Part shown: in pieces, positions 1 through 64,000 of the stretch
Layout: each line of letters opens with the position of its first letter
How positions within the stretch are numbered: position 1 is the first letter of the stretch
Origin: Gammaproteobacteria bacterium
Lineage (GTDB): Bacteria > Pseudomonadota > Gammaproteobacteria > SZUA-152
Assembly: GCA_021647705.1 (NCBI GenBank)
Contig: JAKIUF010000002.1
Span: forward strand, 137,295 to 201,294
Reading direction: 5' to 3'
DNA: 64,000 nt
Translations under genes and position numbers: made by a program
Notes under the pieces: model-generated
Databases searched by the model: none
The model's input: only the letters and a program-made list of their open reading frames with translations
What the model was told of the DNA's origin: nothing

Positions 1-80
1 GGCTCTCGGGCATTTTTCCACCATGATATGCAAGAATATAGTTCGGCATTTCAAATTTCCTTGTTGTTTATATTTCATAA

Positions 81-99
81 TACTTGCATTTTGCAAGTA
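81..99. promoter_or_regulatory. Perfect palindrome TACTTGCATTTTGCAAGTA upstream of the HxlR-family gene; likely operator
   Basis: 19-bp inverted repeat 50 bp upstream of the regulator ORF; HxlR/MarR-type regulators commonly autoregulate through such palindromes. Confidence 0.4.
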
Positions 100-149
100 G
101 GATAATATTAAGTTTTTTGCTTGCTTAATGCAAGTGCTATTATGGGGGT

Positions 150-572
150 ATGAAACGAAATACAAAAAAATATAGATCACACTGTCCGATAAACTTTGCT
201 CAGGAAACATTTGGAGATAAGTGGAGCTTGCTTATCATTCGGGACTTAATGTTTAAGGGCAAAAAATACTATGGTGAATTTTTAAATTCCGATGAAAAAA
301 TATCTACCAATATCCTGGCAGATCGGCTAGAAAAATTAGAGGTAGACGGGCTTTTAACGAAAGCAAGAGATAAAGAAAATAACTCAAAAAATATATACGC
401 CTTAACTCAAAAAGGCGTTGATCTATTGCCTATGCTATTGGAAATGATTGCTTGGTCAGCCAAATATGACAATAAAACAGGAACACCAGCAGAGTTCATA
501 AGGAGATTAACGGAGGATAAGGACTCCCTTATTCGTGAACTGATAGCAGGTCTTGGTAGCCTTAAAACATAA
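150..572 (+). CDS. HxlR-family winged-helix transcriptional regulator
   Basis: CPINFAQETFGDKWSLLIIRDL motif typical of the HxlR/DUF24 HTH family; 140 aa. Confidence 0.75.
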   Translation: MKRNTKKYRSHCPINFAQETFGDKWSLLIIRDLMFKGKKYYGEFLNSDEKISTNILADRLEKLEVDGLLTKARDKENNSKNIYALTQKGVDLLPMLLEMIAWSAKYDNKTGTPAEFIRRLTEDKDSLIRELIAGLGSLKT

Positions 573-578
573 CGCTCT

Positions 579-660
579 CATCAGGGGATTTTAAAGCTAG
601 CGTGGCTTTTGCGGTTTTTTTTGCAAAAGCCACGCTAGCTTTAAAAGTCCCTCTGGATGA
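579..660. repeat. 82-bp near-perfect hairpin (terminator-like or attC-like), preceded by ACATAAC and followed by a conserved 26-mer
   Basis: tcatcagggg / ttaaagctagcgtggcttttgc T8 gcaaaagccacgctagctttaa / ccctctggatga inverted repeats; CATAAC core matches the R'' cores of the right-hand integron attC sites. Confidence 0.5.
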
Positions 661-664
661 GTTT

Positions 665-890
665 GTGTACGCCCAGCATGGGCATGAACTAATGAGGTGA
701 AAGTCCTCTGTAGGAAGATCATCGCCGAACACCGTGTTGTTAGTAGGCGATAACTACTAGCGAATGGCAAGGGCCAGCCCGCGAGGGGCGGTCTGAAGGA
801 AGCCGGACGCACCAACAGTAGGCCCCATGAGGGGAATCTGCGAGCTGATGAACAAGAGCGTCATATGAGGCGTAGGCTGAAGGCGAAAAA
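665..890 (+). other. Possible truncated 5' fragment of a second group II intron (shares the first 26 nt GTGTACGCCCAGCATGGGCATGAACT with the complete intron at 2190)
   Basis: Same 26-mer placed 4 nt after hairpin 1 and 14 nt after hairpin 2; GC-rich, structured, non-coding; diverges after the 26-mer; ends at the MITE. Confidence 0.3.
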
Positions 891-894
891 AACC

Positions 895-943
895 GGGTCA
901 GAGAGCAATTGTTTCTAATATTAGTAAGTATCGCTCTCTGACC
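895..943. repeat. Palindromic MITE-like, bidirectional-terminator-like repeat, copy 1
   Basis: A-run + GGGTCAGAGAGCAATTGTTTCTAATATTAGTAAGTATCGCTCTCTGACC; the same element recurs at 6453 and 7324. Confidence 0.7.
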
Positions 944-993
944 TAACTGTGCAATATTTTTTAAAATCAATCGAGGTTGACCCCATTGATCTT

Positions 994-1410
994 TTAACGC
1001 AACAGATTTTTCAGTTCTTCTATTCTTGCAGTATTCAATCGAATGACACAACTGTTTACGGTGGTTACATAAGCAGGTGTTTCCTTCTCGATCTCGAAAG
1101 CCTCTATTTTGCAAGTTCTATCACGGAAGGTAATCCAAGCATCTTGAGCTTCGCTAACTACCGCAATTAATTCTTTGCCTAGTTTTAGGTCAGCCGCATA
1201 AACGCGCTTTGCGCGTTTCTCAAAATTCACAAATTCAGTCAATAGGAGGGCATTCGAATTCATCATCTCCTTATGTACGCAGTCGTCTAATTGAGGGCTC
1301 GTAGTGATATCTGTGCAATCGAGCTCGTCCGCCAGGAAAATGGTCTTCGTAGGCTGAGCCATGCAGGAGGTGGCAGAGAAAACCAGTAAAAAAATGTGCA
1401 ACAACCTCAT
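994..1410 (-). CDS. DUF1311/LprI-like lysozyme-inhibitor family protein (putative immunity protein), signal peptide
   Basis: N-terminal signal sequence; AQDAWITFRDRTC motif characteristic of DUF1311/LprI; overlaps the upstream lysozyme-like gene by 4 nt. Confidence 0.5.
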   Translation of the reverse strand: MRLLHIFLLVFSATSCMAQPTKTIFLADELDCTDITTSPQLDDCVHKEMMNSNALLLTEFVNFEKRAKRVYAADLKLGKELIAVVSEAQDAWITFRDRTCKIEAFEIEKETPAYVTTVNSCVIRLNTARIEELKNLLR

Positions 1411-2042
1411 TTGTTCGCTCCTGAATTCTTAACTGGCTTGCGACTCTTCAAATATTTGACACGATTGCGTCCAGGCTCATATTGCTTTATTGCCGCCGTC
1501 TCATTGATGTATTTAATTAGTTCGTCAAAGTCGTTATTCATGCCGGCCTTCATAGGGTTGGGTCCTTTGGTAAAGCCCTGATAGACAAAATCAACAAGTA
1601 CGTCTCGAATGGCTTGGTCTAGTTTGTTCCACTCAACTCGACTTTTCTCTGTAGCAGTCCATTTATCATAGTTCTGTTTCGCTCGACTTTCGTAATTAGG
1701 ATATATGTTGTCGAACAACTTGACCTGCTGTGCATGGGTTATCTTTCCTATCGTCTTCTTATGCTTCTCTGCGAACTCCTTTGCCTTGGCCCCCTTAAGT
1801 CCAGCTCCCTCGGATAGTGCCTTTGCGGTATTAGAGGGGATCCCAGCTTTAGTCATGTCTTGCTTAACTACAATTTTCGTGCGGTTACCCATGTCGTATC
1901 CTCGCCCGATTGTGACGCCGGAAAGAGCGTTTCCTGGCCAGTGGATGACTCGACTAAAATATTTCGATGTCTCTGCATCATTTCCTTCTGCATCGAATGT
2001 AATCTGCCCCTTTTTAACTTTAGTAGACATTTTTTCTCTCAA
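1407..2042 (-). CDS. Lysozyme-like (T4-lysozyme/GH24-like) protein, putative toxin
   Basis: FDAEGN...GVTIGRGYDMG resembles the T4 lysozyme catalytic DTEG..TIGIGH region; coupled to the LprI-like gene. Confidence 0.45.
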   Translation of the reverse strand: MREKMSTKVKKGQITFDAEGNDAETSKYFSRVIHWPGNALSGVTIGRGYDMGNRTKIVVKQDMTKAGIPSNTAKALSEGAGLKGAKAKEFAEKHKKTIGKITHAQQVKLFDNIYPNYESRAKQNYDKWTATEKSRVEWNKLDQAIRDVLVDFVYQGFTKGPNPMKAGMNNDFDELIKYINETAAIKQYEPGRNRVKYLKSRKPVKNSGANK

Positions 2043-2103
2043 ATCAATATTGGTTTGTAGATGTTATTGTTTAGTGCTCTGTGCTGCCCAACGTCGCCCA
2101 TAA

Positions 2104-2175
2104 CCGGAATTTTACCGCGTGGTTTGGCTGTGCTAAAAAAGCCTAGCACAGCCAAACCACGCGGTAAAATGTCCG
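2104..2175. repeat. 72-bp near-perfect hairpin (terminator or attC-like), preceded by CCATAAC, immediately upstream of the group II intron
   Basis: cggaatttt / accgcgtggtttggctgtgcta A6 gcctagcacagccaaaccacgcggt / aaaatgtccg; same architecture as hairpin 1. Confidence 0.5.
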
Positions 2176-2189
2176 AGTTGATGGGCCTT

Positions 2190-4198
2190 GTGTACGCCCA
2201 GCATGGGCATGAACTCAATATAGAAATAGAAAAGAAGACACCCAGTGCGCCGAGATAAATCGGTAGTTAATCAATTGGTGAAAGCCCAATACACAGTAAG
2301 AGCTAGCCACTCGCTGTGGCCCCGAGTCATGAGCTGTTATCGAAAGAGACACAGTTAAGCGTTGACAGGGGAACGTACAGGCTCAGTATTGAGCTCCGAA
2401 ATCACATTGAGAACGTTGACCTTGTTGGGTGAAGGGGAAGACCCTATTGATAACCTCGAAAATGGCAAGAGGTTGTCAAGCTCTCCGGAGTCATAGACCT
2501 GGTGCATGTACGAATGTTAACTACGCGGAACTCGGGAGCCCCTGTGTTTGATCAGCGCCAATCCAACCTCTAGTAGGAGGCAATGGTCGGGTTGAGGAAA
2601 TAAACCAAATAATCTCAACATCAACAAACACAGGGAGTCGGACAAAACCATAGTAGTGAAGAAGCAGGCGAACAAAGAGAGCAAGAGGAAAAAAAATGAC
2701 ATATTTCAATCCCCTTTGCCATCAGCGGAGTCAGTGGAGCGAAGGGTTTTGGCTAAGAGAAAGTTTGAGTAAACCCACCGAGACCTTGACGCAGAGCAAG
2801 GAAGAAACAGGCAGGGCACTGCACAGACTACATGAAGTCGCTAAACGAGATTCCCATCTCACATTCAACAACCTGCTACACCATCTGAGTATAGAAAAGC
2901 TCACACGAGCCTACTATGCGCTCAATCGAAAAGCAGCAAAAGGTGTTGATGAGCAAAGCTGGGACGACTATGGAGAAAACCTCCAGGAAAAGGTCAGCGC
3001 ATTACACACAAAACTGCATACCCAACGTTATCAACCACAACCCACAAAACGAGTCTGGATACCCAAAGCGAGCGGTCAACTAAGACCGATAGGCATCACT
3101 GCCATCGAGGATAAAGTGGTGCAGCAAGCCTTAGTCTGGGTGATGGAGTCGATATACGAAGCAGACTTTCTGGGTTTCAGCTACGGCTTCAGGCCAAATC
3201 GAAACCCACATCAGGCGCTGGACGTTGTCTACATTGCATTGACGGAAAAGAAAGTAAGCTGGGTGCTGGATGCCGACATACAAGGATTCTTCGATCACAT
3301 AGATCATGGCTGGATGATGAAATTCATTGAGCATCGGATCAGTGATAAAAGAATACTGGGACTACTGAAAAAGATACTAAAAGCAGGTGTGATAGAAGAA
3401 GGGAAATGGTCAAAGACGCGGATTGGAACCCCGCAAGGAGCTGTTATATCACCGCTACTAGCGAATATATACCTGCACTACGTCCTAGACCTATGGGCAC
3501 ATCAGTGGCGAAGAAAATACGCGCGAGGTGAAGTCTACATCGTACGATACGCCGACGATTTTGTACTGGGTTTCCAGTACAGAATAGACGGTGAACATTT
3601 TCACCAAGCCCTGATAGAAAGACTGAAATGCTTTGGACTGACATTGCACCCAGAGAAAACACGACTCATTGAATTTGGTCGGTTCGCTGAAAGCAATAGA
3701 AGAGAAAGAGGAGCGGGTAAGCCGGAAACATTTGATTTTCTAGGCTTCACGCACCTGTGCAGCAACAAGCGAAACAATAAAGGATTTAGCGTGCGCCGAC
3801 AGACCATCAGCAAAAGGCTGAGAGCCACGGTAAAAAGGATCAAAGAACAGCTGAAAAGAAACAACATGTTCAATGTTCACCGGCAGGGACGCTGGCTTCG
3901 CAAGGTGATGCAAGGTTTGATTAACTATTATGGCGTACCGGGAAACAGCACCGCGTTGGCAAGGCTGCGAACGGAAATGTGTTGTAACTGGCGAAAGTCA
4001 TTAAGGCGTCGAGGAAACAAAAGGCCGATAAACTGGCTGCAAATGACGAAGTTAATCAACCGCTGGATACCCAAAGTCAGCGTGGTTCACCCATACCCGA
4101 ATCAGCGGCGTTGTGTTTGACTCGAAGCAGGAGCCGGATGCGTTAGTAGCGCAAGTCCGGATCTGCGCCGGAGGCCTGACAAATGAGAACTGTAATGA
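2190..4198 (+). mobile_element. Group II intron (bacterial class C-like; reverse transcriptase without an En domain); boundaries approximate
   Basis: 5' GTGTACGCCCAGCATGGGCATG resembles the Ll.LtrB 5' end GTGCGCCCAGATAGGGTG (an alternative 5' end is GTGCG at 2245); ORF in domain IV; domain V-like GAGCCGGATGCG..CGCAAGTCCGGATC with AGC triad and 2-nt bulge at 4128-4165; sits right after a hairpin. Confidence 0.7.
2696..4120 (+). CDS. ltrA: Group II intron reverse transcriptase/maturase (intron-encoded protein)
   Basis: RT motifs (RPIGITAIEDKVVQQA, FDHIDH, YADDFVLG, TQGAVISPLLANIYL) and X/maturase domain; no C-terminal HNH/En domain. Confidence 0.9.
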   Translation: MTYFNPLCHQRSQWSEGFWLRESLSKPTETLTQSKEETGRALHRLHEVAKRDSHLTFNNLLHHLSIEKLTRAYYALNRKAAKGVDEQSWDDYGENLQEKVSALHTKLHTQRYQPQPTKRVWIPKASGQLRPIGITAIEDKVVQQALVWVMESIYEADFLGFSYGFRPNRNPHQALDVVYIALTEKKVSWVLDADIQGFFDHIDHGWMMKFIEHRISDKRILGLLKKILKAGVIEEGKWSKTRIGTPQGAVISPLLANIYLHYVLDLWAHQWRRKYARGEVYIVRYADDFVLGFQYRIDGEHFHQALIERLKCFGLTLHPEKTRLIEFGRFAESNRRERGAGKPETFDFLGFTHLCSNKRNNKGFSVRRQTISKRLRATVKRIKEQLKRNNMFNVHRQGRWLRKVMQGLINYYGVPGNSTALARLRTEMCCNWRKSLRRRGNKRPINWLQMTKLINRWIPKVSVVHPYPNQRRCV

Positions 4199-4399
4199 AA
4201 AAAAAAATTACAGAGCTTGTGAGTTGGGGCTTTACGGCAACTCAAATGAAAGCTTTGCATAAACCCCTTCCTCATTTACAACAACATGGTTAAAAATTGA
4301 TGCTTTTACCAGACACGGCAAAAAATCGAAAAATTTCCGGCAAACAAACTGGTTTTTTAGATCACAGGCAACAGGAGTCCCTCGCCATCCACCCAAGCG

Positions 4400-5551
4400 A
4401 CCTGAAAATAGAAAAATGAAGAAATGACTGGGTGCTATGTAGGTAAAGGTTGTCTTTGTTTATAAACACACTTTCCCACAGACTGACCTTTCAACCAGCA
4501 CTGACCTAATTGATCAGCAAACTGCCTGATTTTGTCCATTGCGCCCACCGCCCGAAAAAACCGCTGTTCGTAGTGGTTAATCATATCCAGCCAGCCCTGT
4601 TGCTCAATCCCCAGCCTGGACAAAATGGGAGGCAGGTTATCGGAAATAGCCCCGATTTTATCATCACGAACTGCCCGGCCGGTCCAGTCCACCAACTCCA
4701 GATAATCCGGGAATGAAAAAGCGATGCCTTCAGGCTGGTTGTTGCGTTCGTCACCGATGAAATCAACCAGTCTGACAGGTGTTTGAGCTATTTGTGATGG
4801 GGCTTGATCACGTTCAGGGGTTGAGGCTTGATGAGTTCGTATTCGCGCCTGAATCGATGTGTAATCGGATGCTTCCGGGCTGGGGTTGATGCCAGCCCGT
4901 ATAGGGTTAAGGTCCACATAGCTCATACAGGTGAGCAAGGCCTGTTCATCCAGCAAAGCCTGACTTTTGTAACGCCCTTCCCAGAATCGTCCCGTGCAGC
5001 GGTCTTCTGCATTGGCCTGTCGGGCGAGAGATTCATTTAAACAGCGCATGAACCAGCCCAGATCCATCAAACGGCTACGCCATTCCTGTACAAGCTCAGC
5101 AACCAGTTTCTTCTCTGCCTTACCCTGTCGCTCTCCTTTCTTCATTTGATCAATTAACAGCGGTGCCTTGAATAACGTGGTCCAGTGTTCAATCACTTCA
5201 TCATCAGACCATGCCACAGCTTGAGGCTGATTGATGTGCAGAACCAAATGGTAATGATTGCTCATGACAGCGTAGGCACAGACATCGATAGAAAAAACGT
5301 CGGCCAGTTCAGCGAGCTTATCCACTACCCATTGTTTGCGGTGTTCATAACTTTGTCCAGAGAACTCGTCTTTTCCGCAGAGAAAGGCGCGGCGAACACA
5401 GCGCGAGATGCAATGGTAATAAGGGGTTGAATCCAGGCAGACCTGGTTTTTGCGAGGTTTTGGCATCCGTGCCTCCTTCATGTGAATTGTACGCCTTGCA
5501 ATCTAACGAGGATCAGCCAGAGTGTCAATTAATTGATGGGTGTCTCTATTT
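4400..5551 (-). mobile_element. IS200/IS605-family-like insertion sequence (Y1 HUH transposase), copy 1; left boundary uncertain
   Basis: Right end defined by identity with the inverted second copy at 63644 onward (GATGGGTGTC terminus); carries one transposase ORF. Confidence 0.55.
4435..5481 (-). CDS. tnpA: HUH (Y1) transposase, IS200/IS605 or REP-associated tyrosine transposase-like
   Basis: HYHLVLH (HUH) motif, GRYKS catalytic tyrosine region, YHCISRCVRRAF N-terminal motif; 348 aa; second copy starts at 63729. Confidence 0.7.
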   Translation of the reverse strand: MKEARMPKPRKNQVCLDSTPYYHCISRCVRRAFLCGKDEFSGQSYEHRKQWVVDKLAELADVFSIDVCAYAVMSNHYHLVLHINQPQAVAWSDDEVIEHWTTLFKAPLLIDQMKKGERQGKAEKKLVAELVQEWRSRLMDLGWFMRCLNESLARQANAEDRCTGRFWEGRYKSQALLDEQALLTCMSYVDLNPIRAGINPSPEASDYTSIQARIRTHQASTPERDQAPSQIAQTPVRLVDFIGDERNNQPEGIAFSFPDYLELVDWTGRAVRDDKIGAISDNLPPILSRLGIEQQGWLDMINHYEQRFFRAVGAMDKIRQFADQLGQCWLKGQSVGKCVYKQRQPLPT

Positions 5552-5944
5552 TCTCTATTTTCAAGTTGTCCAATTGCCCATCTTCTGATCCAGAGCATAA
5601 AGTACCATAAAAACAATATGTTGTAAGTGTTATATTTATTCGAAAAAGTTAAATCTCTTCGGGTTTTATTCCCCGCCGCTTGCGGCGTAAGGTTGGAAAA
5701 AACCAAGGGTAGCTATATACGAAGCTTTATGAAAGCTATCAGCTGGCACCGTTTGTAAGAATACCCCGCTTTCGCGTAGCGAAAGTCGAGCTTAAGCGAG
5801 AGGGCTTGCCCCGGGGATTTTTATTCTCAACCTGTGGTTGATTTTTCGAAACTAGGGAATGCCCCATTTTGTCAAATATTATTGTGTTATGGTTTTGCTT
5901 TCATAGCTGGTTATTTAGCCAGTTTAATTTTACAGGAGGTGGCC

Positions 5945-6442
5945 ATGGATTCGGCAGTTTCTTCTTCTCCCTTTTTACGTTCTGTTGTTGAGGCTATTTG
6001 CGTGCGACATTACAGCATCCGTACGGAAAAGGCTTATATTAACTGGATCAAGCGATTTATTCTTTTTCATGACAAACGTCACCCCGCTAAAATGGGAGGC
6101 GTGGAGGTTGGGGATTTTTTGACCGATTTGGCGATGAATCGACAGGTGTCGCCCAGTACACAGAATCAGGGGTTAAATGCGCTGAATTTTTTGTACAAGG
6201 TGGTTTTGGAGCAACCATTGGGGGATGTGAAAAATTTGGTGCGGGCAAAGAACAAGCGTAAATTACCGGTGGTATTAACGGTTGATGAGGTGAGGGCGGC
6301 GGTGTTGCGTGAATTGAATGGGGTGCAGTGGCTGGCAGCTTGTTTAATGTATGGTTCTGGCTTGCGATTGATGGAGTGTTTACGTTTGCGGGTGATGAAT
6401 CTTGATTTTTTGCACCGCGCAGTTTATGTGCGCATATGGTAA
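5945..6442 (+). pseudogene. intI: Integron integrase intI, N-terminal about 165 aa fragment truncated by MITE copy 2
   Basis: [51 protein letters not shown] matches the N-terminal half of IntI and the right-hand intI; ends abruptly at the repeat at 6453. Confidence 0.65.
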
Positions 6443-6452
6443 AGAAAAAACC

Positions 6453-6499
6453 GGGTCAGAGTAATACTTACTAATATTAGAAACAATTGCTCTCTGACC
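6453..6499. repeat. Palindromic MITE-like repeat, copy 2 (inverted relative to copy 1), abutting the truncated intI
   Basis: GGGTCAGAGTAATACTTACTAATATTAGAAACAATTGCTCTCTGACC flanked by A-run and T-run. Confidence 0.7.
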
Positions 6500-6562
6500 T
6501 GGGTTTTTACGCCACAAAATGAAATCGATCGTGCCTGCTCCCCTTGGTCTTTATAGACGCTG

Positions 6563-6820
6563 CTATCTATTTTTGACCAATTTATTATGATACAGATCTT
6601 CAATGGGGAAAATCATTGTGTAATCATCCCAGTTTAAATTACCATCAATAATTTCAAACTTCAAAAACTCATCAATTGACTTATATTTTTCATAATCAGG
6701 ATGTCCACTTGAAAATATGAAAATAGAAAAATCTACATATGCATGATGACCATCAGAAAATTCAATATCTAATATATGACTAGTTTTATGTTTAGCTGAT
6801 TTTACCAATAATTCTGACAT
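6563..6820 (-). CDS. DUF2442-family small protein (partner of DUF4160)
   Basis: 85 aa; overlaps the upstream DUF4160 gene; typical two-gene DUF4160/DUF2442 module. Confidence 0.5.
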   Translation of the reverse strand: MSELLVKSAKHKTSHILDIEFSDGHHAYVDFSIFIFSSGHPDYEKYKSIDEFLKFEIIDGNLNWDDYTMIFPIEDLYHNKLVKNR

Positions 6821-7118
6821 TACGCACCTTTTGTGTTACATACGTCGGAGAAACATGCATTTTTTTAACAAAATAGTCTACCCATTTTTCTACAATATCT
6901 TCTGCATAGCAATTTACAAACCCTTCAAATTCTTTACGTTTTTTTGGCTCTAAGCCAGGACCTTTATCTTTTAGTACTATTTTATTAATTTTTCCATTTA
7001 AAAAATGAATCTCTGCTTTGGTTTCTTTGCCATTGTGTTTTCCATGAATATGTATAGGTTCGTGTTCATTGCTGTAAAAGAAAAAAACAATCCCAAAGTA
7101 TTCGTATATTTTCGGCAT
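6792..7118 (-). CDS. DUF4160-family small protein
   Basis: MPKIYEYFGIVFFFYSNEHEPIHIHGKH N-terminus is the DUF4160 signature. Confidence 0.55.
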   Translation of the reverse strand: MPKIYEYFGIVFFFYSNEHEPIHIHGKHNGKETKAEIHFLNGKINKIVLKDKGPGLEPKKRKEFEGFVNCYAEDIVEKWVDYFVKKMHVSPTYVTQKVRNVRIIGKIS

Positions 7119-7231
7119 AGATAACTCCTTTTTTGATTAAACTAAATTGCATTAGATAATGGAATCAGACTCGATTGATTTTCAATCTTGCGCCAATATT
7201 TCTTTTGAATTCTCGCCATTTCACTTACTTA

Positions 7232-7309
7232 ACTCCTCTACATTTTTGCCGCAGCAAAAAGCTCCGAGGGCTTAAGGTCTAGAACAAACGCAATACGGCG
7301 AATATTCAG
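7232..7309 (-). pseudogene. Remnant of the 3' end of an XRE-family regulator gene (paralogous to 8312..8542)
   Basis: About 78 bp, about 85% identical to 8312-8390; encodes ..[22 protein letters not shown]; no N-terminal part; bounded by MITE copy 3. Confidence 0.45.
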
Positions 7310-7323
7310 AAGATGAAAAACTC

Positions 7324-7377
7324 GGGTTAGAGAGCAATACTTATTAATATTAGAAACAATTGCTCTCTCTCTGACCC
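7324..7377. repeat. Palindromic MITE-like repeat, copy 3
   Basis: A-run + GGGTTAGAGAGCAATACTTATTAATATTAGAAACAATTGCTCTCTCTCTGACCC + T-run. Confidence 0.7.
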
Positions 7378-7480
7378 GGGTTTTTCTTTTAGAGACATAT
7401 TGAATTTCTAGTATTATTGCTAACGGCCAAGCTCAGCCTCGCCGTTTTTTGGCGTCGACTGGAGCGCATGGTTCGCTGCG

Positions 7481-7879
7481 TTATTCAAAGTAGCTCCGTA
7501 AACGCTGTGCCAATTTACTGGACTGTTTGTCGTATTGCTGTTGATGCGTGGTGATTGCTATTGGGCCGATGCGCGTCACCCCACGCGCTTTCAGGTGCTG
7601 CGCCAAGATATCTATAACTTTTTTCCCGTAGCCTCGACCCCGAAATGCTGAATCGATCCACCAGCCAGGTTGAACGTCATTTAGGCCGGATGCCTCAACT
7701 AGCGCAACCAACCGACCTGATGTTTCCTCGAATAAAGCGAAAAGTCCAGATTCATAAGCAGCCCAGACTTGCGGCGGCCCCAAATCATTTCGGTGCTCTG
7801 ACAAAGATAGCCGCTCTTGAATCAACTTTGACTGGGCTGGTGAAAGTACGGATTTCTCAATCATGACTAAGCATCTCAT
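7481..7879 (-). CDS. GNAT-family N-acetyltransferase
   Basis: IDSAFRGRGYGKKVIDILAQHL acetyl-CoA binding motif (R/Q-x-x-G-x-G/A). Confidence 0.75.
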   Translation of the reverse strand: MRCLVMIEKSVLSPAQSKLIQERLSLSEHRNDLGPPQVWAAYESGLFALFEETSGRLVALVEASGLNDVQPGWWIDSAFRGRGYGKKVIDILAQHLKARGVTRIGPIAITTHQQQYDKQSSKLAQRLRSYFE

Positions 7880-8311
7880 TCAAGCAGCTAACGTCTAAAT
7901 GTCTGTTGGACTATACCGCCTCTACCGGGTCAGCAGACTATGGGGATTGTATTGAAAGCGATAGGGCTTGTCGAAGGGCGATAATACCGTTTTGGTTGTG
8001 GTCATGTTTGACAAGGCCATTTTCTTAACCATTTTCAGGTTTGTCACTCATTCAGTCTGTTTGTTGTTTAACACGTTATCATCAGGTCACCGTCCATACA
8101 ACGGGGTTGCTGGGGTTTCAGAACACACCTGAAGTCGGCCCTTTTTACATTTTGGGCAGAGACAGGTGGCGGATGTTATTCCGTATCTGTTTTTGTTTCC
8201 GGTTCACGTGGCGGTGCTTGCAGGCACTGACGGATGATCGCCAGCTTTTGCTTTCGGCTGAGGTTGGATAAAAACTCGTAATGCCAATAGCTATCGTATT
8301 AATTAATTTCT

Positions 8312-8542
8312 CTACATTTTTGCCGCAGCAAAAAGTTCCGAGAGCTTAAGCTCCAAAACAGATGCAATACGGCGGATATTCAGAAGCGAAACGTTTCTTT
8401 CGCCTCGCTCGATAGCCCCCATGTAAGTACGGTGCATTCCACACAAGCTGGCAAAATTCTCTTGCGACAGCTCAAGAGCCTCCCGTTTTTTTCGGATCGT
8501 TGTCCCAAGCGACTTTTGGGCCTGTTTTTGAGTAATTTCCAT
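8312..8542 (-). CDS. XRE-family helix-turn-helix transcriptional regulator
   Basis: [37 protein letters not shown] motif; start assumed at MEITQKQ. Confidence 0.7.
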
Positions 8543-8650
8543 CAGGCCAGTATCTGGAATGAAGACTATAAATCTACACATTATAAGTAGCAATTTTTGT
8601 GATGCGGCATATAATGCTACTTATAGTCTTCAAAAAGGGAATTCAGGAAA

Positions 8651-9358
8651 ATGAAAATACTCATCGCCGAAAACAATTCAGCCGCTCGCATGCACCATCG
8701 GGAGCGGTTAGTCAGTTGGGGGTATGATTTTGATCTGGCTGCCAACGGCAAAGAGGCCATTGATTTTTTTCATAAAAATGGAGCACGTTACGATCTTTGT
8801 CTGATGACTGTGAACCTGCCAGCAATGGAGGGTATCAAGGCCATTCGGGCGATCAGGAAAGGGGCGGGTTATCTCCCGGTTATCGCCTGTAGTACAAATT
8901 CGAACTATAAGGCGTGTTGCCTGGAGGCGGGTGCCGATGATTTTTTGGTGAAGCCTTTTGTCTCTGAGAGTTTGAAGGAAAAGCTGGAGGAATTTTCGGT
9001 AAAGCAGGTTGTGCTTTATCTGGAGCGTGAGCGCTTGTCATTACATACGGTTGGCCCTGTCAACCGTGCAGAGCTGAATGAGTTGAGGGCGCTGGATCAA
9101 AAGGGGTTGACGAAATTTATGATTGCGGATGTTTCTTGCCATTTTGTTGCGCAGGGTGCGCGGCATAAGTTGTTTGATGATTTTAATAATGGTGATTCGG
9201 TGTTTACTGAAATACTGGACCGCACTCGGCACGAGCATAGTATTGTGCAGATTCATGCATCACAAATATCGGTGCGAAAAGTGGGGCTGACTCCTGAGCA
9301 TTTTCAGCAGTTGGTTGAGAAGGAGAATGAGATGTTGAAAAAGTATGAGGAGCCTTAA
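8651..9358 (+). CDS. Response-regulator receiver-domain protein with degenerate phospho-acceptor region and an unknown C-terminal domain
   Basis: CheY-like fold (MKILIAENN..); the conserved Asp position reads LCLMTVNLPAMEG, so it may be a pseudo-receiver; no recognisable DNA-binding output. Confidence 0.5.
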   Translation: MKILIAENNSAARMHHRERLVSWGYDFDLAANGKEAIDFFHKNGARYDLCLMTVNLPAMEGIKAIRAIRKGAGYLPVIACSTNSNYKACCLEAGADDFLVKPFVSESLKEKLEEFSVKQVVLYLERERLSLHTVGPVNRAELNELRALDQKGLTKFMIADVSCHFVAQGARHKLFDDFNNGDSVFTEILDRTRHEHSIVQIHASQISVRKVGLTPEHFQQLVEKENEMLKKYEEP

Positions 9359-9556
9359 AAATGAATCAAGCGTTGAGTCTGATCGGTGTTTTCCGCGTGG
9401 GCACTATAAAGGCGTGCCCACCCTACGGCTAAACTAAAGCCTGTAGGTTTAAATTTCTGGGTTCCGGCTAAGACCATACGGAATGACGGGTTTTTTTCAG
9501 GGGGTTGTGGAGGGTTTGGCCTTGGGCGTTGAAACAGCCTTTCTGAGTTTCACGGT

Positions 9557-12500
9557 TCAGGCTGTTTTCACTTCTCTGTTTTTTGCATCTTCACCAATGC
9601 GTAGCAGGCTTGGTAATAGTATCAGTGTAAACACGGTGCTTACACTCATGCCGCCGACGATGACGGCAGCAAGCCCGCGATAGAGTTCTGTGCCAGCACC
9701 GGGTATCAGCAGTAGTGGCAGCATGCCAAAGATACTGGTGAGTGTGCTCATGAGGATGGGGCGTAACCGCAAGTGTACGGCTTGATTCACTGCGTCACGA
9801 CGTTTTAATCCTTCACGTTCGGCGGTGCGTGTTTGGTACACGAGCAAAATGGCGTTGTTGACCACCAGCCCCAGCAAAATAATAAAGCCAATCATGGTGA
9901 GCAGGTCCATGTGCTGGGTGGTGAACAGGTTGACAATGTGCAAGGCCAGTACGCCGCCGACAGTGGCCAGCGGTATGGCCAGAATCACCAGCAGGCTGTC
10001 GCGGAAGGAGCGGAATAATGCGCTCATTAATAAATACAAAATAGCGATGGCCAGCAGGAAGCTTGCGCTCATGCTTTTCAGGGCGAGGTCCAGTTTTTCT
10101 GCGGTGCCGCTGTAGTGAATTTCGCCGTCTTCCGGTAACAGTGGTTCAATTTTTGGGTTCACCTCTTCTTTGAGCACCAGCATGGTTTGTTCCAGCGACA
10201 TGCCTTCCGGGGCTTTGACTTCCAGGGTGATGGTGCGCCGACGATTGAGGCGGCGGATTTCGTCAGGCCCGGCGGTGCGCACGACTTCTGTCAGTTCACT
10301 TAACGGGAGTACGCCACTGTTGGGGGTTGCCAAGGGTATGGCGGCCAGTTCTTCGGGGGTTTGCCAGTCTTGTCCACGCAGGATGATGTCCAGTCGTTGT
10401 TGGCCGTCAAAATAATCGCCCACAAACAGGCCGTCTCCTAATGCGCGAATAATTTGCGACACATCACTGCGTGCCCAGCCTGCTTCGCTGATACGGCGCT
10501 CATCCGGCAGTAGTCGCAATTCCGGTTCGGCAAGGCTGAGTCCGGGGCGCGGGCGTGGTGGACGTCCGGGAATGGTTTGCATCACGGCGGAAAAACCGGC
10601 CTGTGCCGAGTCGAGTAATGCGTCGATGTTTGAGCCCTGGATGTCGATGTCTACGGTACGACCACCACCAAAACCACCGAACAGCGAAGAGCGCTGGGCA
10701 AAGGCGATGGTGTCCGGGAAGCTGCCGATGAGCCGGTTGATTAGTGGCACCAGTTCGTCGGATTTGTCCGGGTCTATGGTGCGTGCGCCCATAAACACGC
10801 CCGAGCCGAAGGCGACGAAGAAGTAGTTGTCCACGGCGGGTTCGGCTGTGCCGTCAACGTAGGGTTGCATGCGTTGCGCGACGACCTGACCCAGTTCTTT
10901 TTCCAGTGTATCTACGCTGCTGCCGGGGGGTGGCAGGATAAATGCAAATACCAGATTGCGATTGCCGTTGGGCAGGAAATCCGCTTCAGGTTTGAGCCAT
11001 ACTGCGAGCATTAGGGGGAGGGTGATCAGGCCGAGAATCCATAATGCGCGCCGCCGGGGGGTGTCGGTGAGGCGCATGACAAAATTGCTGCCTGCATCCC
11101 ACCAGTGGGCATGCGGGTCGTGCATGTTGATGTTGCGTAACCAGGTGGACGCTGCTGCGGGCAATACGGTGACGGCCACTAGCAGCGATATGCTCACGGT
11201 GGCAGCAATGGTTAATGCCAGATCAGCAAACAGTTGTCCTGCTTCGTCTTTTAAAAAGACGATGGGTAAAAAGATGGCAACGGTGGTGGCGGTGGAGGCC
11301 AGTAACGCGCCCCATACTTTGCGGGTGCCTTCGTCGGCGGCCTCTGCGCTGGACATGCCGCGTTCACGCAGGCGCACGATGCTTTCCAGTACCACGATGG
11401 CAGCATCCAGCACCATGCCCACGGCAAAAGCTAGGCCCGCCAGCGAAATAACATTGAGGGTGCGGCCTGTCGCATCCAGCAACATGAAGGTGGACACCAC
11501 GCAGATGGGAATGGCAACGGCTACCATTAGCGTGGCGCGGAATTTGCGGAAGAACCACCACAGTACGCCCACGGCAAGCAATATGCCTAACAGCAGGTTG
11601 TTGGATACCATGTTAATGGAGCGGTCGATGTAACGGGTTTCATCGTAAACCTGTTCAAAGCTTAAACCGGCGCGCTTTAGCGAACCTTCGCGCAGTTCTT
11701 CGGCGGCCTGACGCAGGCCTGCCATCACTTCCAATACGTTGACACCGGTTTCGCGGTGCGCGTTAACCGCCATTGCTGCCTGGCCGTTTTGAATCACAAA
11801 GCCGGTACGGTCCACCATGCGTACGTCGATGTCAGCGACATCACGCAAATACACCGGTTGGCCTTCACGCCATTCCAGTACCATTTCGCCCAGGTCATCC
11901 ACGTTGTACTGTCCGGCAAAGCGCAGGGTGTAACGGCGTTTGCCCACGTCGGCAAAGCCGCCTGAGGTATTTTTTGCACCACCGGCCAGTTGCGCGACTC
12001 TGGGCAGTTCGATGCCCAGACTGGCTGCCTTGTACGGATCAAAGGTGATGCGCAGTTCACTTTCGCGCCCGCCGCGTACTTCGGACATGGCAACGCCGGG
12101 TATCCGTTCGAAGCGTGTTTGTACGACTTCTTCGACATAATTTTGATAGCTGGCGACATCACGGTCATTGCCTGCTACCGGTTTAAGAATAAACCAGGCT
12201 ATTGCACGGGAGCGGCCACCGATGGAATTGATGACAGGCTCGTTGGCATCAGCAGGGTAACGTTGCACACGATTGAGGCGCGATAACACTTCCAGCAGCG
12301 CACGACGCAGATCCGTACCCACCTGAAAGGTGAGGGTAATGCTGCCACGCCCGCGTTGCGCACGGGCAAGAATTTTGGTCATGCCCGGCAGACCGCGTAA
12401 TACGTCTTCCTGCGGTTCCACAATTTCCGATTCCACCTCTTCCGGTGCAGCGGCACGCCAGACGGTGGTGATGGTGATTTCGGGGAGTTCGACTTCGGGG

Positions 12501-12610
12501 GTCAGTTGAACCGGCAGGCGATCCAGACTGATCAGGCCGAACATGATGGCCAGTAATACGCCCACCACTACCGCGACGGGATTGCCAAGTCCAAGACGGG
12601 TGAGTTTCAT
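9557..12610 (-). CDS. RND-family efflux transporter permease (AcrB/HAE-like), 1017 aa
   Basis: 12 TM-type architecture; AcrB-like N-terminus MKLTRLGLGNPVAVVVGVLLAIMFGLISL; large periplasmic loops. Confidence 0.85.
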   Translation of the reverse strand: MKLTRLGLGNPVAVVVGVLLAIMFGLISLDRLPVQLTPEVELPEITITTVWRAAAPEEVESEIVEPQEDVLRGLPGMTKILARAQRGRGSITLTFQVGTDLRRALLEVLSRLNRVQRYPADANEPVINSIGGRSRAIAWFILKPVAGNDRDVASYQNYVEEVVQTRFERIPGVAMSEVRGGRESELRITFDPYKAASLGIELPRVAQLAGGAKNTSGGFADVGKRRYTLRFAGQYNVDDLGEMVLEWREGQPVYLRDVADIDVRMVDRTGFVIQNGQAAMAVNAHRETGVNVLEVMAGLRQAAEELREGSLKRAGLSFEQVYDETRYIDRSINMVSNNLLLGILLAVGVLWWFFRKFRATLMVAVAIPICVVSTFMLLDATGRTLNVISLAGLAFAVGMVLDAAIVVLESIVRLRERGMSSAEAADEGTRKVWGALLASTATTVAIFLPIVFLKDEAGQLFADLALTIAATVSISLLVAVTVLPAAASTWLRNINMHDPHAHWWDAGSNFVMRLTDTPRRRALWILGLITLPLMLAVWLKPEADFLPNGNRNLVFAFILPPPGSSVDTLEKELGQVVAQRMQPYVDGTAEPAVDNYFFVAFGSGVFMGARTIDPDKSDELVPLINRLIGSFPDTIAFAQRSSLFGGFGGGRTVDIDIQGSNIDALLDSAQAGFSAVMQTIPGRPPRPRPGLSLAEPELRLLPDERRISEAGWARSDVSQIIRALGDGLFVGDYFDGQQRLDIILRGQDWQTPEELAAIPLATPNSGVLPLSELTEVVRTAGPDEIRRLNRRRTITLEVKAPEGMSLEQTMLVLKEEVNPKIEPLLPEDGEIHYSGTAEKLDLALKSMSASFLLAIAILYLLMSALFRSFRDSLLVILAIPLATVGGVLALHIVNLFTTQHMDLLTMIGFIILLGLVVNNAILLVYQTRTAEREGLKRRDAVNQAVHLRLRPILMSTLTSIFGMLPLLLIPGAGTELYRGLAAVIVGGMSVSTVFTLILLPSLLRIGEDAKNREVKTA

Positions 12611-12718
12611 GGCTGCCTACTTTTTAAGAGTAGGGTGGGCAGGTTTTTCATGCCCACGCGGAATGAGACCACTGCAATCCGGTGCCACAAACGCGTGGGC
12701 ACACAAAACGTGCCCACC

Positions 12719-13795
12719 CTACGGAGTTTCATTCAGAATCTTCACTGTGCTGCCGGGGCGTAACCGTTCACCTCCACGCACCACTACCTTGTCTCCGACG
12801 TTCAGTTCGCCGGCCACGGCCACTAGCGGACCACTGGCAACACCTGGTTTTACCGCGATACGTTGTGCCTTGTTTTCTGCGGTAATACGAAATACAAAGG
12901 CACCGTCACGGCGCAATACCAATGCATCACGCGGCACAGCCAACACGGTTTTTGCTGTCGCCACGGGCAAGGCAACCCGTACTGTTTGTCCGGCTGTCCA
13001 GACATCGTCATCCAGGCTGATACGCAGATCAAGCAAACGTGAACGTGCATTACCGGCGGCGACCAGAGCACGTACCGGTGCATTGATTTCCTGGTCATTG
13101 ATTTTTAATGTAAGCGCATCACCCTCACGCACAAAATCCAGTGTTTCCAATGGTACCCATGCCTGTACTTCCAGCGCCCGGCTATCGATGACTCTTGCCA
13201 CATTGTCACCCACGGCCACACGTTCGCCACGGCGCATCAAACGTTCCACCACGACACCTGTAAATGGCGAACGAATCACATGCCGACGTAGTTCTTCCTG
13301 TGCTTGTTTAAGTCGTACCTGTGATATCTGCAATTCGCTACGGGCGACTTCCCTGTCAGCACGCAACTCGTCCAGACGGGTTTGTGCAGCATTATTTTGT
13401 GTGGCCAGACGTTCATTACGCCGCACTTCACTTTTGAGAAATGCCAGGCGCGCCCGGTCGGCTTCAACCCGTGCCTGAAGTTCTTCTATTTTCAATTTGA
13501 CAAAAGTCGGGTCGATCCGCGCCACGACATCGCCTTCTTTTACCCGGGTACCCACTTCTTTCACCAGCACCAGTCTACCTGCCACTTCTGCCGCCAGTCG
13601 TGCTTCATGGCGACTGATTACCGTACCGGCCACCCAGGTTTGTGGGGCCATTAACACTTGTTTTGCTTCGGCGACTTTAACGGGTGAGCTGCGACCACCT
13701 TCCGGTGCGGCCATACCTGAACTGGCGAACACAACAATGCCCACACATAGCGTGCCAATTAAAATACGCGAAATTTTGATATAAAAAGAGTGCAT
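12719..13795 (-). CDS. RND efflux periplasmic adaptor (membrane fusion protein)
   Basis: Signal/TM N-terminus, coiled-coil hairpin (RARLAFLKSEVRRNERLATQ..), beta-barrel C-terminus; immediately upstream of the RND pump. Confidence 0.8.
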   Translation of the reverse strand: MHSFYIKISRILIGTLCVGIVVFASSGMAAPEGGRSSPVKVAEAKQVLMAPQTWVAGTVISRHEARLAAEVAGRLVLVKEVGTRVKEGDVVARIDPTFVKLKIEELQARVEADRARLAFLKSEVRRNERLATQNNAAQTRLDELRADREVARSELQISQVRLKQAQEELRRHVIRSPFTGVVVERLMRRGERVAVGDNVARVIDSRALEVQAWVPLETLDFVREGDALTLKINDQEINAPVRALVAAGNARSRLLDLRISLDDDVWTAGQTVRVALPVATAKTVLAVPRDALVLRRDGAFVFRITAENKAQRIAVKPGVASGPLVAVAGELNVGDKVVVRGGERLRPGSTVKILNETP

Positions 13796-13823
13796 GATTT
13801 TTTATCGTTCGACTTATTATTAC

Positions 13824-14345
13824 TTAATTTGTTTGTTTTGGCTTCACGTTATCATCTTCAGTGACATCCGTTTCCCACGGCGTAATTTTGTGGCCATTGA
13901 GCTGAATGTCTCCACCTGTTACTGGCAGCAAAAAAGTCAGCACATGATGCAGGCGTTTATTACCGGTATGCACGGTCTCGTATTCAAGCATATAAAACTT
14001 GCCGGAAAAACGTGTGTCGGCCTGACTGCGTCGTAGATGGTGCGTTCGCATGGGGCCGCGTTCGGCCATCAGTGTTTTCAGGTTTTCCAACCATTGCTCC
14101 GGGGAGCGTTTGGCAAAAAAAGCGCTGTTGTATTGTTTGATGACAAGTTCATCGTCACCATTTTGTATGGCATCAAACAACTTGCCGGACAGTGCTTCTA
14201 TAGCAGGGTTGGTAGAAACATTGAGGGAGCGCTTTTCACCTTCGTCGCAGGCCGTCAACGTCAATAATAGCAGTAGAACCAAAGCCGGGCTCCACCGGAG
14301 CCCTTCATTTTTATGTAACAAAAACATGATATTTACTGTGCTCAT
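13824..14345 (-). CDS. Hypothetical lipoprotein (lipobox LTAC); start uncertain
   Basis: LLLLLTLTACDEG lipobox after a hydrophobic leader; no recognisable domain. Confidence 0.4.
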   Translation of the reverse strand: MSTVNIMFLLHKNEGLRWSPALVLLLLLTLTACDEGEKRSLNVSTNPAIEALSGKLFDAIQNGDDELVIKQYNSAFFAKRSPEQWLENLKTLMAERGPMRTHHLRRSQADTRFSGKFYMLEYETVHTGNKRLHHVLTFLLPVTGGDIQLNGHKITPWETDVTEDDNVKPKQTN

Positions 14346-14487
14346 TGCGATTGAAAAAAACGAGGTTAAGATTAACACATGAATCTGCGTAACAACGACG
14401 GTATTGATCGTCAATTTAAATGCGAATTAAGGGCTAAATTAAATCGTTCGGTTTTCGGCGTATGCAGCGGCGTTTGGGTAATGAAAA

Positions 14488-14679
14488 CCCACCGCAAAGG
14501 CGTGGAGACGCAGAGAGCGCAAAGGATAAGAGAATAATGGGTAAGGCGATATCGCTTTGCGTTCTCTGCGTCTCCGCGCCTTTGCGTTAGATTTTAGGGT
14601 TCTGTCACTTGTGACCCGGGAACGGCCTGTCTTGCTGAATGTAAACCAATGATTTTATTCGTTTGGGTGTTTTTCGCGC
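14488..14679. repeat. REP-like palindromic intergenic repeat, copy A (CGCAAAGGCGNGGAGACGCAGAG family); its end supplies the comM stop codon
   Basis: Inverted repeat ccgcaaaggcgtggagacgcagagagcgcaaagg .. ctttgcgttctctgcgtctccgcgcctttgcg; terminal ..TTTTTCGCGCTTAATTCAC shared with copies B and D. Confidence 0.6.
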
Positions 14680-16200
14680 TTAATTCACCGTTGACGGTGT
14701 GCGATCCAGTCGTCGATAGGCGATGGCTTCGGTGAGGTGGGCTGTAGCGATATCTTTTTCACCGGCAAGGTCGGCTGCTGTGCGAGCTACTTTGAGAATG
14801 CGATGATAGGCACGGGCAGACAGCCCCAGCCGGTCGATAGCCTGTTCCAGTAAATGGCTGTCTGCATCGTTAATGCGACAATATTGCTGTACGTCACGAT
14901 TCTTTAACAGAGCATTGGCTTTGCCGCTGCGCGCGATTTGTCGGCCTCGTGCCGCTTCGACACGCTGGCGTACTGTTGCAGAATTTTCACCGGTTTCTTC
15001 TGAAGGCGCGCGTAATATGGCTTGCGGTACATTGGGCACTTCCACATGCATATCAATGCGGTCCAGCAGGGGGCCGGAGATTTTGGCACGGTAACGCTGT
15101 ACCTGTTCGGCGGTGCAATGACAGCGACCATTGCTGTGGCCGAGGTAGCCACAGGGGCAAGGGTTCATTGCCGCCACCAGTTGAAAACGTGCAGGGAATT
15201 CCGCCTGCCGTGCTGCACGGGAGATGGTGATGCGGCCTGATTCCAAGGGTTCGCGCAGCACCTCCAACACTTTGCGGTCAAACTCTGGCAGTTCATCCAA
15301 AAATAAAATGCCATGATCCGCCAGAGAAATTTCTCCAGGTCGTGGATTGCTGCCGCCTCCCACTAAAGCCACGCCGGAAGCTGTGTGATGAGGTGTACGG
15401 AACGGTCGCTGCCGCCACTGCTCCACGCTAAACCCCCGCTCACTGATGGAAGCCACTGCCGCGGCTTCCAATGCTTCGTCTTCATTCATGATGGGCAGAA
15501 TACCGGGCAAACGACTGGCGAGCATGGTTTTGCCGGTGCCCGGTGGGCCTATCATCAGCAAACTGTGTCCTCCGGCGGCCGCCACTTCCAGAGCACGTTT
15601 GGCGTGGTGTTGGCCGCGCACCTCGTCGAGGTCGTCTAATGAAGAGTCGCTGTTTATCTGCGCCTGCCGTGGCACCGGACTCAGCTGCTTAATGTCATTG
15701 ATGTGAGCGCATACTTCCAGTAAATGTGCTGCTGCCAATACTTCTATCCCATCCACCAGGCTGGCTTCGGCGGCATTTTCCTGTGGCACAATTAAAATGC
15801 GCCCGGCATCGCGGGCGGCAATGGCGGCGGGCAACACGCCGCGCAAGGGACGCAATGCACCACTTAGCGCCAACTCGCCCACAAATTCGTAACGTGACAG
15901 GGTATCGGCAGACAGTTGGCGGCTCGCGGCAAGAATGCCCAGCGCAATGGGCAGATCAAAACGCCCGCCTTCTTTGGGCAGATCGGCAGGCGCGAGATTG
16001 ATAGTGATGCGTTGCCTCGGAAATTTGAACTGCGAATTAAGCACAGCGCCACGCACCCGGTCCTTACTTTCTTTTACCGCTGCCTCGGGCAGGCCAACGA
16101 TGGACAGGCTGGGCAAACCATTGGAAAGATGGACCTCGACGGTGACCAGAGGGGATTCAATGCCCGATTGGGCCCGGCTGTAAGCCGTTGCGAGTGACAT
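14680..16200 (-). CDS. comM: Mg-chelatase-like AAA+ ATPase ComM/YifB
   Basis: N-terminal Lon-protease-like domain, Walker A GPPGTGKT, ChlI/MCM-like core, C-terminal Mg-chelatase domain. Confidence 0.9.
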   Translation of the reverse strand: MSLATAYSRAQSGIESPLVTVEVHLSNGLPSLSIVGLPEAAVKESKDRVRGAVLNSQFKFPRQRITINLAPADLPKEGGRFDLPIALGILAASRQLSADTLSRYEFVGELALSGALRPLRGVLPAAIAARDAGRILIVPQENAAEASLVDGIEVLAAAHLLEVCAHINDIKQLSPVPRQAQINSDSSLDDLDEVRGQHHAKRALEVAAAGGHSLLMIGPPGTGKTMLASRLPGILPIMNEDEALEAAAVASISERGFSVEQWRQRPFRTPHHTASGVALVGGGSNPRPGEISLADHGILFLDELPEFDRKVLEVLREPLESGRITISRAARQAEFPARFQLVAAMNPCPCGYLGHSNGRCHCTAEQVQRYRAKISGPLLDRIDMHVEVPNVPQAILRAPSEETGENSATVRQRVEAARGRQIARSGKANALLKNRDVQQYCRINDADSHLLEQAIDRLGLSARAYHRILKVARTAADLAGEKDIATAHLTEAIAYRRLDRTPSTVN

Positions 16201-16374
16201 GGTGCTCCTTGCCTGTTGTTTTGTCCGAAATCCATTCGGAAGAGATTATATGCTGTTGATGTAAAGAATGTACGCTTCGTTGCCGCTGAAAACATGCTTG
16301 AGTGTTGTGAATGCAACAAAATTTGCTACTATTAAAACATGCTTCGTGATAATCATTACATTTGAGGTGCATGC

Positions 16375-16767
16375 ATGTCAGTCACTCAACCCTCTGAAAC
16401 ACACACAATAGACCGGGCAGAACTGGCAAAAATGGTCACGACTTTATTTGCTCACTGGCAGCTTTCTACCGAAGAGCAATTGGCCTTGTTAGGGCTTTCT
16501 ATTGCTAATCGTGCTGCCTTGGCTAGATACCGCAAAGGGCTGCCGCTTGCTCAGAGCCGTGATTTGCTGGATCGGGTGGGCATTCTGCTGGGTATCCATA
16601 AATCACTGCGTCTGCTGTTTCCACACAACCGGGAGCTTGCCTACGCCTGGATGACGCAGCACAACAAAGCCTTCGAGGGAATGACACCTGCTGAAACGAT
16701 TAAACAATGGGGATTCAATGGCCTGTTTATGGTGCGTGCCTATCTGGACAGAGCGCGAGGTCAGTAA
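16375..16767 (+). CDS. Xre-like DUF2384 antitoxin (ParS/MbcA-type) of the RES toxin
   Basis: 130 aa; stop overlaps the RES gene start (TAATG); typical partner architecture. Confidence 0.6.
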
Positions 16768-17492
16768 TGCAGGCATTGTTTGACGGCATCACGATAACGG
16801 ATTTTCATGATGACCTTCACCGCAATATCGTGTCTTTGCGGGAATCCGAAAACCTGTTTGATGACTTGACCGACTCTCCTGAAGGCTGGCAATCAGCTAT
16901 TGCGCTTGAAGTGAAAACAAAGCCACATACGCATGTATCGCAGCGGCCTGTTATTGACCGGCCTTTCGAGGAGGCCGTCTATAACGAAGCCATCGATTAT
17001 CCCTTTGAAAACTGGTTAAACACACGCTATTCCAATGGATCATTTGGTGTCTGGTACGGCACAGATTCACTGGAAACCAGTATTCATGAAACGGTGCATC
17101 ATTGGCGTCACGGTTTATTGCATGATGCAGGCTGGCAGAACCTGGAAGGTGTGAGTATCGAACGCAAGGTATATAACGTCCGCTGTGATGCCGCGTTGTT
17201 CAACTTTCTGCCTAAACTTGATGCTTTCCCCGCGCTTATTGACCCGACGGAATATGATTTCACTCATCAGGTTGGTGCGCGTATTTACCATGATGGACAT
17301 CCCGGTCTGGTGAGTCGTTCTGCGCGTTGCGACGGTGATGTTTATGCGATTTTCAATTCACAAGTGTTATCCAACCCTCGGCAAATGTGTTTTTTAACCT
17401 ACCGCATTACATCAGGCTCAGTTATTGTTGAGCGCCAGCCGGGTAAAATATTGTTTCAAATTGGAGCGGGCATGTCAGCCAGATACTATTAA
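16767..17492 (+). CDS. RES-domain toxin (NAD+-targeting ParT/MbcT family)
   Basis: Conserved R..E..S-type motif region RYSNGSFGVWYGTDSLETSIHE; gene pair with upstream Xre-like antitoxin. Confidence 0.6.
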   Translation: MQALFDGITITDFHDDLHRNIVSLRESENLFDDLTDSPEGWQSAIALEVKTKPHTHVSQRPVIDRPFEEAVYNEAIDYPFENWLNTRYSNGSFGVWYGTDSLETSIHETVHHWRHGLLHDAGWQNLEGVSIERKVYNVRCDAALFNFLPKLDAFPALIDPTEYDFTHQVGARIYHDGHPGLVSRSARCDGDVYAIFNSQVLSNPRQMCFLTYRITSGSVIVERQPGKILFQIGAGMSARYY

Positions 17493-17565
17493 CAGGCAGG
17501 GTGGAGGCCCTTCGTAGGGTTTGGATAGAAAGTTCTGATTAATAAATAGCCGCGACGGATAAAAA

Positions 17566-18102
17566 ATGAACAAAATCGTATTAATCTCTAGTGTCATTAT
17601 GCAATTAGTGCTGGTGTCTTGCACTACAGTTTCAAAAGATAGTTGTTCGCAGAAAAACTGGGAGGAAGTGGGTGAAGCTAATGCGAAAAATGGAAAAACA
17701 GACCTGTCAGTAAACTATTTTGCGAAAAAGTGTAAAAGTCTAGGTGTGCCTCCAAACATTGAAAGCTTTAATAAAGGCGTAAAAAAAGGTTTAATTTCTT
17801 ACTGTTCAAACGAAAAAGCATATGAATTCGGTGTTAGAAATTTAATTTATGATTTACAGTTATGTCAAAATGATAATTATAAGGCTTTATCTACAGAATA
17901 TTATCGTGGTTTGATCGAGTTTCGTGCGGAAATTAGGGGAGATATAAAAAATAATTTATTGCGCAATAATAATGAAATTAAAGAAACTTTAAGGGAGATT
18001 GAGCGCATGATCGGCCCTGAAGAATTGATTGTAAGAGAAAAAATAGAATCGATAAGGGATCTCATAAAGGAACAAGAGCGATATGTGAACGATAAGCTTT
18101 AG
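17566..18102 (+). CDS. Hypothetical lipoprotein (AT-rich, likely horizontally acquired)
   Basis: Signal peptide with LVSC lipobox; local GC far below the surrounding core. Confidence 0.5.
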   Translation: MNKIVLISSVIMQLVLVSCTTVSKDSCSQKNWEEVGEANAKNGKTDLSVNYFAKKCKSLGVPPNIESFNKGVKKGLISYCSNEKAYEFGVRNLIYDLQLCQNDNYKALSTEYYRGLIEFRAEIRGDIKNNLLRNNNEIKETLREIERMIGPEELIVREKIESIRDLIKEQERYVNDKL

Positions 18103-18153
18103 TCGTTCTAACAAAAAAACCAATCACCATTGACCTATGTGATCTGGGCAACC

Positions 18154-19347
18154 TCAAATGTGATGTTGTTTGGCAATGATGTTGATTAGTTGTCGTCCAA
18201 GCACAAATTTTGATGCCGTCGTTAATTGCTGTTTGTTTTCCGTAGTAAGAATCAGTAGCGCATTCTCATCCGCCTCAAAGGCAATGCCTTCTCCCACCCA
18301 ATTTGCGGCAATCATATCAACCCCTTTTCGTTCCAGTTTTTCCCGTGCGTGTTGTTCGAGATCTTCTGTTTCGGCGGCGAAACCAACAGTAAAGGGAGCA
18401 TTTTTTAATGCAGCGACAGTGGCAAGGATGTCGGGGTTACGTTGTAGTTCCAGAGTGAGAGTATCTCCGGTTTTTTTGATTTTTTGTTCGGCAATATTGA
18501 TCGGGCGATAATCGGCGACAGCAGCGGTACTGATAAAAATGTCACTGTTGGTGACGTGTTGCATAACGGCATCAAACATTTGTTGTGCGCTGCGCACGTC
18601 GATACGTTCAACGCGCGGTGGTGTGGCAAGTGCAGTGGGGCCGCTGATCAAAATGACTTTTGCGCCTGCTTCGGCGGCGGCCTGGGCGATGGCGTAGCCC
18701 ATTTTCCCGGAGCTGCGGTTGCTGAGGTAGCGCACGGGGTCGATAGCCTCTTGCGTGGGACCGGCAATAAGTAGTACTGTGCTTCCAGACAGCAATCCGG
18801 TTTCAAAAATGTCGGCGGTGTGTGTCGCAAGCTGGTTTGCTTCCAGCATGCGGCCAGGGCCGGTTTCGCCACAGGCCTGGTCGCCTTCGCCGGGGCCGAA
18901 TTGCAATATGCCACGCTGCCGAAGTTGTTGCAGGTTTTCCTGGGTGGCGGCATTGGCCCACATTTGCTGATTCATGGCCGGGGCGATGGCAATGGTGGAA
19001 TCTGTGGCCAGACAAATGGCTCCCAGCAGGTCGTCTGCACGACCTTGCGCGAGTCGGGCGATAAAATTGGCGCTGGCAGGCGCAACAAGAACAGCATCAG
19101 CCCAGCGCGCCAGTGCGATATGGCCCATGGCGGCTTCGGCTTCTGTGTCCAGCAGATTTGTATGTACGGGGTTTCCCGACAATGCCTGAAAGGTCAGCGG
19201 AGTGACGAATTCGGCTCCGCCTTTGGTGAGTACCACGCGCACGTCAGCTCCGGCATCTTTGAGGCGTCGTACCAGTTCGGCAGATTTGTAGGCGGCAATG
19301 GAGCCGCTGACACCGAGCAGGATATGTTTATTGTTAAGGCTGATCAT
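18154..19347 (-). CDS. coaBC: Bifunctional phosphopantothenoylcysteine decarboxylase/synthetase
   Basis: N-terminal flavoprotein domain (ILLGVSGSIAAYK) and C-terminal DFP/CoaB domain. Confidence 0.9.
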   Translation of the reverse strand: MISLNNKHILLGVSGSIAAYKSAELVRRLKDAGADVRVVLTKGGAEFVTPLTFQALSGNPVHTNLLDTEAEAAMGHIALARWADAVLVAPASANFIARLAQGRADDLLGAICLATDSTIAIAPAMNQQMWANAATQENLQQLRQRGILQFGPGEGDQACGETGPGRMLEANQLATHTADIFETGLLSGSTVLLIAGPTQEAIDPVRYLSNRSSGKMGYAIAQAAAEAGAKVILISGPTALATPPRVERIDVRSAQQMFDAVMQHVTNSDIFISTAAVADYRPINIAEQKIKKTGDTLTLELQRNPDILATVAALKNAPFTVGFAAETEDLEQHAREKLERKGVDMIAANWVGEGIAFEADENALLILTTENKQQLTTASKFVLGRQLINIIAKQHHI

Positions 19348-19482
19348 GGTTTGTCTGTGTGCATTTGGTGATACCGAGGTGAAGCCGTCACTCTAGGAGA
19401 ACGGTGCAGGTCAGCAGTTTAACTGAATTAAGCTGTTTTGGATAAAAACAGCAAGCAGGAGTGCAGGAATAAAGGGAGTTTG

Positions 19483-20160
19483 ATGATGAAAATTATGGAC
19501 TGGCCTGAGGAAGAGCGCCCACGGGAAAGATTGCTGGAGCATGGTGCCGCAGCTCTGTCAGATGCAGAATTACTGGCAATATTTTTGCGTACGGGTATTC
19601 CCGGTAAAACGGCGGTGGATCTGGCGCGTGATTTGTTGAATCGTTTTGGCAGTTTACGGGCGTTGTTAAATGCGAATCAGCAGCAGTTTTGTGAGGCTCC
19701 GGGGCTGGGCAAGGCAAAGTTTGCACATTTGCAGGCTTCGGTGGAAATGACACGCCGACATTTTTCCGAAACCTTGCAGCGTGGCAGTGTGTTGGAAAAC
19801 CCGCAGCAGACACAAAACTTTCTGACCGCGCGTTTGCGGGATTATTCGTTTGAAGTTTTTTCCTGTTTATATCTCGATAACCGTCACCGGGTGATTCAGT
19901 TTGAAGAACTGTTTCAGGGCACCATCAATGGTGCGAGTGTGCATCCACGGGAGGTGGTGAAAAAAGCGCTGGGGCATAATGCAGCAGCGGTGATTTTTGC
20001 GCATAATCATCCATCCGGTGTGGCGGAACCCAGCATGGCAGACAAGCAAGTGACCCGACAATTAACCGATGCACTGGCATTGGTGGATGTGCGGGTGCTG
20101 GATCATGTGGTGGTGGGGGATGGAACTACAGTATCGTTTGCCGAGCGGGGGTTGATCTGA
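19483..20160 (+). CDS. radC: RadC-family JAB-domain protein
   Basis: HhH N-terminus and JAMM-like HNHPSG motif; conserved position divergent from coaBC. Confidence 0.85.
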
Positions 20161-20278
20161 TGGGATTTTTGCATAAAAACTACGTTGAAGAGATGCAGTG
20201 TTATTAACACAGAGTGTGTAGAGCACACGCTCCCTTTTTTATGTGTATATGCTGGCTGGGTTTGAATAATGAAAATCC

Positions 20279-20413
20279 AACGCAAAGGCGCGAAGACGCA
20301 GAGGGCGCAAAGTTTTTAGTGTTTTTCTCTGCGCCCTTTGCGCCTCTGCGACCTCTGCGTTAAATACCCGGTGATGCTTAAAACAGATATTTTTAGCGCT
20401 TAATTCACATTTA
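20279..20413. repeat. REP-like palindromic repeat, copy B
   Basis: cgcaaaggcgcgaagacgcagagggcgcaaag .. ctttgcgcctctgcgacctctgcgtt .. TTTTTAGCGCTTAATTCACATTT. Confidence 0.6.
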
Positions 20414-20457
20414 ACTCCCTTCATGTGTCAGGGAGTTGTGTTTCTTAAAAATGAGTG

Positions 20458-21300
20458 CTACCAGGGGTTGAATTTACCCATGGCGCTATCGAGGGCAGTG
20501 ATAGTTTGTGTTAATTCATCCTGCACGTCTTCTTTTGGTGTTTCTTCAGTTTTGTCTATTTCATTGGAAATCCAGCGCAGGGTAATCACGCTGATGTTGT
20601 CCGCTTCCGGGTAGCTGCGAAATTCGGCCTGATAGGCAATGCGTTCAACGGCTTCGGCCAATGGATTCTGAGTTAATGTGTCTGCAATATTTTCTTTTGT
20701 GAGCGGCCCCCACAAGCCATCACTGCACAGCAATAACATGTCATATTTTTCTAACGGTATTTTGTCACTGATTGTGGGAATAGGCGGGTGTTTCTGGTAA
20801 CCCACGCAACGTGTAACCAGGTGTCGTTGCGGATGTTTATCCATTTCTTCTTTGCTGATTTTGCCTTTGCGATGCAGTTCTTCGATTTTTGAATGATCAA
20901 CTGTGCGCACAAATGGTTTGCCGCCACGGAAAAGATACAGGCGGCTGTCGCCCACATGAGCCCACCAGGCATTACCTTCCTGAATCAGACACACCACGCA
21001 AGTGGTACGTGGTTCAATGGGGGGGTACTGTTCACTACCTGCGCGCAGTACGGCGATATGAGCATCGACAATCAAATCTTTAAGAAAGGCAACGGGATCG
21101 GCGGTGGGCAATTTGCTGCGTTTAAATTGTCGCAGCATGCGATTGACCATGGCCTTGGAGGCAATCTGCCCACCACGGTAGCCTCCCATGCCATCTGCCA
21201 GAATCAGCAATACGGTATTATTGTGTTCCACAACGCCGATACGATCTTCGTTCACAACACGATTACCGAGGCGGGAGGTTTTGGCGAGTTGATATTTCAT
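20458..21300 (-). CDS. PP2C-family Ser/Thr protein phosphatase
   Basis: PP2C motifs (ADGMGG, metal-binding Asp residues); downstream of the kinase gene in one operon. Confidence 0.8.
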   Translation of the reverse strand: MKYQLAKTSRLGNRVVNEDRIGVVEHNNTVLLILADGMGGYRGGQIASKAMVNRMLRQFKRSKLPTADPVAFLKDLIVDAHIAVLRAGSEQYPPIEPRTTCVVCLIQEGNAWWAHVGDSRLYLFRGGKPFVRTVDHSKIEELHRKGKISKEEMDKHPQRHLVTRCVGYQKHPPIPTISDKIPLEKYDMLLLCSDGLWGPLTKENIADTLTQNPLAEAVERIAYQAEFRSYPEADNISVITLRWISNEIDKTEETPKEDVQDELTQTITALDSAMGKFNPW

Positions 21301-21315
21301 GTCAGAGTGGCCGGG

Positions 21316-22245
21316 TCAGAGCGGTCGGGTTAACGTATCGACAATTTTTCCCAGCAGGTTGTTACCTTTATTGTCCTGCTGATTTATTGCATCAAGAAAT
21401 TCGTCAACGGTTTGTGGGCGTAACAAAGGGTCCATTTCCATGGCCCAATCCATTGCCTGCAAAAGACTGGAGGAGTAACGCCGTTTAAAAGCATGGGCGG
21501 CAGGTTTCATTTTGTCTTTTTCGTTTCGGTCTTTGGCCGATATGGGTGCGCTCCCTTCGATGCAGGCGCGCATGGAGGCTCCAATAGCGTAGATATCGGT
21601 CCAGGGTCCGATGTAGCCGCCAAGGTTGTATTGTTCCATGGGAGAAAATCCGGGGGTAACGACTTGGGTGACTTGTAGTTTGCGGCTGCTATTGCGGGGA
21701 TGTACTGCCCCGAAATCCAAAAGCAGCGGAACGCCGCCGGAACACAAATGGATGTTGCCGGGCTTGATATCCAGATGCAAAAATCCTGTTTCGTGTACGA
21801 CCCGCAGCCCTTCCAGCAAAGGAGGAAAAATGGTGCGCAAAAAATGTTCACTGAGGTTGCCGCTACGGCTTTTGATATAACGTTGCAGATTTTTACCGGG
21901 ACGATATTCCATCACCATATAAACAGTGCCATTGGCGCGGAAAAAATTCAGCACGCGCACAATGTTGGGATGTTTGAGTTTGATCAGAGCGGCGGCTTCC
22001 TGCAAAAACAGACGCATGCCTTCGTTATGGTGTTCCTGTTGTTGTTCACCCTGTGGCATGACAAAACCATCAGACAGACGCTGAGCCAGCTTGTTGGGCA
22101 TGTATTCTTTGATGACAATTTGCAGATTGTTTTGCAAATCAGTGGCGAGGTACACAATGCCGAAGCCGCCAGCACTCAATGTATTATTGATGCGGTAGTG
22201 TTCCAGTTTTGTACCGGCAGGAAGGGCAGTGTCAGACTCAATCAT
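21316..22245 (-). CDS. Ser/Thr protein kinase (Hanks-type)
   Basis: Gly-rich loop GGFGIVYLA, VIK Lys, HLDIKPGNI catalytic loop, DFG. Confidence 0.85.
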   Translation of the reverse strand: MIESDTALPAGTKLEHYRINNTLSAGGFGIVYLATDLQNNLQIVIKEYMPNKLAQRLSDGFVMPQGEQQQEHHNEGMRLFLQEAAALIKLKHPNIVRVLNFFRANGTVYMVMEYRPGKNLQRYIKSRSGNLSEHFLRTIFPPLLEGLRVVHETGFLHLDIKPGNIHLCSGGVPLLLDFGAVHPRNSSRKLQVTQVVTPGFSPMEQYNLGGYIGPWTDIYAIGASMRACIEGSAPISAKDRNEKDKMKPAAHAFKRRYSSSLLQAMDWAMEMDPLLRPQTVDEFLDAINQQDNKGNNLLGKIVDTLTRPL

Positions 22246-22358
22246 AAATACATTACCGTTTTTTGTTCACGGTGCTTTGTTACAAAGGCCGGTTCTCCAT
22301 GTGTTGAATTGGCGTTACACTGCGCGTTGATTTACAGCACACAACCTTTCGGGAGCAA

Positions 22359-23243
22359 TTGGAGATGATTTACAGCATGACGGCGTTTTCCCGACAGGAA
22401 GGCGATACTGAAAATGGGCACCTCGTTTGGGAATTAAGATCGGTCAATCACCGGTTTTCTGAAGTCAGCCTGCGTTTGCCGGAGGAACTGCGTTTTCTGG
22501 AACCAAAAATCCGGGAGCAGGTGGCTAAATGCATCAAACGAGGGAAAATTGATGCCACTTTGCGTTTTCAAACCACAAATCAATCGGTAGACAATGAGTC
22601 GCCAGCGTTGGAAATTGATAAGGCGCTGGTGGAAAAGCTGGCCCATGTGACCCGCGAAATTGACCAGTTGTTATACAATGCGGCTCCGATCAATGCCCTG
22701 GAGATTTTGCAGTGGCCGGGTGTACTGAAGGCACCGGAAAAAAATACTCAGCAACTGGTTGCCGATGCCCAGGTTCTGTTGGAGGCCGCGCTGGTGGATT
22801 TACTGGATTCACGGGCGCGTGAGGGTGAAAAGCTCAAAGCGGTGATCGAGGCGCGTTGCGTCGCCATTGATGCGCAGGTGAAAATAGTGACGGAGCGTTT
22901 GCCAGAGATTTTACGGGCAACACGCGAGCGGTTGGAAAAACGTCTGGCGGAAATCCAGGGTGAGTTGGACCCTGCGCGATTGGAGCAGGAAGTTGTGTTA
23001 CTGCTCAATAAGGCGGATGTAGACGAGGAAATTGAACGCCTTAAAGCTCATGTTGACGAAGTACGGCGGGTATTGACTCAGGATGAGCCCGTGGGGCGAC
23101 GATTGGACTTTCTCATGCAGGAGCTGAACCGGGAGGCCAATACGCTGGGTTCAAAGTCGGTACATACTGACACCACGGCCGTTTCGGTGGAATTAAAGGT
23201 GCTGATTGAGCAGATGCGAGAGCAGATTCAGAATATCGAATAA
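22359..23243 (+). CDS. yicC: YicC-family stress-induced protein
   Basis: N-terminal YicC domain and C-terminal DUF1732; conserved position upstream of gmk. Confidence 0.85.
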   Translation: MEMIYSMTAFSRQEGDTENGHLVWELRSVNHRFSEVSLRLPEELRFLEPKIREQVAKCIKRGKIDATLRFQTTNQSVDNESPALEIDKALVEKLAHVTREIDQLLYNAAPINALEILQWPGVLKAPEKNTQQLVADAQVLLEAALVDLLDSRAREGEKLKAVIEARCVAIDAQVKIVTERLPEILRATRERLEKRLAEIQGELDPARLEQEVVLLLNKADVDEEIERLKAHVDEVRRVLTQDEPVGRRLDFLMQELNREANTLGSKSVHTDTTAVSVELKVLIEQMREQIQNIE

Positions 23244-23317
23244 TTGGGTAGATTGGTTACCGCTGTTGCTATTTCAGGCACGCGTTAACAATAGTTATGT
23301 TTTGGGAGAATATTTGC

Positions 23318-23953
23318 ATGACACAGCAGCAGGGTGCCAGCGGCACGCTTTATATTGTTTCGGCCCCTTCCGGTGCAGGTAAAACGAGCCTGTTAAAGGT
23401 ATTGCTTGAGGATGCAGAGGGTATCGGGGTGTCGGTATCTCATACCACGCGAGCCATGCGTCCTGGCGAGCAGGATGGTGTGCATTATCATTTTGTGGAT
23501 GAAAGTGTTTTCAAGCAAATGATTGAACAGGGAGATTTTTTGGAATATGCCCAGGTGTTTGATCATTATTACGGTACATCTCAGGCGGCAGTGACGGCGC
23601 AGCTGGCTTCGGGGCAGGATGTTATTCTGGAGATTGATTGGCAGGGCGCTCGTCAGATACGCACACGTTTTGCAGATGCGGTGGGCATTTTTATTTTGCC
23701 ACCCTCCAAAGTGGCACTGCGGGAGCGGCTTACCGGGCGGGGTCAGGACGATGACGCTATTATTGCCCGGCGCATGCAGGATGCAGAGGCTGAAATGTCG
23801 CACTATGATGAGTTTGATTATGTCGTGGTGAACGACAACTTTGATACCGCTGTGACAGATTTGCAGGCAGTCATCAGCAGCCAGCGACTAAAAATTGAAC
23901 GCCAGCGTGTCGGTTTGCAGCATTTATTGGTCGATTTATTGGACAATTTATAG
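23318..23953 (+). CDS. gmk: Guanylate kinase
   Basis: P-loop [10 protein letters not shown], guanylate kinase signature. Confidence 0.9.
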
Positions 23954-24148
23954 AGTAATGCGGCCTGTTTGTTTTTGTCCGGGGCCATCAGAGCTGTTTT
24001 AGAACTGGTAAAGCTGGGCCCGTTTTTGTACAATTTTCCGCCCTCATGGAAAATCACCGGTTTTACGGTGTGGTTTTGCGGTGTAGAGGGCCACATTCAC
24101 ATTATCAGGATTCGTTTTTTTACGGTCCACATTCAGGAGTTTTGTATC

Positions 24149-24436
24149 ATGGCACGAGTCACCGTTGAAGATTGTCTGGAAAACGTCAACAGTCGTTTTG
24201 AGTTGGTGTTATTGGCGAGCAAGCGTGCCCGGCAACTGGTTAATGGCAAGGAGGCAATGGTGGATTGGGAAAATGACAAAGCCACCGTTGTTGCCCTGCG
24301 CGAGATCGGTGAAGGTAAAATCAGTGACAAAATACTGGAAAAAATGGCCAGTGACGAGCGCCTGGCGCGCGAAGCTGCCGAAGCAGAAGCGGCTGCGGCG
24401 GAAGCGGCTGAGTTTGCCGAGCGACACGAGAATTAA
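24149..24436 (+). CDS. rpoZ: DNA-directed RNA polymerase omega subunit
   Basis: [30 protein letters not shown] is the RpoZ signature. Confidence 0.9.
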
Positions 24437-24571
24437 TAACGGTTATATTGTCACATGCCTTTTAGTTGAAGGCATGTGATTGGTAAAAATCCTGCTTGCC
24501 AGGATGTTTCCCGCCTAAAAATATGGAGCACTTGCTCCCCCATTAAAAGACGTTAAGACAAAGAGAGCCCG

Positions 24572-26743
24572 GTGTTTCTAATCCATGATCTGTGTACTCT
24601 GCTGGAAGGGTATCTTGAACCGGATCAGGTAAAGGAAGTTTATCGGGCATATCTGTTTGGTGCCGAAGCCCACGAAGGCCAGTACCGTCTTAGTGGTGAA
24701 CCCTACATTTATCATCCGCTTGCCGTGGCCAGAATCCTGGCTGAAATGCGCATGGACTACAACACGATCATCGCAGCATTGTTGCATGATGTGATTGAAG
24801 ATACCGACACCATCAGAGAAACCCTGGCGAGCAGCTTCAGCGAAGAAGTGGCTGCTTTGGTGGATGGTGTCACCAAATTGACCCAGGTTAAATTTGGTAG
24901 CAAGGCCGAAGCGCAGGCCGAAAATTTCCGTAAAATGATCCTCGCTATGGCGAAGGATATTCGTATCATCCTCATCAAATTAGCAGACCGCCTGCACAAT
25001 ATGCGCACTCTGGATGTAATGCGGCCCGATAAAAAACGGCGCATTGCGCGTGAAACGCTGGAAATTTATGCACCCATTGCCAATCGCCTGGGCATGAAAA
25101 ATATCTGTTTGGAACTAGAGGATTTGTGTTTTGGGGCAATCCATCCACTGCGTTATCGGGTGCTGGATAAAGCGGTAAAACAGGCCCGAGGGCATCGCAA
25201 GGAAATTGTCGATAAAATCCGCATTGCCATTGAAGAACGCCTGCGCAGCGAAGGATTAGATGTTCCGGTCATCGGCAGAGAAAAACATCTGTACAGCATT
25301 TATCAGAAAATGCGCAACAAAGTGTTAACGTTTAAAGAAATTGCCGATGTTTTTGCATTCAGGTTGGTTGTTGACAAGGTTGATACCTGTTATCGCGCAT
25401 TAGGTGTCGTACACAATTTGTATAAACCAATGCCGGGCCGGTTCAAGGATTATATTGCCATCCCTAAGGCCAATGGTTATCAGTCCCTGCATACGATTTT
25501 GTTTAGCCCCTACGGCATTCCCATTGAGGTTCAGATTCGCTCCGAAGACATGCAGCGTGTGGCGGAAGCCGGTATTGCCGCGCACTGGCTGTATAAAACC
25601 GGTGATGCTACGCCGGTGCATGCCACTGAGTGGCTCAAGCGATTGCTGGAAATGCAGCAAAATGCGGGCAATTCTGAAGAATTTCTCGAAAATGCAAAAA
25701 TCGATTTGTTTCCCGATGAAGTGTATGTATTTACGCCGGAAGGCGACATCATGAATATTTCACGGGGCGCAACAGCGCTGGATTTTGCCTACGCCGTCCA
25801 TACCGATGTGGGTAACACCTGTGTGTCGGTGATGATTGACCGACGCCTGTCACCATTGCGCAGTGTATTGCTCAACGGGCAAACGGTGGAAATTATTACT
25901 GCGCCTGGCGCAAAGCCAAATCCGGTTTGGCTGGATTTTGTGGCGACAGGCAAAGCCCGCGCCAACATACGCTATTTTTTGAAGCACATGCAGCAAGATG
26001 AGGCGATCAGTTTGGGGAAACGCTTGTTGGAAAAAGCGATGGCGGCTATTTCGGTTTCCTGGGAAAAAATTTCAGCAGAATCACAGCATGAAATTCTGAA
26101 CAACCTGAATGTAAAAAAATTGGACAATCTTTACGAAGATGTCAGTTTGGGAAAACGAGTGGCATCGGTAGTTGCCCGACAAATTGCAGATATGCAATCA
26201 GGCAAAAGTTTGCACAACCAGGAAAGTGCTGGTGTGAAAGGCATGTTTAATCGTTATGTGCCGGGCTGGATGAAAACATCAGCCAATCGTTCAGTCAATC
26301 AACCGCTGGCTATTCGTGGCACGGAAGGCTCTGTTGTCACTTATGCCAAATGTTGTCACCCGATTCCCGGTGATCCCATTCTGGGTTTCGTGAGTGCGGG
26401 CCGGGGTATTGTGATACATCTGCGCGGCTGTAAAAATGTGGGTGAATTCAAAAACAGCCCGGAACGCTGGGTGGACGTACAATGGCAAAAAGATGTTGAG
26501 GGTTTTTACCCGGTAGATATTCGTGTGGATACGGCAAACCGGCGTGGTATTTTGGCCACAGTGGCAGCGGCTATTTCAGATCTTGAGTCCAATATTGAAA
26601 ATGTATCTATTGCAGAACATGATGGCCGTTATTCTACAATGATATTTACCGTGTCTGTAAAGGATCGTGTGCATTTGGCACAGTTGATGCGGCGCATAAA
26701 AACGACCAATGGTGTAGTGAAAATTGCGCGATCAAAGTCATAA
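24572..26743 (+). CDS. spoT: Bifunctional (p)ppGpp synthetase/hydrolase (SpoT-type)
   Basis: HD domain (HDVIEDT), RelA/SpoT synthetase domain, TGS and ACT domains; gmk-rpoZ-spoT synteny. Confidence 0.9.
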
Positions 26744-26757
26744 TAAAACAGGAGAAG

Positions 26758-27171
26758 TTGATGAGTCAGGCGATTAACGTTGAAGCAAAAAAGCGTGAAG
26801 CAATACATACTGATGCCGCACCGAGTGCTATTGGTACTTATTCACAAGCGATAAAGATTGGCGATACTGTGTACCTTTCCGGGCAGATTCCATTAGTGCC
26901 GGAAACCATGGAAGTGCTTGATGCGGATATGGCTGCGCAAATTCGCTTGGTGTTTGATAACCTGCAAGCGGTCACTATGGCAGCAGGCGGCAGTCTGGCG
27001 GATATTGCCAAATTAAATATTTTTCTTACCGACCTTTCTCATTTTGCGCTGGTGAATGAAATAATGGCTGATTATTTTCAGCAGCCCTATCCAGCACGTG
27101 CTGCGGTAGGTGTTGCCAGCCTGCCCAAAGGTGTTCCGGTGGAGATGGACGCTATCATGGTGCTGACTTAA
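26758..27171 (+). CDS. ridA: RidA/YjgF-family reactive intermediate deaminase
   Basis: YjgF/chorismate-mutase-like fold; 137 aa. Confidence 0.85.
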
Positions 27172-27623
27172 TTGTTGCGTGCGCCCTGGTCAATCCACTG
27201 ACGCAATGTCCGGATTTGCTCATCGCTCAATGGTGGCTGATTGCCATGCGGCATATTAATGGAAGGGTTTGCACGTCCTTCAACCAAAATAATCAAGGTG
27301 CTGGAGAGGCTATCTCCGGGTTTGATGACCGGTCCGAACTTAGTGCCCTGTAACAACGCCTCATAGCCCGATAATTTCAAGCCGCTGGCGATGGTGCCTG
27401 CACCCTTTTCATCATGGCATTTCAGACAATGCTGGGTGAGAATGGGTTGTATTTGTTTGGAAAAACTGACTTCGGCAGCGGGAGGTGTGCTGTCACAACT
27501 GCTGAGCAGTAAGACGGCAGCGACAGCGAATAGAGTCAAAGATATCGGTCGATATTGGTACACAGAGTGTCTCCGGTGATTATCGATGAGAAAGTATAGT
27601 ATGCATTGTTGCATATAACGCAT
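27168..27623 (-). CDS. c-type cytochrome (single CxxCH), periplasmic
   Basis: Signal/TM N-terminus and CLKCHD heme-binding motif. Confidence 0.65.
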
Positions 27624-27798
27624 GATTATTAATGCATGGAGTTTAGTTGGTTTTCCTGAGGTTTACGGTAGTTCGAATAAAAAATTGAAAATATTGATTT
27701 ATACATGTATTTTAAATATAGTTTTATAAGATCAGTGGCAATATAGTGAAAAACGGTGATAATTACACGTAATGATAGCGCTCAAGAGGGATTTCTGA

Positions 27799-28560
27799 AT
27801 GTTGATAAAAGAGCACTGTAGCCATTTTTCCATGTTGCCCATCGGCATGCGAGTGATGTTTACTGGCACTCTGGTTGTGCTGGGAGTGGGTTACCTGTTT
27901 GCGATGATCTATATTTTTGCTTCGCATGCAGGCCGGGATGGAAATCCAAATTTGTCAGTGGATGACCTGATTATTGCCTACAGTGGTAGTAAATCAGATA
28001 CCCGCCTTGAAGGAGCCTTGAAGGGGCCGATGGCCAATATGCTGCCACAGAATGAGCGGGACGAAATCATTGCCTGGGTACGTCGAGGGGCGGAGCAGGA
28101 AGAATACACAACACGTATTGAGCCGATTATCGAAAAACGCTGCATGGTGTGTCATAACGGATCAAACCCTCACATAGCAAGTTTAAAAAAATATGAAGAC
28201 ATAATGTTAATGGCGGAATTGGATACGGGCATGGATATTTTTACCCTTGTGCGTGTATCGCACATCCACTTATTTGGCATTACCTTTATTTTTTATATCG
28301 TGGGTTCAATTTTTTGCCATGCTTACATTAAGCTTGTCTGGCTCAAATGCGCATTGATAGCGACGCCTTTTCTGGCAATTGTGCTGGATATTGGCTCCTG
28401 GTATCTCACTAAGGTTTATCCACCATTCGCGTGGGTAGTGATGGTGAGTGGCGTATTGATGGGTGTTTCATTTGCTGTGCAATGGGTAATTTCGATCTAT
28501 CAAATGTGGTTTTACACATTGCCGGAAGACGTACAGAAAAGTGGCGGACATGTATCTTGA
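27799..28560 (+). CDS. Integral membrane protein with periplasmic CxxCH heme motif
   Basis: Several TM helices plus CMVCHNGS motif. Confidence 0.5.
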   Translation: MLIKEHCSHFSMLPIGMRVMFTGTLVVLGVGYLFAMIYIFASHAGRDGNPNLSVDDLIIAYSGSKSDTRLEGALKGPMANMLPQNERDEIIAWVRRGAEQEEYTTRIEPIIEKRCMVCHNGSNPHIASLKKYEDIMLMAELDTGMDIFTLVRVSHIHLFGITFIFYIVGSIFCHAYIKLVWLKCALIATPFLAIVLDIGSWYLTKVYPPFAWVVMVSGVLMGVSFAVQWVISIYQMWFYTLPEDVQKSGGHVS

Positions 28561-28630
28561 AAAATGCGTTTTATGTAAATCGCAGAACTGAAGACAGTCA
28601 AAAACCAGAGAAAACCGAAGGAGAAATAAA

Positions 28631-28948
28631 ATGAAAGTATCCATTAAAAGACTTTTATTGAGTTCAGTAATGTTGGCAACAGGGTTAATGTTGGTTAATG
28701 CGCATGCAGGTGATGCTGTTGCAGGCAAGACAAAAAGTGCCACCTGTGCCGCTTGCCATGGTGCAAATGGCAAGAGCAGCATACCGACAAATCCGCACCT
28801 GGCGGGACAACAAGAATTGTATTTGGTTAAGGCTATCAAGGATTATCGTGACGGCAAGCGTAAAGATCCGATGATGAGTACGATGGCCGCCAAATTGAGT
28901 GATACTGATATTGCTGATCTGGCTGCATTTTTTGCCAGTATAAAATAG
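28631..28948 (+). CDS. Class I c-type cytochrome (c-551/c-552-like)
   Basis: Signal peptide, CAACHG heme site, distal Met region. Confidence 0.75.
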   Translation: MKVSIKRLLLSSVMLATGLMLVNAHAGDAVAGKTKSATCAACHGANGKSSIPTNPHLAGQQELYLVKAIKDYRDGKRKDPMMSTMAAKLSDTDIADLAAFFASIK

Positions 28949-29046
28949 GGCGCTCAGGAAAAACGATGAGCCAACGGCTCATCGTTTTTCATAAACCTCA
29001 AAGGCCGTGTACAATCGCAGCGAGTCCCTCCAGTGGATAAGCTGCC

Positions 29047-31167
29047 TTGAACCAACCCTCACCAATATCTGAAAACCCCCAGAGCCAATCATTGACCTGC
29101 TTGAAAGGAGTAGGTCCCAGTGTGCAACAAAAGCTGGCCAACCTGGGCATTCATTGCGTTGCCGATTTATTATTCCATTTGCCGCTGCGTTATCAAGACC
29201 GTACCCGGACCGCCGTGCTTGGCAGTTTGCGCAATGGGGATGAAATTACCGTGCGGGGTGAGGTGCAGCTCACTGAAATAAAATATGGCCGCCGTCGTAT
29301 GTTGTTGTCGCGGATTAGTGATGGGACTGGTTTTTTAACCTTACGATTTTTTCATTTTAGTGCGCAGCAACAGGCAAGCCTTGCGCGTGGAACTCAGGTG
29401 GAATGTTTTGGCGAGGTGCGCGCAGCAGGTGGCGCACTGGAAATGGTGCATCCGGAATATCGGGTACTGGAGGGCGATGCTGAACCGATTAAAAAAGAAG
29501 CTCGCTTGACTCCCGTGTATCCAACCACAGAAGGTTTGCGCCAATTAAAATTGCGCACTTTGATTAATACAGTATTGGCAGACCCAGCATTATTTGCCGC
29601 ACAATTAACCGAATTTCTGCCCGTAAAAATATTACAGCAGGAAAAAATGCCCACCCTACAAGCCGCCATTCATTATGTGCATTATCCATCTGTGGATGCA
29701 GATGTTCATGAATTACAGGCGGGTGAGCATCCCATGCAGCAGCGTCTCGCTTTTGAGGAATTGTTAGCGCATCAGGTTAGCTTGCGTCAGTTGCGTCATC
29801 AGCAACAAAAAAAAGCAGCGGCGGCAATGTGTGTCAGTGGACGTTTAAAAACTGCTTTAGAGAAAAACCTGCCATTCAAGTTAACCGCAGCTCAGCAACG
29901 AGTGATCAATGAAATAAAATTGGATCTGGATCAGCCGCACCCAATGCAACGTTTAGTGCAGGGTGATGTGGGCAGTGGTAAAACTATTGTCGCGGCGATG
30001 GCGGCCTTGCAAACGGTGGAAGCAGGTTTTCAGGTGGCGATAATGGCTCCTACAGAATTGCTTGCTGAGCAGCATCGCATCAATTTTACGCAGTGGTTAT
30101 CCGCATTGGATGTATCCGTATTTTGGCTTTCCGGTAAAACAAAAAGAGCGGCGCGCAAAGACACCCTGGCAGCGCTGAATGATGGCAGTGCGCAGGTGAT
30201 TGTGGGTACCCAGGCCTTGTTTCAGGAAGGCGTGGAATTCAGACAGCTCGGGCTGGTAATTATTGATGAGCAGCATCGTTTTGGTGTGCATCAGCGTTTG
30301 TCATTGCGCAACAAAGGTGCGAGTGACGGTGCGCATGGCGAAAGTTATCCACATCAGCTGGTGATGACCGCGACCCCGATTCCACGCACGCTGGCACAAA
30401 CGGCCTACGCGGATCTGGAAGTGTCAGTTATTGATGAATTGCCGCCAGGTCGTAGCCCGGTGGAAACTGTGGTGATTTCAGAGCAGCGCCGTGATGAAGT
30501 TGTGGCACGTACCCATAAGGCGTGCCAGGGGGGGCGACAGGCTTACTGGGTGTGTCCACTGGTGGAAGAGTCTGAAAAACTGCAATGTCAGGCCGCACAG
30601 GAAACAGCGGAAGCTTTACGCATGGCGTTGCCGGACTTGCGCATTGGTTTGGTGCATGGTCGGCTTAAAACGGCGGAAAAAGCCAAAGTGATGGCGGTAT
30701 TCAAAGCAGGTGAGATTGATTTGCTGGTGGCCACCACGGTGATTGAAGTGGGTGTCGATGTGCCCAATGCTACGTTGATGATTATCGATAATGCGGAGCG
30801 CCTGGGATTGTCACAATTACATCAGTTACGTGGTCGTGTGGGCCGGGGGACACAGCAAAGCAATTGTGTGTTGCTTTATGGCTCGGCGTTATCAAAAACG
30901 GCCCGAGCACGTTTAGCGATTTTACGGGAAAGTAATGATGGTTTTGTGGTGGCGCAACGGGATCTGGAAATTCGTGGTCCGGGTGAGTTGCTGGGTACCC
31001 GGCAAACGGGACTGGTTAATTTGCGTATTGCCGATTTTCAACGGGATCAAGCGTTGATTCCATGTATTGCCCGATGCGCTGAACTTTTGTTGAAAGAGCA
31101 CCCTGAAAGTGTGGCTCCGCTGATGCGACGCTGGTTGGGTGATGGTCTGCAATACGGCAAAGTGTGA
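29047..31167 (+). CDS. recG: ATP-dependent DNA helicase RecG
   Basis: Wedge domain, helicase motifs (GDVGSGKT, DEQHRFG), spoT-recG synteny. Confidence 0.9.
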   Translation: MNQPSPISENPQSQSLTCLKGVGPSVQQKLANLGIHCVADLLFHLPLRYQDRTRTAVLGSLRNGDEITVRGEVQLTEIKYGRRRMLLSRISDGTGFLTLRFFHFSAQQQASLARGTQVECFGEVRAAGGALEMVHPEYRVLEGDAEPIKKEARLTPVYPTTEGLRQLKLRTLINTVLADPALFAAQLTEFLPVKILQQEKMPTLQAAIHYVHYPSVDADVHELQAGEHPMQQRLAFEELLAHQVSLRQLRHQQQKKAAAAMCVSGRLKTALEKNLPFKLTAAQQRVINEIKLDLDQPHPMQRLVQGDVGSGKTIVAAMAALQTVEAGFQVAIMAPTELLAEQHRINFTQWLSALDVSVFWLSGKTKRAARKDTLAALNDGSAQVIVGTQALFQEGVEFRQLGLVIIDEQHRFGVHQRLSLRNKGASDGAHGESYPHQLVMTATPIPRTLAQTAYADLEVSVIDELPPGRSPVETVVISEQRRDEVVARTHKACQGGRQAYWVCPLVEESEKLQCQAAQETAEALRMALPDLRIGLVHGRLKTAEKAKVMAVFKAGEIDLLVATTVIEVGVDVPNATLMIIDNAERLGLSQLHQLRGRVGRGTQQSNCVLLYGSALSKTARARLAILRESNDGFVVAQRDLEIRGPGELLGTRQTGLVNLRIADFQRDQALIPCIARCAELLLKEHPESVAPLMRRWLGDGLQYGKV

Positions 31168-31293
31168 GCAAAAATACAGGTGGGCTCAAGGAAGAAAAAG
31201 TGAATAGTGGGGCTGTTTTCTTGACTATTTAAATATCTGCGTCTAAACACTCAGTTGAATCATCATTATCCTCTCAGGTGGTGATTTCGTTTA

Positions 31294-31322
31294 ACGGCCT
31301 TTCCCCAAGGCCGTCTTTTTGT
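31294..31322 (+). terminator. Rho-independent terminator downstream of recG
   Basis: ACGGCCTTTCCCCAAGGCCGT hairpin plus T-run. Confidence 0.6.
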
Positions 31323-31331
31323 TCATTGAAT

Positions 31332-31357
31332 AAAAAACCCACCTCGTGGGTGGGTTC
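31332..31357 (-). terminator. Rho-independent terminator of the minus-strand Lys/Ala-rich protein gene
   Basis: AAAAAACCCACCTCGTGGGTGGGTT hairpin (T-run on the minus strand). Confidence 0.6.
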
Positions 31358-31378
31358 TTGTGCATTGTTCCAGCAGGA

Positions 31379-31846
31379 TCAGGAACTGACTTTTGCTGCT
31401 CTTTTTTTCTTTCTCCGCTTTCTTTTTGGTTTGTTTAGCGCTTTGTCGGCAGAGGCCAAAGCTTTGGCGTAGACCGTTGCACGTTTAGATACGACCTTAA
31501 GTGCGGACAGCTCTGCAATAGCCACTGATTTTTCAGCGGTGATTTTGGCCGCTTCTTTTTTATTTACCGAAATGTCTTTCTCGATAGTTTTGAGGGCTTT
31601 TCGGTTGGTTGCACTGGAATCCTTATTCAAAGTTGCCTTGGCTGCTTTTTTCTTTTTCATCAGGGTTGCCAGCTTTTTCGCGAGGCGTTTGGATTCAGTC
31701 AGCAGTTTTTTCTTGTTTTTGGTTATATCGATAACAGCTTTCGATGTTGTCGCTGCTGCATTTGCCAAGGTGGCAATGGCATCATCTACAGATTGTAGCG
31801 ATTTGTTGCCTGATACGCTGGATCTGGTTTTCTTTTTTACGGCCAT
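31379..31846 (-). CDS. Lys/Ala-rich histone H1-like / phasin-like protein
   Basis: Low-complexity K/A-rich 155-aa protein with KKKxAAK repeats. Confidence 0.45.
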   Translation of the reverse strand: MAVKKKTRSSVSGNKSLQSVDDAIATLANAAATTSKAVIDITKNKKKLLTESKRLAKKLATLMKKKKAAKATLNKDSSATNRKALKTIEKDISVNKKEAAKITAEKSVAIAELSALKVVSKRATVYAKALASADKALNKPKRKRRKKKRAAKVSS

Positions 31847-32640
31847 GAGTAAAGTGCTCCTGTTTGATATAAAGCACGTATTTTGACATTTCTTATAATT
31901 TAATGAAAGGGAGTGTTTAATTTAATGAAAAAGAGTATTTTCGGAGGCTTACGGCGATGGTTTTTAGTTGTAAAAATTTCAAAAGAATTGGGAAAGCTTT
32001 CAACTGAAAAAATCGGTATTTAAGTGGGGCTGATCAATTTTCTATGCAGTTTTATATGATTTTTTTAGCTGACAGAGGCATTATTTTTATGATGTTGGCA
32101 AAATAGCGTAAAAAAATAAGGACTGATTTGTGATTTTGTTCATAATTTTTGTCCGTATGACTCATGCTTTGATGGGGGATGAGTTCGTTAATAGTGGATA
32201 ATTTAGGGGTTATAGAGGCGTTGGATAGGGATTATACGGATATAGAGCCGTTTTATAGAGCGCAACAGATGGATGCGATGTAAAGATAAGTTAATATCAT
32301 ATCCTTTTTTTAGGCGGGGTTATTTTTGCAATCAATTTGTAAGTTTTAGCCAGGTTAAAAATCAAAGTAGGTTTTCCGCAATAACGGGCTTTCGGTACGC
32401 TTTAGATGGACGTTATCAACTTGGCCTTTTTGTACGCTGGAAGTCATTTTTTCAAAAAAGTACCCATTAAAAATTTGGTGTATTCGTGCTACAGAACGAA
32501 TATTGATAGTGGCTCACATGCTGTATAGCCGGTATTGAATTCACAGAAAGCAGATATGACGACAGCAATAAATATTGCAAAATCAGATGGATTGAGCACC
32601 ATGGGCAGGTACTTTGTCAAAATGGCCTTGATGGTCTGTG

Positions 32641-33780
32641 CTAGGTTTCACTAAGAATGGTGATTGTCATGGTCTGATTATGCGATTCACGTTTTGTGTC
32701 GGGGGAAAATGGAGAAATTTCTCCATAGGAATAAAAGCCAGTGAGGGTGGGCTGTGCCCCGAGCATTTCCCGGATACCTTCGATTTCTTTCTTTGTTTTT
32801 TGTCTGAATGCCATTTTGCGCCTGACACAACTGATAAGAATAGCAAGTTCAGCAGAAGGTTTGTTGAGCGTTGGGGGGCTGGTTTTGGTTGCAGCTATTG
32901 TGTCATCCGCAGGCCGGTTAACATTTTCTTTTGTCAGGTGAGTATGGCTACCTTCGGGTATATTGTCAGTGAAGGTCATGCTTTGTTCATTTTCATCGGT
33001 GGTGAGGGAAGTTTTTGCCGGGCGGGCGGCTCTGTCCGCAAAGTGAATGTCCACTGGAGGTTGTGTGTTTGTAGTGGGTAGATAGGCGGCGTGCTCACCT
33101 AGGTGTGATTTATAGAGTTCCAGTGCAGATTTTCCATCCATTTCATAGCGGGTGTTACTGCTGGCGTGTGTGTCAGTATGTTCAGGCTCAAGGGAACCCC
33201 AGTTTCCCAATGAGCTAAAGCCAATTTTGAGTGCTTTGCCATATAGACCGATCAGTGTGACTACGTGGGGCTGTGCTTTGTCCTGCCACAACACCAGGGT
33301 TTCCTCAAAATGACCAGCATCTCCCGATAAACCGCCTGTAATAGTGACACCTGATGGAAGTTGTTCATTCAGTCCACTGATTAGCTCGTTGCTGTTGGTG
33401 TTAAGGCCGTCTGATAATACAAAAACATGTCGAAGTCCTTGGTGAGAAATAGTCTGAGCCAATTTTTTACCGCAGCGAAAACTGTCTTCTGGATTATTGA
33501 TTCTGGTGTGTGTTGTTTGTAGCTGGGTATGTTCAAAATGGATAGCAGTTACTGATAGTGAGCCATCCAACACGGTAGCATCAAAAATTTCACCCGCGGT
33601 AGAGCAGCCGCTGATAAGCGCATTCGGATAAGCTTTCCGAATATTAGTGATATGCCATTTGTTTTTTAGATGTTCTGTAGAGCCAAAAACCAATACCAAA
33701 TTGGCGTCAGTGGCTAAGGCCCCGGGAATTTCAGAGCTCCATCCAGTGGATTCTGTCCACTGCATTTGTTCAATTTTCAT
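32641..33780 (-). CDS. FIST-domain sensory protein
   Basis: FIST N and C domains (..AILISCVRRKMAFRQ..GFYSYGEISP) with a low-complexity insertion. Confidence 0.65.
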   Translation of the reverse strand: MKIEQMQWTESTGWSSEIPGALATDANLVLVFGSTEHLKNKWHITNIRKAYPNALISGCSTAGEIFDATVLDGSLSVTAIHFEHTQLQTTHTRINNPEDSFRCGKKLAQTISHQGLRHVFVLSDGLNTNSNELISGLNEQLPSGVTITGGLSGDAGHFEETLVLWQDKAQPHVVTLIGLYGKALKIGFSSLGNWGSLEPEHTDTHASSNTRYEMDGKSALELYKSHLGEHAAYLPTTNTQPPVDIHFADRAARPAKTSLTTDENEQSMTFTDNIPEGSHTHLTKENVNRPADDTIAATKTSPPTLNKPSAELAILISCVRRKMAFRQKTKKEIEGIREMLGAQPTLTGFYSYGEISPFSPDTKRESHNQTMTITILSET

Positions 33781-34703
33781 TCCTGGATTATTCCTTGCTA
33801 ACATAAAGTTGATAGGCTGATTCAGGTGTTGTTATTTACATGGGCGCGAAAGTTTGGGGCGTTAATATTTCTCGTTATTGTTTTTCGAAGCTTTTAGTGG
33901 GATGAATGCTCCCTGGGCTGGATTGGTAGTAGTTACTTTTTAATGGGTACGGTTACATTGCATACAGGCCGAGCCTAAGCCTAGTATTGCCAGTACATTT
34001 GCCGATTGATTCGGGTTAAATGACATATGCCATCAGAGGCACTGGCCAATATGATTCCGAGCTGACAATGCTGATGCCGCAAGTTTTCCAAAGAATAATA
34101 GTGCGTATTTGTTAGTGTTAAAGGTTTCTGCGTTTTGTGAATTCGTTAAACCGGTCAAATTATGACAATCGACCGTAAATTATTTTTTGGCGCTTAAGTA
34201 TAGCGGCAATCTACAGGTTTTTGATCGAAACTGATACTTTTCTTTTTGGTTGATCAATTGTAGCTATCAGATAAGCACACTTATTTAAAAGTGCAAGGCT
34301 CAGTCGTTCTTTTAGAGCTTGTGCGTAAAGAATATTTCACGGGGCAGGCTGTAGGCTGGGTAGTATCGTTTTGTTAAGCTGCGGGTTCCTATCGCTCGTG
34401 GGTATCTGATTGCGGAATCTGTAAATATTGCTGGAAAAGGTGACGTATTACCGCAGTATTTTGGTAGGGAGAGCCTTTATAATGTATTGAAAAAACACAA
34501 GAATTGTGGAAACATGGGGCTGTTAAATGCAATGTTTTATTTACACGCTGTGTGTCTAAATAGTAAATAGTAAATGTTTACTGTTTATTGATGCACAATA
34601 GTAGCTTGCTGGATATGCTTGGTCATATGGAAATGTCTTGTCATTAAAGGAGAGTGAAAGAACCTGATACCTACATTAACTGGAAATTTTTACACTATTT
34701 TTT

Positions 34704-36467
34704 ATGGATAAAGATACATTACCATCGAGCAAAACGAGTTTCACTGGCGCAGACCTGATTCTATATTTTCTTGAACAAATAGGTGTTGAATATATATTTG
34801 GAATACCCGGTGGTGCGATTGAACCACTGTATGACTCGCTTGCCCGAAGCTCCCGAAATAATGGCATTCGGCCGATTGTTACCCGCCATGAGGCAAGTTC
34901 TGTTTTTGCTGCTGATGGTTACACAAGGCAAACCGGAAAGCTTGGCGTCTGTTGCGCAACAACGGGCCCGGGAGCGACCAATTTAATTACGGGGGTTGCC
35001 AATGCCTATGCGAATCATGTTCCTTTATTGGTGATAACCGCACAAACAGCCCTGCCAACGTTTGGGCGGGGTGCTTTTCAAGAATCATCTGATGCGGGTA
35101 TAGATGTGGTGGGCATGTTTCAATATTGCACACGTTACAGTAGCCTCGTTTCCCATGCTGACCAGATTGAACAGAAGCTTGTCACTGCCATAATGACGGC
35201 AATGCACTCTCCAAAAGGTCCAGTACATCTCAGCATCCCAATTGATGTCTTGCGTGTAATGGCACGCCCGCCTCATGAGCATGTTGACCTCAACAAGCTG
35301 CTCAGAGCAAATGCCACTTGCGACCAAATCGCATTGCGCGAACTTTATTCAAATATTGTTAAAAATAATAAATTTGTATTGGTGTTGGGCGGAGAGTGCG
35401 GAGAAGCCATTGGTCTTATTCTGGAGCTGGCCGGATTGCTGGATGCCAGTATTGTTACCACTCCGCATGGTAAGGGACTGGTGGGTTCAAATCTTAGCTG
35501 TTACAAAGGTGTTATCGGTTTTGCAGGGCACGATAGCGCGCGAAGAGCGCTGAGCGAAGAGAATGCAGATATTGTCATTGCGATTGAAACCAATCTGAGT
35601 GAGTGGGCGAGCAGCGGTTGGAGTGAGGATTATCTCCTTAACAAGCGTTTAATACACATAGACTCGACAGAAGAGAATATGACCCGATCTCCGATGGCAA
35701 AACTACATGTTCGGGGAAATATTCTGGCCATCTTTGAGCAATTGCTAGAGCTGATCAGAAGCAACAAGCCTACATTAAATGTGCCTAAAAATATTAGTAC
35801 GCCTTCTGGTCTGCACGCAACACTGACGCCTGAAGAGCAGGAGCTTATGCGTTCTGATGCGGTACCTATTAAGCCTCAACGCTTAATGTACGAGTTAAAT
35901 CAATTGTTCCCATCGAATACCCGCTTCTTCGCGGATACGGGAAACAGTGTTGCGTGGGCGATACACTATCTTCAGCCGACAGACCGACGGAGTGTCAGGC
36001 GGCGAGGCATTAATGCCGGATTGTTTCGGAGTAGTATCGAGTTTTCATCAATGGGCTGGGCAATCGGTTCATCCGTAGGAGCTGCATTAGGGTATCAGGA
36101 TGGCCCCGTCGTCTGTATTACCGGTGATGGCAGCTTTATGATGCATGGACAGGAATTAAGTGTTGCTGTTGGTGAAAAACTTTCCATTATTTTTGTCATC
36201 CTGAATGATGAAGCTTTAGGTATGGTCAAGCATGGGCAGCGACTGAACAACGCTGAGTCAATCGCCTTCGAGCTTCCGCCGACAGATTTTTGTGCGATAG
36301 CCAAGGCGATGGGCGCGCGAGGATATATTGTCAGGTCTTCAGATGATCTGCAAAAGCTGGATTTTGACCGTTTGATTTCAGGTGGCCCTGTCGTACTTGA
36401 TGTGAGAATCGATGGAGAAGAAATACCGCCAATGGGTGTGCGGATTCAGGGGTTGGCAGTGGAATAA
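34704..36467 (+). CDS. Thiamine-pyrophosphate enzyme of the acetolactate synthase large-subunit family
   Basis: N-terminal TPP Pyr domain (GIPGGAIEPLYD), central domain, C-terminal TPP-binding GDGSFMM motif. Confidence 0.75.
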   Translation: MDKDTLPSSKTSFTGADLILYFLEQIGVEYIFGIPGGAIEPLYDSLARSSRNNGIRPIVTRHEASSVFAADGYTRQTGKLGVCCATTGPGATNLITGVANAYANHVPLLVITAQTALPTFGRGAFQESSDAGIDVVGMFQYCTRYSSLVSHADQIEQKLVTAIMTAMHSPKGPVHLSIPIDVLRVMARPPHEHVDLNKLLRANATCDQIALRELYSNIVKNNKFVLVLGGECGEAIGLILELAGLLDASIVTTPHGKGLVGSNLSCYKGVIGFAGHDSARRALSEENADIVIAIETNLSEWASSGWSEDYLLNKRLIHIDSTEENMTRSPMAKLHVRGNILAIFEQLLELIRSNKPTLNVPKNISTPSGLHATLTPEEQELMRSDAVPIKPQRLMYELNQLFPSNTRFFADTGNSVAWAIHYLQPTDRRSVRRRGINAGLFRSSIEFSSMGWAIGSSVGAALGYQDGPVVCITGDGSFMMHGQELSVAVGEKLSIIFVILNDEALGMVKHGQRLNNAESIAFELPPTDFCAIAKAMGARGYIVRSSDDLQKLDFDRLISGGPVVLDVRIDGEEIPPMGVRIQGLAVE

Positions 36468-36600
36468 TGGATGACCACCGATGGCATTAAGAAATGGATG
36501 CGTATTTTTATCGGTTAAGTAAGCATTGGACAGCCAGCGCCCGTGGCGAGTCGAATGAGGTTTAGACATTCAGTTTGTAGCGCAGATGTGAAAATAAAAA

Positions 36601-36690
36601 AACAGAGTGTCTGTTACACAGAGTTCGCCGCGGCACAGCACTTTTTGTGTTTTTCTCTGTGTCTCTTTGGCCTCTGCGTTCACAAGTAGC
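36601..36690. repeat. REP-like palindromic repeat, partial copy C
   Basis: tttttgtgtttttctctgtgtctctttggcctctgcgtt resembles the 3' half of copies B and D. Confidence 0.4.
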
Positions 36691-36725
36691 AGCCTACTAC
36701 TTGACCAAGTAGGCTTAACTTATCT

Positions 36726-37322
36726 TTAATGACGGCTGTTCCGTGTCAGTACATCCATTGCCGCATTAATGGCTTGTAAGCGTTGTTTGTTGCCGCCACG
36801 ATCGGGGTGATGCTCTATGACCAGTCGTCGATGTCGGGTTTTAATGGTCGTCCAATCAACGGGGTCGTTTAACCCCAATTCTTCCAGTGCATTGTGTCGC
36901 TCATCATTGCGTACAAAGCGCTGCCAGAATTTTCCCAACAATAACTCAACATCATTGGCATCGGTGTTATTCAGGTTATCAATGTTCAGATAATAGTCAC
37001 GTAGTGGGTTGTGTGCGGATACTGTGGGGTAGGACGCGGTGTTGCCAGATAGCAGCTGTATACGCAATGGGCCGATTTCAAGGTAAATGTCGTCGTTGCG
37101 CCACAGTTGGTCGTGCAATTGGTAGAGGTTGTGAAAAAGAAAAAAATGCGTTTGAAATAATGACAGACTGTCTCGCAGGCAGTTAGCATCAAAATGAGGT
37201 TCGCCAACAGAGTCTAATGTGCGAATCAGTTCGTACTCACTGATCCCGGCAGGGTGAGCACGCAACACCTCCAGCAGCCGTTGTAAAAATAACTGCTGCG
37301 TTGAGGAGGTGTTAGCGTTCAT
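36726..37322 (-). CDS. C-terminal J-domain (DnaJ-like) protein
   Basis: HPD motif in ..VIEHHPDRGGNKQRLQAINAAMDVL at the C-terminus. Confidence 0.6.
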   Translation of the reverse strand: MNANTSSTQQLFLQRLLEVLRAHPAGISEYELIRTLDSVGEPHFDANCLRDSLSLFQTHFFLFHNLYQLHDQLWRNDDIYLEIGPLRIQLLSGNTASYPTVSAHNPLRDYYLNIDNLNNTDANDVELLLGKFWQRFVRNDERHNALEELGLNDPVDWTTIKTRHRRLVIEHHPDRGGNKQRLQAINAAMDVLTRNSRH

Positions 37323-37383
37323 GCTGGTGGCATATAACGTTTTAGCCCTGGCAATGTGCTCGATATTTCACGAATGGTTCAGG

Positions 37384-38061
37384 CTAGTTGACCTTGATCA
37401 GTTCGATTTCAAAAATTAATGCTTCGTTGGGGCCGATGACGCCGCCAGAGCCGCGTTCGCCATAGGCTAGCTCGGCAGGAATAAACACCTGCCATTTATC
37501 ACCTTCATGCATCAGTGGCAGTACTTCTTTCCAGCCAGGGATAACTTGACCAACGTTAAATGTGGCTGGTTGGTTCCGACTATAAGAGCTGTCGAATTCA
37601 GTGCCATCAATCAGGGTACCTTTATAGTGGGCAGTAATCGATGAATCGACGGTGGGTTGCTTGCCTTTACCCATGCTGATGACTTTGTATTGCAGCCCGC
37701 TGTCGCGCGTAATGATATCTTTTTTCTTTTTGTTGGCGGCAAGATAGGCCTCGCCAGCAGTCTTGGCTTTTTCGCCACTGGCGGCGCGTGCAGCCAGCAT
37801 TTTTTGCTGCGCTAATTCCATGGTGGCGCGCATTTCGTCGGCGCTTAGTTGTGGTGTTTTATCAGCCAATACGTCGTTGATAGCTTGTGACATAGCGTTG
37901 GTATCAATTTCCAGGCTGTCACGTTTAAATCCCTGGCCTATCTGGAAGCCAATGGCATAGCTGAATTTTTCTTTGTCGGTGTCAAGTTTTGCTGCACTGA
38001 TGGCAGTGCTGTGCAAAGCAATGATGGCGGCGAGGCCGCTGAGTAATAATGGGTTTTTCAC
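37384..38061 (-). CDS. fkpA: FKBP-type peptidyl-prolyl cis-trans isomerase, periplasmic (FkpA/FklB-like)
   Basis: Signal peptide, dimerisation domain, FKBP C-terminal domain (..ALIFEIELIKVN). Confidence 0.85.
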   Translation of the reverse strand: MKNPLLLSGLAAIIALHSTAISAAKLDTDKEKFSYAIGFQIGQGFKRDSLEIDTNAMSQAINDVLADKTPQLSADEMRATMELAQQKMLAARAASGEKAKTAGEAYLAANKKKKDIITRDSGLQYKVISMGKGKQPTVDSSITAHYKGTLIDGTEFDSSYSRNQPATFNVGQVIPGWKEVLPLMHEGDKWQVFIPAELAYGERGSGGVIGPNEALIFEIELIKVN

Positions 38062-38115
38062 ATTGTTTCCTTGTTTGTTAAGGTTTCAGAGTAGGTAGAT
38101 AATAATGCAATATTG

Positions 38116-38922
38116 TTACAGATATTGAGCCCAGTCAAAATCAGGGTCGCCAATCACCAGAAAATAAGGGTTCAATAGCTCATCCTTAGTATTGTACCGC
38201 AGAGGTTGCATATCGGTCTTGGTAATACGTCCACCCGCTTCTTCCACGATGCATTGTGCGGCAGCGGTGTCCCATTCCGAAGTAGGCCCCAGGCGCGGAT
38301 AGATGTCGGCGTGACCTTCAGCCACCAGGCAGGATTTCAGTGAACTACCCATGCTGATTACTTCGTGATTGCCGACTTTTTGCAGAAAAGCTTCCAGCGA
38401 ACTGCCTCGGTGTGAACGACTGCCAGTAATAACAGTGTTGTTGGCTGTTTTGCGCCGAGTGTGAATGGCGATGGTTTTGTTTCCGTTATTACTCATGCCT
38501 CTCCGGGTTTTCTTGAAAGCGCCCATGCCGCGTGCAGCATAATAGGTAGCGCCGGTAACAGGAGCATAAACAACACCGAGCACTGATTCGTGATTATCGA
38601 TCAGTGCGATGTTAACGGTAAATTCGCCGTTACGTTTAACAAATTCACGAGTGCCATCCAGAGGATCCACTAGCCAGTAGCGTTGCCATTGGGAGCGTTT
38701 TTCAAAGGGAATAGTGGCAGATTCTTCCGAAAGAACAGGGATGTCCGGGGTAAGCTGGCCAAGGCCCTCGATAATAATATGGTGGGCGGCCATGTCAGCG
38801 GCAGTGAGGGGGGTGTTGTCGGATTTTTGTTCGACACCAAAATCAGTATTATAAATTTCCAGGATGCGGTGTCCCGCTACAATAGCCAGCTCGATAATGT
38901 CGTCGATTAATTCACTGCTCAC
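38116..38922 (-). CDS. cysQ: 3'(2'),5'-bisphosphate nucleotidase
   Basis: Inositol-monophosphatase-family motifs (WLVDPLDGT, metal-binding residues). Confidence 0.85.
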   Translation of the reverse strand: MSSELIDDIIELAIVAGHRILEIYNTDFGVEQKSDNTPLTAADMAAHHIIIEGLGQLTPDIPVLSEESATIPFEKRSQWQRYWLVDPLDGTREFVKRNGEFTVNIALIDNHESVLGVVYAPVTGATYYAARGMGAFKKTRRGMSNNGNKTIAIHTRRKTANNTVITGSRSHRGSSLEAFLQKVGNHEVISMGSSLKSCLVAEGHADIYPRLGPTSEWDTAAAQCIVEEAGGRITKTDMQPLRYNTKDELLNPYFLVIGDPDFDWAQYL

Positions 38923-38964
38923 AATATGCTCCCTTGCCGCTACGGAAATAAGAGTGGAGTCATG

Positions 38965-39546
38965 TTACGCGGTTCGCGCTGCCAAGTGTGCTTGCACCAT
39001 AAATAAAGCAGCAATACTGCGTGCTTCTGTGCATTCTTTTTGGTTTAACAGTTCGGGCAGAGCATCCATTCGCCAGGGTACTACGTCTATTTTTTCAGGT
39101 TCGTCCCCATCATGCCGCTCTTCGTAAAGGTCTTCTGCCAGCACGATATGTGTTTCATGGCTGAGGTATCCCGGTGCAACCGTCAGGCTGGTGAAGTGCT
39201 GAAGTTTACGGGCACCGTAGCCGATTTCCTCCATGATTTCACGATTTGCAGCATTAAGAAGGGGTTCGTTGGCCTCGATGCGTCCTTTGGGCAGAGCGAG
39301 TTCGTAGCGATGAACGCCCGTGGCGTATTCGCGAATCAGTAATACCGTATTTTTATCGAGCATGGGAACAATCAGTACAGCACCATGCTCAGAGCCAATC
39401 AATCGTTCATGGCTGACTTCAGTGCCATTGGAAAAACGCAGATCGCGTCGTTCAATCCGAAAGATGTTGGTGCGCGCAATAATTTCTGAGTGCAGCACTT
39501 CCGGTTTGGTGCGTAGCGGTTTCTTTTGAAGGGGTTTTTCACTCAT
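38965..39546 (-). CDS. NUDIX hydrolase (ADP-ribose/ADP-sugar pyrophosphatase-like)
   Basis: Nudix box GRIEANEPLLNAANREIMEEIGY. Confidence 0.75.
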   Translation of the reverse strand: MSEKPLQKKPLRTKPEVLHSEIIARTNIFRIERRDLRFSNGTEVSHERLIGSEHGAVLIVPMLDKNTVLLIREYATGVHRYELALPKGRIEANEPLLNAANREIMEEIGYGARKLQHFTSLTVAPGYLSHETHIVLAEDLYEERHDGDEPEKIDVVPWRMDALPELLNQKECTEARSIAALFMVQAHLAARTA

Positions 39547-40024
39547 GGTGAGCCCTTTCCCATTTTTGAGGTGCGTGTTGGCTGATATACCTGTAGCGAC
39601 TGATTGTACGCTCTCTACCATTCTATAGCGATGTAGAATTTCTTGCGGAAAGCAGGCTATTGCACATCATTCTGCTTGACTAAGGGTGCTGGTTTTCACC
39701 TAAAAACACCTACTTTTGGTGGTGCTGTGGAGTGAATGTGATACACACTTAATGCTTGAATTTCAGTTGCTATAGGTATAGGTGCATGCTAAATGAGCAT
39801 CAATTTATTTCATGTTGGTGCCATAGTAGCTGTTGAATAGTGTGATAGCACGAAAAAAAACTGAAAAATGTTTTTGTGACGTTGCTTAAAATGCCAAAAG
39901 AGTCTATAAAACAGGGCAAATCGATGAAGGTCGGTTTGTTAACAGTATTGCTCGGCCGTAAACCGGATTCTGTTCATCAAAAAATTAATCATACTCAAGT
40001 AATTACCCAACCGGGAGAGTGAAA

Positions 40025-40417
40025 ATGGTAAAGAAGAAAGCAGTAAAGAAAAAAGCGACGAAAAAGAAAGCCGCAAAAAAAGCAGCACCAGCAAAGCGCG
40101 TGGCTGCGATTAAAGAGCCGATGACAAAAACAGCATTGTTCGCCAATATTGCGGATACCACCGAACTTTCCAAAAAAGATGTCGTAAAGGTGTTTGAGGC
40201 TTTGTCAGATATCATCAATGGCCACATCAAAAAGAATGCCGTTGGTACATTTACTCTACCCGGTCTCCTTAAGATAAAAACTGTGCGCAAGCCTGCGACC
40301 AAAAAACGCAAAGGTGTTAATCCATTCACTGGTGAAGATACTATCTTCAAAGCCAAGCCAGCACGTACCGTGGTTAAGGTTTTGCCGTTGAAAAAGATGA
40401 AAGATATGACCAGCTAA
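40025..40417 (+). CDS. HU/IHF-family DNA-binding protein with Lys/Ala-rich histone-H1-like N-terminal tail
   Basis: KKKAVKKKATKKKAAKKAAPAKR tail fused to an HU fold (..FTLPGLLKIKTVRKPA..NPFTGE); possible GTG start at 40019. Confidence 0.7.
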   Translation: MVKKKAVKKKATKKKAAKKAAPAKRVAAIKEPMTKTALFANIADTTELSKKDVVKVFEALSDIINGHIKKNAVGTFTLPGLLKIKTVRKPATKKRKGVNPFTGEDTIFKAKPARTVVKVLPLKKMKDMTS

Positions 40418-40451
40418 ACGTATTTTTCATTCTTGTTGGAAGAATGCTAAA

Positions 40452-40487
40452 AGTGGGGGCCATCGGCCCCCACTTTTTTTGCCTAGC
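40452..40487 (+). terminator. Rho-independent terminator after the HU-like gene
   Basis: AAGTGGGGGCCATCGGCCCCCACTT plus T7. Confidence 0.7.
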
Positions 40488-40672
40488 AATTGGCCGGTGG
40501 TTTTTAGAAACATGCGCAAAATAGCCTCCCTGTTTGGCGCTCGAATTTAGCGTGCATTCACTCGCTCTGATTGAACAAAAGTGCAGAAATAGCCGTTCTA
40601 TTTCGAACTTTTGTGATTGAGTAATGGACGAAGATGAGACACCAAACAGAGAAGTTATTTCATGCGTATTCC

Positions 40673-41713
40673 TTAGGCAGGGGTTAACGTATCAATGGGC
40701 CAGCGGGGTTGTGCGCCAAAGTGTTTACCTTGCTTCTGTCCTGTTGCCAGCCGCAATGAGCCGGCGAAGGCGATCATCGCACCGTTATCAGTACAGAACG
40801 CAGGGCGGGGATAAAAAGTTTCAAAGCCTTCTTTTTCCGCAAGCTGGGAAAGTCGTTCCCGCAAGGTGTGATTGGCACTGACACCGCCGGCGATAACTAG
40901 CCGTTTGAATCCTGTCTGTTGCAGCGCACGTTTGCATTTGATGGCAAAGGTATCTGCTACGGCATCTTCAAAGGCGCGAGCGATGTCGGCGCGAGTTTGC
41001 TGCGGGCTTATGTTGTCCGCAGTGTTGTCGCGTAATGTGGTGATGGCAAAGGTCTTGAGTCCACTGAAGCTGAAGTCGAGTCCGGGGCGGTTGGTCATGG
41101 GTCGTGGAAAATGGAAGCGCTTCGGGTTGCCTTGTTTTGCCAGCTTCGCTAGTGCAGGGCCGCCAGGGTAATCCAGTCCCAGCAGTTTGGCCGTCTTGTC
41201 GAAGGCTTCCCCGGCAGCATCGTCGAGGGTTTCTCCGAGAATGGTGTACTGTCCCACGCCGTTTACTTCTACCAGTAAAGTGTGTCCACCGGAAACTAAT
41301 AAGGCGACAAAGGGAAATGTTGGTGGATTTTCTTCTAGTAGTGGAGCCAGCAGGTGCCCCTCCATGTGATGCACTGCCACCGCTGGTATGTCCCAGGCCC
41401 AAGCTAGGCTGCGACCAATGCTAGTGCCGACTAATAGTGCGCCCACGAGCCCTGGTCCAGCGGTATAAGCGACACCCGTGATGTCTTGTTTGGTGCAGCT
41501 CGCGTCGTTGAGCACCTGTTGAATTAATGGCAGGGTCTTACGCACATGGTCGCGAGAGGCCAGCTCCGGCACCACGCCGCCGTAATCCGCATGCAGCTCG
41601 ACCTGGCTATAAAGCGCATCGGCGAGCAGCCCATGTTCGTTATGGTAAAGCGCGATGCCGGTTTCGTCACAGGAAGTTTCGATGCCTAAAGTCAGGGATG
41701 GGGTTCGATAAGA
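40673..41713 (-). CDS. tsaD: tRNA N6-adenosine threonylcarbamoyltransferase
   Basis: Kae1/TsaD motifs ([16 protein letters not shown]); the listed ORF extends spuriously upstream; true start probably non-ATG near 41713. Confidence 0.85.
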
Positions 41714-41886
41714 CACTTTTCTGTACTCTATGGGGAGTTTTTGGGCGGATACTTTGCAATTGTGTGTGTAAATGACTAGAATTCCCGGCTCGCTGCGTTG
41801 GCTGGGTCTTCGTGTCCTGTGGCATCGCAAAGTTAAAGAGAGAATGTATCGCAAAGTATGTTTACTGTAAAAGGATTGGAAAACCA

Positions 41887-42102
41887 ATGCCGAATGTTCG
41901 TGTAAGAGAAAATGAGCCCTTTGATATCGCGCTGCGTCGTTTCAAGCGCTCTTGTGAAAAAGCCGGGGTGCTCACTGAAGTGCGTCGTCGTGAATTTTAC
42001 GAAAAGCCCACCCAGGCTCGTCAACGTAAAATGGCTGCTGCGGTTAAGCGCCAACTGAAAAAGACTTCCCGGGATATCACGCGCCGCAAGCGTCTCTACT
42101 GA
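41887..42102 (+). CDS. rpsU: 30S ribosomal protein S21
   Basis: [28 protein letters not shown].. S21 signature. Confidence 0.95.
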
Positions 42103-42183
42103 TTTCCGATGTTGACTCTCTGCTGATTACAGCAGAGGGTGAAGATTTCCTTATCTGTTTTTTTCCACTGCTCAGGTGATCTC

Positions 42184-42639
42184 ATGACTGATTCAGCACT
42201 CAAGCAAAGATTGACTGAAGACATGAAAGCCGCGATGCGCAGCAAAGACAAACCGCGCTTGGGCGTGGTGCGCTTGGTGCTGGCTGCGATTAAGCAACGC
42301 GAAGTTGATGAGCGTATCGACCTGGATGATGCGCAGGTGCTGGCAGTGCTGGATAAAATGGTTAAACAGCGTCGTGACTCGGTAAAGCAGTTTGAAGATG
42401 CCGGGCGTCAGGAGCTGGCTGACCAGGAAAGCTATGAGATCAACGTCTTGCAGGAATATCTGCCCGCTGCGCTGAGCGAAGCCGAACTTGACGTGTTGAT
42501 TGCTGCTGCTATCGACAATGCCGGTGCAGGATCCATGAAAGACATGGGTAAGGTAATGGCAGTGTTGAAGCCCCAGGTACAGGGGCGAGCGGATATGGGT
42601 GCGGTTAGCCAGAAAATTAAACAGCGATTGGCCGACTAG
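42184..42639 (+). CDS. yqeY: GatB/YqeY-domain protein
   Basis: YqeY fold; conserved rpsU-yqeY-dnaG-rpoD arrangement. Confidence 0.8.
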   Translation: MTDSALKQRLTEDMKAAMRSKDKPRLGVVRLVLAAIKQREVDERIDLDDAQVLAVLDKMVKQRRDSVKQFEDAGRQELADQESYEINVLQEYLPAALSEAELDVLIAAAIDNAGAGSMKDMGKVMAVLKPQVQGRADMGAVSQKIKQRLAD

Positions 42640-42794
42640 CACAAAGCAATAGAGAGTAGTCTTCGGGTGCAAAGACCCAATGGCTAAAAAAATCCGGATT
42701 CTGGATGCTCACTCCCGATTACCTCCGTCTGTTCACACAAAGTTTTCGGACTTATCATGCTGTCCCGAAAGTCCGGGCGTTATAGAATCCTCCC

Positions 42795-44552
42795 ATGTCC
42801 GGCCGCATCCCCACATCTTTTATTGACGAGCTGCTAGTGCGCGTGGACATTGTTGATGTCATCGACAGTCGTGTGCAGTTGAAAAAGACGGGTCGCGAAT
42901 ACCAAGCCTGTTGTCCTTTTCACAACGAAAAAACCCCCTCATTTACCGTTAGTCCCGATAAACAGTTTTATCACTGCTTCGGCTGCGGTGCGCATGGCTC
43001 AGCGCTGGGTTTTCTCATGGAGTACGAGCATTCGAGTTTTGTGGAGGCTGTGGAGGAGCTGGCCTCCGGAGCAAGCATGGAAGTGCCGCGAGAGGCGGGC
43101 CAGGTTTTCAGCGGGCAAAGCCATCATGGTCTTTATGACGTAATGGAAAAGGCCACGCAATTTTATCGTCAGCAGCTGAAACAGCATGAGCAGGCGTCGC
43201 GCGCCACGGAATATCTTAAAGGCCGCGGTCTTACTGGTGAAGTGGCCGCTGCGTTTGAGCTGGGTTTTGCGCCATCGGGCTGGAATAATCTTGGTGCCAG
43301 CTTGCTCGCGCAGGACATCAGTGAAACGCAGCTGGTGCAGGCCGGGTTGATTGTGAAAAAAGACAGTGGTGGTTATTACGACCGGTTTCGTGAGCGCATT
43401 ATGTTTCCAATCCGTGATCGCCGTGGCCGGGTGGTGGCTTTTGGTGGGCGACAGCTGGGTGGTGATGACGGCCCCAAATATCTTAACTCTGCAGAAACGG
43501 CGATTTTTCACAAAGGTCGCGAGCTTTATGGCCTGTTTCAAGCTCGCAAGGCGGAGCGCAAACTCGAACGACTGCTGGTGGTGGAAGGTTACATGGATGT
43601 GGTGGCATTGGCGCAATTCGACGTGCGTAATGCAGTGGCCACTCTGGGTACGGCCACTACGCATGACCACCTGGAGCGCCTGTTCCGGGTGGTGCCGCAG
43701 ATCGTATTTTGTTTTGACGGTGACCGCGCCGGACGACAGGCGGCATGGCGTGCGCTGGAAAATGCCCTGCCAGTCTTGAGCGAAGGGCGACAGATTCTGT
43801 TTATGTTTCTGCCCGATGGCGAAGACCCGGACACTTTGGTGCGTAAAGAGGGCAAGGACGGTTTCGAAGCGCGGGTCACAGACGCCACCTCATTTTCCGA
43901 CTATTTTTTTGGCGAGCTTAGTGCCGCCGTTGATATGGCGAGCATTGATGGTCGGGCCCGATTGGTGGAGCAGGCGCGACCATTGCTGGAAAAGCTGCCG
44001 AAAGGCGTATTTAGGCATATGATGGCCGCACGTTTGGCAGAAATCGCTAAAGTTGATGTTTCGGCCCTTGGTGGGCTGATGACGACGAGACGGTCGCCAT
44101 CACGGGCTTCGTTTCGAACAGCGCCGATTAAAGGAGCGCCATCTCTCGTGCGCACAGTTATTCAGCTGTTATTGCATCGGCCAGCATTGATTGCATGCAT
44201 TGATGACTGGTCAGTATTGCAGGGATTGGAGCAGCCGGGGCTTTCTTTATTGCGGGGATTGGTTGAATTGTTGCAACAGAACCCACAACTTAGTTGCGGA
44301 GCCATTGTCGAACATTGGCGTGCCCAAGGGCAGAATGAAGAGGCAGGACACCTTGCCCGGTTGGCTGGACAGTCATTAATGCTGCCAGAAAATGGGCTGG
44401 AAACAGAGTTTATCGCAGCGGTCGAAAAGCTGGCCATGCTGGGGGATGAACAGCGCTGGGAATATCTGGAATCGAAGGTGCAGCTGGGTTCGGCCAGTGA
44501 TGCTGAAAAAAGCGAATATTTTGCGCTAAGCTCCAGAGGTCGTCAGCGATAA
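42795..44552 (+). CDS. dnaG: DNA primase
   Basis: Zn-ribbon CPFHNEKTPSF, TOPRIM domain, C-terminal DnaB-interaction domain. Confidence 0.95.
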   Translation: MSGRIPTSFIDELLVRVDIVDVIDSRVQLKKTGREYQACCPFHNEKTPSFTVSPDKQFYHCFGCGAHGSALGFLMEYEHSSFVEAVEELASGASMEVPREAGQVFSGQSHHGLYDVMEKATQFYRQQLKQHEQASRATEYLKGRGLTGEVAAAFELGFAPSGWNNLGASLLAQDISETQLVQAGLIVKKDSGGYYDRFRERIMFPIRDRRGRVVAFGGRQLGGDDGPKYLNSAETAIFHKGRELYGLFQARKAERKLERLLVVEGYMDVVALAQFDVRNAVATLGTATTHDHLERLFRVVPQIVFCFDGDRAGRQAAWRALENALPVLSEGRQILFMFLPDGEDPDTLVRKEGKDGFEARVTDATSFSDYFFGELSAAVDMASIDGRARLVEQARPLLEKLPKGVFRHMMAARLAEIAKVDVSALGGLMTTRRSPSRASFRTAPIKGAPSLVRTVIQLLLHRPALIACIDDWSVLQGLEQPGLSLLRGLVELLQQNPQLSCGAIVEHWRAQGQNEEAGHLARLAGQSLMLPENGLETEFIAAVEKLAMLGDEQRWEYLESKVQLGSASDAEKSEYFALSSRGRQR

Positions 44553-44666
44553 ATTGTATATTAAACATACATTATCACTATGCGGTCGAAACTGGTCGCC
44601 AAAGTTCGGAAAAGTCGGTTATAATGGTCGGCTATTTTGGGTCGGTGTTGAGGGCTGGTCAATTAC

Positions 44667-46529
44667 ATGTCTATGAATGCAGAGCAACAATCGCAATTAA
44701 AACTGTTGATCGCGAAGGGTAAGGAACAGGGCTACCTGACGTATCGGGAGGTCAATGACCACCTGCCCAGCGGTATTGTCGAAGCGGATCAGATTGAAGA
44801 TATCGTTCGCATGATCAACGATATGGGCATCGTCGTGCATGAAGTGGCTCCAGATAAAGACAGTATCGTGTTGTCTGAAGATGGTGTGTCCACTGACGAA
44901 GATGCGGCCGAAGAGGCCGCCGCTGCACTGGCTAAAATTGACAGCGATTTTGGTCGTACCACCGACCCCGTACGCATGTACATGCGTGAAATGGGTACGG
45001 TGGAATTATTGACCCGCGAGGGTGAAATTGTCATTGCCAAACGCATCGAAGATGGCATTAATCAGGTAATGAATGCCCTGTCACATTATCCTGGCACTAT
45101 TTGCAAGGTATTGGACATTTCTGAAAAAGTGGAAGCGGGCGAAACCCGTCTTACCGATTTGCTTTCCGGTTTTGTGTCGGAAGACGATGAGATCCCCGTG
45201 CCTGCCCCCGCGCCAGCGGCAAATAAAAATGACAAAACATCGGAAGGCGGCAAGTCTGATGATGACGAGGAAGAGGCTGTAGATACCGGGCCTGATCCTG
45301 AAGAAGCAAAAGAGCGATTTGCCTCCATTAGAAAACTGTTTGGCAAACACGCCAAGGCAGCGGAAAAATATGGCCGTGCAGATAAACGCTGCGAAAAAAT
45401 ATACACTCAGATGGTCGATGAACTGGCGGAAATCAAGCTGGTGGCCAAAGTATCGGAAATGCTGGTGTCCAATGTGCGCGGAATCGTGAACAGTGTGCGC
45501 TCCCATGAACGGGTGATCATGGATATTTGTGTCAGCAAAGCCCGTATGCCACGCAAGGATTTCATCACCTCTTTTCCTGATAACGAAACAGACCTGAATT
45601 GGCTGCAACGACAGATTGATGCCAAAGAAAATTATTCTGCGGTGCTTGCGGATTATGCGGATGAAATTCGTCGTGCCCAAAATAAATTGGTAGCTTTGCA
45701 GGAAGAAGCGGGTATCTCCATTGGCGAAATCAAAGAAATTAATCGCAAGATGTCCATTGGTGAAGCCAAGGCCAGACGCGCCAAAAAGGAAATGGTGGAA
45801 GCCAACCTGCGTCTGGTGATTTCCATTGCCAAAAAATACACCAATCGCGGGTTGCAGTTTCTCGATCTGATCCAGGAAGGCAACATTGGCTTGATGAAAG
45901 CTGTGGACAAGTTTGAATACCGTCGTGGTTATAAGTTTTCGACCTATGCCACTTGGTGGATTCGTCAGGCCATCACCCGTTCCATCGCGGATCAGGCGCG
46001 CACCATTCGTATCCCCGTGCATATGATTGAAACCATTAACAAACTCAATCGTATTGCGCGACAAATGTTGCAGGAAATGGGACGTGAGCCCACGCCGGAA
46101 GAATTGTCAGAACGCATGGAAATGCCGGAAGACAAAGTGCGTAAAGTACTGAAAATTGCCAAAGAGCCTATCTCCATGGAAACGCCTATTGGTGATGACG
46201 AAGACTCGCGCCTAGGTGACTTTATTGAAGATGCCAACCTGCTGTCGCCAGTGAACTCAGCCACTTTCGAGGGTTTGCGTGAAGCTACGCTGGATGTGCT
46301 GGACGGCCTGACCGCCCGTGAAGCCAAAGTGCTGCGCATGCGTTTTGGTATTGACATGAATACCGATCACACGCTGGAAGAAGTCGGCAAACAGTTTGAT
46401 GTGACGCGTGAGCGTATTCGTCAAATCGAAGCCAAGGCCCTGCGCAAACTGCGCCACCCCAGCCGTTCGGATAACCTGCGCAGCTTTATCGACGCAGAAA
46501 AAACCGAACAGTCTTCATCGGGGTCTTAG
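44667..46529 (+). CDS. rpoD: RNA polymerase sigma-70
   Basis: Regions 1.1-4.2 including the acidic non-conserved region. Confidence 0.95.
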
Positions 46530-46596
46530 TCAGCGGTCTTTATTGGTCCCGCAATTTTCCTGATTGCGGGCAAGATGTTAGAATTTCCCACGTTTG

Positions 46597-46672
<76 letters not shown>

Positions 46673-46755
46673 TATAAACAATGAATTTCTTTGAGTACAT
46701 GAGGGCGCGCCAAACCAGCTTCTCGTCACGTACATTTTGAATTTCTGCGTAATTA

Positions 46756-46784
46756 TTGACAGCTAAAAACATTGGGCGTAAAGT
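46756..46784 (+). promoter_or_regulatory. Sigma-70-like promoter (TTGACA-17-TAAAGT) upstream of leader peptide and rtcB
   Basis: Near-consensus -35 with 17-bp spacer and TAAAGT -10 just downstream of tRNA-Ile2. Confidence 0.45.
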
Positions 46785-46826
46785 CCCGCCCACTATTTTC
46801 AATTCTAACTAAACAGGAGGTCATTA

Positions 46827-46877
46827 ATGTTAAAAACCCCAACATTCAAGAGCCTCGTGCCCTTTACCGCCCGGTAA
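46827..46877 (+). CDS. Putative 16-aa leader peptide MLKTPTFKSLVPFTAR with strong SD, followed by a hairpin
   Basis: AGGAGG 7 nt upstream of ATG; hairpin CCGGCCAGTACAGGCCGG at 46885-46902 then T-rich run. Confidence 0.3.
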   Translation: MLKTPTFKSLVPFTAR

Positions 46878-47006
46878 ATTTATCCGGCCAGTACAGGCCG
46901 GGCTCCTACAAAATAACAGTTTTTTAATTTTGTCGGCACTTGTCGATGCGTTGGATTATTACGTCCAGCGTAATTGTTCAACTGTGTCGCGCTGTAGGAG
47001 AAATGC

Positions 47007-47369
47007 GTGAAAATTAATAACAAATGGCTGGATGAGGTGGCATGTCTGTGTGCTGAACCGGGTCCAGAGGATGGTATAGATCCCCGTTACTTGAGTAGTG
47101 TTCAAGGGCGAATAGTGGATCACCAAAAATCATCAAGGTTATGCAATGAAATTGTAAAGGTGTTGTCGTTGGTGTTGGCAGGAGAAATGAGTAACCCGGT
47201 GTTACAAGCGCTGCTGGTTGTTGATGTTACTACAGAAGGTAATGGACAGTATTTACGTGTCAGCCTGGGGTGTCTGGAAGAAGGCGTGGAGATTGATGAA
47301 ATCCCAGGTATTAGCCGCGCTGATACAAGTTCAGGGTTATCTACGCTCAGTCATCGCACAACATATTAA
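47007..47369 (+). CDS. Hypothetical protein upstream of rtcB
   Basis: 120 aa, no recognisable motif; co-directional and adjacent to rtcB. Confidence 0.4.
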   Translation: MKINNKWLDEVACLCAEPGPEDGIDPRYLSSVQGRIVDHQKSSRLCNEIVKVLSLVLAGEMSNPVLQALLVVDVTTEGNGQYLRVSLGCLEEGVEIDEIPGISRADTSSGLSTLSHRTTY

Positions 47370-47433
47370 TCGTAAACATGTTCCGGCATTAAGGTTTCAT
47401 TATGTCGGATTAATTGAGCTAGGATGAATCGTT

Positions 47434-48631
47434 ATGCCTATTCAAAAAATAATCAGCAAGGGCAAAGTGCCGGTGAAGATCTATACCGATGAGGTGGAGG
47501 TAGCGGCGATGCAACAGCTCTATAACATGGCACAGTTACCCTTTATTCATAGTCATTTGGCGGTGATGCCAGATGTACATATGGGGAAAGGGGCGACTGT
47601 CGGATCAGTAATTCCGACTAAAGGCGCGATTATTCCGGCCGCTGTAGGCGTGGATATTGGTTGTGGTATGAATGCTGTTCGCTTGTCTATCAAAGCAAAT
47701 GATTTGCCGGATAATTTGCGTGCAATTCGTTCGACGATTGAAGAGGCGATACCCGTTGGTTATAACATGCATAAACATGATCGTGCCAGGGAATCGACGA
47801 TCCGTGCATTGTCCAGCGGATTGGACAGTATTTTAAGAAAGCATAAAAAAATCTATTCGATGCAGAAAAAACCCTATCAAACATGGATAAGGCAAATAGG
47901 AACATTGGGAGGAGGCAACCATTTTATTGAATTATGTCTGGATGAAAATCAGGATGTTTGGATTATGTTGCATTCGGGGAGTCGAGGTATCGGTAATGTC
48001 ATTGGTCAGTATTTCATTGCTTTGGCGAAAAAAGATATGGGTCAATATATTGTGAATTTGCCGGATAAAGATTTGGCTTATTTTACCCAGGGAGCCAGGC
48101 ATTTTGCTGATTATGTGGAAGCGGTTGAGTGGGGACAGGACTATGGCCATGGCCAATCGTCGTGAAATGATGCATTTCATTATCGAAGCTTTGCGGAAAA
48201 AACTGCGCAAGTTTGGTGTTACCAAAGAAGCGATTAATTGCCATCATAATTACGTGTCAAGAGAGTTTCATTTTGGTGAAGATATTTTTGTGACACGTAA
48301 AGGAGCGATTAGCGCAAGGGAAGGTGAGTTGGGAATTATCCCAGGAAGCATGGGCGCCAAATCATTTATTGTGAAGGGTAAGGGTAATCCGCAGTCATTT
48401 TGTTCTTGCGCACATGGTGCGGGGAGAAAAATGAGCCGTGCAGCGGCAAAGCGTCAATTCAGTGAGAGTGATGTGAACTTGCAAACAGAGGGCGTTGAAT
48501 GTCGGAAAGATAAAGGAATTATTGATGAGATTCCGGCTGCCTATAAAGACATCGATCAAGTGATGAAGCATCAAAGTGATCTGGTGGATATTGTGCATAC
48601 CCTTAAACAAATTGTCTGTGTGAAGGGTTAA
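47434..48631 (+). pseudogene. rtcB: RNA-splicing ligase RtcB, interrupted by a frameshift near 48104-48165
   Basis: N-terminal ORF (GVDIGCGM, GGGNHFIE, HSGSRGIGN) and C-terminal ORF (HNY, IPGSMG, SCAHGAGR) overlap out of frame at GGCCATGGCC. Confidence 0.6.
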
Positions 48632-48660
48632 AAAATATTTATAAAACAAAGGAGGAAATA

Positions 48661-48864
48661 ATGACAAGGCCAAGAGACTGGGTTGCCCGTTCGCCGTTGA
48701 TGCGTAAAGGCGGAGCCCATGTTAAATCGAAAACCGGGAAGCGTATGCGTGCTAGGCTTGATTTGGATGATGCTCTTTGTGAATGGTATGAAGAGGACAA
48801 ATTAGATATAAACGAAAAGGGGAGCCATCGGCTCCCCGTAGTTTATACGCTAGCCTCATTGTAG
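48661..48864 (+). CDS. Hypothetical small basic protein
   Basis: 67 aa, SD-like aaaggaggaaataATG. Confidence 0.35.
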   Translation: MTRPRDWVARSPLMRKGGAHVKSKTGKRMRARLDLDDALCEWYEEDKLDINEKGSHRLPVVYTLASL

Positions 48865-49289
48865 AATGTGAGATTATATTTCATTGATGGATGTTGATGA
48901 TTAAAAAAACAAAAAAATATCATTCTAATAAAAGTTTAATGTAAAGAAATATAAAGTTACAAAATAGGATGAATCACCTAAATTTATAGGTATTGTTATT
49001 TTTTAGATTAATGTGCAGAAATAATAATTGATATTTAATGTAAATATTTTATTGCAATTAAAAGTTTGTTAACTATAATGTCGCCAACATGAAAACTTTA
49101 GCCACAAATCAATCACCCTCCATCATCGCCCACAGGGCTATGCTGTTTTGTGGGTTGGGTAATAATTTGCAAATGAGCGGTATGATTTTAGATATAAACG
49201 GTAATTATAAAGAAACAATACTGATAAATAATACATTGACGTAATTAGTCTGCCACTTAGTGGAAGGCTAAAGCCTTCCCGGAAAAGAT

Positions 49290-49325
49290 AATTAAACCCT
49301 GGAAGGAAACGACCAGGGTTTTTTA
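49290..49325 (+). terminator. Rho-independent terminator-like hairpin
   Basis: CCCTGGAAGGAAACGACCAGGG plus T6. Confidence 0.55.
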
Positions 49326-49562
49326 TTGGGTACGATTTGAGAAAGTTGAAATAAATGAAACAGATAAAACAAATATTTAATACTGAGTCACGACTTATGA
49401 GACTTGCTCCATTTGACGAGATTCATTTTCCATCACGATTGGTAGAACCCATGAATGTACATTTATGTGCTTATTTTTTGGGTGACGCCATGAACTGACC
49501 TTCTGCCTATTAATTGCTTGCGGAAGGAGATAAAGAAAGCCTTCCGCGGGCAAGGTGTAAAA

Positions 49563-49610
49563 GCCCCGGAAGCCATCGAAAGATGTTGTTTACCGGGGTT
49601 TTTTTATGCC
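49563..49610 (+). terminator. Rho-independent terminator-like hairpin
   Basis: CCCCGGAAGCCATCGAAAGATGTTGTTTACCGGGG plus T7. Confidence 0.5.
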
Positions 49611-49848
49611 TCCAGCAACCCACAACGCGGTTAGCTGTGATCTTTAACAATTTGGGAATGTAACTGATTGCTGGATTTATCCAGTGTAAGGGTGAGCTTT
49701 GTCTGAAGGTTTTTGTTGTCAGGAAAGTTGTGCGGCGGATAGTTAACCCGCTGTATTGCTGGCTCGTTCAGCCACCCGTTTTTGTTAGGGGTATCGCTCA
49801 ATCAATGTAATGGTTGAGTGTTATTGATTTATCGGTAAAAAAATATAT

Positions 49849-49924
49849 TGGCAAGTGCGCTACCCGGTAGGCGGTCTCACTGTTAATGAGGTGTATGCCG
49901 GTTCGAGTCCGGCCTTGCCAGCCA
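49849..49924 (+). tRNA. tRNA-Asn(GUU)
   Basis: Hand-folded cloverleaf: acceptor TGGCAAG/CTTGCCA, anticodon arm TCTCA-CTGTTAA-TGAGG, T arm GCCGG-TTCGAGT-CCGGC, ends GCCA. Confidence 0.65.
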
Positions 49925-49953
49925 ATTAACTGTCTGAAAAGGAGGTATAGAAA

Positions 49954-50142
49954 ATGAAGGTGATGAAGCTAGAGAGACGATTTGAATCATTAATCGCGAC
50001 GATGAATGTACCTCAAACCCGAAAGAAAGGAACTGCAATTAATGCATTGTGGTTTTTAAGGGATGGGGCAATTGCTAACAGAACACATAAAAATGTTCAT
50101 GAAGCCAGTGAGATTGCGGTGAAATTAGCTAACGCTCATTAA
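49954..50142 (+). CDS. Hypothetical 62-aa protein inside the tRNA array (strong SD)
   Basis: AAAGGAGG 8 nt upstream of ATG. Confidence 0.4.
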   Translation: MKVMKLERRFESLIATMNVPQTRKKGTAINALWFLRDGAIANRTHKNVHEASEIAVKLANAH

Positions 50143-50169
50143 CGAAGAATGAATTTATTAAGCAGTATA

Positions 50170-50242
50170 TGCACCTGTAGCTGAGTCGGAATAGCGCGAC
50201 ACTGAAAATGTCGAAACGGTCGTTCAATTTGTCCCAGGTGCA
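50170..50242 (+). tRNA. tRNA-Phe(GAA)-like, probably degenerate (imperfect T-stem, no encoded CCA)
   Basis: Perfect acceptor GCACCTG/CAGGTGC, D arm, anticodon arm CGACA-CTGAAAA-TGTCG; T-arm pairs poorly. Confidence 0.4.
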
Positions 50243-50250
50243 TCAGATAT

Positions 50251-50327
50251 GGCCCGTTAGCATAGTGGTTGGATGCAAACGATTGTCAGGCGTGAGATCG
50301 CGGATTTAAATTCCGCACGGGCCGCCA
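50251..50327 (+). tRNA. tRNA-Asp(GUC)-like, degenerate (weak anticodon stem, T-loop TTTAAAT)
   Basis: Perfect acceptor GGCCCGT/ACGGGCC plus GCCA, D arm GCAT/ATGC, loop TTGTCAG gives anticodon GTC. Confidence 0.35.
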
Positions 50328-50586
50328 GTAGCGCCGCAGGTAATGACAGTAAACAACTTGTGAGCACGGCTGAAATATAGCCAAGGTGTGAACCAGAGGA
50401 CTTGGCCATTTGTTAATCCTCAGTTGGTTGTTTAACCAAAAAGTAGGTATGGCGCAGTTATTGATGAAATGGGGCGACCATTACTTGCGGTTTTTTTTAA
50501 AGTCACATTCGCTAAGCTGGCAGGGTTCTCAATCAATAATCGAGGGATCCCTGGTTGAGGCTTAGGATGTGGCACCAATGATTAAT

Positions 50587-50663
50587 GGTGAAAGTAGCTT
50601 AATGGGTAAAGCTTCTGATTGTGAATCAGATAGATGCCGGATCATCCCCGGTCTTTCACCCCA
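50587..50663 (+). tRNA. tRNA-His(GUG) with G-1, C73 and encoded CCA
   Basis: G-1 + GTGAAAG/CTTTCAC acceptor, anticodon arm TCTGA-TTGTGAA-TCAGA, C73, CCA; T-loop ATCATCC is non-canonical. Confidence 0.6.
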
Positions 50664-50696
50664 TTATTATTTAAATAATAAAAGGGAAAAGAAATT

Positions 50697-50772
50697 GGGT
50701 TGCTAGCTCAACTGGCAGAGCAATCGCCTTTTAAGCGATAGGTTCGGGGATCGTTCTCCCGGCAGCCCACCA
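50697..50772 (+). tRNA. tRNA-Lys(UUU)
   Basis: Acceptor GGGTTGC/GCAGCCC, D arm GCTC-AACTGGCA-GAGC, anticodon arm ATCGC-CTTTTAA-GCGAT, ACCA end; T-loop ATCGTTC unusual. Confidence 0.6.
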
Positions 50773-50927
50773 AACATCACATGTTACATCATTGTAATGT
50801 GATAACAGCGTTGAAACAGCACTGCATTGTTCAGCGGTTCAGGTTCTGTATGCCTGGCCTGCGCACCAACACTTAGCGAAAGCAATCGTACGGTGTGTAC
50901 AGATCAATTGTGGTGATTTCGACATCC

Positions 50928-51001
50928 ACCAGGATAGCTCAGTTGGGTAGAGCAACTGATTTTTAATCAGTTTGTCGCAGGTTCGATTCCTGCTCCAGGC
51001 A
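50928..51001 (+). tRNA. tRNA-Lys(UUU)-like with two acceptor-stem mismatches (possible pseudogene or att remnant)
   Basis: D arm GCTC-AGTTGGGTA-GAGC, anticodon arm ACTGA-TTTTTAA-TCAGT, canonical T arm GCAGG-TTCGATT-CCTGC; acceptor ACCAGGA/TCCAGGC mismatched; no CCA. Confidence 0.35.
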
Positions 51002-51423
51002 TCAGCTCAAAAAGCTGACGGGTAAAGGCGAAAGCCTGTGGTTCGAGTCCACATTAGGATATTTACATCCACAACAGGGTGATGCTTCGGTATATGTCAG
51101 CATAGATATTATATCTGTCTGACATTGACGACGCACCTGATGTCTTGTGAGATTTACTGCATTCTCATTAATGTATCTGGCAACGATATTGTTGTATTCA
51201 CAGGATTGTGAATAGCGTTATTGCCCCCGGATACATTTAGTCTGAATTGCGTATATCCCCCGCAGCTTGAGCGTGGGGCATCACCCGCCAAATTCAATAA
51301 AATTTTAAAATAAATAAGGAGAAAGGGTCATGAAAATTTGATTGTGTCGGTATGACAACCTGGTAACAGGTGCCGAGTAAGAGAATCGTCACGTAAATGT
51401 CACAAGTTGTAGGAGGTAACACA

Positions 51424-52575
51424 ATGTTTGCATATAAGCGTATTGTCGTTGCACAGCATGAGCGTGGTTTGTATCTGAAGGACCGTACGATTCAGGAGAT
51501 TCTCTCGCCAGGTGTGTACCGTATATTTGATCCGATGGGTCGAATTTCAATTGAAATATTTGATCTGACGACTCCGGAGTTTTCTCATCCTTATGAGGAT
51601 GTATTGATCAGGGAACAAAAGCCACTTTGTGACACATTTTTCCAGAGTGTTGAGCTGACTGAGACTGAGGTCGGACTGGTCTACAAAAACAACAAGCTGA
51701 AGGATGTTTTGCCACCGGGTACGCGCCAGTTGTACTGGAAAGGATTAATTGATGTGCAGGTAGAAATATTGAACATTGAAAATGACTTTGAAGTGCCACG
51801 GCAGAAAGTGAACCTGATCGCGCATGCACGATCGAATTCGCTGCCTGCCAGCGTTGTTAACTACGTGTACCTTGCTGAGGTAGCAGATAACCATATGGGT
51901 TTGTTGATTGTCGATGGTGAGATGGTGAAAGTGTTGACGCCGAGTTTGTACGTTTATTGGAAATTCAATCGCAAGGTCATTGTTGAGCAGGTTGACCTGC
52001 GTTTGCAGTCAATGGAAGTCACAGGTCAGGAGATTCTTACCAAAGACAAGGTGACTCTGCGTGTCAATTTGTCTGCCCAGTATGTTGTTGCTGATGCGGT
52101 GAAAGCACGCAATGGTCTTTCTGATTTTTCTGGCTACCTGTATCGTGAGTTGCAGTTTGCTTTGCGTCAGGTGGTGAGTTCGCGCACCTTGGATATCCTG
52201 TTGGTTAACAAGGGTGAGCTGGATCAGGCGATCTATAGCGTGATTCGTCCAAAGGCAAATGAGCACGGTATTGATGTGCGTAGTGTAGGTGTGAAGGATG
52301 TCATCCTGCCAGGTGATATGAAGGACATTCTTAACAAGGTTGTGCAGACTGAAAAGCTTGCGCAGGCAAACGTCATCAAGCGTCGTGAAGAAACAGCGGC
52401 GACGCGTTCGCTGTTGAACACGGCGAAGCTGATGCAGGATAACCCAACCTTGATGCGTTTAAAGGAGCTGGAAGTTCTGGAGAAAGTATCGGGCAAGGTT
52501 GATAAGTTGACCGTCTTCGGTGGTTTTGATGGTGTGCTGAATGACACAGTGCGGATCAATGTCCGTCCGGATTGA
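51424..52575 (+). CDS. SPFH/band-7 (stomatin/prohibitin-like) domain protein
   Basis: SPFH domain across the central region plus coiled-coil C-terminus; possible earlier start at 51397. Confidence 0.7.
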   Translation: MFAYKRIVVAQHERGLYLKDRTIQEILSPGVYRIFDPMGRISIEIFDLTTPEFSHPYEDVLIREQKPLCDTFFQSVELTETEVGLVYKNNKLKDVLPPGTRQLYWKGLIDVQVEILNIENDFEVPRQKVNLIAHARSNSLPASVVNYVYLAEVADNHMGLLIVDGEMVKVLTPSLYVYWKFNRKVIVEQVDLRLQSMEVTGQEILTKDKVTLRVNLSAQYVVADAVKARNGLSDFSGYLYRELQFALRQVVSSRTLDILLVNKGELDQAIYSVIRPKANEHGIDVRSVGVKDVILPGDMKDILNKVVQTEKLAQANVIKRREETAATRSLLNTAKLMQDNPTLMRLKELEVLEKVSGKVDKLTVFGGFDGVLNDTVRINVRPD

Positions 52576-52753
52576 TGTGAATGAGCACAGGCAGGGTCGG
52601 TAATTTGGCCGACCCTGCTATTTATTTTTCCAGCTGCTTTTCAGGCAGCGGGTATGTCAGAAAAACCAGGTCAGTATATTCCCGAATTGTGAAGTGTTGA
52701 ATATCATAAGTGATTGGTTGTGATAGTGTAATATAATAGACAGGGGTACTGAT

Positions 52754-53329
52754 ATGAACGTTTATCCACTCATTCTCAAGCTGGATAAGGCAGGCAATCC
52801 ATTGAAGTGGATTGACTATGAGGCGGCTATTAATCTCTATGCCAAAGACCTGGTTATCACTTCTTTGGGTGATAAAAGTATGGTCTTTCATGGTGGTGTG
52901 AATGCGATTTCGCACAGGCGCTCAAAGATCGAGGTTGGCTCAATCCTGTTAACGACAGCACGGGTGAATAATCGCAAATGGGTAGCCGGCGCTGTACATC
53001 CACTGACCAACCGTACACTGTTTCGGCGTGACGGTATGCTGTGTCTATATTGTGGTGATTCTTTCGCAGAGCGAAATTTAACGCGCGACCATGTTGTGCC
53101 CACCAGTCGGGGTGGCAGTGATTCATGGACGAATGTTGTTACGGCCTGTGTACGCTGTAATAATCGTAAAGGTAATTCCCTGCTGGAGGACATTGACATG
53201 AAACTGCAAGCTGTACCGTTTGCGCCCAACTATGCGGAATGGATGGTGTTGTCTAATCGCCGCATCATGGGGGACCAGATGCAGTTTTTGAAGGCTCGCT
53301 GCCCAAAGGGCAGTCGGTTGTGGAGTTGA
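52754..53329 (+). CDS. HNH endonuclease
   Basis: CLYCGDSF..TRDHVVPTSRGGSDSWTNVVTACVRCNNRKGN HNH motif with Zn-ligand cysteines. Confidence 0.8.
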   Translation: MNVYPLILKLDKAGNPLKWIDYEAAINLYAKDLVITSLGDKSMVFHGGVNAISHRRSKIEVGSILLTTARVNNRKWVAGAVHPLTNRTLFRRDGMLCLYCGDSFAERNLTRDHVVPTSRGGSDSWTNVVTACVRCNNRKGNSLLEDIDMKLQAVPFAPNYAEWMVLSNRRIMGDQMQFLKARCPKGSRLWS

Positions 53330-53394
53330 CGATGTTGCCGGGGTCTGTTTGCTGACAGACCCCGGATTTCTTGGAAGGTATTTTTAAAAACGGG

Positions 53395-54027
53395 TTATTT
53401 TATGGTTCCATGCACACGTTTGTTGCGTAGCCATTTGAGCAGGGGCTGCCATTGCTCGATGTCCTGAGCGACCAAAGACGGTGTCAGTTCAAAAATTCCT
53501 AACCCCTGTTCTTCGGCATGAATGTAATTTTGTGTGTCACGCAGGGTAGCAATGAAAGGGATTTTCAAGCTCTTCAGGAATCTTTCCAGTTTGTGATAAA
53601 CCAGTGTATTTTCCCGTACGCGGTTGGCGATAACAGCCAGCTTGGTCTGTTTTCGCGAGACTTTGCCGACTAACAATAAATCACGGATGAAATGTGATGC
53701 GGCACGAATGTCGATGGGGGAAGGTAATACCGGAATGAGAATAGTGTCGGCGCGTTTCACCATGGCGGTGAGGTCTTTGCCACTGATGCCTGCGGGGACA
53801 TCATAAATGGCCACATCAATGTTGCGGGGAATACGCATGCCTTGTTCGGTGCCGTCGATACCGAGAATTTCCCAATCATCTTCTGAGCGAACGGCCAGCC
53901 ATTCCAGGCCGGATTTTTGCGGATCAAAGTCCACCAGAGCGACAGCTTTGCCCTCAGTGGCGTAGTGGCTGGCAAGATTACTGGCCAGTGTGCTTTTACC
54001 GCAACCTCCCTTGGCGTTCAATAACAT
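53395..54027 (-). CDS. ParA/MinD-family P-loop ATPase (orphan, no adjacent parB)
   Basis: Deviant Walker A NAKGGCGKST. Confidence 0.75.
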   Translation of the reverse strand: MLLNAKGGCGKSTLASNLASHYATEGKAVALVDFDPQKSGLEWLAVRSEDDWEILGIDGTEQGMRIPRNIDVAIYDVPAGISGKDLTAMVKRADTILIPVLPSPIDIRAASHFIRDLLLVGKVSRKQTKLAVIANRVRENTLVYHKLERFLKSLKIPFIATLRDTQNYIHAEEQGLGIFELTPSLVAQDIEQWQPLLKWLRNKRVHGTIK

Positions 54028-54129
54028 AATGCTGCGCATGATCGCGTCCTTTTTATCGGTCTGAATTTATCGGGCTGCCATTAGCCGCTGGTCGATTATA
54101 GTGGCAGACCGGTAAAAAAGTCGCGGGTA

Positions 54130-55623
54130 TTATGGCGTGTTGTCATCATTGGGTAGATTGTCAATTTCCAGTGATTTCCATATGTTATCGACTTTTTCTT
54201 TCACTTCTTCAGTCATTTGAATGGGCTCCCCCCATTCGCGGTTAGTTTCGCCGGGCCATTTGTTGGTGGCATCAAAACCCATTTTTGAGCCCAGCCCACT
54301 CACCGGGGAGGCAAAGTCCAGATAGTCGATAGGTGTGTTTTCGATGATGGTGGTATCGCGCGCGGGGTCCATGCGCGTGGTCATCGCCCAGATTACATCC
54401 TCCCAATTGCGGATATCCACATCGTCATCGCAGACCACCACGAACTTGGTGTACATAAACTGGCGTAAAAATGACCACACTCCCAGCATCACGCGCTTGG
54501 CATGGCCGGGGTACTGTTTTTTCATGCTCACGCAGGCCCAGCGATAGGAGCAGCCCTCGGGCGGTAGATAAAAATCCACGATTTCCGGGAATTGTTTTTG
54601 CAGAATGGGTACAAAAACCTCGTTCAATGCCACGCCCAATACGGCGGGCTCATCGGGCGGGCGGCCCGTGTAGGTGCTGTGATAAATAGGCTCGCGGCGA
54701 TGGGTGATACGCTCAATGGTAAATACCGGGAATTTATCCACTTCATTGTAATAGCCGGTGTGGTCGCCAAAGGGACCCTCGTCAGCGACAACGCCTTCTT
54801 CCAGATAACCCTCCAGCACAAACTCAGCAGAGGCAGGCACCTGCAACCCGGAATTACCGCATTGCACCACCTCGGTTTTGGAGCCACGCAGCAGACCCGC
54901 GAAGCCGTATTCGGAGAGAGCATCCGGCACCGGGGTCACCGCCGCGAGGATGGTTGCCGGGTCTGCGCCCAGAGCCACAGCAATGGGGAAGCGCTCGCCA
55001 GGGTGTGTCGCACACCAGTCGCGAAAATCCAGAGCACCGCCACGGTGGGCCAGCCAGCGCATGATCACCTGATTTTTGCCGATGACCTGCTGACGGTAAA
55101 TACCTAAATTTTGTCTGTCTTTGTCCGGGCCTTTGGTGACCACCAGCCCCCAGGTAATCAATGGTCCCGCGTCCCCGGGCCAGCAAGTCTGGATGGGCAG
55201 CTTGCCTAAATCGACATCATCACCTTCGATAACAATATCCTGACAGGGGGCTTTTTTCACCACTTTGGGGGCCATGTTTAGCACCTGTTTAAACACAGGC
55301 AGCTTGTCCCACGCATCCTTCATGCCCTTGGGCGGATCAGGCTCTTTCAGAAAAGCCAGCAGTTTGCCCACTTCACGCAATGCCTCCACGGATTCCTCGC
55401 CCATGCCCAGAGCCACACGCTCCGGGGTGCCAAACAGATTGCCCAATACAGGAAAGTCTGAGCCCACGACATTTTCAAACAACAGTGCCGGGCCACGCGC
55501 ACGCAGAGTGCGGTCGCAGATTTCGGTCATCTCCAGATTGGGGTCCACCACCTGGCTGATGCGTTTCAGCAGGCCACGTTTTTCCAGCTGGGTAATAAAG
55601 TCGCGCAGATCCTGATATTTCAT
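54130..55623 (-). CDS. ubiD: 4-hydroxy-3-polyprenylbenzoate decarboxylase
   Basis: UbiD-family signature across the full length (497 aa). Confidence 0.9.
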
Positions 55624-56086
55624 CGTTTTTTATTTTTAACAGGAGAATTACAATCCCCCGTCCTCAAGCCACATTGTTGTTTTCACCCCTTTTCCTCTTG
55701 AAGGCTAAGCCGGGTAGGGTGGAACAAGCGTAGCGGTTCCACCAAACGGGAAAAGGGACATGTTCAAAGTTCGATCAGCTATTGTCGTTTGCCAGTGAGT
55801 TGTTGTTGCATGAGGGCTTTTTTCTCCTGTTTCAGGCAGTCCGGTTTTTGTTGTAGAGTTCTTTTGTCAGCGGTCGTGGGCACAGAGGCAATTTGTTGTT
55901 TTTTATAGCCTATTTGGTGGAACCGCTGCGCTTGTTCCACCCTACAGTTTTATGCTGTATTGGATGAGGGTGAATGGCATCGAAGTTAATTTTTGACCCT
56001 CATCCTGGTTTTTAGCCATAACCCGAAGCCACTGGTTTTAGCCACTGGAGTCTTCACAGAGATGATCAGCATACCAGAAAGCAGGA

Positions 56087-57703
56087 TTATGACGCCTTGA
56101 CCGAACCTGTGTCAGGTACATCATTGAACAAAGCCGCAGTCTCCTGCCAAACATCGTCAGCAAAGCCACTGCCCGCCTCGGCGTAAAGGTTAACAGCATA
56201 ATCCACACCAGCCTGTTTCAGGCGCTCGACTTCGTCATCGTACTTGGCAATGGCCGCAATGCGGCCCGGATAGTCCAGCTTGCGAATTTGCTGTACAGCA
56301 GCAAGATTCTCATGGTGACTGGGCATGGCCAGCAGAATCAGTTTCAGCATATTTTTATCCAGCTCCATGCGCTCCCAAAATTCCGGATCAGTGGCACTGC
56401 CCGCGATGACACGGCGACCGGCGGCAAGATGATCCTGTGCGGTCTGGTCATCCTGATCAATACCCAGTACAACATTGCCAAGACGGCTATGCATGCATTC
56501 GTAGGCACCACTACCCACCCGGCCCATACCAAGAATCATCACCGAAGTATCGCCGGGCTTGATATCAGCCTCCTCGGGGATACGGGCCTGGGTTTCAGTG
56601 CGCAGCAATTTTGCGCGATAACGGCTGTAGAGCCGGTTCGACGCCATATTCAGTGGCGCAGCAATAATGAACGAAACAGCCAGGGCGATAGCAATGATGG
56701 CCAGCCAGTCACCACCGAGCCAGCCGCTGGATACCGCAATAGCCGCGACAATAAGGCCAAACTCACTGTAATTAGCCAGACTGAGACTGCCGAGAAAGGC
56801 TGTGCGGGCGCGTAGCCGGAAGCGTGAAAACAGCCAGAAAAACAGACCGGTCTTCAGCGGCAACAGCAAAGCCAGCAGCAGAGCGATACCCACGGTTTGT
56901 GTTGTGAGGCCGCCAGCAAGGCCGATGGTGAGGAAAAAGCCCACCAGAAAAAGATCCTTGAAACTCAATAGATGGCGAGCCAGTTCCTCGGACTTGGGAT
57001 GCGTTGCCAGCAACAGACCAAGAATAAGCGCGCCGAGATCACCCTTTATGCCCACCATCTCAAATATCGTTGCACCGCCCAAAGCCAGACTGAGCCCAAA
57101 CAAAACCAGCAGCTCACCATGACCGGCCTTTTCCATGGCCAGCGTGAGCAAAGGGCGTAGCGGGATCAGCCCCAACAGCAGCAGAGCCCAGGGTGTGGGG
57201 ATCTTGCCAACGGAAAGCGCAAGAAACACCACCGCAATAATGTCCTGCACAATCAGCACGCCAATAGCGATACGACTATACAAGGCAGACATATCACCAG
57301 AGTCTTCCAGCACCTTGACCGCAAAGACAGTGCTGGAAAAACTCAAGGCGAAAGCAGCCAGTAGAATGCTAGTAAATTCGAGCTGGCTGAAAAACATTAG
57401 CCCGGCAAGGCCCAGGGCATAAAAACCGATGGAAGTGAACAGCACAATAGCGACCATGTGCAGCGAAGCCACAGCCCAGACTTGAGGCATCAGCAAATTG
57501 CGCAGGCGCAGCTTGAGACCAATGATAAACAGCAGCAGGGTAATACCCAACTGCGCAAACAGATCAAGGCCGGGCGTACTGCGTATACCCAGCGCAAACA
57601 GCAAAAAACCAGCGATGAGATAACCCACCATTGGCGGTAGGCCCGCCTGTCTGGCCCCCAGACCGAGCAAAAAAGCAGCAGCAATGGCGAGAATTTCGGT
57701 CAT
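56087..57703 (-). CDS. CPA2-family monovalent cation:proton antiporter with C-terminal TrkA-N (KTN/RCK) domain (YbaL/KefB-like)
   Basis: Na+/H+ exchanger TM domain followed by Rossmann GxGxxG (ILGMGRVGSGAYE). Confidence 0.85.
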   Translation of the reverse strand: MTEILAIAAAFLLGLGARQAGLPPMVGYLIAGFLLFALGIRSTPGLDLFAQLGITLLLFIIGLKLRLRNLLMPQVWAVASLHMVAIVLFTSIGFYALGLAGLMFFSQLEFTSILLAAFALSFSSTVFAVKVLEDSGDMSALYSRIAIGVLIVQDIIAVVFLALSVGKIPTPWALLLLGLIPLRPLLTLAMEKAGHGELLVLFGLSLALGGATIFEMVGIKGDLGALILGLLLATHPKSEELARHLLSFKDLFLVGFFLTIGLAGGLTTQTVGIALLLALLLPLKTGLFFWLFSRFRLRARTAFLGSLSLANYSEFGLIVAAIAVSSGWLGGDWLAIIAIALAVSFIIAAPLNMASNRLYSRYRAKLLRTETQARIPEEADIKPGDTSVMILGMGRVGSGAYECMHSRLGNVVLGIDQDDQTAQDHLAAGRRVIAGSATDPEFWERMELDKNMLKLILLAMPSHHENLAAVQQIRKLDYPGRIAAIAKYDDEVERLKQAGVDYAVNLYAEAGSGFADDVWQETAALFNDVPDTGSVKAS

Positions 57704-57710
57704 GGAACCT

Positions 57711-58493
57711 TCAGTCCTCGGAAAATTCGGCGACCACCGGGGCGTGATCCGAAGGTCGTTCCAGCTTGCGAGGTTCCTTGTCCACATAACTGGCCGTGCA
57801 GCGCTTGCTCATGGCCGGACTGGAAAGCAGCAAATCGATACGCATACCGTGGTTGCGACGGAAACCGGCCGCACGATAATCCCACCAGCTATAGGTTTTT
57901 TCATCCTGCTCAAACAGGCGGAAAGTGTCGGTTAATCCCATATCGATGAGCCGCTGAAAGGCGGCACGTTCCGGCGGACTGACGAGAATTTTATCTTTCC
58001 AGCCCTCGGGGTCCCATAAATCACGGTCATCGGGTGCGATATTAAAATCGCCCACCACCACAAATTTTTCATGTGCCGCCAACTGGCTTTCAATATATTT
58101 TTCCAGCGCCGCCAGCCAGCCCAGCTTGTACTCGTATTTTTCCGAGCCCACCTCAGAACCGTTGGGCACATACAAATTCAAAAAACGTACATCACCGCTG
58201 TCAGTGTGTACCGTTGCGCCCAGCACACGCCGTTGCGGATCATCCAGCCCCGGCAGATCAGTAACAACGTCGGAAGCTTCCGCCTTGCTCAGCAGCGCCA
58301 CCCCGTTATAGGTTTTTTGTCCCGCAAAAGCGACGTGATAACCCGCTGCCTGAATATCCTCCAGCGGAAAATTATCATCAATGGTTTTGGTTTCTTGCAA
58401 CCCGAGTATGTCGGGCTGATGTTCAGCCAGCCAGTCCAGCACATGAGGCAGGCGGACTTTCAGAGAATTAACGTTCCAGGAAGCGAGTTTCAT
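57711..58493 (-). CDS. xthA: Exodeoxyribonuclease III
   Basis: MKLASWNVNSLKVRL.. EEP nuclease signature; C-terminal SDHAPV. Confidence 0.9.
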   Translation of the reverse strand: MKLASWNVNSLKVRLPHVLDWLAEHQPDILGLQETKTIDDNFPLEDIQAAGYHVAFAGQKTYNGVALLSKAEASDVVTDLPGLDDPQRRVLGATVHTDSGDVRFLNLYVPNGSEVGSEKYEYKLGWLAALEKYIESQLAAHEKFVVVGDFNIAPDDRDLWDPEGWKDKILVSPPERAAFQRLIDMGLTDTFRLFEQDEKTYSWWDYRAAGFRRNHGMRIDLLLSSPAMSKRCTASYVDKEPRKLERPSDHAPVVAEFSED

Positions 58494-58767
58494 TGTGTAT
58501 TCCAGAGGGTGTCTTGAAGGGTTCGCCAACGCAAAGCGGCGCAACACGGTGTTCAATAAACGTGTAATGATAACGTAGGTAACCTTTAACGGTTGAAAAT
58601 ATTTAACCTGGGTGTTGCAAGTAACGGGTTTGTGGGCACATCCTGTGGGTTATCATTTTCCCCGTCATTTTGGCGCAGGCCGGAATCCAGAGGTTTACTC
58701 TCTCGGGCGAGCATTCCGGTACATTGGGAGCTTATGTTGTCGTGGCACTGACAAGTGGTGTGTTATA

Positions 58768-58888
58768 AACGCAGAGACGCAAAGAAAAACATTAAAAACT
58801 CTGCGTTCTTTGCGACCTCTGCGTTAAATGCCCGGTAGCCTTTTAAAAGTAGCGTGTTTTTAGCGCTTAATTCACATTTTAACATCAG
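58768..58888. repeat. REP-like palindromic repeat, copy D (between xthA and intI)
   Basis: aaacgcagagacgcaaag..ctctgcgttctttgcgacctctgcgttaaatgcccgg..TTTTTAGCGCTTAATTCACATTTT. Confidence 0.6.
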
Positions 58889-58915
58889 GCAAGAGTTTGA
58901 GATCCATAGCTGCGG

Positions 58916-59849
58916 CTATCCGGACAAAACCGCACCCAATGGACTCACCACCGCATTTCCGCCCCGGTTCAGTACATGGGTATAGATTTGAGTGGTACGC
59001 ACATCTTTATGCCCCAACTGTTCCTGCACCGTTCGGATATCCATGCCCCGCTCCAGCAAATGCGTGGCAAAAGAATGACGCAACGTATGACAACTGGCGG
59101 GCTTGTGAATCCCCGCCTTGCGAATCGCCTTCTCATCAAAATGATGCCGCCGTTCCACGCCCGAACGAGGATCAATACTGCCACGCCCATTCCGTTGGCG
59201 CATTGGGATATTTTCGTGCCAGAGCATGGGGAAGGTAAACACTGCCAAAACCATCTGCCAAATCTTTATCGTGCGTTTGTCGTCGATTTTCCAGGTGTCG
59301 TTGCAAAGGCACAATCAACTCATCTGACAGCGTCACTACCCGGTCTTTCCCTCCTTTAGCGTTATGCACATAAATCGCACAGCGCAAAAAATCAAGATTC
59401 ATCACCCGCAAGCGTAAACATTCCATCAATCGCAAACCGGAACCGTACATCAAACAGGCCGCAAGCCAATAAAGACCATCCAGCCCTTGTAGAACCGCTT
59501 GTACCTCTTCACGCGTCAACACCACCGGAATCTTTTGCCGTGTTTTGGCGCGCGCCACCCCTTTCAAGCCCTCAATGGGCTGGTCCAACACCACGCGATA
59601 AAGAAACATCAAGGCATTAAAAGCCTGATTCTGTGTACTGGGGGCAACATTTCGATCTACCGCCAAATGCGTCAAAAATGCTGTTACTTCCCGTGCCCCC
59701 ATTTCACGAGGATGCTGTTTGTTATGGAAATAGATAAACCGCTTCACCCAGCCGCTATCAGCTTTTTCGGTTTTCCGGCTGTAATGACGCACACGAATTG
59801 CATCCGAAATCGAACACAGGAAAGGCGAAGAATAATTTGTCGAATCCAT
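58916..59849 (-). pseudogene. intI: Integron integrase intI with apparent frameshift near 59175-59200
   Basis: N-terminal 225-aa ORF (..[17 protein letters not shown]) and overlapping C-terminal ORF (..[50 protein letters not shown]) in different frames; IntI-specific extra domain present. Confidence 0.8.
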
Positions 59850-60305
59850 GACAGTGCTTCCTTAAATGATGCTGATGTTTTGTACAGTAATTTTTATAAT
59901 CCACAAATGCAAGTGGAATATTTTCCCACTTTGGGGTATTTCTACATTCAATATCCTGGCTACACCCCAATATTCCGCAGGGTAAAATGTCCTGAAAATT
60001 CCGACTATCTTATTGAGTTTAATAATTTTTTCAAAAAAATGAAAAAACAGAGCGAACAAAAAACAAACAAATTCACACTAAAAAATACCCCGTGTGATAT
60101 CCCCAAAATGTCTTATTTGCCCGTTTCAATATCCAGCAGGCTCAGGTCATTTTATACTCACCATGAAAATTACCCCGGTAATAAGTCATTGATTATTTAG
60201 TGGGTTTATTAGAGTATTGAGCGGAGCCGGGAATCATCGGCAAATAAATTATTGGATTTTGGGGCGGGGTTATCCCCCCACTCTGGGGTCCATTAAGCGT
60301 TAGAT
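59850..60305 (+). promoter_or_regulatory. attI/Pc region of the right-hand integron, ending in the GTTAGAT recombination core (60299-60305)
   Basis: Upstream of and divergent from intI; GTTAGAT fits GTTRRRY and is the reverse complement of the R'' core (ATCTAAC) of the first attC. Confidence 0.6.
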
Positions 60306-60320
60306 TTAAAAGAGAAATAT

Positions 60321-60826
60321 ATGATAGGAAGCTGGGAGATGTCATCGCTATCAGAACCCAAGCGATACTTTGAGTACTCAAAGGCATATATCCAAGCGAG
60401 CCTCGATATATGTAACAGCATGATAAGTGACAAAAATCGAGAAACATGGCCTAATGCTAATGTTGCATTAATGCTGGCAGCACATTCCGTCGAGCTATTT
60501 CTTAAAGGAGCAATACTCTTAAAGTCAAATAAAGCATGGGGGCACACACTTGAAAATTTAAATTCAACATATCATGATATTTATACTGAAAAAAACTTCA
60601 GTTTAACTGCCCTTTTAGAACCGAATATATAGAAATATCAGAAGAAGAGCAAAGGACTTTAAGAAAGAAAGAGCCTCAACAAAGCATACTTTTCCGCTAT
60701 CCTGTAAAAAAACCGGGAGTTGAATGGAATGGAGTATTTGGGTTTGAACCAAATGATTTTATCGATATTCTCAATGATTTAAATGCTAATTATAATAAGT
60801 TGATTTATAAACATGAAAATAATTAA
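60321..60826 (+). CDS. Hypothetical cassette protein; apparent frameshift near 60615-60632 splits it into two frames
   Basis: ORF 60321..60632 continues in another frame to 60826; 3' end overlaps the protease gene start. Confidence 0.4.
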
Positions 60827-61757
60827 AAATATATTACTAGTCATATTGCCCTTAATACAATCACATGTATATGCACTAGACTCAGGAGAAATATATAAGA
60901 AAAGCATTGAATCTGTGGTTACAGTAGTATCCTTAGATAAAGACAACAAAATATTAATGACAGGAACGGGCTTCTTTGCAAAACATAAAAACCTAATCGC
61001 AACAAATTACCATGTCATTAAAAACACGCACCATCTAAAAATAATAACCTCAGATGATAAGGAGCATAATATTTTTGATATATGCGTTGAAAACGCATCA
61101 AATGACATCGCAATATTACGATCAATTCCTGAAAGACAGCCTTTATCTTTAAATAAAAACACACCAAGTATTGGTGATAAAATTATTTCCATTGGTAGCC
61201 CAATGGGATTATCAGGCAGCTTATCAACTGGCGTTATTGGTGCCATTAGAAAGAATGAAGGGCATAAATATTATCAAATAACATCACCGATATCGCCAGG
61301 CAGTAGTGGTGGCCCTGTTATTGATGAGAACGGACTCGTTCTTGGTATGACAACATTTTATATTAAAGGCGCTCAAAATTTAAATTTTGCAATACCATCC
61401 CCACGAATTTCAACTTATCTAAATACAAGCATGGAATGTTTAAAGAAAAGCAATACGCAGCCTGACACTGCATTGATAAATAAATATTCAGAATCTCTCT
61501 ACGAAAATTACTTAAAAAATAAAGACAGCTACCCTTCAGAAAGGCAAAATATAAAACCTGACGCATACCAATGTATCGCGCAACTCATCAGTGATTTTGG
61601 TACCAAAGAAGAAATTATCGCTCTAAACAATATGTTTATTAATAAGAGTAAATCATTAGATGTCCAGCTATCTCCATATAGAAAAAACATACTCAAATCA
61701 TTAATTAATAACTCAAGTAATAATGAGTGTCTTGCAACAAAAAAATCTAACAATTAG
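60813..61757 (+). CDS. Secreted trypsin-like (S1/DegP-core) serine protease with about 120-aa C-terminal extension of unknown function
   Basis: Signal peptide; catalytic His (TNYHVI), Asp (NDIAIL), Ser (SPGSSGGPV); no PDZ domain. Confidence 0.7.
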   Translation: MKIIKNILLVILPLIQSHVYALDSGEIYKKSIESVVTVVSLDKDNKILMTGTGFFAKHKNLIATNYHVIKNTHHLKIITSDDKEHNIFDICVENASNDIAILRSIPERQPLSLNKNTPSIGDKIISIGSPMGLSGSLSTGVIGAIRKNEGHKYYQITSPISPGSSGGPVIDENGLVLGMTTFYIKGAQNLNFAIPSPRISTYLNTSMECLKKSNTQPDTALINKYSESLYENYLKNKDSYPSERQNIKPDAYQCIAQLISDFGTKEEIIALNNMFINKSKSLDVQLSPYRKNILKSLINNSSNNECLATKKSNN

Positions 61758-61801
61758 CTCAAGCGGACGTAAAAAACACGCCGCTTAGCAAGGCGTTAGG
61801 G
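61745..61801 (+). other. Integron attC site 1 (57 bp): R'' ATCTAAC ... R' GTTAGGG
   Basis: Imperfect inverted repeat gctcAAGCGGacgt / cacgCCGCTTagc between the cores; R'' is the exact reverse complement of the attI core. Confidence 0.65.
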
Positions 61802-61808
61802 GTTAAAA

Positions 61809-62321
61809 ATGTCATTCAATCTTCCAGGCGTTAAACAAGATAGTGATATAGAATCGCTTTTCAAATCTGTCGGTTTTATTGTCGTGCAGTGGGGACACTG
61901 TGAACAGTCTCTGGAGTTGCTAGTTAATACATTGCACCGACAGTTTAGCGGCAGCAAATTACCAAAAAGGAAAAAGATGCCAAGGCAGCTATCTTCAAAA
62001 CTAGATTTTGTTAAAGAATGTGCATTAGGCATACCCGAATTATCTCCGTTTCAAGATGAACTTGAGAGATTGGTTCATGATTTCGAGGACATTAAGCAAA
62101 CTCGCCATGATTTAATACATGGAGCAATAACAGATGATCCAGTTATGGACGGCGTGTTTACCTTCATAAGGCTTCAGGCTGATTCAGATATTCATGAAGT
62201 AAAGCATTTTCAGTACGACTTGCATGATTTTCCAAGAATTTCAAAAATTCTCTTGCGTCTGGGAGCTGATTCACCAAAAGTGGCTCGTCGTATTTTTGAA
62301 GCAAGTCAAAAGATGCCATGA
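61809..62321 (+). CDS. Hypothetical cassette protein (170 aa)
   Basis: Between attC1 and attC2, co-oriented with the cassette array; no recognisable motif. Confidence 0.5.
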   Translation: MSFNLPGVKQDSDIESLFKSVGFIVVQWGHCEQSLELLVNTLHRQFSGSKLPKRKKMPRQLSSKLDFVKECALGIPELSPFQDELERLVHDFEDIKQTRHDLIHGAITDDPVMDGVFTFIRLQADSDIHEVKHFQYDLHDFPRISKILLRLGADSPKVARRIFEASQKMP

Positions 62322-62427
62322 TTTCAATTGAAATAGCATCTGCTGAAAGTGGAGTGTCGCCGTCCCAATGCCAAAGAAGGCTGCCAATCCAGTCTGTTAA
62401 TAGTTCTCTGTTGGTCATAAAATTCAC

Positions 62428-62502
62428 CCCTAACAAACGCCTAGAGACCGACATATTTTGTCACTGCGTTCCAAAATATTCGGCTCAGGCTTAACGTTAT
62501 GC
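62428..62502 (+). other. Integron attC site 2 (75 bp): R'' CCCTAAC ... R' GTTATGC
   Basis: R'' is the exact reverse complement of attC1 R'; internal imperfect palindrome AACGCCTAGAGACCG / CGGCTCAGGCTTAACGTT. Confidence 0.65.
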
Positions 62503-62515
62503 CAAAAGGAAATGA

Positions 62516-62724
62516 ATATGATAAATAAATATCGTGTGCATCTTGAAACAATAGACCCAGATAATGAAGAGCAGGATATTCATTATTCAACATTGGTTGA
62601 AGCCACAAACGAAAACGAGGCCATTGAAATAGCAAAAGATAGACAAGGAGAAGAAAGTCCAGAATTGCCTCGTAGTAAAACATGGGCTTGGCATGCTTAC
62701 AAAACAAATGAAGCCATTGATTAG
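62516..62724 (+). CDS. Hypothetical small acidic cassette protein (69 aa)
   Basis: SD aaaggaaATGaatATG; the longer listed ORF from 62458 begins inside attC2, so the downstream ATG is preferred. Confidence 0.45.
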
Positions 62725-62741
62725 TTATATAAATAAAAGCA

Positions 62742-62775
62742 GGCATCGAATGATTGATGCCTGCTTTTAAAAAGT
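62742..62775. terminator. Bidirectional hairpin terminator between the convergent small ORF and the symE-like gene
   Basis: AAAAGCAGGCATC gaatgatt GATGCCTGCTTTT perfect 13-bp stem with A and T runs. Confidence 0.65.
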
Positions 62776-62778
62776 AAG

Positions 62779-63039
62779 TTATTGTGGAGTGATGATTAAT
62801 CGATTTTGAGTAACTTGTACACAAATAGGAAGCCCAATAACAAAGCCAGATTCTTCAAGCCATGTTCCTTTGAGTAAAATAAAAGGAGTTTTAGGGTTGC
62901 CTTTATGAGGCGCGGATTTTAAGCAATAGTCACGATGCCCTTCTCGAACTATAATATGACGTTTATTCATGATTATTTCCTTGTGCAAATGGTTAAAAAC
63001 CACCACCGCCAAGGTACGAATCTTAGGGTGGTGGGCCAT
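62779..63039 (-). CDS. symE: SymE-family type I toxin-like protein (SOS-induced toxin family)
   Basis: ..RDYCLKSAPHKGNPKTPFILLKGTWLEESGFVIGLPICVQVTQNRLIITPQ resembles the E. coli SymE core [42 protein letters not shown]. Confidence 0.55.
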   Translation of the reverse strand: MAHHPKIRTLAVVVFNHLHKEIIMNKRHIIVREGHRDYCLKSAPHKGNPKTPFILLKGTWLEESGFVIGLPICVQVTQNRLIITPQ

Positions 63040-63260
63040 ATGAGGTTCGTACTACCGCGCACAAGGAACGGCCACCCGAAGGTGCCCCATACAGCCCACC
63101 GTAAAAGGGGGCAAGCCACAAAAAAAGACGCTGGCTACAATGTAGGCGTCTTTCAGGTGGCACCTTGTGTCTTGCGGGGTACGAATCCCGGCCTGATTTA
63201 CATCAAGCAAATCAACTGTAATTTAATGAGTTGGCTCTGTCAACATCGTGCCAAAATATG

Positions 63261-63351
63261 GCATAACACGGCGCTCCACCTGACTGCCAAAAGCTGCGCT
63301 GCTCGTACCTCGCTCTGCAACTTTTGGCAGCCAGTGAGCTAGGAGTTATGC
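63261..63351 (+). other. Integron attC site 3 (91 bp): R'' GCATAAC ... R' GTTATGC
   Basis: R'' is the exact reverse complement of attC2 R'; internal inverted repeat CTGACTGCCAAAAGCTGCG / CTGCAACTTTTGGCAGCCAG. Confidence 0.65.
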
Positions 63352-63375
63352 AACAAAACGAAAGGAGGAAACACA

Positions 63376-63645
63376 ATGGTTAATTTTGTAAAATTATGGA
63401 ATAGCCACCCAACCGTAGAATCATTTATAGATGATTTCCCATGTAAGAAAAATGGCAAGAAGGCATTTGACAATCAGTGTGCAATTCGCATTGGAGTGGC
63501 ATTCGAAAAAACTGGTGTCAACCTTAAGTCATTCAAAGGTGCCAAATGTTGGCATAGTCATAAGCCAGCACATATTTTGCGCGCAGAAGAAATAGAAAAT
63601 TGGCTAAAAGGTCCATTTTCGCCTTTTAAAAACATAACAGAATAA
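63376..63645 (+). CDS. Tae4-like amidase effector N-terminal fragment, truncated by IS insertion
   Basis: NQCAIRIGVAFEKTG resembles the Tae4 catalytic-Cys region NACPIRMSYVLNATG; 89 aa against about 160 for full Tae4; the stop codon is supplied by the IS terminus. Confidence 0.4.
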   Translation: MVNFVKLWNSHPTVESFIDDFPCKKNGKKAFDNQCAIRIGVAFEKTGVNLKSFKGAKCWHSHKPAHILRAEEIENWLKGPFSPFKNITE

Positions 63646-64000
63646 AATAGGACACCCATCAATTAATTGACACTCTGGTCGATCCTCGTTAGATTGCAAG
63701 GCGTACAATTCACATGAAGGAGGCACGGATGCCAAAACCCCGCAAAAATCAGGTCTGCCTGGATTCAACCCCTTATTACCATTGCATCTCGCGCTGTGTA
63801 CGTCGTGCCTTTCTCTGTGGCAAAGACGAGTTCTCCGGCCAAAACTACGAACACCGGAAACAATGGGTTGTCGATAAACTCGCTGAATTAACCCGTGTTT
63901 TTTCTATCGACGTTTGTGCCTACGCTGTCATGAGTAATCATTACCATTTAGTCCTGCACATCAATCAGCCTCAAGCTTTGGCATGGTCTGATGATGAAGT
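63644..64000 (+). mobile_element. Second copy of the IS200/IS605-like element, inverted relative to copy 1, continuing beyond the window
   Basis: 63652-63728 is the reverse complement of 5481-5549; transposase ORF from 63729 almost identical to 4435..5481. Confidence 0.7.
63729..64000 (+). CDS. tnpA: HUH (Y1) transposase, partial (runs off the window)
   Basis: MPKPRKNQVCLDSTPYYHCISRCVRRAFLCGKDEFSGQNYEHRKQWVVDKLAEL.. near-identical to the copy-1 transposase. Confidence 0.7.
   Translation, partial: MPKPRKNQVCLDSTPYYHCISRCVRRAFLCGKDEFSGQNYEHRKQWVVDKLAELTRVFSIDVCAYAVMSNHYHLVLHINQPQALAWSDDE

Follow-up and report, generated by a model that had tools for sequence, protein, structure and literature searches.

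Three palindromes in the window (the whole stretch of 64,000 nucleotides that we analysed), here called c1, c2 and c3, are very probably REPIN-like doublets of RAYT-unit ends and, as such, copies of a small, non-autonomous mobile element. We favor this reading because the same arms that make up the window copies flank RAYT genes elsewhere, whether one starts from the repeat or from the protein. Each doublet would consist of two ~30-nt terminal inverted repeats of a ~0.9-kb RAYT unit, joined head to head with nothing between them, and the RAYT encoded by such a unit would be a REP-associated, IS200-like Y1/HUH tyrosine transposase. An earlier note on this DNA had described the palindromes as a small MITE or terminator cassette. 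The idea of a small, palindromic, MITE-like mobile family survives, but a generic MITE or terminator is replaced by fused RAYT-unit ends that lack target-site duplications.

A family of inverted doublets

The earlier note placed three related palindromic copies at 895-943, 6453-6499 and 7324-7377. All three are present, and these coordinates correspond to the cores of imperfect palindromes that measure 58-70 nt each when their A/T-rich tips are included. Every one of them pairs an arm of type A (CAATTGTTTCT) with an arm of type C (CAATACTTACT); the 24-mer that represents the arm of the family is CAGAGAGCAATTGTTTCTAATATT. c1 (886-943, minus strand) has arm A on the left and arm C on the right and is oriented opposite to the other two copies; its right side is without the outer tip, that is, the outer CGG and T-run. 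In c2 (6445-6508, plus strand) arm C precedes arm A, and a deletion has made the left arm 3 nt shorter. In c3 (7316-7385, plus strand) arm C' precedes arm A, the right arm carries an additional CT, and the outer stem is the longest of the three. Searches of the 64-kb window with an arm 17-mer at up to three mismatches (4 matches against 0.08 expected) and with an arm 32-mer (2 matches against 0.00 expected) revealed no doublet besides these three. Pairwise identity among the copies is 84-91%, a level of likeness from which we would judge them to be old. Folding is strong for every copy, both in RNA form (-21.6 to -33.3 kcal/mol, z -3.3 to -7.3) and in the form of single-stranded DNA (-10.9 to -19.2 kcal/mol, z -4.8 to -8.6).

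The element is far from confined to a single locus. A degenerate 23-nt arm pattern scanned over genome contigs matched at least 115 of them, of which about 111 carry the full palindrome; four matches are chance occurrences without it. The doublet core shared by these more than 110 contigs, which come from many other gammaproteobacterial MAGs, reads GGGTCAGAGAGCAATTGTTTCTAAT up to the centre and ATTAGAAACAATTGCTCTCTGACCC beyond it, and the corresponding consensus is AAAAACCGGGTCAGAGAGCAATTGTTTCTAAT and ATTAGAAACAATTGCTCTCTGACCCGGTTTTT. Among the matches listed, all palindrome-bearing contigs come from Gammaproteobacteria of sediments and similar habitats, and exact-pattern copies number 1-7 per MAG. 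The doublet element is widespread in sediment sulfur-oxidising Gammaproteobacteria, and the taxa that carry it include Sedimenticolaceae, Thiohalomonadaceae, Thiogranum, Acidiferrobacterales, Methyloprofundus, Methylomarinum, Thiotrichaceae and Chromatiaceae. Nor is it tied to integrons: none of the 115 other repeat loci listed encodes an IntI. It was not found in PLSDB plasmids by blastn or in IMG/VR viral contigs by pattern scan, Rfam holds no family at any of the three window copies (only sub-threshold, microRNA-like noise), and a literature search for the arm sequence returned only unrelated eukaryotic and viral primers.

Doublets account for 79 of the 128 copies examined and lie outside long ORFs in 77 of 79 cases; gene 3' ends are mildly over-represented next to them (73/123). 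The doublet is a conserved palindrome at positions 11-25 from its centre. At positions 6-10, pairing is rarer than expected (23% versus 51% at position 7), leaving a constant internal bubble because the two arms differ in type. The consensus is without GTAG and has ATTAG or TTAG at the doublet centre, which is also the RAYT-proximal side of the arm. Single arms folded as DNA yield 0 to -1.9 kcal/mol, no better than shuffled sequences. In 77 copies we found no target-site duplication of 6-9 bp at symmetric boundaries 20-41 nt from the centre; direct matches of 3-5 bp are scattered, and at no boundary do most copies have them in common. Because no clean pair of filled and empty sites exists among all fetched loci, which offer only shared one-sided flanks at synteny break points, we infer the mobility of the doublets from their distribution.

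Arms at the ends of RAYT genes

Where an arm occurs singly, it borders a gene. The search that started from the repeat yielded two loci in which complete RAYT genes are bounded by arms in inverted orientation: in L086 an arm at 6488-6511 precedes a RAYT of 228 aa (6568-7251) that is followed by inverted arms from 7284, and in L092 arms at 20-43 and 814-837 enclose a RAYT at 758-48. In seven more loci (L012, L013, L028, L051, L058, L082 and L097) arms adjoin RAYT starts, ends or remnants, and L097 has the form of an internal-deletion intermediate of ~300 bp in which N- and C-terminal scraps of a RAYT lie between two arms. The arm-flanked protein is a Y1/HUH transposase (Pfam Y1_Tnp, PF01797, E 1e-15). 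Its best NCBIfam model is REP_Tyr_transpos (NF047646), at 72.3 and 74.7 bits, below the equivalog cut-off of 80; the transpos_IS200 model gives no more than 17.8 and 22.7 bits, with a cut-off of 55, and TnpA structures in the PDB match at no better than E 0.1-0.3.

The reciprocal test, in which 80 metagenome loci fetched by RAYT homology were scanned for arms, leads to the same association. Arms occur in only 6 of the 80 loci, and these six (L123 to L127 and L130) are among the 8 closest, at 59-78% identity; the same scan of shuffled sequence gave no match. In L123, L124 and L125 the RAYT lies between two arms, with ~70-100 nt separating it from the upstream arm and 10-20 nt from the downstream one; L126, L127 and L130 have an arm on one side of the gene. 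More distant RAYTs have inverted repeats of their own, 22-38 nt long, with a related G-rich tip whose clearest form is GGGGTCAGA. The arm sequence of our family goes with one RAYT subclade only.

Arms in this subclade also hint at how the doublets may be processed. Beside RAYT genes, tandem duplication of the arm tip with ~10 nt of flank is frequent (L051, L086, L124, L127, L013, L082 and L114), and the junction of the duplication commonly lies at GGTC/AGAG or its complement (the slash marking the junction). Together with the tip GGGGTC/AGA common to the more distant RAYT units, these duplications point to cleavage near GGTC/AGAG, and we read the junction as a probable trace of cleavage and rejoining there. 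By analogy with TnpA(REP) and IS200/IS605, a doublet would fold as a single-stranded DNA hairpin that a RAYT encoded elsewhere in the genome could cut and rejoin in trans. The hairpin and its U-tract may, in addition, stop transcription or stabilise mRNA. The 64 kb of the window contain no cognate RAYT. A 348-aa Y1-like ORF at 4435-5481 was considered for this role but discarded, as its identity is only 26% and it comes with an unrelated 17-nt inverted repeat of its own. A second copy of this ORF lies at 63644-64000 with no doublet nearby.

A more far-reaching proposal is that the family represents a distinct class of RAYT element, with true terminal inverted repeats in place of a REP hairpin and GTAG, with a near-invariant core of ~45 nt across several gammaproteobacterial orders, and with doublets that act as hot spots at which integron cassette arrays are reshuffled, whether by providing portable homology or by standing in as folded sites for RAYT or IntI. 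We regard this as doubtful, though conceivable. If it were true, the near-invariant core would imply horizontal spread or very strong constraint, unlike the vertically inherited REPINs.

The arms bear equally on the question of whether the doublets could be classical MITEs, that is, deletion derivatives of an insertion sequence with a DDE transposase that moved by cut-and-paste and left target-site duplications. Terminal inverted repeats of ~30 nt, the lack of coding capacity and a single arm that is not a hairpin would all suit such an origin. We nevertheless consider it very improbable, as direct repeats of 3-9 bp are missing at every symmetric boundary in the 77 copies and the sole type of gene found between arms is the Y1/HUH RAYT, with no DDE gene among them.

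Break points in the left-hand integron

The left of the window is an integron cassette array on the minus strand, with attC-like palindromes at 583-652 and 2109-2170. A group IIC intron extends from 2188 to ~4245 (RF02005 at 2281-2500, 164 bits; RT ORF 2696-4120), and a probable 5' remnant of such an intron (663-885, plus strand) lies behind the attC-like palindrome at 583-652 and ends at c1. Over its first 31 nt (663-693) the remnant matches the beginning of the full intron (2188-2219) at 97% identity; otherwise it gives only a weak RF02001 match at 775-841. Also part of the array, a gene pair encoding a lysozyme-like protein with a Pesticin domain and LprI (994-2042, minus strand) faces c1 with its 3' side. 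An N-terminal fragment of intI of 165 codons (5945-6444, plus strand), in which Pfam recognises the SAM-like domain and the start of the catalytic domain, ends at c2. To the right of c2 follow, in order, a DUF4160/DUF2442 gene pair (6563-7118, minus strand), the 3' end of an XRE-type gene (7225-7312) with its downstream stretch (7183-7224), both on the minus strand and cut off at c3, c3 itself, and a GNAT cassette with an attC-like site; beyond the GNAT cassette are a complete XRE gene, a response regulator and an RND pump. There is no recognisable attC between the 3' end of the DUF4160/DUF2442 pair and c2. At 58.9-64 kb the window holds a second intI, frameshifted, with an array of its own.

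Comparison with relatives defines the break point at c2 to the base. The window is 99.86% identical over 9.7 kb to contig JAKITR010000044.1 of GCA_021647965.1. In L120, a relative with an intact intI (90% nucleotide identity), homology to the window ends at 6444, one base before the A-run of c2, which upholds the claim that this copy lies exactly where the intI fragment ends; past this point L120 continues with GGTGGAAAAGATCGAGTGGTGACG while the window continues with c2, which stands in place of the C-terminal half of intI. The sister genome GCA_015492965.1 (L121), 94% identical over XRE, response regulator and RND pump, has the same intI-to-doublet junction to within a few bases of small indels, and the truncation therefore predates the split between the two. 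This genome ceases to match the window at 6507, one base short of the end of c2. From there on it has an attC-like element, MqsR/MqsA and SecB, whereas the window has DUF2442/DUF4160, c3 and GNAT. c2 is the exact border between DNA common to the two genomes and a variable cassette block.

The other two copies also stand at truncated features. The XRE 3' fragment at 7225-7312 is 88% identical to 8299-8386 within the window and ends 3 nt before c3, and the whole of 7183-7312 is 88.6% identical to the single intact XRE locus of the sister genome. There, the 55 nt that follow XRE correspond to window positions 7183-7224 beside c3 rather than to the sequence behind the window's complete XRE gene. 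That c3 interrupts a duplicated XRE fragment holds in so far as the fragment ends next to it, but the missing 5' part of XRE is absent from the other side of c3. c1, 50 nt downstream of the LprI stop codon, adjoins the truncated intron start, and on the side facing LprI its outer tip is missing; relatives of the LprI cassette (72-77% amino-acid identity) have diverged too far to reveal what preceded the arrival of c1.

Had c2 simply inserted into intI, or c3 into XRE, the remaining part of the gene should follow across the copy; it does not, and we rejected this explanation. Since c1 and c2 are inverted repeats separated by 5.5 kb, we also considered an inversion between them, but discarded it because flipping the segment restores no gene continuity. 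The break points most likely arose by recombination between copies that serve as portable homology, or by one-ended RAYT cleavage and joining; unequal crossing-over between copies would explain the co-oriented cassettes downstream of the dead intI. One-sided synteny breaks occur at copies elsewhere too (L040 versus L055; L065 versus L111). The suggestion that the element has remodelled the integron platform thus gains part of its content, in that all three copies adjoin truncated features and c2 is a synteny boundary; the association is a correlation, however, and simple insertion does not explain the missing DNA. We infer a causal role of the element in the rearrangements.

The position of c2 raises the question of whether the doublets are themselves attC-like folded recombination sites or secondary IntI sites, which would account for a change of cassettes exactly there. 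The coincidence of c2 with the border between shared and variable cassettes in two sister genomes fits this proposal, as do a hairpin with a conserved internal bubble at positions 6-10 from the centre and the location of copies in arrays within ~30 nt of attC-like palindromes. That closeness is to be expected in any case, because cassette arrays have little other non-coding space; the consensus contains no RYYYAAC/GTTRRRY boxes, and none of the 115 other repeat loci listed encodes an IntI. We hold the proposal to be highly improbable.

Finally, the notion that c1 to c3 are ordinary bidirectional intrinsic terminators, evolved by their host, alike by chance and not mobile, draws on the G+C-rich stem base of each copy with an A-run before and a T-run after it, on the strong RNA folds and on the mild excess of neighbouring gene 3' ends, but it can hardly be right and is already contradicted as an account of origin by a near-identical core of 40-50 nt in more than 110 contigs of many families, where it flanks RAYT genes. 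As a description of shape, the resemblance to bidirectional terminators is apt for c2 and c3, which have long, interrupted stems and U-tracts on both strands; c1, whose stem is of the same kind, has its T-run on one strand only, with a U-tract on the minus strand, a terminator scan lists none of the three window copies, and LprI has a nearer small hairpin with T-run at 972-985. In genome annotation, the three "terminators" should be labelled repeat elements.

Relation to known systems

MITEs found beside or inside integrons are short inverted-repeat elements of DDE type with target duplications. The RAYT-end doublets resemble them as short inverted-repeat elements that stand at integron boundaries and may serve as substrates for rearrangement, but differ in being associated with RAYT and in having no target duplication. 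For the left-hand integron, the doublet family would account for the dead integrase, if its causal role is as we suppose, and c2 marks where cassette content changes between close relatives.

IS200/IS605 elements encode a Y1 HUH transposase and leave their target unduplicated; in their ORF-less PATE derivatives nothing but the two ends remains. The doublet family has a PF01797 transposase, the lack of target duplication and miniature, two-ends-only forms in common with them. The ends of IS200/IS605 elements, however, are two different subterminal hairpins and not an inverted repeat, whereas RAYT-unit ends are inverted repeats of 22-38 nt whose arms do not fold alone, and the RAYT described here reaches only 18-23 bits with the NCBIfam IS200 model against its cut-off of 55.

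The closest parallel is with REPIN-RAYT systems, which are known chiefly from work on enterobacteria and pseudomonads (RAYT groups 2 and 3) and are described as lineage-specific, vertically inherited and dependent on a REP made up of GTAG plus a hairpin. In these systems, also called REPtrons, REP and BIME elements go together with TnpA(REP) (Bertels & Rainey 2011, PMC3116915; Corneloup et al. 2021, PMC8266576), and a REP is defined by a conserved GTAG tetranucleotide 5' of a palindrome that forms a stem-loop (PMC8266576). The likeness to our family lies in a Y1/HUH RAYT gene bordered by its repeat in inverted orientation, in spread as inverted doublets that fold into a long hairpin, in extragenic copies with no target duplication, and in a repeat sequence proper to each RAYT subclade. 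The differences are several. Doublets have TTAG in the place equivalent to GTAG; a REP unit is a palindrome of 20-50 nt, whereas a single arm of our family is no palindrome and does not fold; the matches listed give 1-7 exact-pattern copies per MAG, compared with tens to hundreds for REPINs; and one and the same core is found in several gammaproteobacterial orders, REPINs being as a rule confined to a lineage. The doublet family also includes RAYT copies that are degenerate or duplicated, and its RAYT scores 72-75 bits against the NCBIfam cut-off of 80. The family thus has the architecture that characterises REPIN-RAYT systems and differs from them in two features of sequence and structure, GTAG and self-folding REP units. 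With this architecture kept, both recognition features absent and one core shared by many sediment sulfur- and methane-oxidising lineages, the doublets offer a test of how RAYTs recognise their substrates and of whether such elements spread horizontally.

Doublets at other loci and differences from close relatives

The arm combination of the window copies, type A fused to type C, recurs in a doublet at L070 640-990, a locus binned as Methylomarinum, and the surroundings of this doublet look like another cassette array. It lies 30 nt from a hairpin ending in CCCTCTGGATGAG, an ending also present at window 648-660, and near it is a stretch 88-92% identical to the array of the source contig (L122 2016-2072). 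An independent short-read contig of the locus of c2, the doublet at window 6445-6508 (L117; Logan contig SRR32233992_53169), has its end exactly at the c2 centre; an end of this kind is typical of assemblies that meet a multi-copy repeat or a hairpin.

Over the 9.7 kb compared with the near-identical assembly GCA_021647965.1, all 14 differences fall at window 7685-7874, within the GNAT acetyltransferase gene, and this clustering has the appearance of a tract left by recombination or of one cassette allele exchanged for another. Compared with its sister genome GCA_015492965.1 (L121), the window carries a 153-nt insertion (7950-8102) that splits a conserved element of about 110 nt, with L121 3701-3809 corresponding to window 7893-7949 plus 8103-8161.

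Integron platforms, intron and RNA genes

A second integron integrase, frameshifted into two ORFs (58916-59849), has a cassette array to its right (60300-64000) and shares only 73% nucleotide identity with the left-hand intI fragment (5945-6444). The two platforms point in opposite directions, away from each other, with about 52 kb of core genes between them. Six clustered tRNA genes lie at 49849-51001, and a C4 antisense RNA of the P1/P7 type (59 bits) is found within the right-hand cassette region at 63024-63106.

A group IIC intron of the attC-targeting type with an RT ORF (2188-4245) sits immediately behind an attC-like palindrome (2109-2170). The first ~31 nt of this intron are present again in the 663-885 stretch, after an attC-like palindrome at 583-652, and are cut off at the doublet c1 (886-943).

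RAYT-related genes and their flanking repeats

A RAYT-related, Y1-like ORF of 348 aa lies at 4435-5481 and occurs a second time at 63644-64000, with 91% nucleotide identity between the two. A Pfam search of the 4435-5481 ORF returned no match, and NCBIfam REP_Tyr_transpos matched it partially (40 bits). The ORF is bracketed by a 17-nt inverted repeat of its own (4400-4416 and 5550-5566), and L033 carries a homologue that is 62% identical.

Beside RAYT genes, the arm tip and ~10 nt of flank are found in tandem, duplicated two to five times (L051 6660-6720; L086 7284-7440; L124 2390-2420 and 3240-3270; L127 900-925; L013 470-520), usually with the junction GGTC|AGAG. These duplications may be the footprint of RAYT cleavage and rejoining. 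Within 100 nt on either side of RAYT genes of the wider clade (51-61% identical; L129, L135, L147, L163 and L168) there are flanking inverted repeats of 22-38 nt, which have in common a G-rich tip, in its clearest form GGGGTCAGA, and diverge after it.

Follow-up and report, generated by a model that had tools for sequence, protein, structure and literature searches.

The window, a 64-kb stretch of DNA, carries near its left end two overlapping genes on the minus strand. The first (1407..2030), here called the toxin gene, is predicted from its sequence and from a structural model to encode a stand-alone N-acetylmuramidase of the pesticin type that is 207 residues long. The second (994..1410), the immunity gene, encodes a DUF1311/LprI protein of 138 residues with a signal peptide. 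The toxin reading frame can also be opened at an alternative TTG start at position 2042, which gives a 211-residue form (1407..2042). The ATG at 2030, which is preceded by GAGAG, is the more likely start. The toxin stop and the immunity start share the four nucleotides ATGA at 1407..1410, an overlap that would allow translational coupling of the two genes. A promoter scan upstream of the toxin gene gave no convincing candidate: there is one 9-of-12 match, situated inside a hairpin, and the total number of matches is about that expected from shuffled sequence.

The toxin has a computed mass of 23.3 kDa and a pI of 9.8, and its translation contains the motifs FDAEGND and SGVTIGRGYD. The Pfam Pesticin profile (PF16754) matches residues 39-155 of the 211-residue form with 33.3 bits, above the cut-off of 25.8, and an identical protein is named "pesticin C-terminus-like muramidase" by NCBI. 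When the sequences of the PDB were searched with the toxin, pesticin was the sole match, and a weak one. The AlphaFold model, for which 58 homologues were supplied as an alignment, has a mean pLDDT of 94. Upon comparing the model with the PDB using Foldseek, the top 11 matches were all found to be pesticin chains (4arm, 4epf and 4aqn), followed by T4 lysozyme. The pesticin matches have E values between 1e-5 and 5e-4 and query-normalised TM scores of 0.59-0.63. A delivery domain is not recognisable in the toxin, and a length of 207 residues leaves no room for one. An adaptor gene was likewise not recognised.

The catalytic residues of pesticin were taken from the inactive mutants E178A, T201A and D207A deposited in the PDB. 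Both the sequence and the structure alignments match T40 of the toxin exactly to pesticin T201, and D46 to D207. The toxin is about eight residues longer than pesticin between the glutamate and the conserved H-x-P motif, and for this reason we infer the third correspondence, that of E15 to pesticin E178, from the invariant AEG of the toxin and the FE178G of pesticin. E15, T40 and D46 are invariant across the 58 homologues and are proposed to be the catalytic residues. Their order, Glu, Thr and then Asp six residues further on, is that of pesticin. In T4 lysozyme the order is Glu11, Asp20, Thr26.

The immunity protein matches the Pfam LprI/DUF1311 profile (PF07007) with 41.0 bits, the cut-off being 22, and the DUF1311 structure 3gi7 with a phmmer E value of 0.0018. 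Its N-terminus (MRLLHIFLLVFSATSCMAQP) is a typical export signal, the hydropathy of which peaks at 2.48 over 11 residues. The N-terminus of the toxin reaches only 0.32 and has no signal peptide. The predicted structure is a three-helix bundle with a pLDDT of about 98 over residues 38-135, which superimposes onto 3gi7 with a target-normalised TM score of 0.91 and an rmsd of 1.4 Å. The cysteines C16, C32, C44, C100 and C121 are invariant, C16 among 16 homologues. The position of Cys16 in the motif SATSC suggests that it is a lipobox cysteine and that the immunity protein is a lipoprotein. The remaining four cysteines are consistent with disulfide bonds formed in the periplasm. The mature protein is acidic, with a mass of about 14 kDa and a pI of 5.1, and the toxin is basic. 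The NCBI names of both proteins are already correct.

The initial annotation had described two genes overlapping by ATGA, of which the upstream one would encode a protein with a T4-lysozyme-like catalytic signature and the downstream one an exported LprI/DUF1311 protein. Both minus-strand reading frames and the overlap are present, the second product belongs to the family named, and the first contains the quoted motifs and has a lysozyme fold. Lack of a lysozyme-fold match for 1407..2042 and of a DUF1311 match for 994..1410 had been named as grounds for rejecting the claim; both were looked into, and a match was obtained in each case. The comparison with T4 lysozyme does not extend to the order of the catalytic residues, for which pesticin is the proper reference.

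The two genes also occur together in other genomes. Scanning one genome per species yielded 80 loci that encode relatives of the toxin. By phmmer there are 56 adjacent pairs, distributed over 55 of the loci, in which an LprI gene lies immediately downstream of the toxin gene. Downstream reading frames from 19 loci without a phmmer LprI match were tested against Pfam, and six of them proved to be LprI as well. By phmmer and Pfam together, the muramidase domain has an LprI gene as its immediate downstream neighbour in at least 61 of the 80 loci. The four-nucleotide overlap between toxin and immunity genes is found in identical form in L003, L004, L005 and many further loci. Stand-alone toxin genes with 76-86% identity to that of the window are present in several genomes.

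Across the pairs, the toxins range from 86% down to 45% identity with the window toxin, and the immunity proteins from 73% down to 19% identity with that of the window. The immunity protein diverges faster than the toxin, as immunity proteins usually do. Additional LprI genes are found in tandem at L031, L033, L048 and L070, and several enterobacterial loci have two or three. These look like the orphan immunity arrays that have been described in Pantoea hcp islands (PMC9796082). L070 is in fact the Pantoea sp. OV426 locus of that study; its toxin domain is 48% identical to the window protein and is accompanied by three LprI genes in tandem.

The array in which the pair is situated was initially called a cassette array. 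The term is right and can be made more precise: the left-hand array is an integron cassette array. The N-terminal half of an integron integrase is encoded at 5945..6442 on the plus strand and matches the profile TIGR02249 with 184 bits over positions 1-153 of 315, compared with 45 bits for XerC. The gene is truncated by a copy of a palindromic, MITE-like repeat. It points away from the genes to its left, whose minus-strand orientation is the one expected of cassette genes.

The 5' end of the cassette (2031..2092, minus strand) consists of the core GTTGGGC (2092..2086) and a conserved leader that extends up to the toxin ATG. It can be recognised by comparison with L003, a Cellvibrionaceae MAG, in which an orthologous pair (86% identity for the toxin and 73% for the immunity protein) is situated between two canonical attC sites, at 3473-3590 (GCATAAC...GTTAGGC) and at 4766-4853 (GCCTAAC...GTTAACT). 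The DNA homology between the window and this attC-flanked cassette begins at the core, which reads GTTGGGC in the window and GTTAGGC in L003. Another orthologous pair, in L087, has behind it a run of five uniform 122-nucleotide attC repeats that end in GTTGGGC. The toxin and immunity genes of the window probably make up one integron cassette of about 1.25 kb. The cassette has a G+C content of 42.9%, compared with 48.7% for the core of the window.

Two hairpins are associated with the cassette. Hairpin 2 (2096..2186), which the initial annotation had given as one boundary of the pair, has arms of 27 nucleotides (2109-2135 and 2144-2170) that are 100% complementary, and its perfect 27-bp stem is extended by a bulged stem. 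Its DNA folding energy is -44.9 kcal/mol (z score -11.6), and it is presumed to be the attC stem of the preceding cassette. Hairpin 1 (577..660) has arms at 583-612 and 623-652 and a folding energy of -37.3 kcal/mol (z score -10.8). It is presumed to be the attC site of the toxin-immunity cassette itself. The three bulges of the two hairpins all fall on the 3' arm of the folded plus strand, an asymmetry shared with the bottom strands of the attC sites in L003.

A strict scan of positions 1-10000 for RYYYAAC...GTTRRRY combined with folding returned only chance matches in coding regions, and a looser scan of the whole window found the attC sites of a right-hand array and not the two hairpins. 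Because these simple scans missed both, the identification of the hairpins as attC sites relies on the homology to L003, the neighbouring introns, the integrase gene and the pattern of the bulges, and hairpins 1 and 2 are putative attC sites. Rfam matches of both hairpins to microRNA precursors appeared at a permissive threshold and are spurious.

A full-length group II intron (2188..4222, plus strand; the 3' end is approximate) starts directly after hairpin 2 and is oriented opposite to the cassette genes. It contains an Rfam group-II-D1D4-6 match of 163.8 bits at 2281-2500 and a reverse transcriptase/maturase gene at 2696..4120 (TIGR04416, 364 bits). A possible R'' box (GTTGGGGC) is found at 4223-4230, by the 3' end of the intron. 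A 5' fragment of a second intron copy (663..884, plus strand) is situated between the immunity gene and hairpin 1. It begins directly after hairpin 1 with 28 nucleotides identical to the 5' end of the full intron (663-690 = 2188-2215), has a weak group II match in Rfam at 775-841 at a permissive threshold, and is cut by the palindromic repeat. Introns of the group IIC-attC type have been reported to insert in the bottom strand of attC sites, in the orientation opposite to cassette transcription and between the gene and its attC (PMC3001079). The arrangement in the window is the one reported for these introns.

The palindromic repeat is present in three copies in the window, at 885-943, 6443-6513 and 7316-7389. 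The first (885..943) bounds the pair on its 3' side. This was the other flank named initially, as a MITE copy, and it is as real as hairpin 2. The repeats were also considered as attC sites of the array and rejected, as their arms lack AAC and GTT boxes and one of the copies truncates the integrase gene. Hairpin 1 is presumably the cassette's own attC, from which the immunity gene would have become separated by insertion of the intron fragment and the repeat.

The relatives of the toxin domain are attached to a variety of delivery modules. In L027, from Vibrio hepatarius, the domain is 58% identical to the window toxin and forms the C-terminus of a VgrG protein with the architecture VgrG, PG_binding_1 and Pesticin; the 127-residue reading frame downstream encodes an LprI protein. 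In a Shewanella protein (L054) the toxin domain follows a Pyocin_S domain, in Pseudomonas and Burkholderia proteins of 750-1000 residues it follows M23 or SH3 regions, and in Pantoea and Erwinia relatives it follows PG_binding_1. Among the 19 tested loci that lack a phmmer LprI match, three have a vgrG gene directly downstream of the toxin gene; their N-terminal sequences identify these as L026, L064 and L077. A mobilizable, ColE1-like plasmid of 6.2 kb encodes a 734-residue protein with the toxin domain, whose gene overlaps that of a "lysozyme inhibitor LprI family protein"; this layout is that of a colicin-like bacteriocin. A stand-alone toxin of 205 residues, 78% identical to that of the window, is encoded together with an LprI gene between tssA and tssB of a type VI secretion system (T6SS) cluster, which also contains tssJ, K, L and M. 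The occurrence of the toxin domain on several delivery modules and its pairing with LprI point to a polymorphic toxin of the interbacterial kind, accompanied by its immunity protein.

Effectors of this kind have been characterised in Vibrio. TssI2 of V. fluvialis and VgrG3cp of V. cholerae are VgrG proteins with a C-terminal pesticin domain that depend on the T6SS and are toxic only in the periplasm (PMC9620997, PMC9927483). TssI2 requires a Glu, a Thr and an Asp that match the catalytic residues of pesticin; VgrG3cp conserves the Thr and the Asp alone, and its Asp867 proved essential. Small immunity proteins encoded downstream neutralise both effectors; TsiI2, one of these, has 127 residues and a Sec signal, resides in the periplasm and binds with a Kd of 1 nM (PMC9620997, PMC9927483). 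The two papers leave the family of these immunity proteins unnamed, and the one pointer to their being DUF1311 proteins is the likeness of L027, by analogy with which they may belong to that family. A study of WHIX effectors lists 448 with a pesticin-like C-terminus and includes DUF1311 proteins among the neighbouring immunity candidates (PMC12135965). Awe1, the WHIX effector on which that study did its tests, was considered as a validated example of the pesticin-LprI pairing and was set aside, its C-terminal domain being FlgJ-like (PMC12135965).

The initial annotation had read the pair as a peptidoglycan hydrolase effector with a periplasmic immunity protein, and the profiles, the predicted folds and the gene neighbourhoods all back that reading. 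The pair is probably an interbacterial effector-immunity module, likely a cargo of the T6SS, borne as one integron cassette. Having no signal peptide, the toxin would stay in the cytoplasm after its synthesis, out of reach of its own substrate. To judge from the relatives, its most likely route into the periplasm of a neighbouring cell is a T6SS that carries it as a small cargo effector. Once there, it would cleave the glycan chains of the peptidoglycan by means of Glu15, Thr40 and Asp46. The immunity protein would be exported by its signal peptide, perhaps remaining anchored through Cys16 as a lipoprotein, and would fold into a disulfide-stabilised DUF1311 bundle of three helices. It would be expected to bind the toxin one-to-one and to obstruct the active-site groove, and in this way to protect the producing cell and its kin. 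Translation of the two genes would be coupled through the ATGA overlap. The cassette itself now appears stranded in a decaying array, among a truncated integrase gene, group IIC introns, an IS and MITE-like repeats.

The absence of a delivery domain from the toxin could also mean that the pair is what is left, as an orphan, of a diffusible bacteriocin similar to a colicin or a pyocin, reduced to the killing domain and its immunity gene. The toxin would then never be exported, and the module would be kept mainly for immunity against related toxins of neighbours. Such an origin would agree with the presence of the same domain, with LprI, in the 734-residue protein of the ColE1-like plasmid and with its fusion to Pyocin_S. 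In addition, no T6SS gene was found among the scanned reading frames of the 64-kb window, many of those in the middle having been judged by size only. However, the toxin reading frame is intact and all of the catalytic residues are present; the stand-alone gene is conserved at 76-86% identity in several genomes and has one copy in a T6SS cluster; and small T6SS cargo effectors require no delivery domain. On this evidence the pair is unlikely to be a bacteriocin remnant.

It is far more doubtful that the enzyme serves in housekeeping or stress-related remodelling of the cell wall, partnered by a regulator in the periplasm or by a general inhibitor of lysozymes, and has no role as a weapon. The family of the immunity protein gives this proposal some footing: LprI of Mycobacterium tuberculosis is cited in PMC12135965 as an inhibitor of lysozyme, and a Salmonella protein with an LprI domain has been reported to affect cell-wall homeostasis (PMC7933661). 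However, an enzyme that lacks a signal peptide could not reach the wall of its own cell. Furthermore, the module is patchy in its distribution, appears mobile and is flanked by attC sites in relatives; VgrG and pyocin domains are found fused to related toxins; and the immunity protein changes rapidly in evolution and occurs in orphan arrays. A phage endolysin left with an accessory protein by a degraded prophage, as might be imagined from the T4 lysozyme fold and from the PG_binding_1 domains that some relatives share with many endolysins, can be dismissed, since the toxin matches no PHROGs family, a tblastn search of 50,697 phage records with it gave nothing, no phage genes lie nearby, and its partner is a DUF1311 protein with a signal peptide and not a holin or spanin.

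Read as an effector-immunity module, the pair can be compared with the systems already known. With TssI2-TsiI2 and VgrG3cp-TsiV3cp it has in common the pesticin-type muramidase domain, the Glu/Thr/Asp residues, the small exported immunity protein encoded immediately downstream and, by prediction, the periplasm as the site of action. Unlike these effectors, the window toxin is a stand-alone domain and not the C-terminal extension of a VgrG, it has no peptidoglycan-binding domain, and it appears to be carried by an integron cassette and not by a T6SS cluster. Pesticin and its immunity protein Pim, from plasmid pPCP1 of Yersinia pestis, resemble the pair in the catalytic fold and residues and in the combination of a toxin with a periplasmic immunity protein. 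However, pesticin has N-terminal receptor-binding (Pesticin_RB) and translocation domains for uptake by way of FyuA and TonB, and the pesticin and Pim genes are convergent, whereas those of the window overlap. Yersinia Pim was considered as the family of the immunity protein and rejected, since Pim is PF16765 and not LprI.

The same pairing of toxin and immunity families is seen in the Pantoea hcp-island effectors with their LprI genes and in the WHIX effectors (PMC9796082, PMC12135965), although in these proteins the delivery region is PG_binding_1 or WHIX, their genes lie in T6SS islands, and the pairing there is predicted. In its genetic form the module resembles the toxin-antitoxin cassettes of sedentary chromosomal integrons, being a unit of two genes, a toxin and an antidote, apparently in one cassette of a chromosomal array. 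Classical toxins of that kind act in the cytoplasm of the producer, and their antitoxins are cytoplasmic, whereas the target of the window toxin would be periplasmic and its antidote is exported. Any "addiction" would therefore act between cells and not within one.

Effectors with a pesticin domain and a periplasmic immunity protein are already established in Vibrio, and the window pair is a minimal further case. The protein pair itself adds little, the kind of effector having been established experimentally and the NCBI names being correct. It appears to be unusual only in being carried as a mobile integron cassette. Nevertheless, a minimal toxin of 207 residues that lacks a delivery domain, with close relatives both in a T6SS cluster and in integron arrays, would be a convenient model for the loading of a bare muramidase domain onto a secretion system.

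The attC-flanked copies suggest integron recombination as a route by which modules of weapon and antidote spread between genomes. A 2017 paper on Vibrio effector-immunity arrays stated that nothing pointed to integrases as the means by which such modules are inserted (PMC5361080), and our literature searches turned up no description of an effector-immunity module that forms an integron cassette. We put forward, tentatively, the idea that integrons serve as a reservoir in which the weapons used between bacteria are shuffled: whole effector-immunity modules of the T6SS type would be captured and moved as single cassettes bounded by attC sites. Such modules could also stabilise the array between cells, as a sibling that lost the cassette would lose its immunity and be killed by its kin. 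The integron route, if true, would link the biology of integrons with interbacterial antagonism.

A second integron is situated at the right end of the window. It has a frameshifted intI gene, an attI-like GTTAGAT, cassettes on the plus strand and clear attC sites. As both integrases of the window are disrupted, the toxin-immunity cassette may no longer be mobile. Tae4 is an amidase effector of the T6SS. One of the cassettes of the second integron contains a fragment of Tae4, which covers the first 54 of 125 profile positions and is cut by an IS-like element; this would agree with the idea of a reservoir. The occurrence of two peptidoglycan-targeting effectors of the T6SS type in the integrons of one 64-kb window suggests that their presence there is not an accident.

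The window contains two integron integrase genes, which are inverted relative to one another and are both disrupted. Each points away from its own cassette array. A frameshift divides the integrase gene of the right-hand integron (58916-59849, minus strand) into one piece that corresponds to model positions 1-216 and another that corresponds to 222-313. In the left-hand integron, the integrase gene (5945-6442, plus strand) ends at model position 153, where it is truncated by a copy of a palindromic repeat.

This repeat is about 70 nt long, has the form AAAAACCGGGTCAGAGAG...CTCTCTGACCCGGGTTTTT and occurs three times within 7 kb (885-943, 6443-6513 and 7316-7389). The repeat is not an attC site. 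A 28-nt sequence at 960-987, immediately 3' of the LprI/DUF1311 immunity gene, recurs in inverted orientation at 7158-7185 with 82% complementarity, close to another copy of the palindromic repeat. The sequence at 960-987 may belong to a composite element, or the degraded group II intron may end in it on the 3' side.

A further element is present in two inverted copies (4435-5545, minus strand, and 63650-64000, plus strand), one inserted in each cassette array. The element codes for a 348-residue protein that weakly matches REP-associated tyrosine transposase and also IS200-like Y1 transposase.

Within one cassette of the right-hand integron is an N-terminal fragment of the type VI secretion amidase effector Tae4 (63376-63645, plus strand; PF14113, 35.6 bits), which covers profile positions 1-54 of 125. 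The fragment breaks off where an IS-like element begins, near 63650. The same array holds a SymE-type toxin gene (62779-63039, minus strand; PF08845, 45 bits) adjoining a match to the C4 antisense RNA (63024-63106, minus strand; Rfam, 59.1 bits).

Outside the arrays there are two long GC-rich palindromes, at 20275-20365 and about 58740-58830, which share the ending CTCTGCGACCTCTGCGTTAAAT. The minus strand of the former folds with an energy of -57 kcal/mol (ViennaRNA, RNA parameters). The core part of the window has a cluster of six tRNA genes (49849-51001, plus strand) and a seventh at 46596-46669.

Among relatives of the pesticin-type toxin, one Pseudomonas clade (loci L073, L074, L076, L078-L080 and L082) is more distant, with 42-47% identity. 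In these loci the gene 3' of the toxin has no LprI match and encodes a signal-peptide protein of 155-182 residues, which is probably a different immunity family serving the same toxin fold. At locus L093 (NZ_CP074164.1, 2322-4912), a 734-residue pesticin-C-like muramidase gene overlaps an LprI gene. The pair is carried by a 6.2-kb, ColE1-like mobilizable plasmid and appears to represent a colicin-like Enterobacter bacteriocin that is uncharacterised.

What the first reader, a model, noticed from the sequence alone, without database searches (positions are those of the whole stretch)
2104..4198. Group II intron (class C-like, En-minus RT) inserted right after a terminator/attC-like hairpin, opposite in orientation to the cassette genes
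Bacterial class C introns home to sites just downstream of terminator-like stem-loops. The IIC-attC subgroup targets integron attC sites in the orientation opposite to cassette transcription. This intron sits on + while the neighbouring cassette genes (1407..2042, 994..1410) and the left-hand intI-proximal array read on the minus strand. The intron lies 14 nt after a 72-bp perfect hairpin whose flank carries the CATAAC/GTTATG core shared with the right-hand attC sites. The IEP lacks an En domain, and a domain V-like element is present at 4128-4165.
Basis: partly seen in the sequence, partly recalled or inferred. Interest (0 to 1): 0.6.

Follow-up and report, generated by a model that had tools for sequence, protein, structure and literature searches.

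The report
Class E intron, not attC-type
The reverse-transcriptase gene belongs to an ordinary, complete group II intron of the class E type that sits in the end repeat of a small transposon.

Summary
The intron runs 2245-4241, not 2104-4198. These ends rest on relatives, on EBS1-IBS1 pairing that co-varies, and on an intron-free paralogous site (GACACCCA|TCAAATGAAAGC).

It is not class C. Its protein is 30% identical to a genuine IIC-attC intron protein (Kl.pn.I3) and 52% identical to Kl.pn.I5/Se.ma.I1, which is class E1. Its ribozyme matches Rfam RF02005, as Kl.pn.I5 does, whereas Kl.pn.I3 matches RF02001. Domain V has the 5-nt loop described for IIE/IIF introns.

The intron sits in the terminal repeat of a RayT-like (HUH/Y1) transposase element (about 2228-5568). 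In eight of ten other distinct insertion contexts of its clade the flanks show such a gene or remnant, or a short palindrome built from the target motif. The target is GGAC(A/G)NNCA|(T/C)nAAT.

The hairpin relationship is real but belongs to another element. Positions 2190-2215 are a 26-nt 5' stub of a Kl.pn.I3-like IIC-attC intron, right after the bulged attC-like hairpin 2096-2186. A 221-nt fragment of the same kind (665-885) follows a second hairpin.

Overall this is a nest of known mobile elements, of modest interest.

The parts
2096..2186 (+). attC-like bulged hairpin. It has perfect 27-nt arms at 2109-2135 and 2144-2170. The outer pairing is CCCATAAC/GTTGATGGG. All three single-base bulges are on the 3' arm, and CTT lies before the intron stub.
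   Evidence: the repeat finder I5. DNA fold gives -44.9 kcal/mol, z -13.75. The architecture matches the attC that carries Kl.pn.I3 in L007.
2190..2215 (+). 26-nt 5' stub of a IIC-attC group II intron (GTGTACGCCCAGCATGGGCATGAACT). There is no ribozyme body, no ORF and no 3' end.
   Evidence: The stub is identical to 665-690. The stretch 2185-2215, which includes the stub, matches the 5' end of Kl.pn.I3 in pIMP-1495 at 30/31 nt. No IIC D5/D6 lies downstream.
2228..2244 (+). Left terminal repeat of the RayT-like element, forming the 5' exon of the intron. IBS1 is CACCCA at 2239-2244.
   Evidence: It is an inverted repeat with 5533-5568. It is shared with the intron-free paralog L048. IBS1-EBS1 pairing co-varies.
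2245..4241 (+). Complete group II intron of 1997 nt, of the Kl.pn.I5/Se.ma.I1 lineage (class E-like, IIB-like ribozyme). The 5' end is GUGCG and the 3' end is AAC.
   Evidence: Boundaries come from relatives L004, L005, L035, L006, L038-L047 and L001 and from the empty site in L048.
2281..2500 (+). Domain I core of the ribozyme. EBS1 (UGGGUG) lies at 2426-2431.
   Evidence: Rfam RF02005 gives 163.8 bits over the full model. Of 73 consensus pairs, 35 have compensatory changes in 10 relatives. EBS1 is shown.
2696..4120 (+). Intron-encoded RT/maturase of 474 aa. The YADD motif is present and there is no En domain.
   Evidence: Pfam and NCBIfam matches. It is 52% identical end to end to the Kl.pn.I5 IEP. 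The identical protein is named a group II intron RT in an NCBI MAG.
4131..4164 (+). Domain V of 34 nt, with an AGC triad, a 2-nt bulge and a 5-nt terminal loop (UAGUA).
   Evidence: Sequence and fold. It is homologous to domain V of Kl.pn.I5 and of the relatives. The 5-nt loop is a IIE/IIF trait (PMC3753933).
4167..4241 (+). Domain VI, with a bulged branch-site A 8 nt from the 3' end and a clade-specific extended distal stem.
   Evidence: RNA fold. The extension is shared with L004, L005 and L035, whose distal-stem sequences differ.
4242..4434 (+). 3' exon, which is the inner part of the RayT-like element's left end. A second copy of the A-rich repeat lies at 4403-4433.
   Evidence: the repeat finder D3 and I21. 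The segment is 85% identical to the intron-free paralog L048.
4435..5481 (-). RayT-like HUH/Y1 transposase of 348 aa.
   Evidence: Weak Y1_Tnp and REP_Tyr_transpos hits. Thousands of homologues exist, some named 'REP element-mobilizing transposase RayT'. A second copy lies at 63714-64000.
5533..5568 (-). Right terminal repeat of the RayT-like element, carrying an unoccupied exact copy of the homing site GACACCCA|TCAA.
577..661 (+). Second attC-like bulged hairpin, with ACATAAC on its 5' flank and TTT before the intron fragment.
   Evidence: I4. DNA fold gives -37.3 kcal/mol, z -10.75.
665..885 (+). 221-nt 5' fragment (part of domain I) of a IIC-attC intron. It is cut off at a palindromic element (887-943).
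   Evidence: It is 78.7% identical over 225 nt to Kl.pn.I3, and its first 50 nt match Kl.pn.I3 exactly when the two sequences are read side by side. A weak RF02001 hit lies at 775-841.
63644..64000 (+). Second copy of the RayT-like element (transposase-proximal end). It has an unoccupied homing site at 63651-63662.

Best explanation
The region is a stack of four mobile or recombination elements, not one IIC-attC intron.

(1) A bulged attC-like hairpin (2096-2186) lies with the + strand as its bottom strand.

(2) A Kl.pn.I3-like IIC-attC intron once inserted 3 nt after that hairpin, opposite to the cassette genes. Only its first 26 nt survive (2190-2215).

(3) Within 12 nt of the stub begins a RayT-like HUH/Y1 transposase element (about 2228-5568). 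Its ends are inverted repeats carrying GACACCCATCAA.

(4) A complete En-minus group II intron of the class E lineage (2245-4241) has retrohomed into the left repeat of that element, between GACACCCA and TCAAAT.

Shown: the intron recognises its site by base pairing of EBS1 (UGGGUG, 2426-2431) with IBS1 (CACCCA).

Inferred from what is established for En-minus introns such as RmInt1: the excised lariat-IEP particle reverse-splices into the target strand, and cDNA synthesis is primed by a nascent strand at a replication fork.

Inferred from intact motifs only: the intron is currently active.
For: Boundaries:
- Relatives with 64-87% identical IEPs begin at G(U/A)GCG directly after GGAC(A/G)NNCA and end at ...UAC(G/C)G(N)(G/A)AC.
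- An intron-free paralog in the same assembly reads AAGACACCCA|TCAAATGAAAGC without interruption.

Pairing, IBS1/EBS1 in different relatives:
- CACCCA/UGGGUG
- CACGCA/UGCGUG
- CAGGCA/UGCUUG
- ACAGU/ACUGU

Ribozyme:
- RF02005 matches over the full model at 163.8 bits.
- 35 of 73 consensus pairs carry compensatory changes.
- Domains V and VI fold as in Kl.pn.I5.

Class:
- The IEP is 30% identical to the Kl.pn.I3 IEP and 52% identical to the Kl.pn.I5 IEP.
- Kl.pn.I5 is the same as Se.ma.I1 (PMC6764390). S.ma.I1 is listed as class E1 (PMC3522654 supplement).
- Kl.pn.I3 hits RF02001, RF01998 and RF00029, whereas this intron and Kl.pn.I5 hit only RF02005.
- Domain V has a 5-nt loop.

Target. A RayT-like gene, or a remnant of one, lies next to the intron in:
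- the window;
- L006;
- L039 and L041-45, which share one site;
- L046, with three tandem target motifs upstream of a full-length gene.
L004, L005 and L038 are short palindromes built from the same motif. L047 carries two intron copies at like motifs, with no RayT-like gene detected. Two exact unoccupied sites exist in the window.

IIC-attC remnants.
Against: - No full IEP phylogeny against a curated class reference set was possible. Class E rests on one named relative at 52% identity, the Rfam family and one RNA trait.
- No EBS2-IBS2 pairing could be identified, although class E introns usually have one.
- Rfam RF00029 does not detect D5/D6.
- Domain V pairs the triad G with A rather than U.
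- The outer limits of the RayT-like element are approximate. The DNA to the right of it (5569-5945) is not IIC intron, so the order of events (insertion versus deletion) at the stub is not established.
- The hairpins cannot be proven to be functional attC sites, and the nearby intI is only an N-terminal fragment.
- Two perfect homing sites in the window are unoccupied, which may mean low activity or a strand or context requirement.
Confidence: 0.85

Rival explanations
1. One reading: the RT-encoding intron is itself a IIC-attC intron that begins at GTGTACG (2190), 14 nt after the attC-like hairpin, and recognises that stem-loop.
For: - The first 26 nt after the hairpin are a perfect IIC-attC 5' end.
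- The IEP lacks an En domain.
- The orientation is opposite to the neighbouring genes.
Against: - Similarity to IIC-attC introns stops at 2215.
- Every close relative of the RT-encoding intron starts at the GUGCG equivalent to 2245 and lacks the 55 upstream bases.
- An empty site joins 2244 to 4242.
- IEP identity to Kl.pn.I3 is 30%.
- The Rfam family differs.
Confidence: 0.02
2. A functional twintron or composite: an outer IIC-attC intron still hosts the RayT-like element and the inner intron, and can be removed as one unit.
For: - Nested group II introns exist; L047 shows a second RT gene directly after a relative.
- Internally deleted IIC-attC mini-introns exist, for example on the V. harveyi plasmid L049.
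Against: - No IIC domain V/VI or any other IIC sequence is found downstream of the RayT-like element or elsewhere in the window.
- Only 26 nt of the outer intron remain.
Confidence: 0.03
3. The link between this intron clade and RayT-like elements is incidental. The conserved GACACCCA flank is just a short IBS1 found by chance in many places, not a specialisation on these repeats.
For: - Only about 9 nt of the 5' exon and about 5 nt of the 3' exon are conserved.
- Two Alcanivorax sites, L038 and L040, have no transposase gene nearby.
- In P. putida only 2 of 9 intron copies were REP-associated (PMC1525189).
Against: - Four independent loci have the RayT-like gene or a remnant within 500 nt.
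- L046 has three tandem copies of the motif upstream of the gene.
- Sites without a gene are palindromes of the same motif.
- In the window, three of the four occurrences of the 8-mer are at the ends of the two element copies.
Confidence: 0.12
4. The two long hairpins are not attC sites. They are terminator-like or other palindromic repeats, and the IIC remnants reflect the general class C habit of inserting after stem-loops.
For: - Hairpin 577-661 follows directly the stop codon of a + strand HxlR gene.
- The stems are much longer and more perfect than most attC sites.
- IIC-attC-lineage introns are also found outside integrons (PMC3001079 Table 3).
- The intI nearby is truncated.
Against: - An ACATAAC/CCATAAC box lies on the 5' flank, as in the attC carrying Kl.pn.I3.
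- Single-base bulges lie only on the 3' arm.
- The NTT| spacing is the same as in L007.
- An integron-integrase fragment lies 3.7 kb away.
- The remnants belong to the attC-specific lineage.
Confidence: 0.3

Closest known systems
Kl.pn.I5 / Se.ma.I1 (bacterial class E1 group II intron on Klebsiella ColE1-type and other plasmids)
   Same: - The IEP is 52% identical over its full length, including the C-terminal HP(Y/W)P motif.
- The Rfam D1-D4 family (RF02005) is the same.
- Domain V (5-nt loop, G-A at the triad) and domain VI layout are the same, the EBS1 is in the same hairpin, and both lack an En domain.
   Different: - The homing site differs (ACAGU|A versus CACCCA|U).
- The window intron and its closest relatives carry a 47-nt extension of the domain VI stem.
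- Kl.pn.I5 has a plausible EBS2-IBS2, whereas none was found here.
IIC-attC introns (S.ma.I2, Kl.pn.I3, E.c.I7)
   Same: - The 26-nt stub (2190-2215) and the 221-nt fragment (665-885) belong to this lineage.
- They sit as these introns do: on the strand opposite to the cassette genes, 3 nt after a bulged hairpin.
   Different: - The RT-encoding intron is not of this lineage (30% IEP identity, other ribozyme family, 6-bp EBS1, no adjacent hairpin).
- The IIC-attC pieces here are dead remnants without an IEP or catalytic domains.
[quoted passage not shown]
   Same: An En-minus bacterial intron whose natural target is a repeat at the end of another transposable element, so target copies come in both orientations (PMC5894124).
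   Different: - The intron class differs.
- The host element here is a RayT-like HUH/Y1 transposase element rather than ISRm17.
- Only one of three available sites is occupied.
Class E intron fragments H.ha.F1/F2 in the Halorhodospira halochloris CALIN next to the IS200/605 element ISHahl1 (Sonbol and Siam 2021)
   Same: A class E intron, integron cassettes with attC-like hairpins and a Y1-transposase element are clustered together (PMC7923331).
   Different: - Those introns are 5'-truncated and their targets were attributed to attC-like hairpins.
- Here the intron is complete and its target is shown to be the transposon repeat, not the hairpin.
- Whether the same holds in H. halochloris was not tested.

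Membership tests
Group II intron (general) | Intron-encoded RT/maturase | tested here: met
   TIGR04416 gives 364 bits (cutoff 300). RVT_1 gives E 2.5e-36. The YADD motif is present.
Group II intron (general) | Domain I-IV ribozyme fold | tested here: met
   RF02005 matches model positions 1-225 of 225 at 163.8 bits (gathering score 49). 35 of 73 pairs are compensatory in 10 relatives.
Group II intron (general) | Domain V (34 nt, AGC triad, 2-nt bulge) and domain VI with a bulged A near the 3' end | tested here: met
   Domain V lies at 4131-4164 and domain VI at 4167-4241. The folds are the same as in Kl.pn.I5 and the Alcanivorax relatives. Caveat: RF00029 does not hit.
Group II intron (general) | GUGYG...AY ends and EBS1-IBS1 pairing at the 5' junction | tested here: met
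   The ends are GUGCG...AAC. The 6-bp pairing has four co-varying versions. An empty site confirms the junctions.
Class C / IIC-attC (for the RT-encoding intron 2245-4241) | IEP groups with class C / IIC-attC proteins | tested here: not met
   The IEP is 30% identical to the Kl.pn.I3 IEP and 52% identical to the class E1 Kl.pn.I5 IEP. PDB class C RTs score no better than the LtrA or T.el RTs (127-151 bits).
Class C / IIC-attC (for the RT-encoding intron 2245-4241) | IIC-type ribozyme | tested here: not met
   Kl.pn.I3 hits RF02001, RF01998 and RF00029. This intron hits RF02005 only.
Class C / IIC-attC (for the RT-encoding intron 2245-4241) | Insertion a few nt downstream of a stem-loop or attC, with a short IBS1 and no EBS2 | tested here: not met
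   The 5' splice site is 59 nt from the hairpin, and the bases in between belong to other elements. No upstream hairpin at a fixed distance was seen in the relatives' 5' flanks, which were inspected by eye only and not folded. IBS1 is 6 bp. EBS2 was not found, which alone is inconclusive.
IIC-attC (for the remnants 2190-2215 and 665-885) | Sequence belongs to the IIC-attC lineage | tested here: met
   The fragment is 78.7% identical over 225 nt to Kl.pn.I3. The stretch 2185-2215, which includes the 26-nt stub, matches Kl.pn.I3 at 30/31 nt.
IIC-attC (for the remnants 2190-2215 and 665-885) | Located on the attC bottom strand just 3' of the folded stem, opposite to cassette transcription | tested here: inconclusive
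   The architecture matches the L007 attC: a CATAAC box, bulges on the 3' arm and NTT| before the intron. The stub is opposite to genes 994-2042. The hairpins are not proven attC sites, and the gene upstream of fragment 665-885 is on the same strand.
IIC-attC (for the remnants 2190-2215 and 665-885) | Complete ribozyme and IEP | tested here: not met
   Only 26 nt and 221 nt of domain I remain. No class C IEP and no D5/D6 are present in the window.
Bacterial class E (IIE) group II introns | IEP inside the class E clade | tested here: inconclusive
   The nearest named intron is Kl.pn.I5 = Se.ma.I1 (class E1 in the PMC3522654 supplement) at 52% identity. No tree against a reference set could be built.
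Bacterial class E (IIE) group II introns | IIB-like ribozyme with a 5-nt domain V loop, and an En-minus IEP | tested here: met
   The domain V loop is UAGUA. 5-nt loops occur in most relatives with a recognisable domain V (some are ambiguous). The trait is described in PMC3753933. No En domain is present.
Bacterial class E (IIE) group II introns | Defined EBS2-IBS2 pairing | tested here: inconclusive
   No complement of 5 bp or more to exon positions -18..-7 was found in intron positions 41-331 of the window copy.
RayT / IS200-like HUH (Y1) transposase elements | Y1 HUH transposase | tested here: inconclusive
   PF01797 gives E 0.0015 (19 bits, below cutoff). NF047646 gives 39.7 bits (cutoff 80). 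HYH and Y..NP.RA motifs are visible in the sequence. Homologues are named RayT by JGI.
RayT / IS200-like HUH (Y1) transposase elements | Gene flanked by inverted palindromic repeats, in more than one copy | tested here: met
   Repeats lie at 2228-2250 (interrupted), 4403-4433 and 5533-5568. A second copy lies at 63644 onwards, and further copies occur in L031 and L048.

The most novel reading that the evidence does not exclude
This class E intron clade may have specialised on the hairpin-forming terminal or REP-like repeats that RayT-like HUH transposases act on. It may recognise them as single-stranded hairpin DNA at replication forks, a IIB-like parallel to the stem-loop targeting of class C. 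If so, reported 'IIB introns associated with integrons' would be passengers of ssDNA transposons that land near attC hairpins, not attC-targeting introns.
Probability: 0.2. Interest if true: 0.55.

Novelty: new member of a known kind. Interest (0 to 1): 0.33.

Why it matters
- It corrects a tempting mis-annotation. An En-minus intron lying near an attC-like hairpin, opposite to cassettes, is not necessarily a IIC-attC intron. Boundaries and class must be tested.
- It gives a clear, base-pairing-supported homing site for an uncharacterised class E clade, namely the end repeats of RayT-like transposase elements.
- It shows how four elements that all depend on single-stranded or hairpin DNA pile up in one spot of a degraded integron.
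- That offers an alternative explanation for the published association of class E/IIB introns with cassette arrays.
- None of the individual parts is new in kind.

Tried and rejected
- Rfam RF00029 for D5/D6 gave no hit even at E<=1. Domains V and VI were established by homology and folding instead.
- Classing the IEP by PDB sequence search was uninformative: class C, ML and CL RTs all scored 127-151 bits.
- Fetching pIMP plasmids by GenBank accession failed. Kl.pn.I3 was reached through a DNA search instead.
- The genome-contig scan with the IEP returned only relatives of about 52% identity or less, from Acidobacteriota, Clostridia and others, and not the close clade. Close relatives came from exact-protein look-ups.
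- The search for EBS2-IBS2 gave no consistent pairing.
- I looked for the rest of the IIC-attC intron, or its D5/D6, after the RayT-like element and found none, so the twintron idea was rejected.
- I looked for attI and for right-hand attC sites with the CATAAC/GTTATG core; this was not confirmed and was not pursued.
- PMC2714756 (Leon and Roy 2009, the attC stem-loop paper) is not held.
Full report
**What is at the coordinates**

The ORF at 2696-4120 (+) encodes a 474-aa protein. It matches RVT_1 (E 2.5e-36) and the NCBIfam equivalog for group II intron RT/maturase (TIGR04416, 364 bits against a cutoff of 300). No endonuclease domain is present. The identical protein is on record as a group II intron RT from a Gammaproteobacteria MAG.

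Rfam finds a full-length match to group-II-D1D4-6 (RF02005) at 2281-2500, at 163.8 bits. It finds no match to the D5/D6 model RF00029, even at E<=1. Its arms at 2109-2135 and 2144-2170 are 100% complementary. It extends with three single-base bulges to 2096-2186 (dG -44.9 kcal/mol, z -13.8).

**True ends of the RT-encoding intron**

I fetched contigs encoding the closest proteins:
- L004, L005 and L035, at 80-87% identity;
- L006, at 69%;
- L036 and L037;
- the Alcanivorax loci L038-L045;
- Isoalcanivorax pacificus L046;
- L047;
- the Klebsiella plasmid intron L001, at 52%.

All of these begin at G(U/A)GCG, equivalent to window 2245, directly after a conserved exon ...GGAC(A/G)NNCA. All end at ...UAC(G/C)G(N)(G/A)AC, equivalent to 4241. 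None contains the 55 bases that precede 2245 in the window.

Domain V is 4131-4164. Domain VI is 4167-4241, with a bulged A 8 nt from the end and a distal stem extension shared by the closest relatives.

The EBS1 hairpin loop (UGGGUG, 2426-2431) pairs with the last six exon bases (CACCCA, 2239-2244). The pairing co-varies:

| Locus | IBS1 | EBS1 |
|---|---|---|
| Window and closest relatives | CACCCA | UGGGUG |
| Alcanivorax | CACGCA | UGCGUG |
| I. pacificus | CAGGCA | UGCUUG |
| Kl.pn.I5 | ACAGU | ACUGU |

Domain I folds into a consensus with 73 pairs, 35 of which carry compensatory changes in ten relatives.

Finally, a scan of metagenome contigs for the predicted ligated-exon sequence found one hit, VAPF01049484.1. 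It comes from the same assembly as a second copy of this locus. There...AAGACACCCA|TCAAATGAAAGCTCTGC... is uninterrupted inside a degenerate paralog of the host element. The intron is therefore 2245-4241.

**Class**

As a positive control I retrieved a genuine IIC-attC intron: Kl.pn.I3, next to blaIMP-4 on pIMP-1495 (L007).
- Kl.pn.I3 hits RF02001, RF01998 and RF00029. The window intron and Kl.pn.I5 hit only RF02005.
- The window IEP is 30% identical to the Kl.pn.I3 IEP and 52% identical, end to end, to the Kl.pn.I5 IEP.
- Kl.pn.I5 is the same intron as Se.ma.I1 (PMC6764390). S.ma.I1 is listed as class E1 in the supplement of PMC3522654.
- Domain V here, and in most relatives with a recognisable domain V, has a 5-nt terminal loop (some are ambiguous). 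Nagy et al. give this as a peculiarity of IIE/IIF introns (PMC3753933).

I could not build a full reference phylogeny, and I found no EBS2-IBS2 pairing. The class E label is therefore well supported but not proven.

**What the intron is inserted in**

The 5' exon (...AGAAAAGAAGACACCCA) and the 3' exon (TCAAAT...) together form one end of an element. Its other end, at 5533-5568 on the opposite strand, carries the same sequence, GACACCCATCAATT.

Between the ends lies a 348-aa protein (4435-5481, minus strand). It gives weak Y1_Tnp and REP-associated tyrosine transposase matches. It has thousands of homologues, several named 'REP element-mobilizing transposase RayT'.

A second copy of the element starts at 63644 and runs off the window. 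It is 92% identical in DNA, and similarity starts 7 nt before GACACCCA. Further copies occur in L031 and L048.

The same association recurs in relatives:
- L006 has a remnant of this transposase right after the intron.
- The Alcanivorax site represented by L039 and L041-45 has a transposase fragment 100 nt downstream.
- I. pacificus has three tandem copies of GGACAGGCA|CTAATTG upstream of a full-length gene, and the first copy is occupied by the intron.
- L004, L005 and L038 are short palindromes made of the motif and its complement.

The window holds two exact, unoccupied copies of the site, at 5533-5544 (-) and 63651-63662 (+).

Homing of an En-minus intron into the inverted repeats of another transposable element has a precedent in RmInt2 and ISRm17 (PMC5894124). 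I found only a passing record of group II introns next to REP sequences, in P. putida (PMC1525189).

**What the hairpin relationship really is**

The 28 bases at 2188-2215 (TT|GTGTACGCCCAGCATGGGCATGAACT) are identical to 663-690. From 665 the similarity continues for 221 nt. That stretch is 78.7% identical to the first part of Kl.pn.I3, and the first 50 nt match exactly when the two sequences are read side by side. So 665-885 is a 5' fragment of a IIC-attC intron, and 2190-2215 is a 26-nt stub of one.

Both follow long bulged hairpins (577-661 and 2096-2186). These share several features with the attC that carries Kl.pn.I3:
- an (A/C)CATAAC box on the 5' flank;
- single-base bulges only on the 3' arm;
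- three unpaired bases (NTT) before the intron.

An integron-integrase N-terminal fragment lies at 5946-6442. It matches TIGR02249 positions 1-153 of 315 at E 6.5e-54. They are dead, however: no class C IEP and no IIC domain V/VI exist in the window.

The stub ends 12 nt before the RayT-like element's left repeat. The fragment at 665-885 ends at a palindromic element (887-943). Members of the same palindromic family also sit at the break in intI (6443-6513) and at 7316-7389.

**Mechanism**

Shown by sequence:
- an intact ribozyme and IEP;
- the EBS1-IBS1 pairing;
- exact junctions.

Inferred from established knowledge of En-minus introns (RmInt1, class C):
- The lariat-IEP particle reverse-splices into the target strand.
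- It uses a nascent DNA strand at the replication fork as primer.
- This would favour one orientation and could explain why two perfect sites are empty.

The order of events at the stub is inferred and not proven. The proposed order is IIC-attC insertion, then truncation or arrival of the RayT-like element, then class E intron homing.

**Verdict**

- A real, probably functional group II intron is present, but it is a new member of the class E-like Kl.pn.I5 lineage sitting in a transposon repeat.
- The IIC-attC features belong to neighbouring remnants.
- Each component is of a known kind.
- The modest interest lies in the clearly defined homing site on RayT-like element ends and in the stacking of four hairpin or ssDNA-dependent elements.
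- The stacking suggests a different reading of the reported association of IIB/class E introns with cassette arrays (PMC7923331).

Noticed in passing
window 2190-2215; L048 (reverse complement) 7622-7649; L049 1504-1535: Short 5' stubs of IIC-attC introns recur, with breakpoints clustered at intron nt 26-32, just after the small 5' hairpin GCCCAGCAUGGGC. Three cases were seen:
- 26 nt in the window;
- 28 nt after a third, different bulged hairpin in another contig of the same assembly;
- 32 nt on a V. harveyi plasmid, where the intron's 3' end follows directly (an internally deleted mini-intron).
Why the breaks cluster there is unexplained.
   Followed up: partly
window 887-943, 6443-6513, 7316-7389: A family of roughly 60-70-nt near-perfect palindromes (AAAAACCGGGTCAGAGAGCAAT...ATTGCTCTCTGACCCGGGTTTTT). 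One copy abuts the truncation point of the 221-nt IIC-attC fragment. Another abuts the truncation point of the integron integrase gene. This suggests a mobile or recombinogenic miniature element that causes deletions.
   Followed up: partly
window 5946-6442 (+): Only the N-terminal half of an integron integrase is present (TIGR02249 positions 1-153 of 315). The gene stops at the palindromic element. Cassette-like minus-strand genes lie on both sides of it, so the integron is degraded or rearranged. attI was not identified; GTTATGG at 5886 is the only GTTATG in the first 10 kb.
   Followed up: partly
window 994-2042 (-): The two overlapping genes next to the hairpin encode a Pesticin-like lysozyme-fold toxin homologue (PF16754) and an LprI lysozyme-inhibitor homologue (PF07007). 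They look like a toxin/immunity pair carried as one cassette.
   Followed up: no
window 63714-64000 (+) and L031 4906-5426: Additional copies of the RayT-like transposase element: 96% identical in protein at the window's right edge, and an 88% identical partial tandem copy in another assembly of the same locus. The element is therefore multi-copy and IS-like rather than a single domesticated RayT.
   Followed up: partly
window 46596-51001 (+) and 63024-63106 (-): A cluster of seven tRNA genes, and a match to the C4 antisense RNA family (RF01695, 59 bits) known from P1/P7-type phage immunity regions, a few hundred bases from the second RayT-like element copy.
   Followed up: no
L047 3001-6387: A 61%-identical relative of the intron is followed directly by a second RT gene (415 aa, RVT_1 plus GIIM) with its own domain V. 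A further copy of the first intron's 5' end lies 3 kb downstream. This may be a nested or tandem intron arrangement.
   Followed up: no
window 7225-7312 and 8299-8386: An 88-nt direct repeat (88% identical). The second copy overlaps the 3' end of the XRE-type HTH gene (8312..8593, minus strand). The first copy stands alone, as if from a deleted paralogous cassette.
   Followed up: no

Follow-up and report, generated by a model that had tools for sequence, protein, structure and literature searches.

RtcB ligases are established to reseal tRNA or rRNA that ribonuclease toxins have cleaved. Burroughs and Aravind have predicted an RNA-repair system composed of RtcB, a Band-7 (slipin) protein, and a “b7a-tRNA” (described in 10.1101/312249). 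In Anabaena, the trn L-array of tRNA genes is induced by translation inhibitors, favors survival under translational stress, and is co-regulated with all8564 (an HNH gene) and rtcB (PMC8421152), and the TrcR regulon also includes slipin and rsgA (PMC10272220).

Here we describe an island, contained in a 64,000-nucleotide stretch of gammaproteobacterial DNA (the window), that is an accessory, horizontally acquired mosaic of three modules, each described separately before. We consider it probable, by analogy with the described systems, that the island bundles three modules serving a damaged translation apparatus. The functional steps proposed below are all drawn by analogy. The features are as follows (comparison loci carry L numbers).

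46596-46672, plus strand: housekeeping tRNA-Ile2, anticodon CAT (ARAGORN; Rfam, 74 bits)
46756-47006, plus strand: control region of the first operon (promoter scan, leader ORF, hairpins)
46828-46878, plus strand: 16-codon leader ORF led by a Shine-Dalgarno (SD) sequence, MLKTPTFKSLVPFTAR, conserved in six lineages
47007-47427, plus strand: gene for an RbfA paralogue, its frame broken by a single inserted C at about 47305
47434-48631, plus strand: gene for the RNA ligase RtcB, its frame broken by a single inserted G at about 48146
48661-48864, plus strand: orf67, small basic protein of 67 aa, conserved in relatives, with invariant MRKGGxHxKSK...R...WY
48865-49848, plus strand: AT-rich spacer (GC 0.34-0.36) holding orf51 and orf47
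49089-49244, plus strand: orf51 (55% aa identity in L059)
49355-49498, plus strand: orf47 (66% aa identity in L059)
49849-49924, plus strand: tRNA-Asn (GTT) (ARAGORN, Rfam); G73, encoded CCA
49954-50142, plus strand: orf62, small SD-led ORF within the array (97% in L057, 77% in L059)
50170-50244, plus strand: tRNA-Phe (GAA) (ARAGORN, Rfam); A73, no encoded CCA, mismatched T-stem
50251-50327, plus strand: tRNA-Asp (GTC) (ARAGORN, Rfam); G73, CCA, T-loop TTTAAAT
50587-50663, plus strand: tRNA-His (GTG) (ARAGORN at 50588-50663, Rfam); T-loop ATCATCC, encoded CCA
50697-50772, plus strand: tRNA-Lys (TTT) (ARAGORN, Rfam); A73, encoded CCA, T-loop ATCGTTC
50928-51095, plus strand: predicted b7a tRNA-like RNA, with a cloverleaf at 50928-51001 (ARAGORN: Lys-TTT) plus 3' elements
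51424-52575, plus strand: slipin/SPFH (Band-7) protein, 383 aa (Pfam Band_7, 82 bits)
52754-53329, plus strand: HNH endonuclease, 191 aa, of a family that accompanies tRNA arrays
53395-54039, minus strand: ParA-like ATPase; right boundary, host flank

Position and boundaries of the island

The interval from tRNA-Ile2 to parA has a GC content of 0.34 to 0.46 across positions 47000 to 52000, compared with 0.50 to 0.57 in the flanks. The left edge of the variable region is the tRNA-CAT gene, which is preceded by dnaG-rpoD and matches E. coli genes annotated as tRNA-Ile at 85.7% identity along its entire length; GC profile and tRNA identity both agree with the original prediction of an AT-rich island next to tRNA-Ile2. 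The rpoD-tRNA-CAT junction is common to the relatives L053, L055, L056, and L058. On the right, ParA, UbiD, and a Na/H exchanger are kept in relatives at 91 to 98% amino acid identity whatever the state of the island, and behind this flank the presence of the island at the tRNA-Ile2 site varies from full (L057) through partial (L046 and L055) to a single small gene (L053 and L058). Although the domains of a previously suggested SPFH-HNH-ParA trio are as stated, ParA was rejected as a member, since it is a conserved host flank in full, partial, and reduced relatives alike.

The window had been described as lacking an integrase, but it contains two truncated tyrosine-recombinase ORFs (59172-59849, minus strand; 5834-6442, plus strand). 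Such fragments could point to what is left of a phage or another mobile element, with the tRNA array acting as a counter-defense against host tRNA-depleting immunity, as had been raised before. The array's anticodon set overlaps known anticodon-nuclease targets, jumbo phages have RtcB genes, and homologues of the HNH protein occur within the tRNA clusters of Salicola phage SCTP-2 and in other large phages, all in keeping with that origin. However, neither integrase fragment abuts the island (their distances from it are 5 kb and 40 kb, with conserved host genes between), and the island holds no phage structural, replication, or lysis genes. A search for an attachment site found no directly repeated copy of the 3' end of tRNA-Ile2, close relatives of slipin and HNH are missing from 2.9 million viral contigs, and dozens of unrelated bacteria carry the b7a/slipin/RtcB core on the chromosome. 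A phage-derived counter-defense is, in our assessment, very improbable.

The ligase operon, its leader, and its decay

In the first module, which is an operon, the genes for an RbfA paralogue, RtcB, and a basic protein of 67 aa lie behind a promoter, a leader ORF, and hairpins. The promoter and 16-aa leader noted earlier are borne out by a promoter-like site (TTGACA-17-TAAAGT at 46756-46784, scoring 10/12 in the promoter scan) and by the conservation of the leader ORF. The control region also contains two hairpins (46863-46878 and 46883-46902) and a CUCC sequence (46903-46906) able to pair with the GGAG SD sequence of the next gene (46997-47000). Leader and hairpins are kept in six lineages, including L051 despite an RbfA-like protein only 49% identical, and in L053 and L055 the 67-aa gene comes directly after the leader. 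Because most of the pairs are invariant across the lineages compared, covariation support for the leader structure is weak. Control of rtcB by the leader had been proposed; conservation is the evidence for it, and from this we infer that the leader regulates the operon. The CUCC flank of the hairpin could mask the SD sequence of the first gene, and ribosome stalling on the leader would therefore turn the operon on. A conserved 16-codon leader before this operon is not reported in the literature searched.

The ORF at 47007-47369 belongs to a second frameshifted gene, the RbfA paralogue, which corrects the earlier annotation. Its repaired 139-aa product scores 42.4 bits against Pfam RBFA (cut-off, 34.7) and falls in a family of 125 representative clusters of proteins of about 140 aa; intact orthologues in L057 (93.5%), L046 (84%), L059 (64%), and L051 (49%) always have rtcB directly downstream. 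The reported frameshift in rtcB is real: the split ORFs (47434-48165 and 48104-48631) match Pfam RtcB positions 1-244 and 242-426, respectively, whereas intact 398-aa orthologues are present in L057 (99%), L046 (95%), L059 (90%), and L051 (88%), the 99%-identical one having served to locate the extra G. Three Logan read-set assemblies share this frameshift. RtcB of this operon would reseal tRNA or rRNA cleaved by ribonuclease toxins.

Both small SD-bearing ORFs pointed out previously, orf67 and orf62, are conserved in relatives. The orf67 family comprises 12 proteins without a Pfam match; the gene follows rtcB in L046, L051, L057, and L059, lies within the array in L001, and is the last, sole remaining island gene in L053 and L058. 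A stable hairpin (48819-48837) inside its 3' part is kept whichever frame reads it, with fold z-scores of -5.8 in the window, -10.5 in L051, and -5.0 in L001, where the sequence is different; in L051 a U-run lies between it and the stop codon, and in the window a 13-nt deletion at 48824 alters the reading frame of the tail. This hairpin in the coding region resembles that of arfA, which has a hairpin/terminator within its ORF, so the orf67 protein may likewise come from non-stop mRNA and might be made only when ribosome rescue is overloaded. Sequence homology between orf67 and ArfA was sought and was not detectable, and an arfA-like hairpin within a 67-aa gene is unreported in the literature searched.

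In the spacer beyond orf67, a promoter-like site (TTGCAA-16-TATAAT at 49052-49079; 10/12 in the scan) precedes orf51 and orf47, which are kept at 96 to 100% amino acid identity in L057 and gave no match in family searches. Read by eye, a G+C stem and then a T-run come after each of the two ORFs.

The indels in the window (+1 nt in the RbfA-like gene, +1 nt in rtcB, and -13 nt in the orf67 tail) are absent from a 97%-identical relative, in which all three sites are intact. Other relatives keep deletion remnants, so that closely related genomes show the island as a patchwork of deletions. The island is decaying here, with pseudogenes in place of the ligase and RbfA-paralogue genes. The repair arm is genetically inactivated in this genome, and at most the tRNAs, b7a RNA, slipin, and HNH are still able to act. 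The pseudogenes, together with the free loss of modules in relatives, argue for weak or episodic selection.

The tRNA array and its HNH companion

Besides tRNA-CAT, ARAGORN called six plus-strand tRNA-type genes in the island, and all six scored 49 to 66 bits on Rfam RF00005 (gathering score, 29; E values, 4e-8 to 5e-13), in agreement with the six or so tRNA or tRNA-like genes expected. Discriminator bases suit the identity of each array tRNA, and four of the five encode CCA. The anticodon stem of tRNA-Asn shows a compensatory C-G to T-A change relative to L059, and tRNA-His, identical in L057, has an encoded G-1 (50587) opposite C73, the mark of bacterial tRNA-His. The structural oddities described before are genuine, namely the T-loops of tRNA-His, tRNA-Lys, and tRNA-Asp listed above, the weak T-stem of tRNA-Phe, and two mismatches in the anticodon stem of tRNA-Asp. 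In L059 the T-stem of the tRNA-Phe orthologue is fully paired (GGTCG/CGACC) and CCA is encoded; the window copy is therefore degraded. The T-loop of the L059 tRNA-Asp orthologue is canonical (TTCGAAT), and this gene has one mismatch fewer. Both genes have thus lost canonical T-arm features in the window. Between the Asn and Phe tRNAs, as also in L057 and L059, lies orf62, which gave no family match in searches and a low-confidence AF2 model of three helices (pLDDT, 64). A convincing promoter for the array itself was sought and not found, and the dedicated HTH regulators that flank arrays at other loci are absent from the island.

Good tRNA scores, fitting discriminator bases, and encoded CCA would also be expected of ordinary canonical host tRNA genes that merely adjoin rtcB. 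However, the array tRNAs had no match among E. coli chromosomal tRNAs at blastn sensitivity, whereas the adjacent tRNA-Ile2 matched at 86%; the sole E. coli match was that of tRNA-Lys to a tRNA-Lys on a 10.4-kb plasmid (76.9%). Relatives with the same flanks lack the array (L053, L055, L058, and L046, where just a degraded tRNA-Lys remnant is left), three T-loops are noncanonical, and the sixth gene is a predicted non-decoding RNA. Already contradicted by these absences, T-loops, and missing matches, a host origin of this kind retains almost no credibility, and the array tRNAs are non-host-like, as first supposed.

The second module is a short L-type array in which five divergent, supernumerary tRNAs (Asn, Phe, Asp, His, and Lys) go with a companion HNH. 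If it works like the Anabaena trn operon, it would give replacement or decoy tRNAs in translational stress. HNH is present at 7 of 9 array loci versus 0 of about 25 array-less loci. With its DNA-nuclease fold of the Cas9/IscB/McrA type, it probably promotes the spread or maintenance of the array. Independent HNH-anchored array loci were found on plasmids (including conjugative ones) and phages (including jumbo phages), and HNH also occurs alone or beside a relaxase.

The same fold and distribution would suit a selfish cassette, in which a homing or nicking HNH copies itself and neighboring tRNA genes into new sites, the tRNAs are useless passengers, and the proximity of array and RtcB/slipin reflects only a shared insertion hot spot beside tRNA-Ile2; homing spread with neighboring tRNA genes has reportedly been proposed for SegB of T4. 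The deletion patchwork and the two degrading array tRNAs are also consistent with such a cassette, and a homing role for HNH was suggested previously (PMC8421152). Yet the order regulator, array, accessory gene, b7a RNA, slipin is fixed in Gamma- and Betaproteobacteria at an HNH identity of only 40 to 50%, which is not expected from random co-insertion, and arrays persist where the HNH slot is filled by an ArfB-like release-factor domain gene (L043/L033) or by another recurrent gene (L040). The stress survival conferred by the Anabaena array likewise argues against useless passengers, as does the anticodon content of 14 slipin-linked arrays, which is skewed to Asn/Asp/His/Tyr/Lys/Glu/Gln (35/75 versus 40/149; p = 0.004) and away from Ser/Thr/Gly/Ala/Val (3/75 versus 36/149; p = 7e-5), although these statistics come from few, phylogenetically non-independent loci. 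We regard a purely selfish cassette as unlikely and favor an array serving translation under stress.

The b7a RNA, slipin, and comparison with described systems

The sixth tRNA-type gene had been read as Lys-like. It is tRNA-like, but its identity as a Lys tRNA was rejected, since the anticodon position varies freely among orthologues (with a tetraloop in some), and we predict it to be a non-decoding b7a tRNA-like RNA. Its cloverleaf has a 5- to 6-bp acceptor stem with an A.A mismatch and is followed by a hairpin at 51002-51017, another element resembling a T-arm (about 51040-51055), and additional hairpins. At 24 of 34 loci it aligns, whatever the “anticodon,” with a tRNA-like gene 246 to 475 nt upstream of the slipin gene, and RNAalifold on these 24 loci showed 13 of 19 pairs to have changed in a compensatory way. 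The slipin, which has no obvious membrane segment, has 7,990 homologues (65 to 75% identity across Gammaproteobacteria) named “slipin family protein” or “PA4582,” and in the majority of the loci compared RtcB lies within 2.5 kb downstream. Together, b7a RNA and slipin, the third module, would form an RNA-protein cofactor of RtcB, as predicted by Burroughs and Aravind.

Extra tRNAs were counted upstream of b7a/slipin in L001 (12), L002 (6), L003 (3), L005 (4), L006 (7), L024 (10), L040 (5), and L043 (9) and in Bacteroidota loci (2 to 4). Arrays thus adjoin b7a RNA/slipin in many Proteobacteria and Bacteroidota, an association unreported in the literature searched.

The island shares slipin, a tRNA-like RNA, and RtcB with the RNA-repair system that Burroughs and Aravind predicted (described in 10.1101/312249), and supernumerary tRNAs and a companion HNH with the Anabaena L-array, of which its own array is a short version of the same type. 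These matches agree with the tRNA repair/supply category of the original prediction, and every component of this kit against damage to the translation machinery falls within a class of systems that has been predicted or studied in part.

An AT-rich island between conserved flanks

The island between tRNA-Ile2 and a parA-like gene is set apart by its composition, with GC contents of 0.34 to 0.46 inside and 0.50 to 0.57 outside, and the tRNA gene at its left edge (anticodon CAT) is 85.7% identical to E. coli genes annotated as tRNA-Ile, in agreement with the AT-rich island originally predicted beside tRNA-Ile2. A domain search of the window identified dnaG and rpoD on the left flank and the parA-like gene and ubiD on the right; ParA, which had been read as one member of an SPFH-HNH-ParA trio, lies outside the island.

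Features of the island and its borders (window positions; strand where called)
46596-46672, tRNA-Ile2 gene, anticodon CAT
46828-46878, leader ORF of 16 codons
47007-47427, rbfA-like gene, frameshifted
47434-48631, rtcB, frameshifted
48661-48864, orf67
49089-49244, orf51 (51 aa)
49355-49498, orf47 (47 aa)
49849-51001, + strand, six tRNA-type genes, the last of them (50928-51001) the b7a RNA gene
51424-52575, slipin gene (SPFH/Band-7 protein)
52754-53329, HNH gene
53395-54039, - strand, parA-like gene

Relatives, all metagenomic Gammaproteobacteria, share the flanks (rpoD-tRNA-CAT on one side and parA-ubiD-Na/H exchanger on the other) and carry differing subsets of the island between them. Comparison of relatives for presence or absence at this site, proposed with the original prediction, found full to near-empty islands between the same flanks; in three of them the left junction is not visible, as the sequence of L046 begins inside the rbfA-like gene and L057 and L059 differ upstream of the promoter.

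Genes between the common flanks in related genomes
L057 (97.4% nt identity over 7.4 kb): everything, with the rbfA-like gene and rtcB intact
L059: leader, rbfA-like, rtcB, orf67, orf51, orf47, Asn, orf62, Phe, Asp, 17-codon slipin remnant, Pro, HNH
L046: rbfA-like, rtcB, small gene, degraded Lys tRNA, HNH
L055: leader, small gene, HNH
L056: leader, rtcB remnant, small gene
L053 and L058: leader and small gene only

Relative to L057, the window carries an additional C at ~47305, an additional G at ~48146, and, between GGGGA repeats, a deletion of 13 nt at 48824; a few indels affect the spacers as well. The resulting split genes are also found in Logan assemblies SRR32233990, SRR32233992, and SRR32233993 and are therefore not an artefact of one assembly. 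On these alignments, the island is evidently variable among relatives and decaying in the window, and our specimen is a degraded copy. In L046, from which the array has been lost, the remaining Lys(TTT)-like gene (L046:1994-2130) has an insertion just after the anticodon loop, with a 16-nt hairpin (GGAACGTGCACGTTCC) inside it, and is not called by ARAGORN.

The window had been described as free of integrases. It contains two truncated tyrosine-recombinase ORFs, neither of which adjoins the island.

Truncated tyrosine-recombinase ORFs in the window
59172-59849, - strand, Phage_int_SAM_4 and partial catalytic domain
5834-6442, + strand, Phage_int_SAM_4 and partial catalytic domain

The integrase-family ORF closest to the island is truncated and is found 5 kb away, past conserved host genes, and no repeat of the tRNA-Ile2 3' end was found in 46500-56000, so that no such repeat bounds the island. 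An integrase/att-site genomic island at a tRNA gene was rejected on the lack of both a tRNA 3'-end repeat and an adjoining integrase. In L046, the counterpart of the 59172-59849 ORF is broken into two ORFs, and the second recombinase locus (5834-6442) has a 70%-similar match. The interval from ubiD to the Na/H-exchanger gene holds a 33-nt inverted repeat (55714-55746 and 55913-55945; 97% complementary, arms 166 nt apart).

When the island was compared by megablast with complete genomes and plasmids of E. coli, tRNA-Ile2 was the sole match, so that the source is not one of the well-sampled enterobacteria. Look-ups of the exact SPFH protein with its long start, and of the exact RpoD, gave no record. 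Searches with the PADLOC models gave only generic HNH-domain matches (PtuB and Cas9; E 3.5e-9, ~58 aa) and none for slipin, RtcB, the RbfA paralogue, or the small ORFs, and the island was rejected as a PADLOC defence system on that basis. The small ORFs orf51 and orf47, which lie in AT-rich spacer, have counterparts with 55 to 66% amino acid identity in L059 and no family match, and each is followed by a G+C stem and a T-run. The fold predicted for orf62 is of low quality (pLDDT 64).

The first operon and the tRNA-type genes

Upstream of the first operon (rbfA-like, rtcB, and orf67) are a promoter-like site (score 10/12), an SD-led ORF of 16 codons, two hairpins, and a CUCC able to pair with the SD of the next gene. 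This arrangement is conserved in six lineages, including one with an RbfA paralogue of only 49% identity and others in which deletions have placed the leader directly before orf67. Because nearly all of the predicted leader pairs are invariant, unmasking of the SD upon ribosome stalling is something that we infer; of the leader-controlled operon that had been predicted, the promoter-like site and the leader stand as conserved features, and the control mechanism is put forward as a candidate.

The predicted frameshift in rtcB was confirmed: the gene is broken by the extra G into two ORFs corresponding to Pfam RtcB positions 1-244 and 242-426. Intact rtcB genes occur in L057, L046, L059, and L051. 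Programmed frameshifting was rejected because the gene of the relatives is uninterrupted and lacks the extra G; as read from the sequence, the shift site has no SD-plus-slippery stop context, and a shift of any kind would put other residues in place of the conserved AMANRR stretch. The ligase arm is dead in the window genome, and with its rtcB frameshifted the island is a degraded member of the RtcB/Band-7/b7a-tRNA system. The gene just before rtcB, seen as an ORF of 120 aa, is likewise frameshifted. When repaired, it yields a protein of 139 aa that passes the Pfam RBFA cut-off (42.4 bits versus 34.7) but falls under the NCBIfam equivalog cut-off (20.6 versus 51), which identifies it as a paralogue of ribosome-binding factor A rather than the housekeeping RbfA. 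The family comprises 125 representative clusters, and intact orthologues lie directly upstream of rtcB in the same four relatives.

Downstream of rtcB, orf67 encodes a small, very basic protein. Its family has 12 members, shares the invariant residues MRKGGxHxKSK...R...WY, and is without a Pfam match. Shortly before the poorly conserved C terminus, in the 3' part of its coding sequence, is a stable hairpin (48819-48837; z = -5.8) that is kept in lineages reading different frames through it (GEPxAPRS versus GSQWLPVV). In L051, it grows into a 19-bp stem with a U-run behind it, 13 nt ahead of the stop codon (z = -10.5), and would terminate transcription at that point, and the distant L001 has a hairpin of unrelated sequence in the same place (z = -5.0). 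ArfA is made from mRNA truncated at a hairpin inside its ORF, that is, from a non-stop mRNA, and orf67 resembles it in gene architecture only, as a small basic protein with a strong in-ORF hairpin near its C terminus. Homology of orf67 to ArfA was rejected on sequence: hhalign gave a probability of 0.75% against E. coli ArfA, no Pfam ArfA match was obtained, and a PDB profile search returned no ArfA chain at E<=10. As homology is undetectable, we propose analogous logic and not membership in the ArfA family.

ARAGORN called seven tRNA-type genes in the window, namely tRNA-CAT and six on the + strand, in the order Asn-GTT, Phe-GAA, Asp-GTC, His-GTG, Lys-TTT, and Lys-TTT. These six score 49 to 66 bits on Rfam tRNA RF00005 (E 4e-8 to 5e-13), where the gathering score is 29 bits; the matches are far beyond chance. 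The ARAGORN check suggested for the cluster of about six tRNA or tRNA-like genes thus recovered all six, the sixth proving to be a b7a RNA (see below). The irregularities noted by hand were also found in the cloverleaves: the T-loops are ATCATCC in His, ATCGTTC in Lys, and TTTAAAT in Asp, and weak stems include a mismatched Phe T-stem, two anticodon-stem mismatches in Asp, and, in the final "Lys", an acceptor stem interrupted by an A.A mismatch. Against the canonical T54-Psi55-C56...A58, the His and Lys T-loops are of the A54/T58 type, and that of Asp lacks C56. In L059, Phe has a perfect T-stem and CCA, and Asp has the T-loop TTCGAAT and one further stem pair, all lost from the window copies.

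The other five genes, all on one strand within 924 nt, form the array. Their discriminator bases are G (Asn), A (Phe), G (Asp), C (His), and A (Lys), and tRNA-His has an encoded G-1 facing C73; we take these features to fit the tRNA identities by the E. coli identity elements. CCA is encoded in four of the five, and tRNA-Asn shows a compensatory stem change relative to L059. In sequence, the array genes still look like tRNAs that were once under selection, as would ordinary host tRNA genes that merely sit beside rtcB, which was the case named at the outset as counting against a specialized module. That explanation is contradicted by relatives that lack the array between identical flanks and by the lack of any E. 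coli chromosomal match for the five genes at blastn sensitivity, and the array is, on this comparison, not host-like. The only E. coli match of any array tRNA is that of tRNA-Lys (50697-50772), at 76.9%, to a tRNA-Lys on the 10.4-kb plasmid NZ_CP061761.1 (6323-6400). Array tRNAs are only 65 to 74% alike between loci, so that common ancestry of individual tRNAs could not be shown.

The slipin gene encodes 383 aa from an ATG at 51424 (Pfam Band_7, 82 bits) and has 7990 homologues, 65 to 75% identical across Gammaproteobacteria and annotated as "slipin family" or PA4582-like. A scan with one genome per species yielded 34 slipin loci, most of which have RtcB within ~2.5 kb of the slipin gene. In 24 of the 34, ARAGORN called a tRNA-like gene 246 to 475 nt upstream of slipin, with an "anticodon" of CAT, GAT, TAA, GGT, or TGT or one that was uncallable. 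The second "Lys" of the window lies 423 nt upstream of its slipin gene, is 76 to 77% identical to these elements whatever their anticodon, and is nearer to them than to any Lys tRNA. RNAalifold on 24 copies gave a cloverleaf with a 5-bp acceptor stem and compensatory changes in 13 of 19 pairs; the anticodon loop is variable and sometimes cut to a tetraloop, and the "anticodon" is not conserved. Copies of the gammaproteobacterial group have, after the cloverleaf, a conserved hairpin together with a second T-arm-like element (window 51002-51060). With its freely varying anticodon and covarying stems, the sixth gene, originally taken for a Lys-like tRNA, is by these criteria a Band-7-associated tRNA-like RNA (b7a RNA), orthologous to the element in the 24 loci. 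In five Bacteroidota loci (L025-L028 and L031), the last ARAGORN-called tRNA is 560 to 690 nt upstream of slipin, and after it comes a conserved structured sequence (~200 to 650 nt upstream of slipin) with a T-arm-like GGTTCGAATCC at its end, possibly a divergent RNA of the b7a type that ARAGORN misses.

Arrays, HNH genes, and anticodon content across loci

Nine slipin loci, including the window, qualify as array loci, defined by three or more additional tRNA genes on the upstream side of the b7a RNA, and five Bacteroidota slipin loci have two to four extra tRNA genes each.

Extra tRNA genes upstream of the b7a RNA in array loci
Window: 5
L001: 12
L002: 6
L003: 3
L005: 4
L006: 7
L024: 10
L040: 5
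L043: 9

Seven of the nine array loci have a homologue of the window HNH gene, versus none of ~25 array-less slipin loci. A search anchored on the HNH protein alone recovered large arrays carried by plasmids and phages. The N-terminal beta domain of the HNH protein gave no informative structural match, the HNH core alone being matched.

tRNA genes near homologues of the HNH gene, counted within the fetched stretch of each record
Methylibium PM1 plasmid: 27
Variovorax plasmid: 33
Burkholderia pM7012: 37
Mycobacterium intracellulare plasmid: 28
Nostoc HK-01 plasmid: 25
Salicola jumbo phage SCTP-2: 9
Ralstonia phage RsoM2USA: 0

With five tRNAs and a b7a RNA, the window array is too short to be called an L-array (an array of supernumerary tRNA genes) by length alone; that it is a short L-type array with its HNH partner is indicated by the HNH gene and by relatives with 9 to 12 genes. 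Slipin-linked arrays are skewed in their anticodons: in counts drawn from few and non-independent loci, Asn/Asp/His/Tyr/Lys/Glu/Gln make up 35 of 75 tRNAs versus 40 of 149 in the full plasmid arrays (p = 0.004), and Ser/Thr/Gly/Ala/Val make up 3 of 75 versus 36 of 149 (p = 7e-5). The enriched families are targets of colicin E5, PrrC, zymocin-type, and related anticodon nucleases, and the anticodon content lends mild support to a repair or supply role.

The same overlap recalls phages. Phage T5 tRNAs replace those depleted by host immunity, and phage tRNA clusters resemble the window in that divergent tRNAs are grouped beside an HNH-type endonuclease, with anticodons overlapping nuclease targets. 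The island differs in being chromosomal and in holding cellular repair genes. The phage counter-defence reading raised at the outset, in which the island would be a phage-derived remnant, has little support, given the missing tRNA-Ile2 3'-end repeat, the lack of phage genes, and our failure to find close relatives of slipin and HNH in viral contigs. T4 SegB, a homing endonuclease within a phage tRNA cluster, is cited in PMC8421152.

It is plausible for the array/HNH pair that the HNH gene drives a selfish cassette in which the tRNAs are passengers. Such a cassette explains neither why gene order is fixed across classes nor why arrays persist where an ArfB-like gene has taken the place of HNH, and for the island as a whole we favor the repair or supply reading.

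Several other genes recur in these loci. An RF-1-domain (ArfB-like) gene of 139 aa lies between the array and the b7a RNA in L043:5649-6068, L033:3082-3489, and L063:11820-12338, and the neighborhood of the array on the Variovorax plasmid includes a "peptide chain release factor-like protein". Arrays are flanked by divergently transcribed HTH proteins of two families, one of ~200 aa in gammaproteobacterial loci (L001:1342-1935, - strand; L003, L033, L038, L040, and L043) and one of ~125 to 140 aa in betaproteobacterial loci (L005, L006, L024, and L062:1269-1646, - strand) and on the Methylibium plasmid; no homologue of these regulators was found anywhere in the window. An 86-nt tRNA of a slipin-linked array in a gammaproteobacterial MAG (L002:1372-1457) has a CTA anticodon, is labeled "Pyl" by ARAGORN, and would be a potential amber suppressor. 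In L048:9644-9888 and L059:5723-5961, slipin is reduced to its last 17 to 19 codons, followed by tRNA-Pro and the HNH gene; in L048, the neighboring relaxase gene points to carriage on a mobilisable element. An uncharacterised protein of ~310 to 335 aa, without a Pfam match, recurs in RtcB/slipin loci at 37 to 58% identity.

Loci with the recurrent protein of ~310 to 335 aa
L040:8269-9276
L003:4785-5744
L051:9055-9990
also L033, L008, and L012

A proposed translation repair kit and known systems

The means by which bacteria withstand colicins, toxin-antitoxin RNases, anti-phage anticodon nucleases, and antibiotics that strike tRNAs and ribosomes are under active study. RtcB seals RNA ends bearing 2',3'-cyclic phosphate and 5'-OH. 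The system of RtcB, Band-7 protein, and tRNA-like RNA is purely predicted, inducible arrays have been tested in one cyanobacterium only, and the two have been studied apart. In the island and its relatives they are physically joined, with a fixed gene order, in many Proteobacteria and Bacteroidota, with additional translation-directed genes alongside. Gene identities, orthology, b7a structure, and co-occurrence patterns are established here by sequence comparison, and each island module is of a known or predicted kind. We suggest tentatively, and with rather less than even confidence, that L-type arrays and Band-7/b7a-tRNA/RtcB constitute one widespread modular translation "first-aid kit" of Proteobacteria and Bacteroidota. 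As its components we propose a leader peptide that senses stalling, or else a dedicated HTH repressor; inducible tRNAs, serving as spares or decoys, with a bias to anticodon-nuclease target families; a tRNA-shaped RNA with a slipin scaffold; RtcB; and ribosome-directed accessories, namely the RbfA paralogue, the ArfB-like protein, and the hitherto unrecognised small protein of the orf67 family, made from non-stop mRNA in the manner of ArfA.

In what we infer to be the most likely working of the island, damage to tRNAs or ribosomes would induce it; ribosomes stalling on the leader would expose the SD of the first gene; RtcB, possibly aided by the b7a RNA and slipin, would reseal broken RNA; the array would supply replacement or decoy tRNAs; and the RbfA paralogue and orf67 might handle stalled or damaged ribosomes. 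In published experiments on Anabaena, L-array, HNH, rtcB, and slipin respond together to translational stress (PMC8421152, PMC10272220). The searchable literature treats array and repair modules separately, and neither their fusion across Proteobacteria and Bacteroidota nor the two HTH families, the RbfA paralogue, the arfA-like small gene, or the conserved leader was found there, although the 2016 paper that predicted the repair system may have noted some of these. The joined systems yield a testable hypothesis on the joint role of b7a RNA, slipin, and arrays and nominate three parts new to the searchable literature (leader, RbfA paralogue, and arfA-like small gene), for which the intact version in L057, and not the degraded copy in the window, would be the informative one.

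Several known systems resemble parts of the island. Leader-peptide translational attenuation controls inducible genes of the ermC/cat type; the window likewise has a short SD-led ORF followed by hairpins, one able to sequester the downstream SD, and the arrangement is kept even where the downstream gene differs. It differs in having no antibiotic-resistance gene, and attenuation there is by analogy a candidate only.

L-arrays are supernumerary tRNA genes spread by horizontal gene transfer with a conserved HNH gene alongside and frequently rtcB in the neighborhood; long ones, of up to 43 genes, are commoner than gene accretion predicts, and the Anabaena array is induced only once translation is impaired, whereupon it favors survival (Santamaria-Gomez et al., PMC8421152). 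The Anabaena repressor TrcR controls the array, HNH all8564, rtcB, slipin alr0740, and the 30S factor rsgA (PMC10272220). The island shares the same-strand, closely spaced, and patchily distributed supernumerary tRNAs with HNH; rtcB, which in cyanobacteria is a neighbor or co-regulated; a slipin, which belongs to the regulon there; and a 30S maturation factor (rsgA in the Anabaena sp. PCC 7120 regulon and the RbfA paralogue in the window). Homologues of its HNH gene flank arrays of 25 to 37 tRNAs on Nostoc, Burkholderia, Variovorax, Methylibium, and Mycobacterium plasmids. However, the window has five tRNAs rather than 23 to 43; its partners are physically joined in one 7-kb cluster, whereas they form a scattered regulon in cyanobacteria; and the short slipin-linked arrays are skewed in their anticodons relative to full arrays. 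The RHH repressor TrcR is restricted to cyanobacteria; proteobacterial loci have divergent HTH_3 proteins instead, and the window has neither.

A further close match is the RtcB/Band-7/b7a-tRNA repair system predicted by Burroughs and Aravind (Nucleic Acids Res 2016), as summarised in 10.1101/312249, where the b7a RNA is described in the Discussion as a prediction never validated experimentally. The window shares with it a tRNA-like RNA gene upstream of slipin and an rtcB gene in the cluster. The window differs in that rtcB is upstream in its own, apparently leader-controlled, operon with the RbfA paralogue and orf67; the cluster has taken up an array of five real-looking tRNAs as well as an HNH gene; it has no RtcA, RtcR, or other regulator; and rtcB is a pseudogene. 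In E. coli and Salmonella, rtcBA is regulated by RtcR, and the Salmonella rsr-yrlBA-rtcBA locus includes the tRNA-like Y RNA YrlA (10.1101/312249, PMC10272220). The likeness would lie in the combination of RtcB, a tRNA-shaped noncoding RNA, and an RNA-binding scaffold protein, with induction by damage to translation in those species. Whereas those loci rely on RtcR (sigma-54/CARF), RtcA, Ro60/Rsr, and Y RNA, none of which is in the window, slipin there takes the place of Ro, bona fide tRNA genes are included, and control appears to be exerted by a leader peptide.
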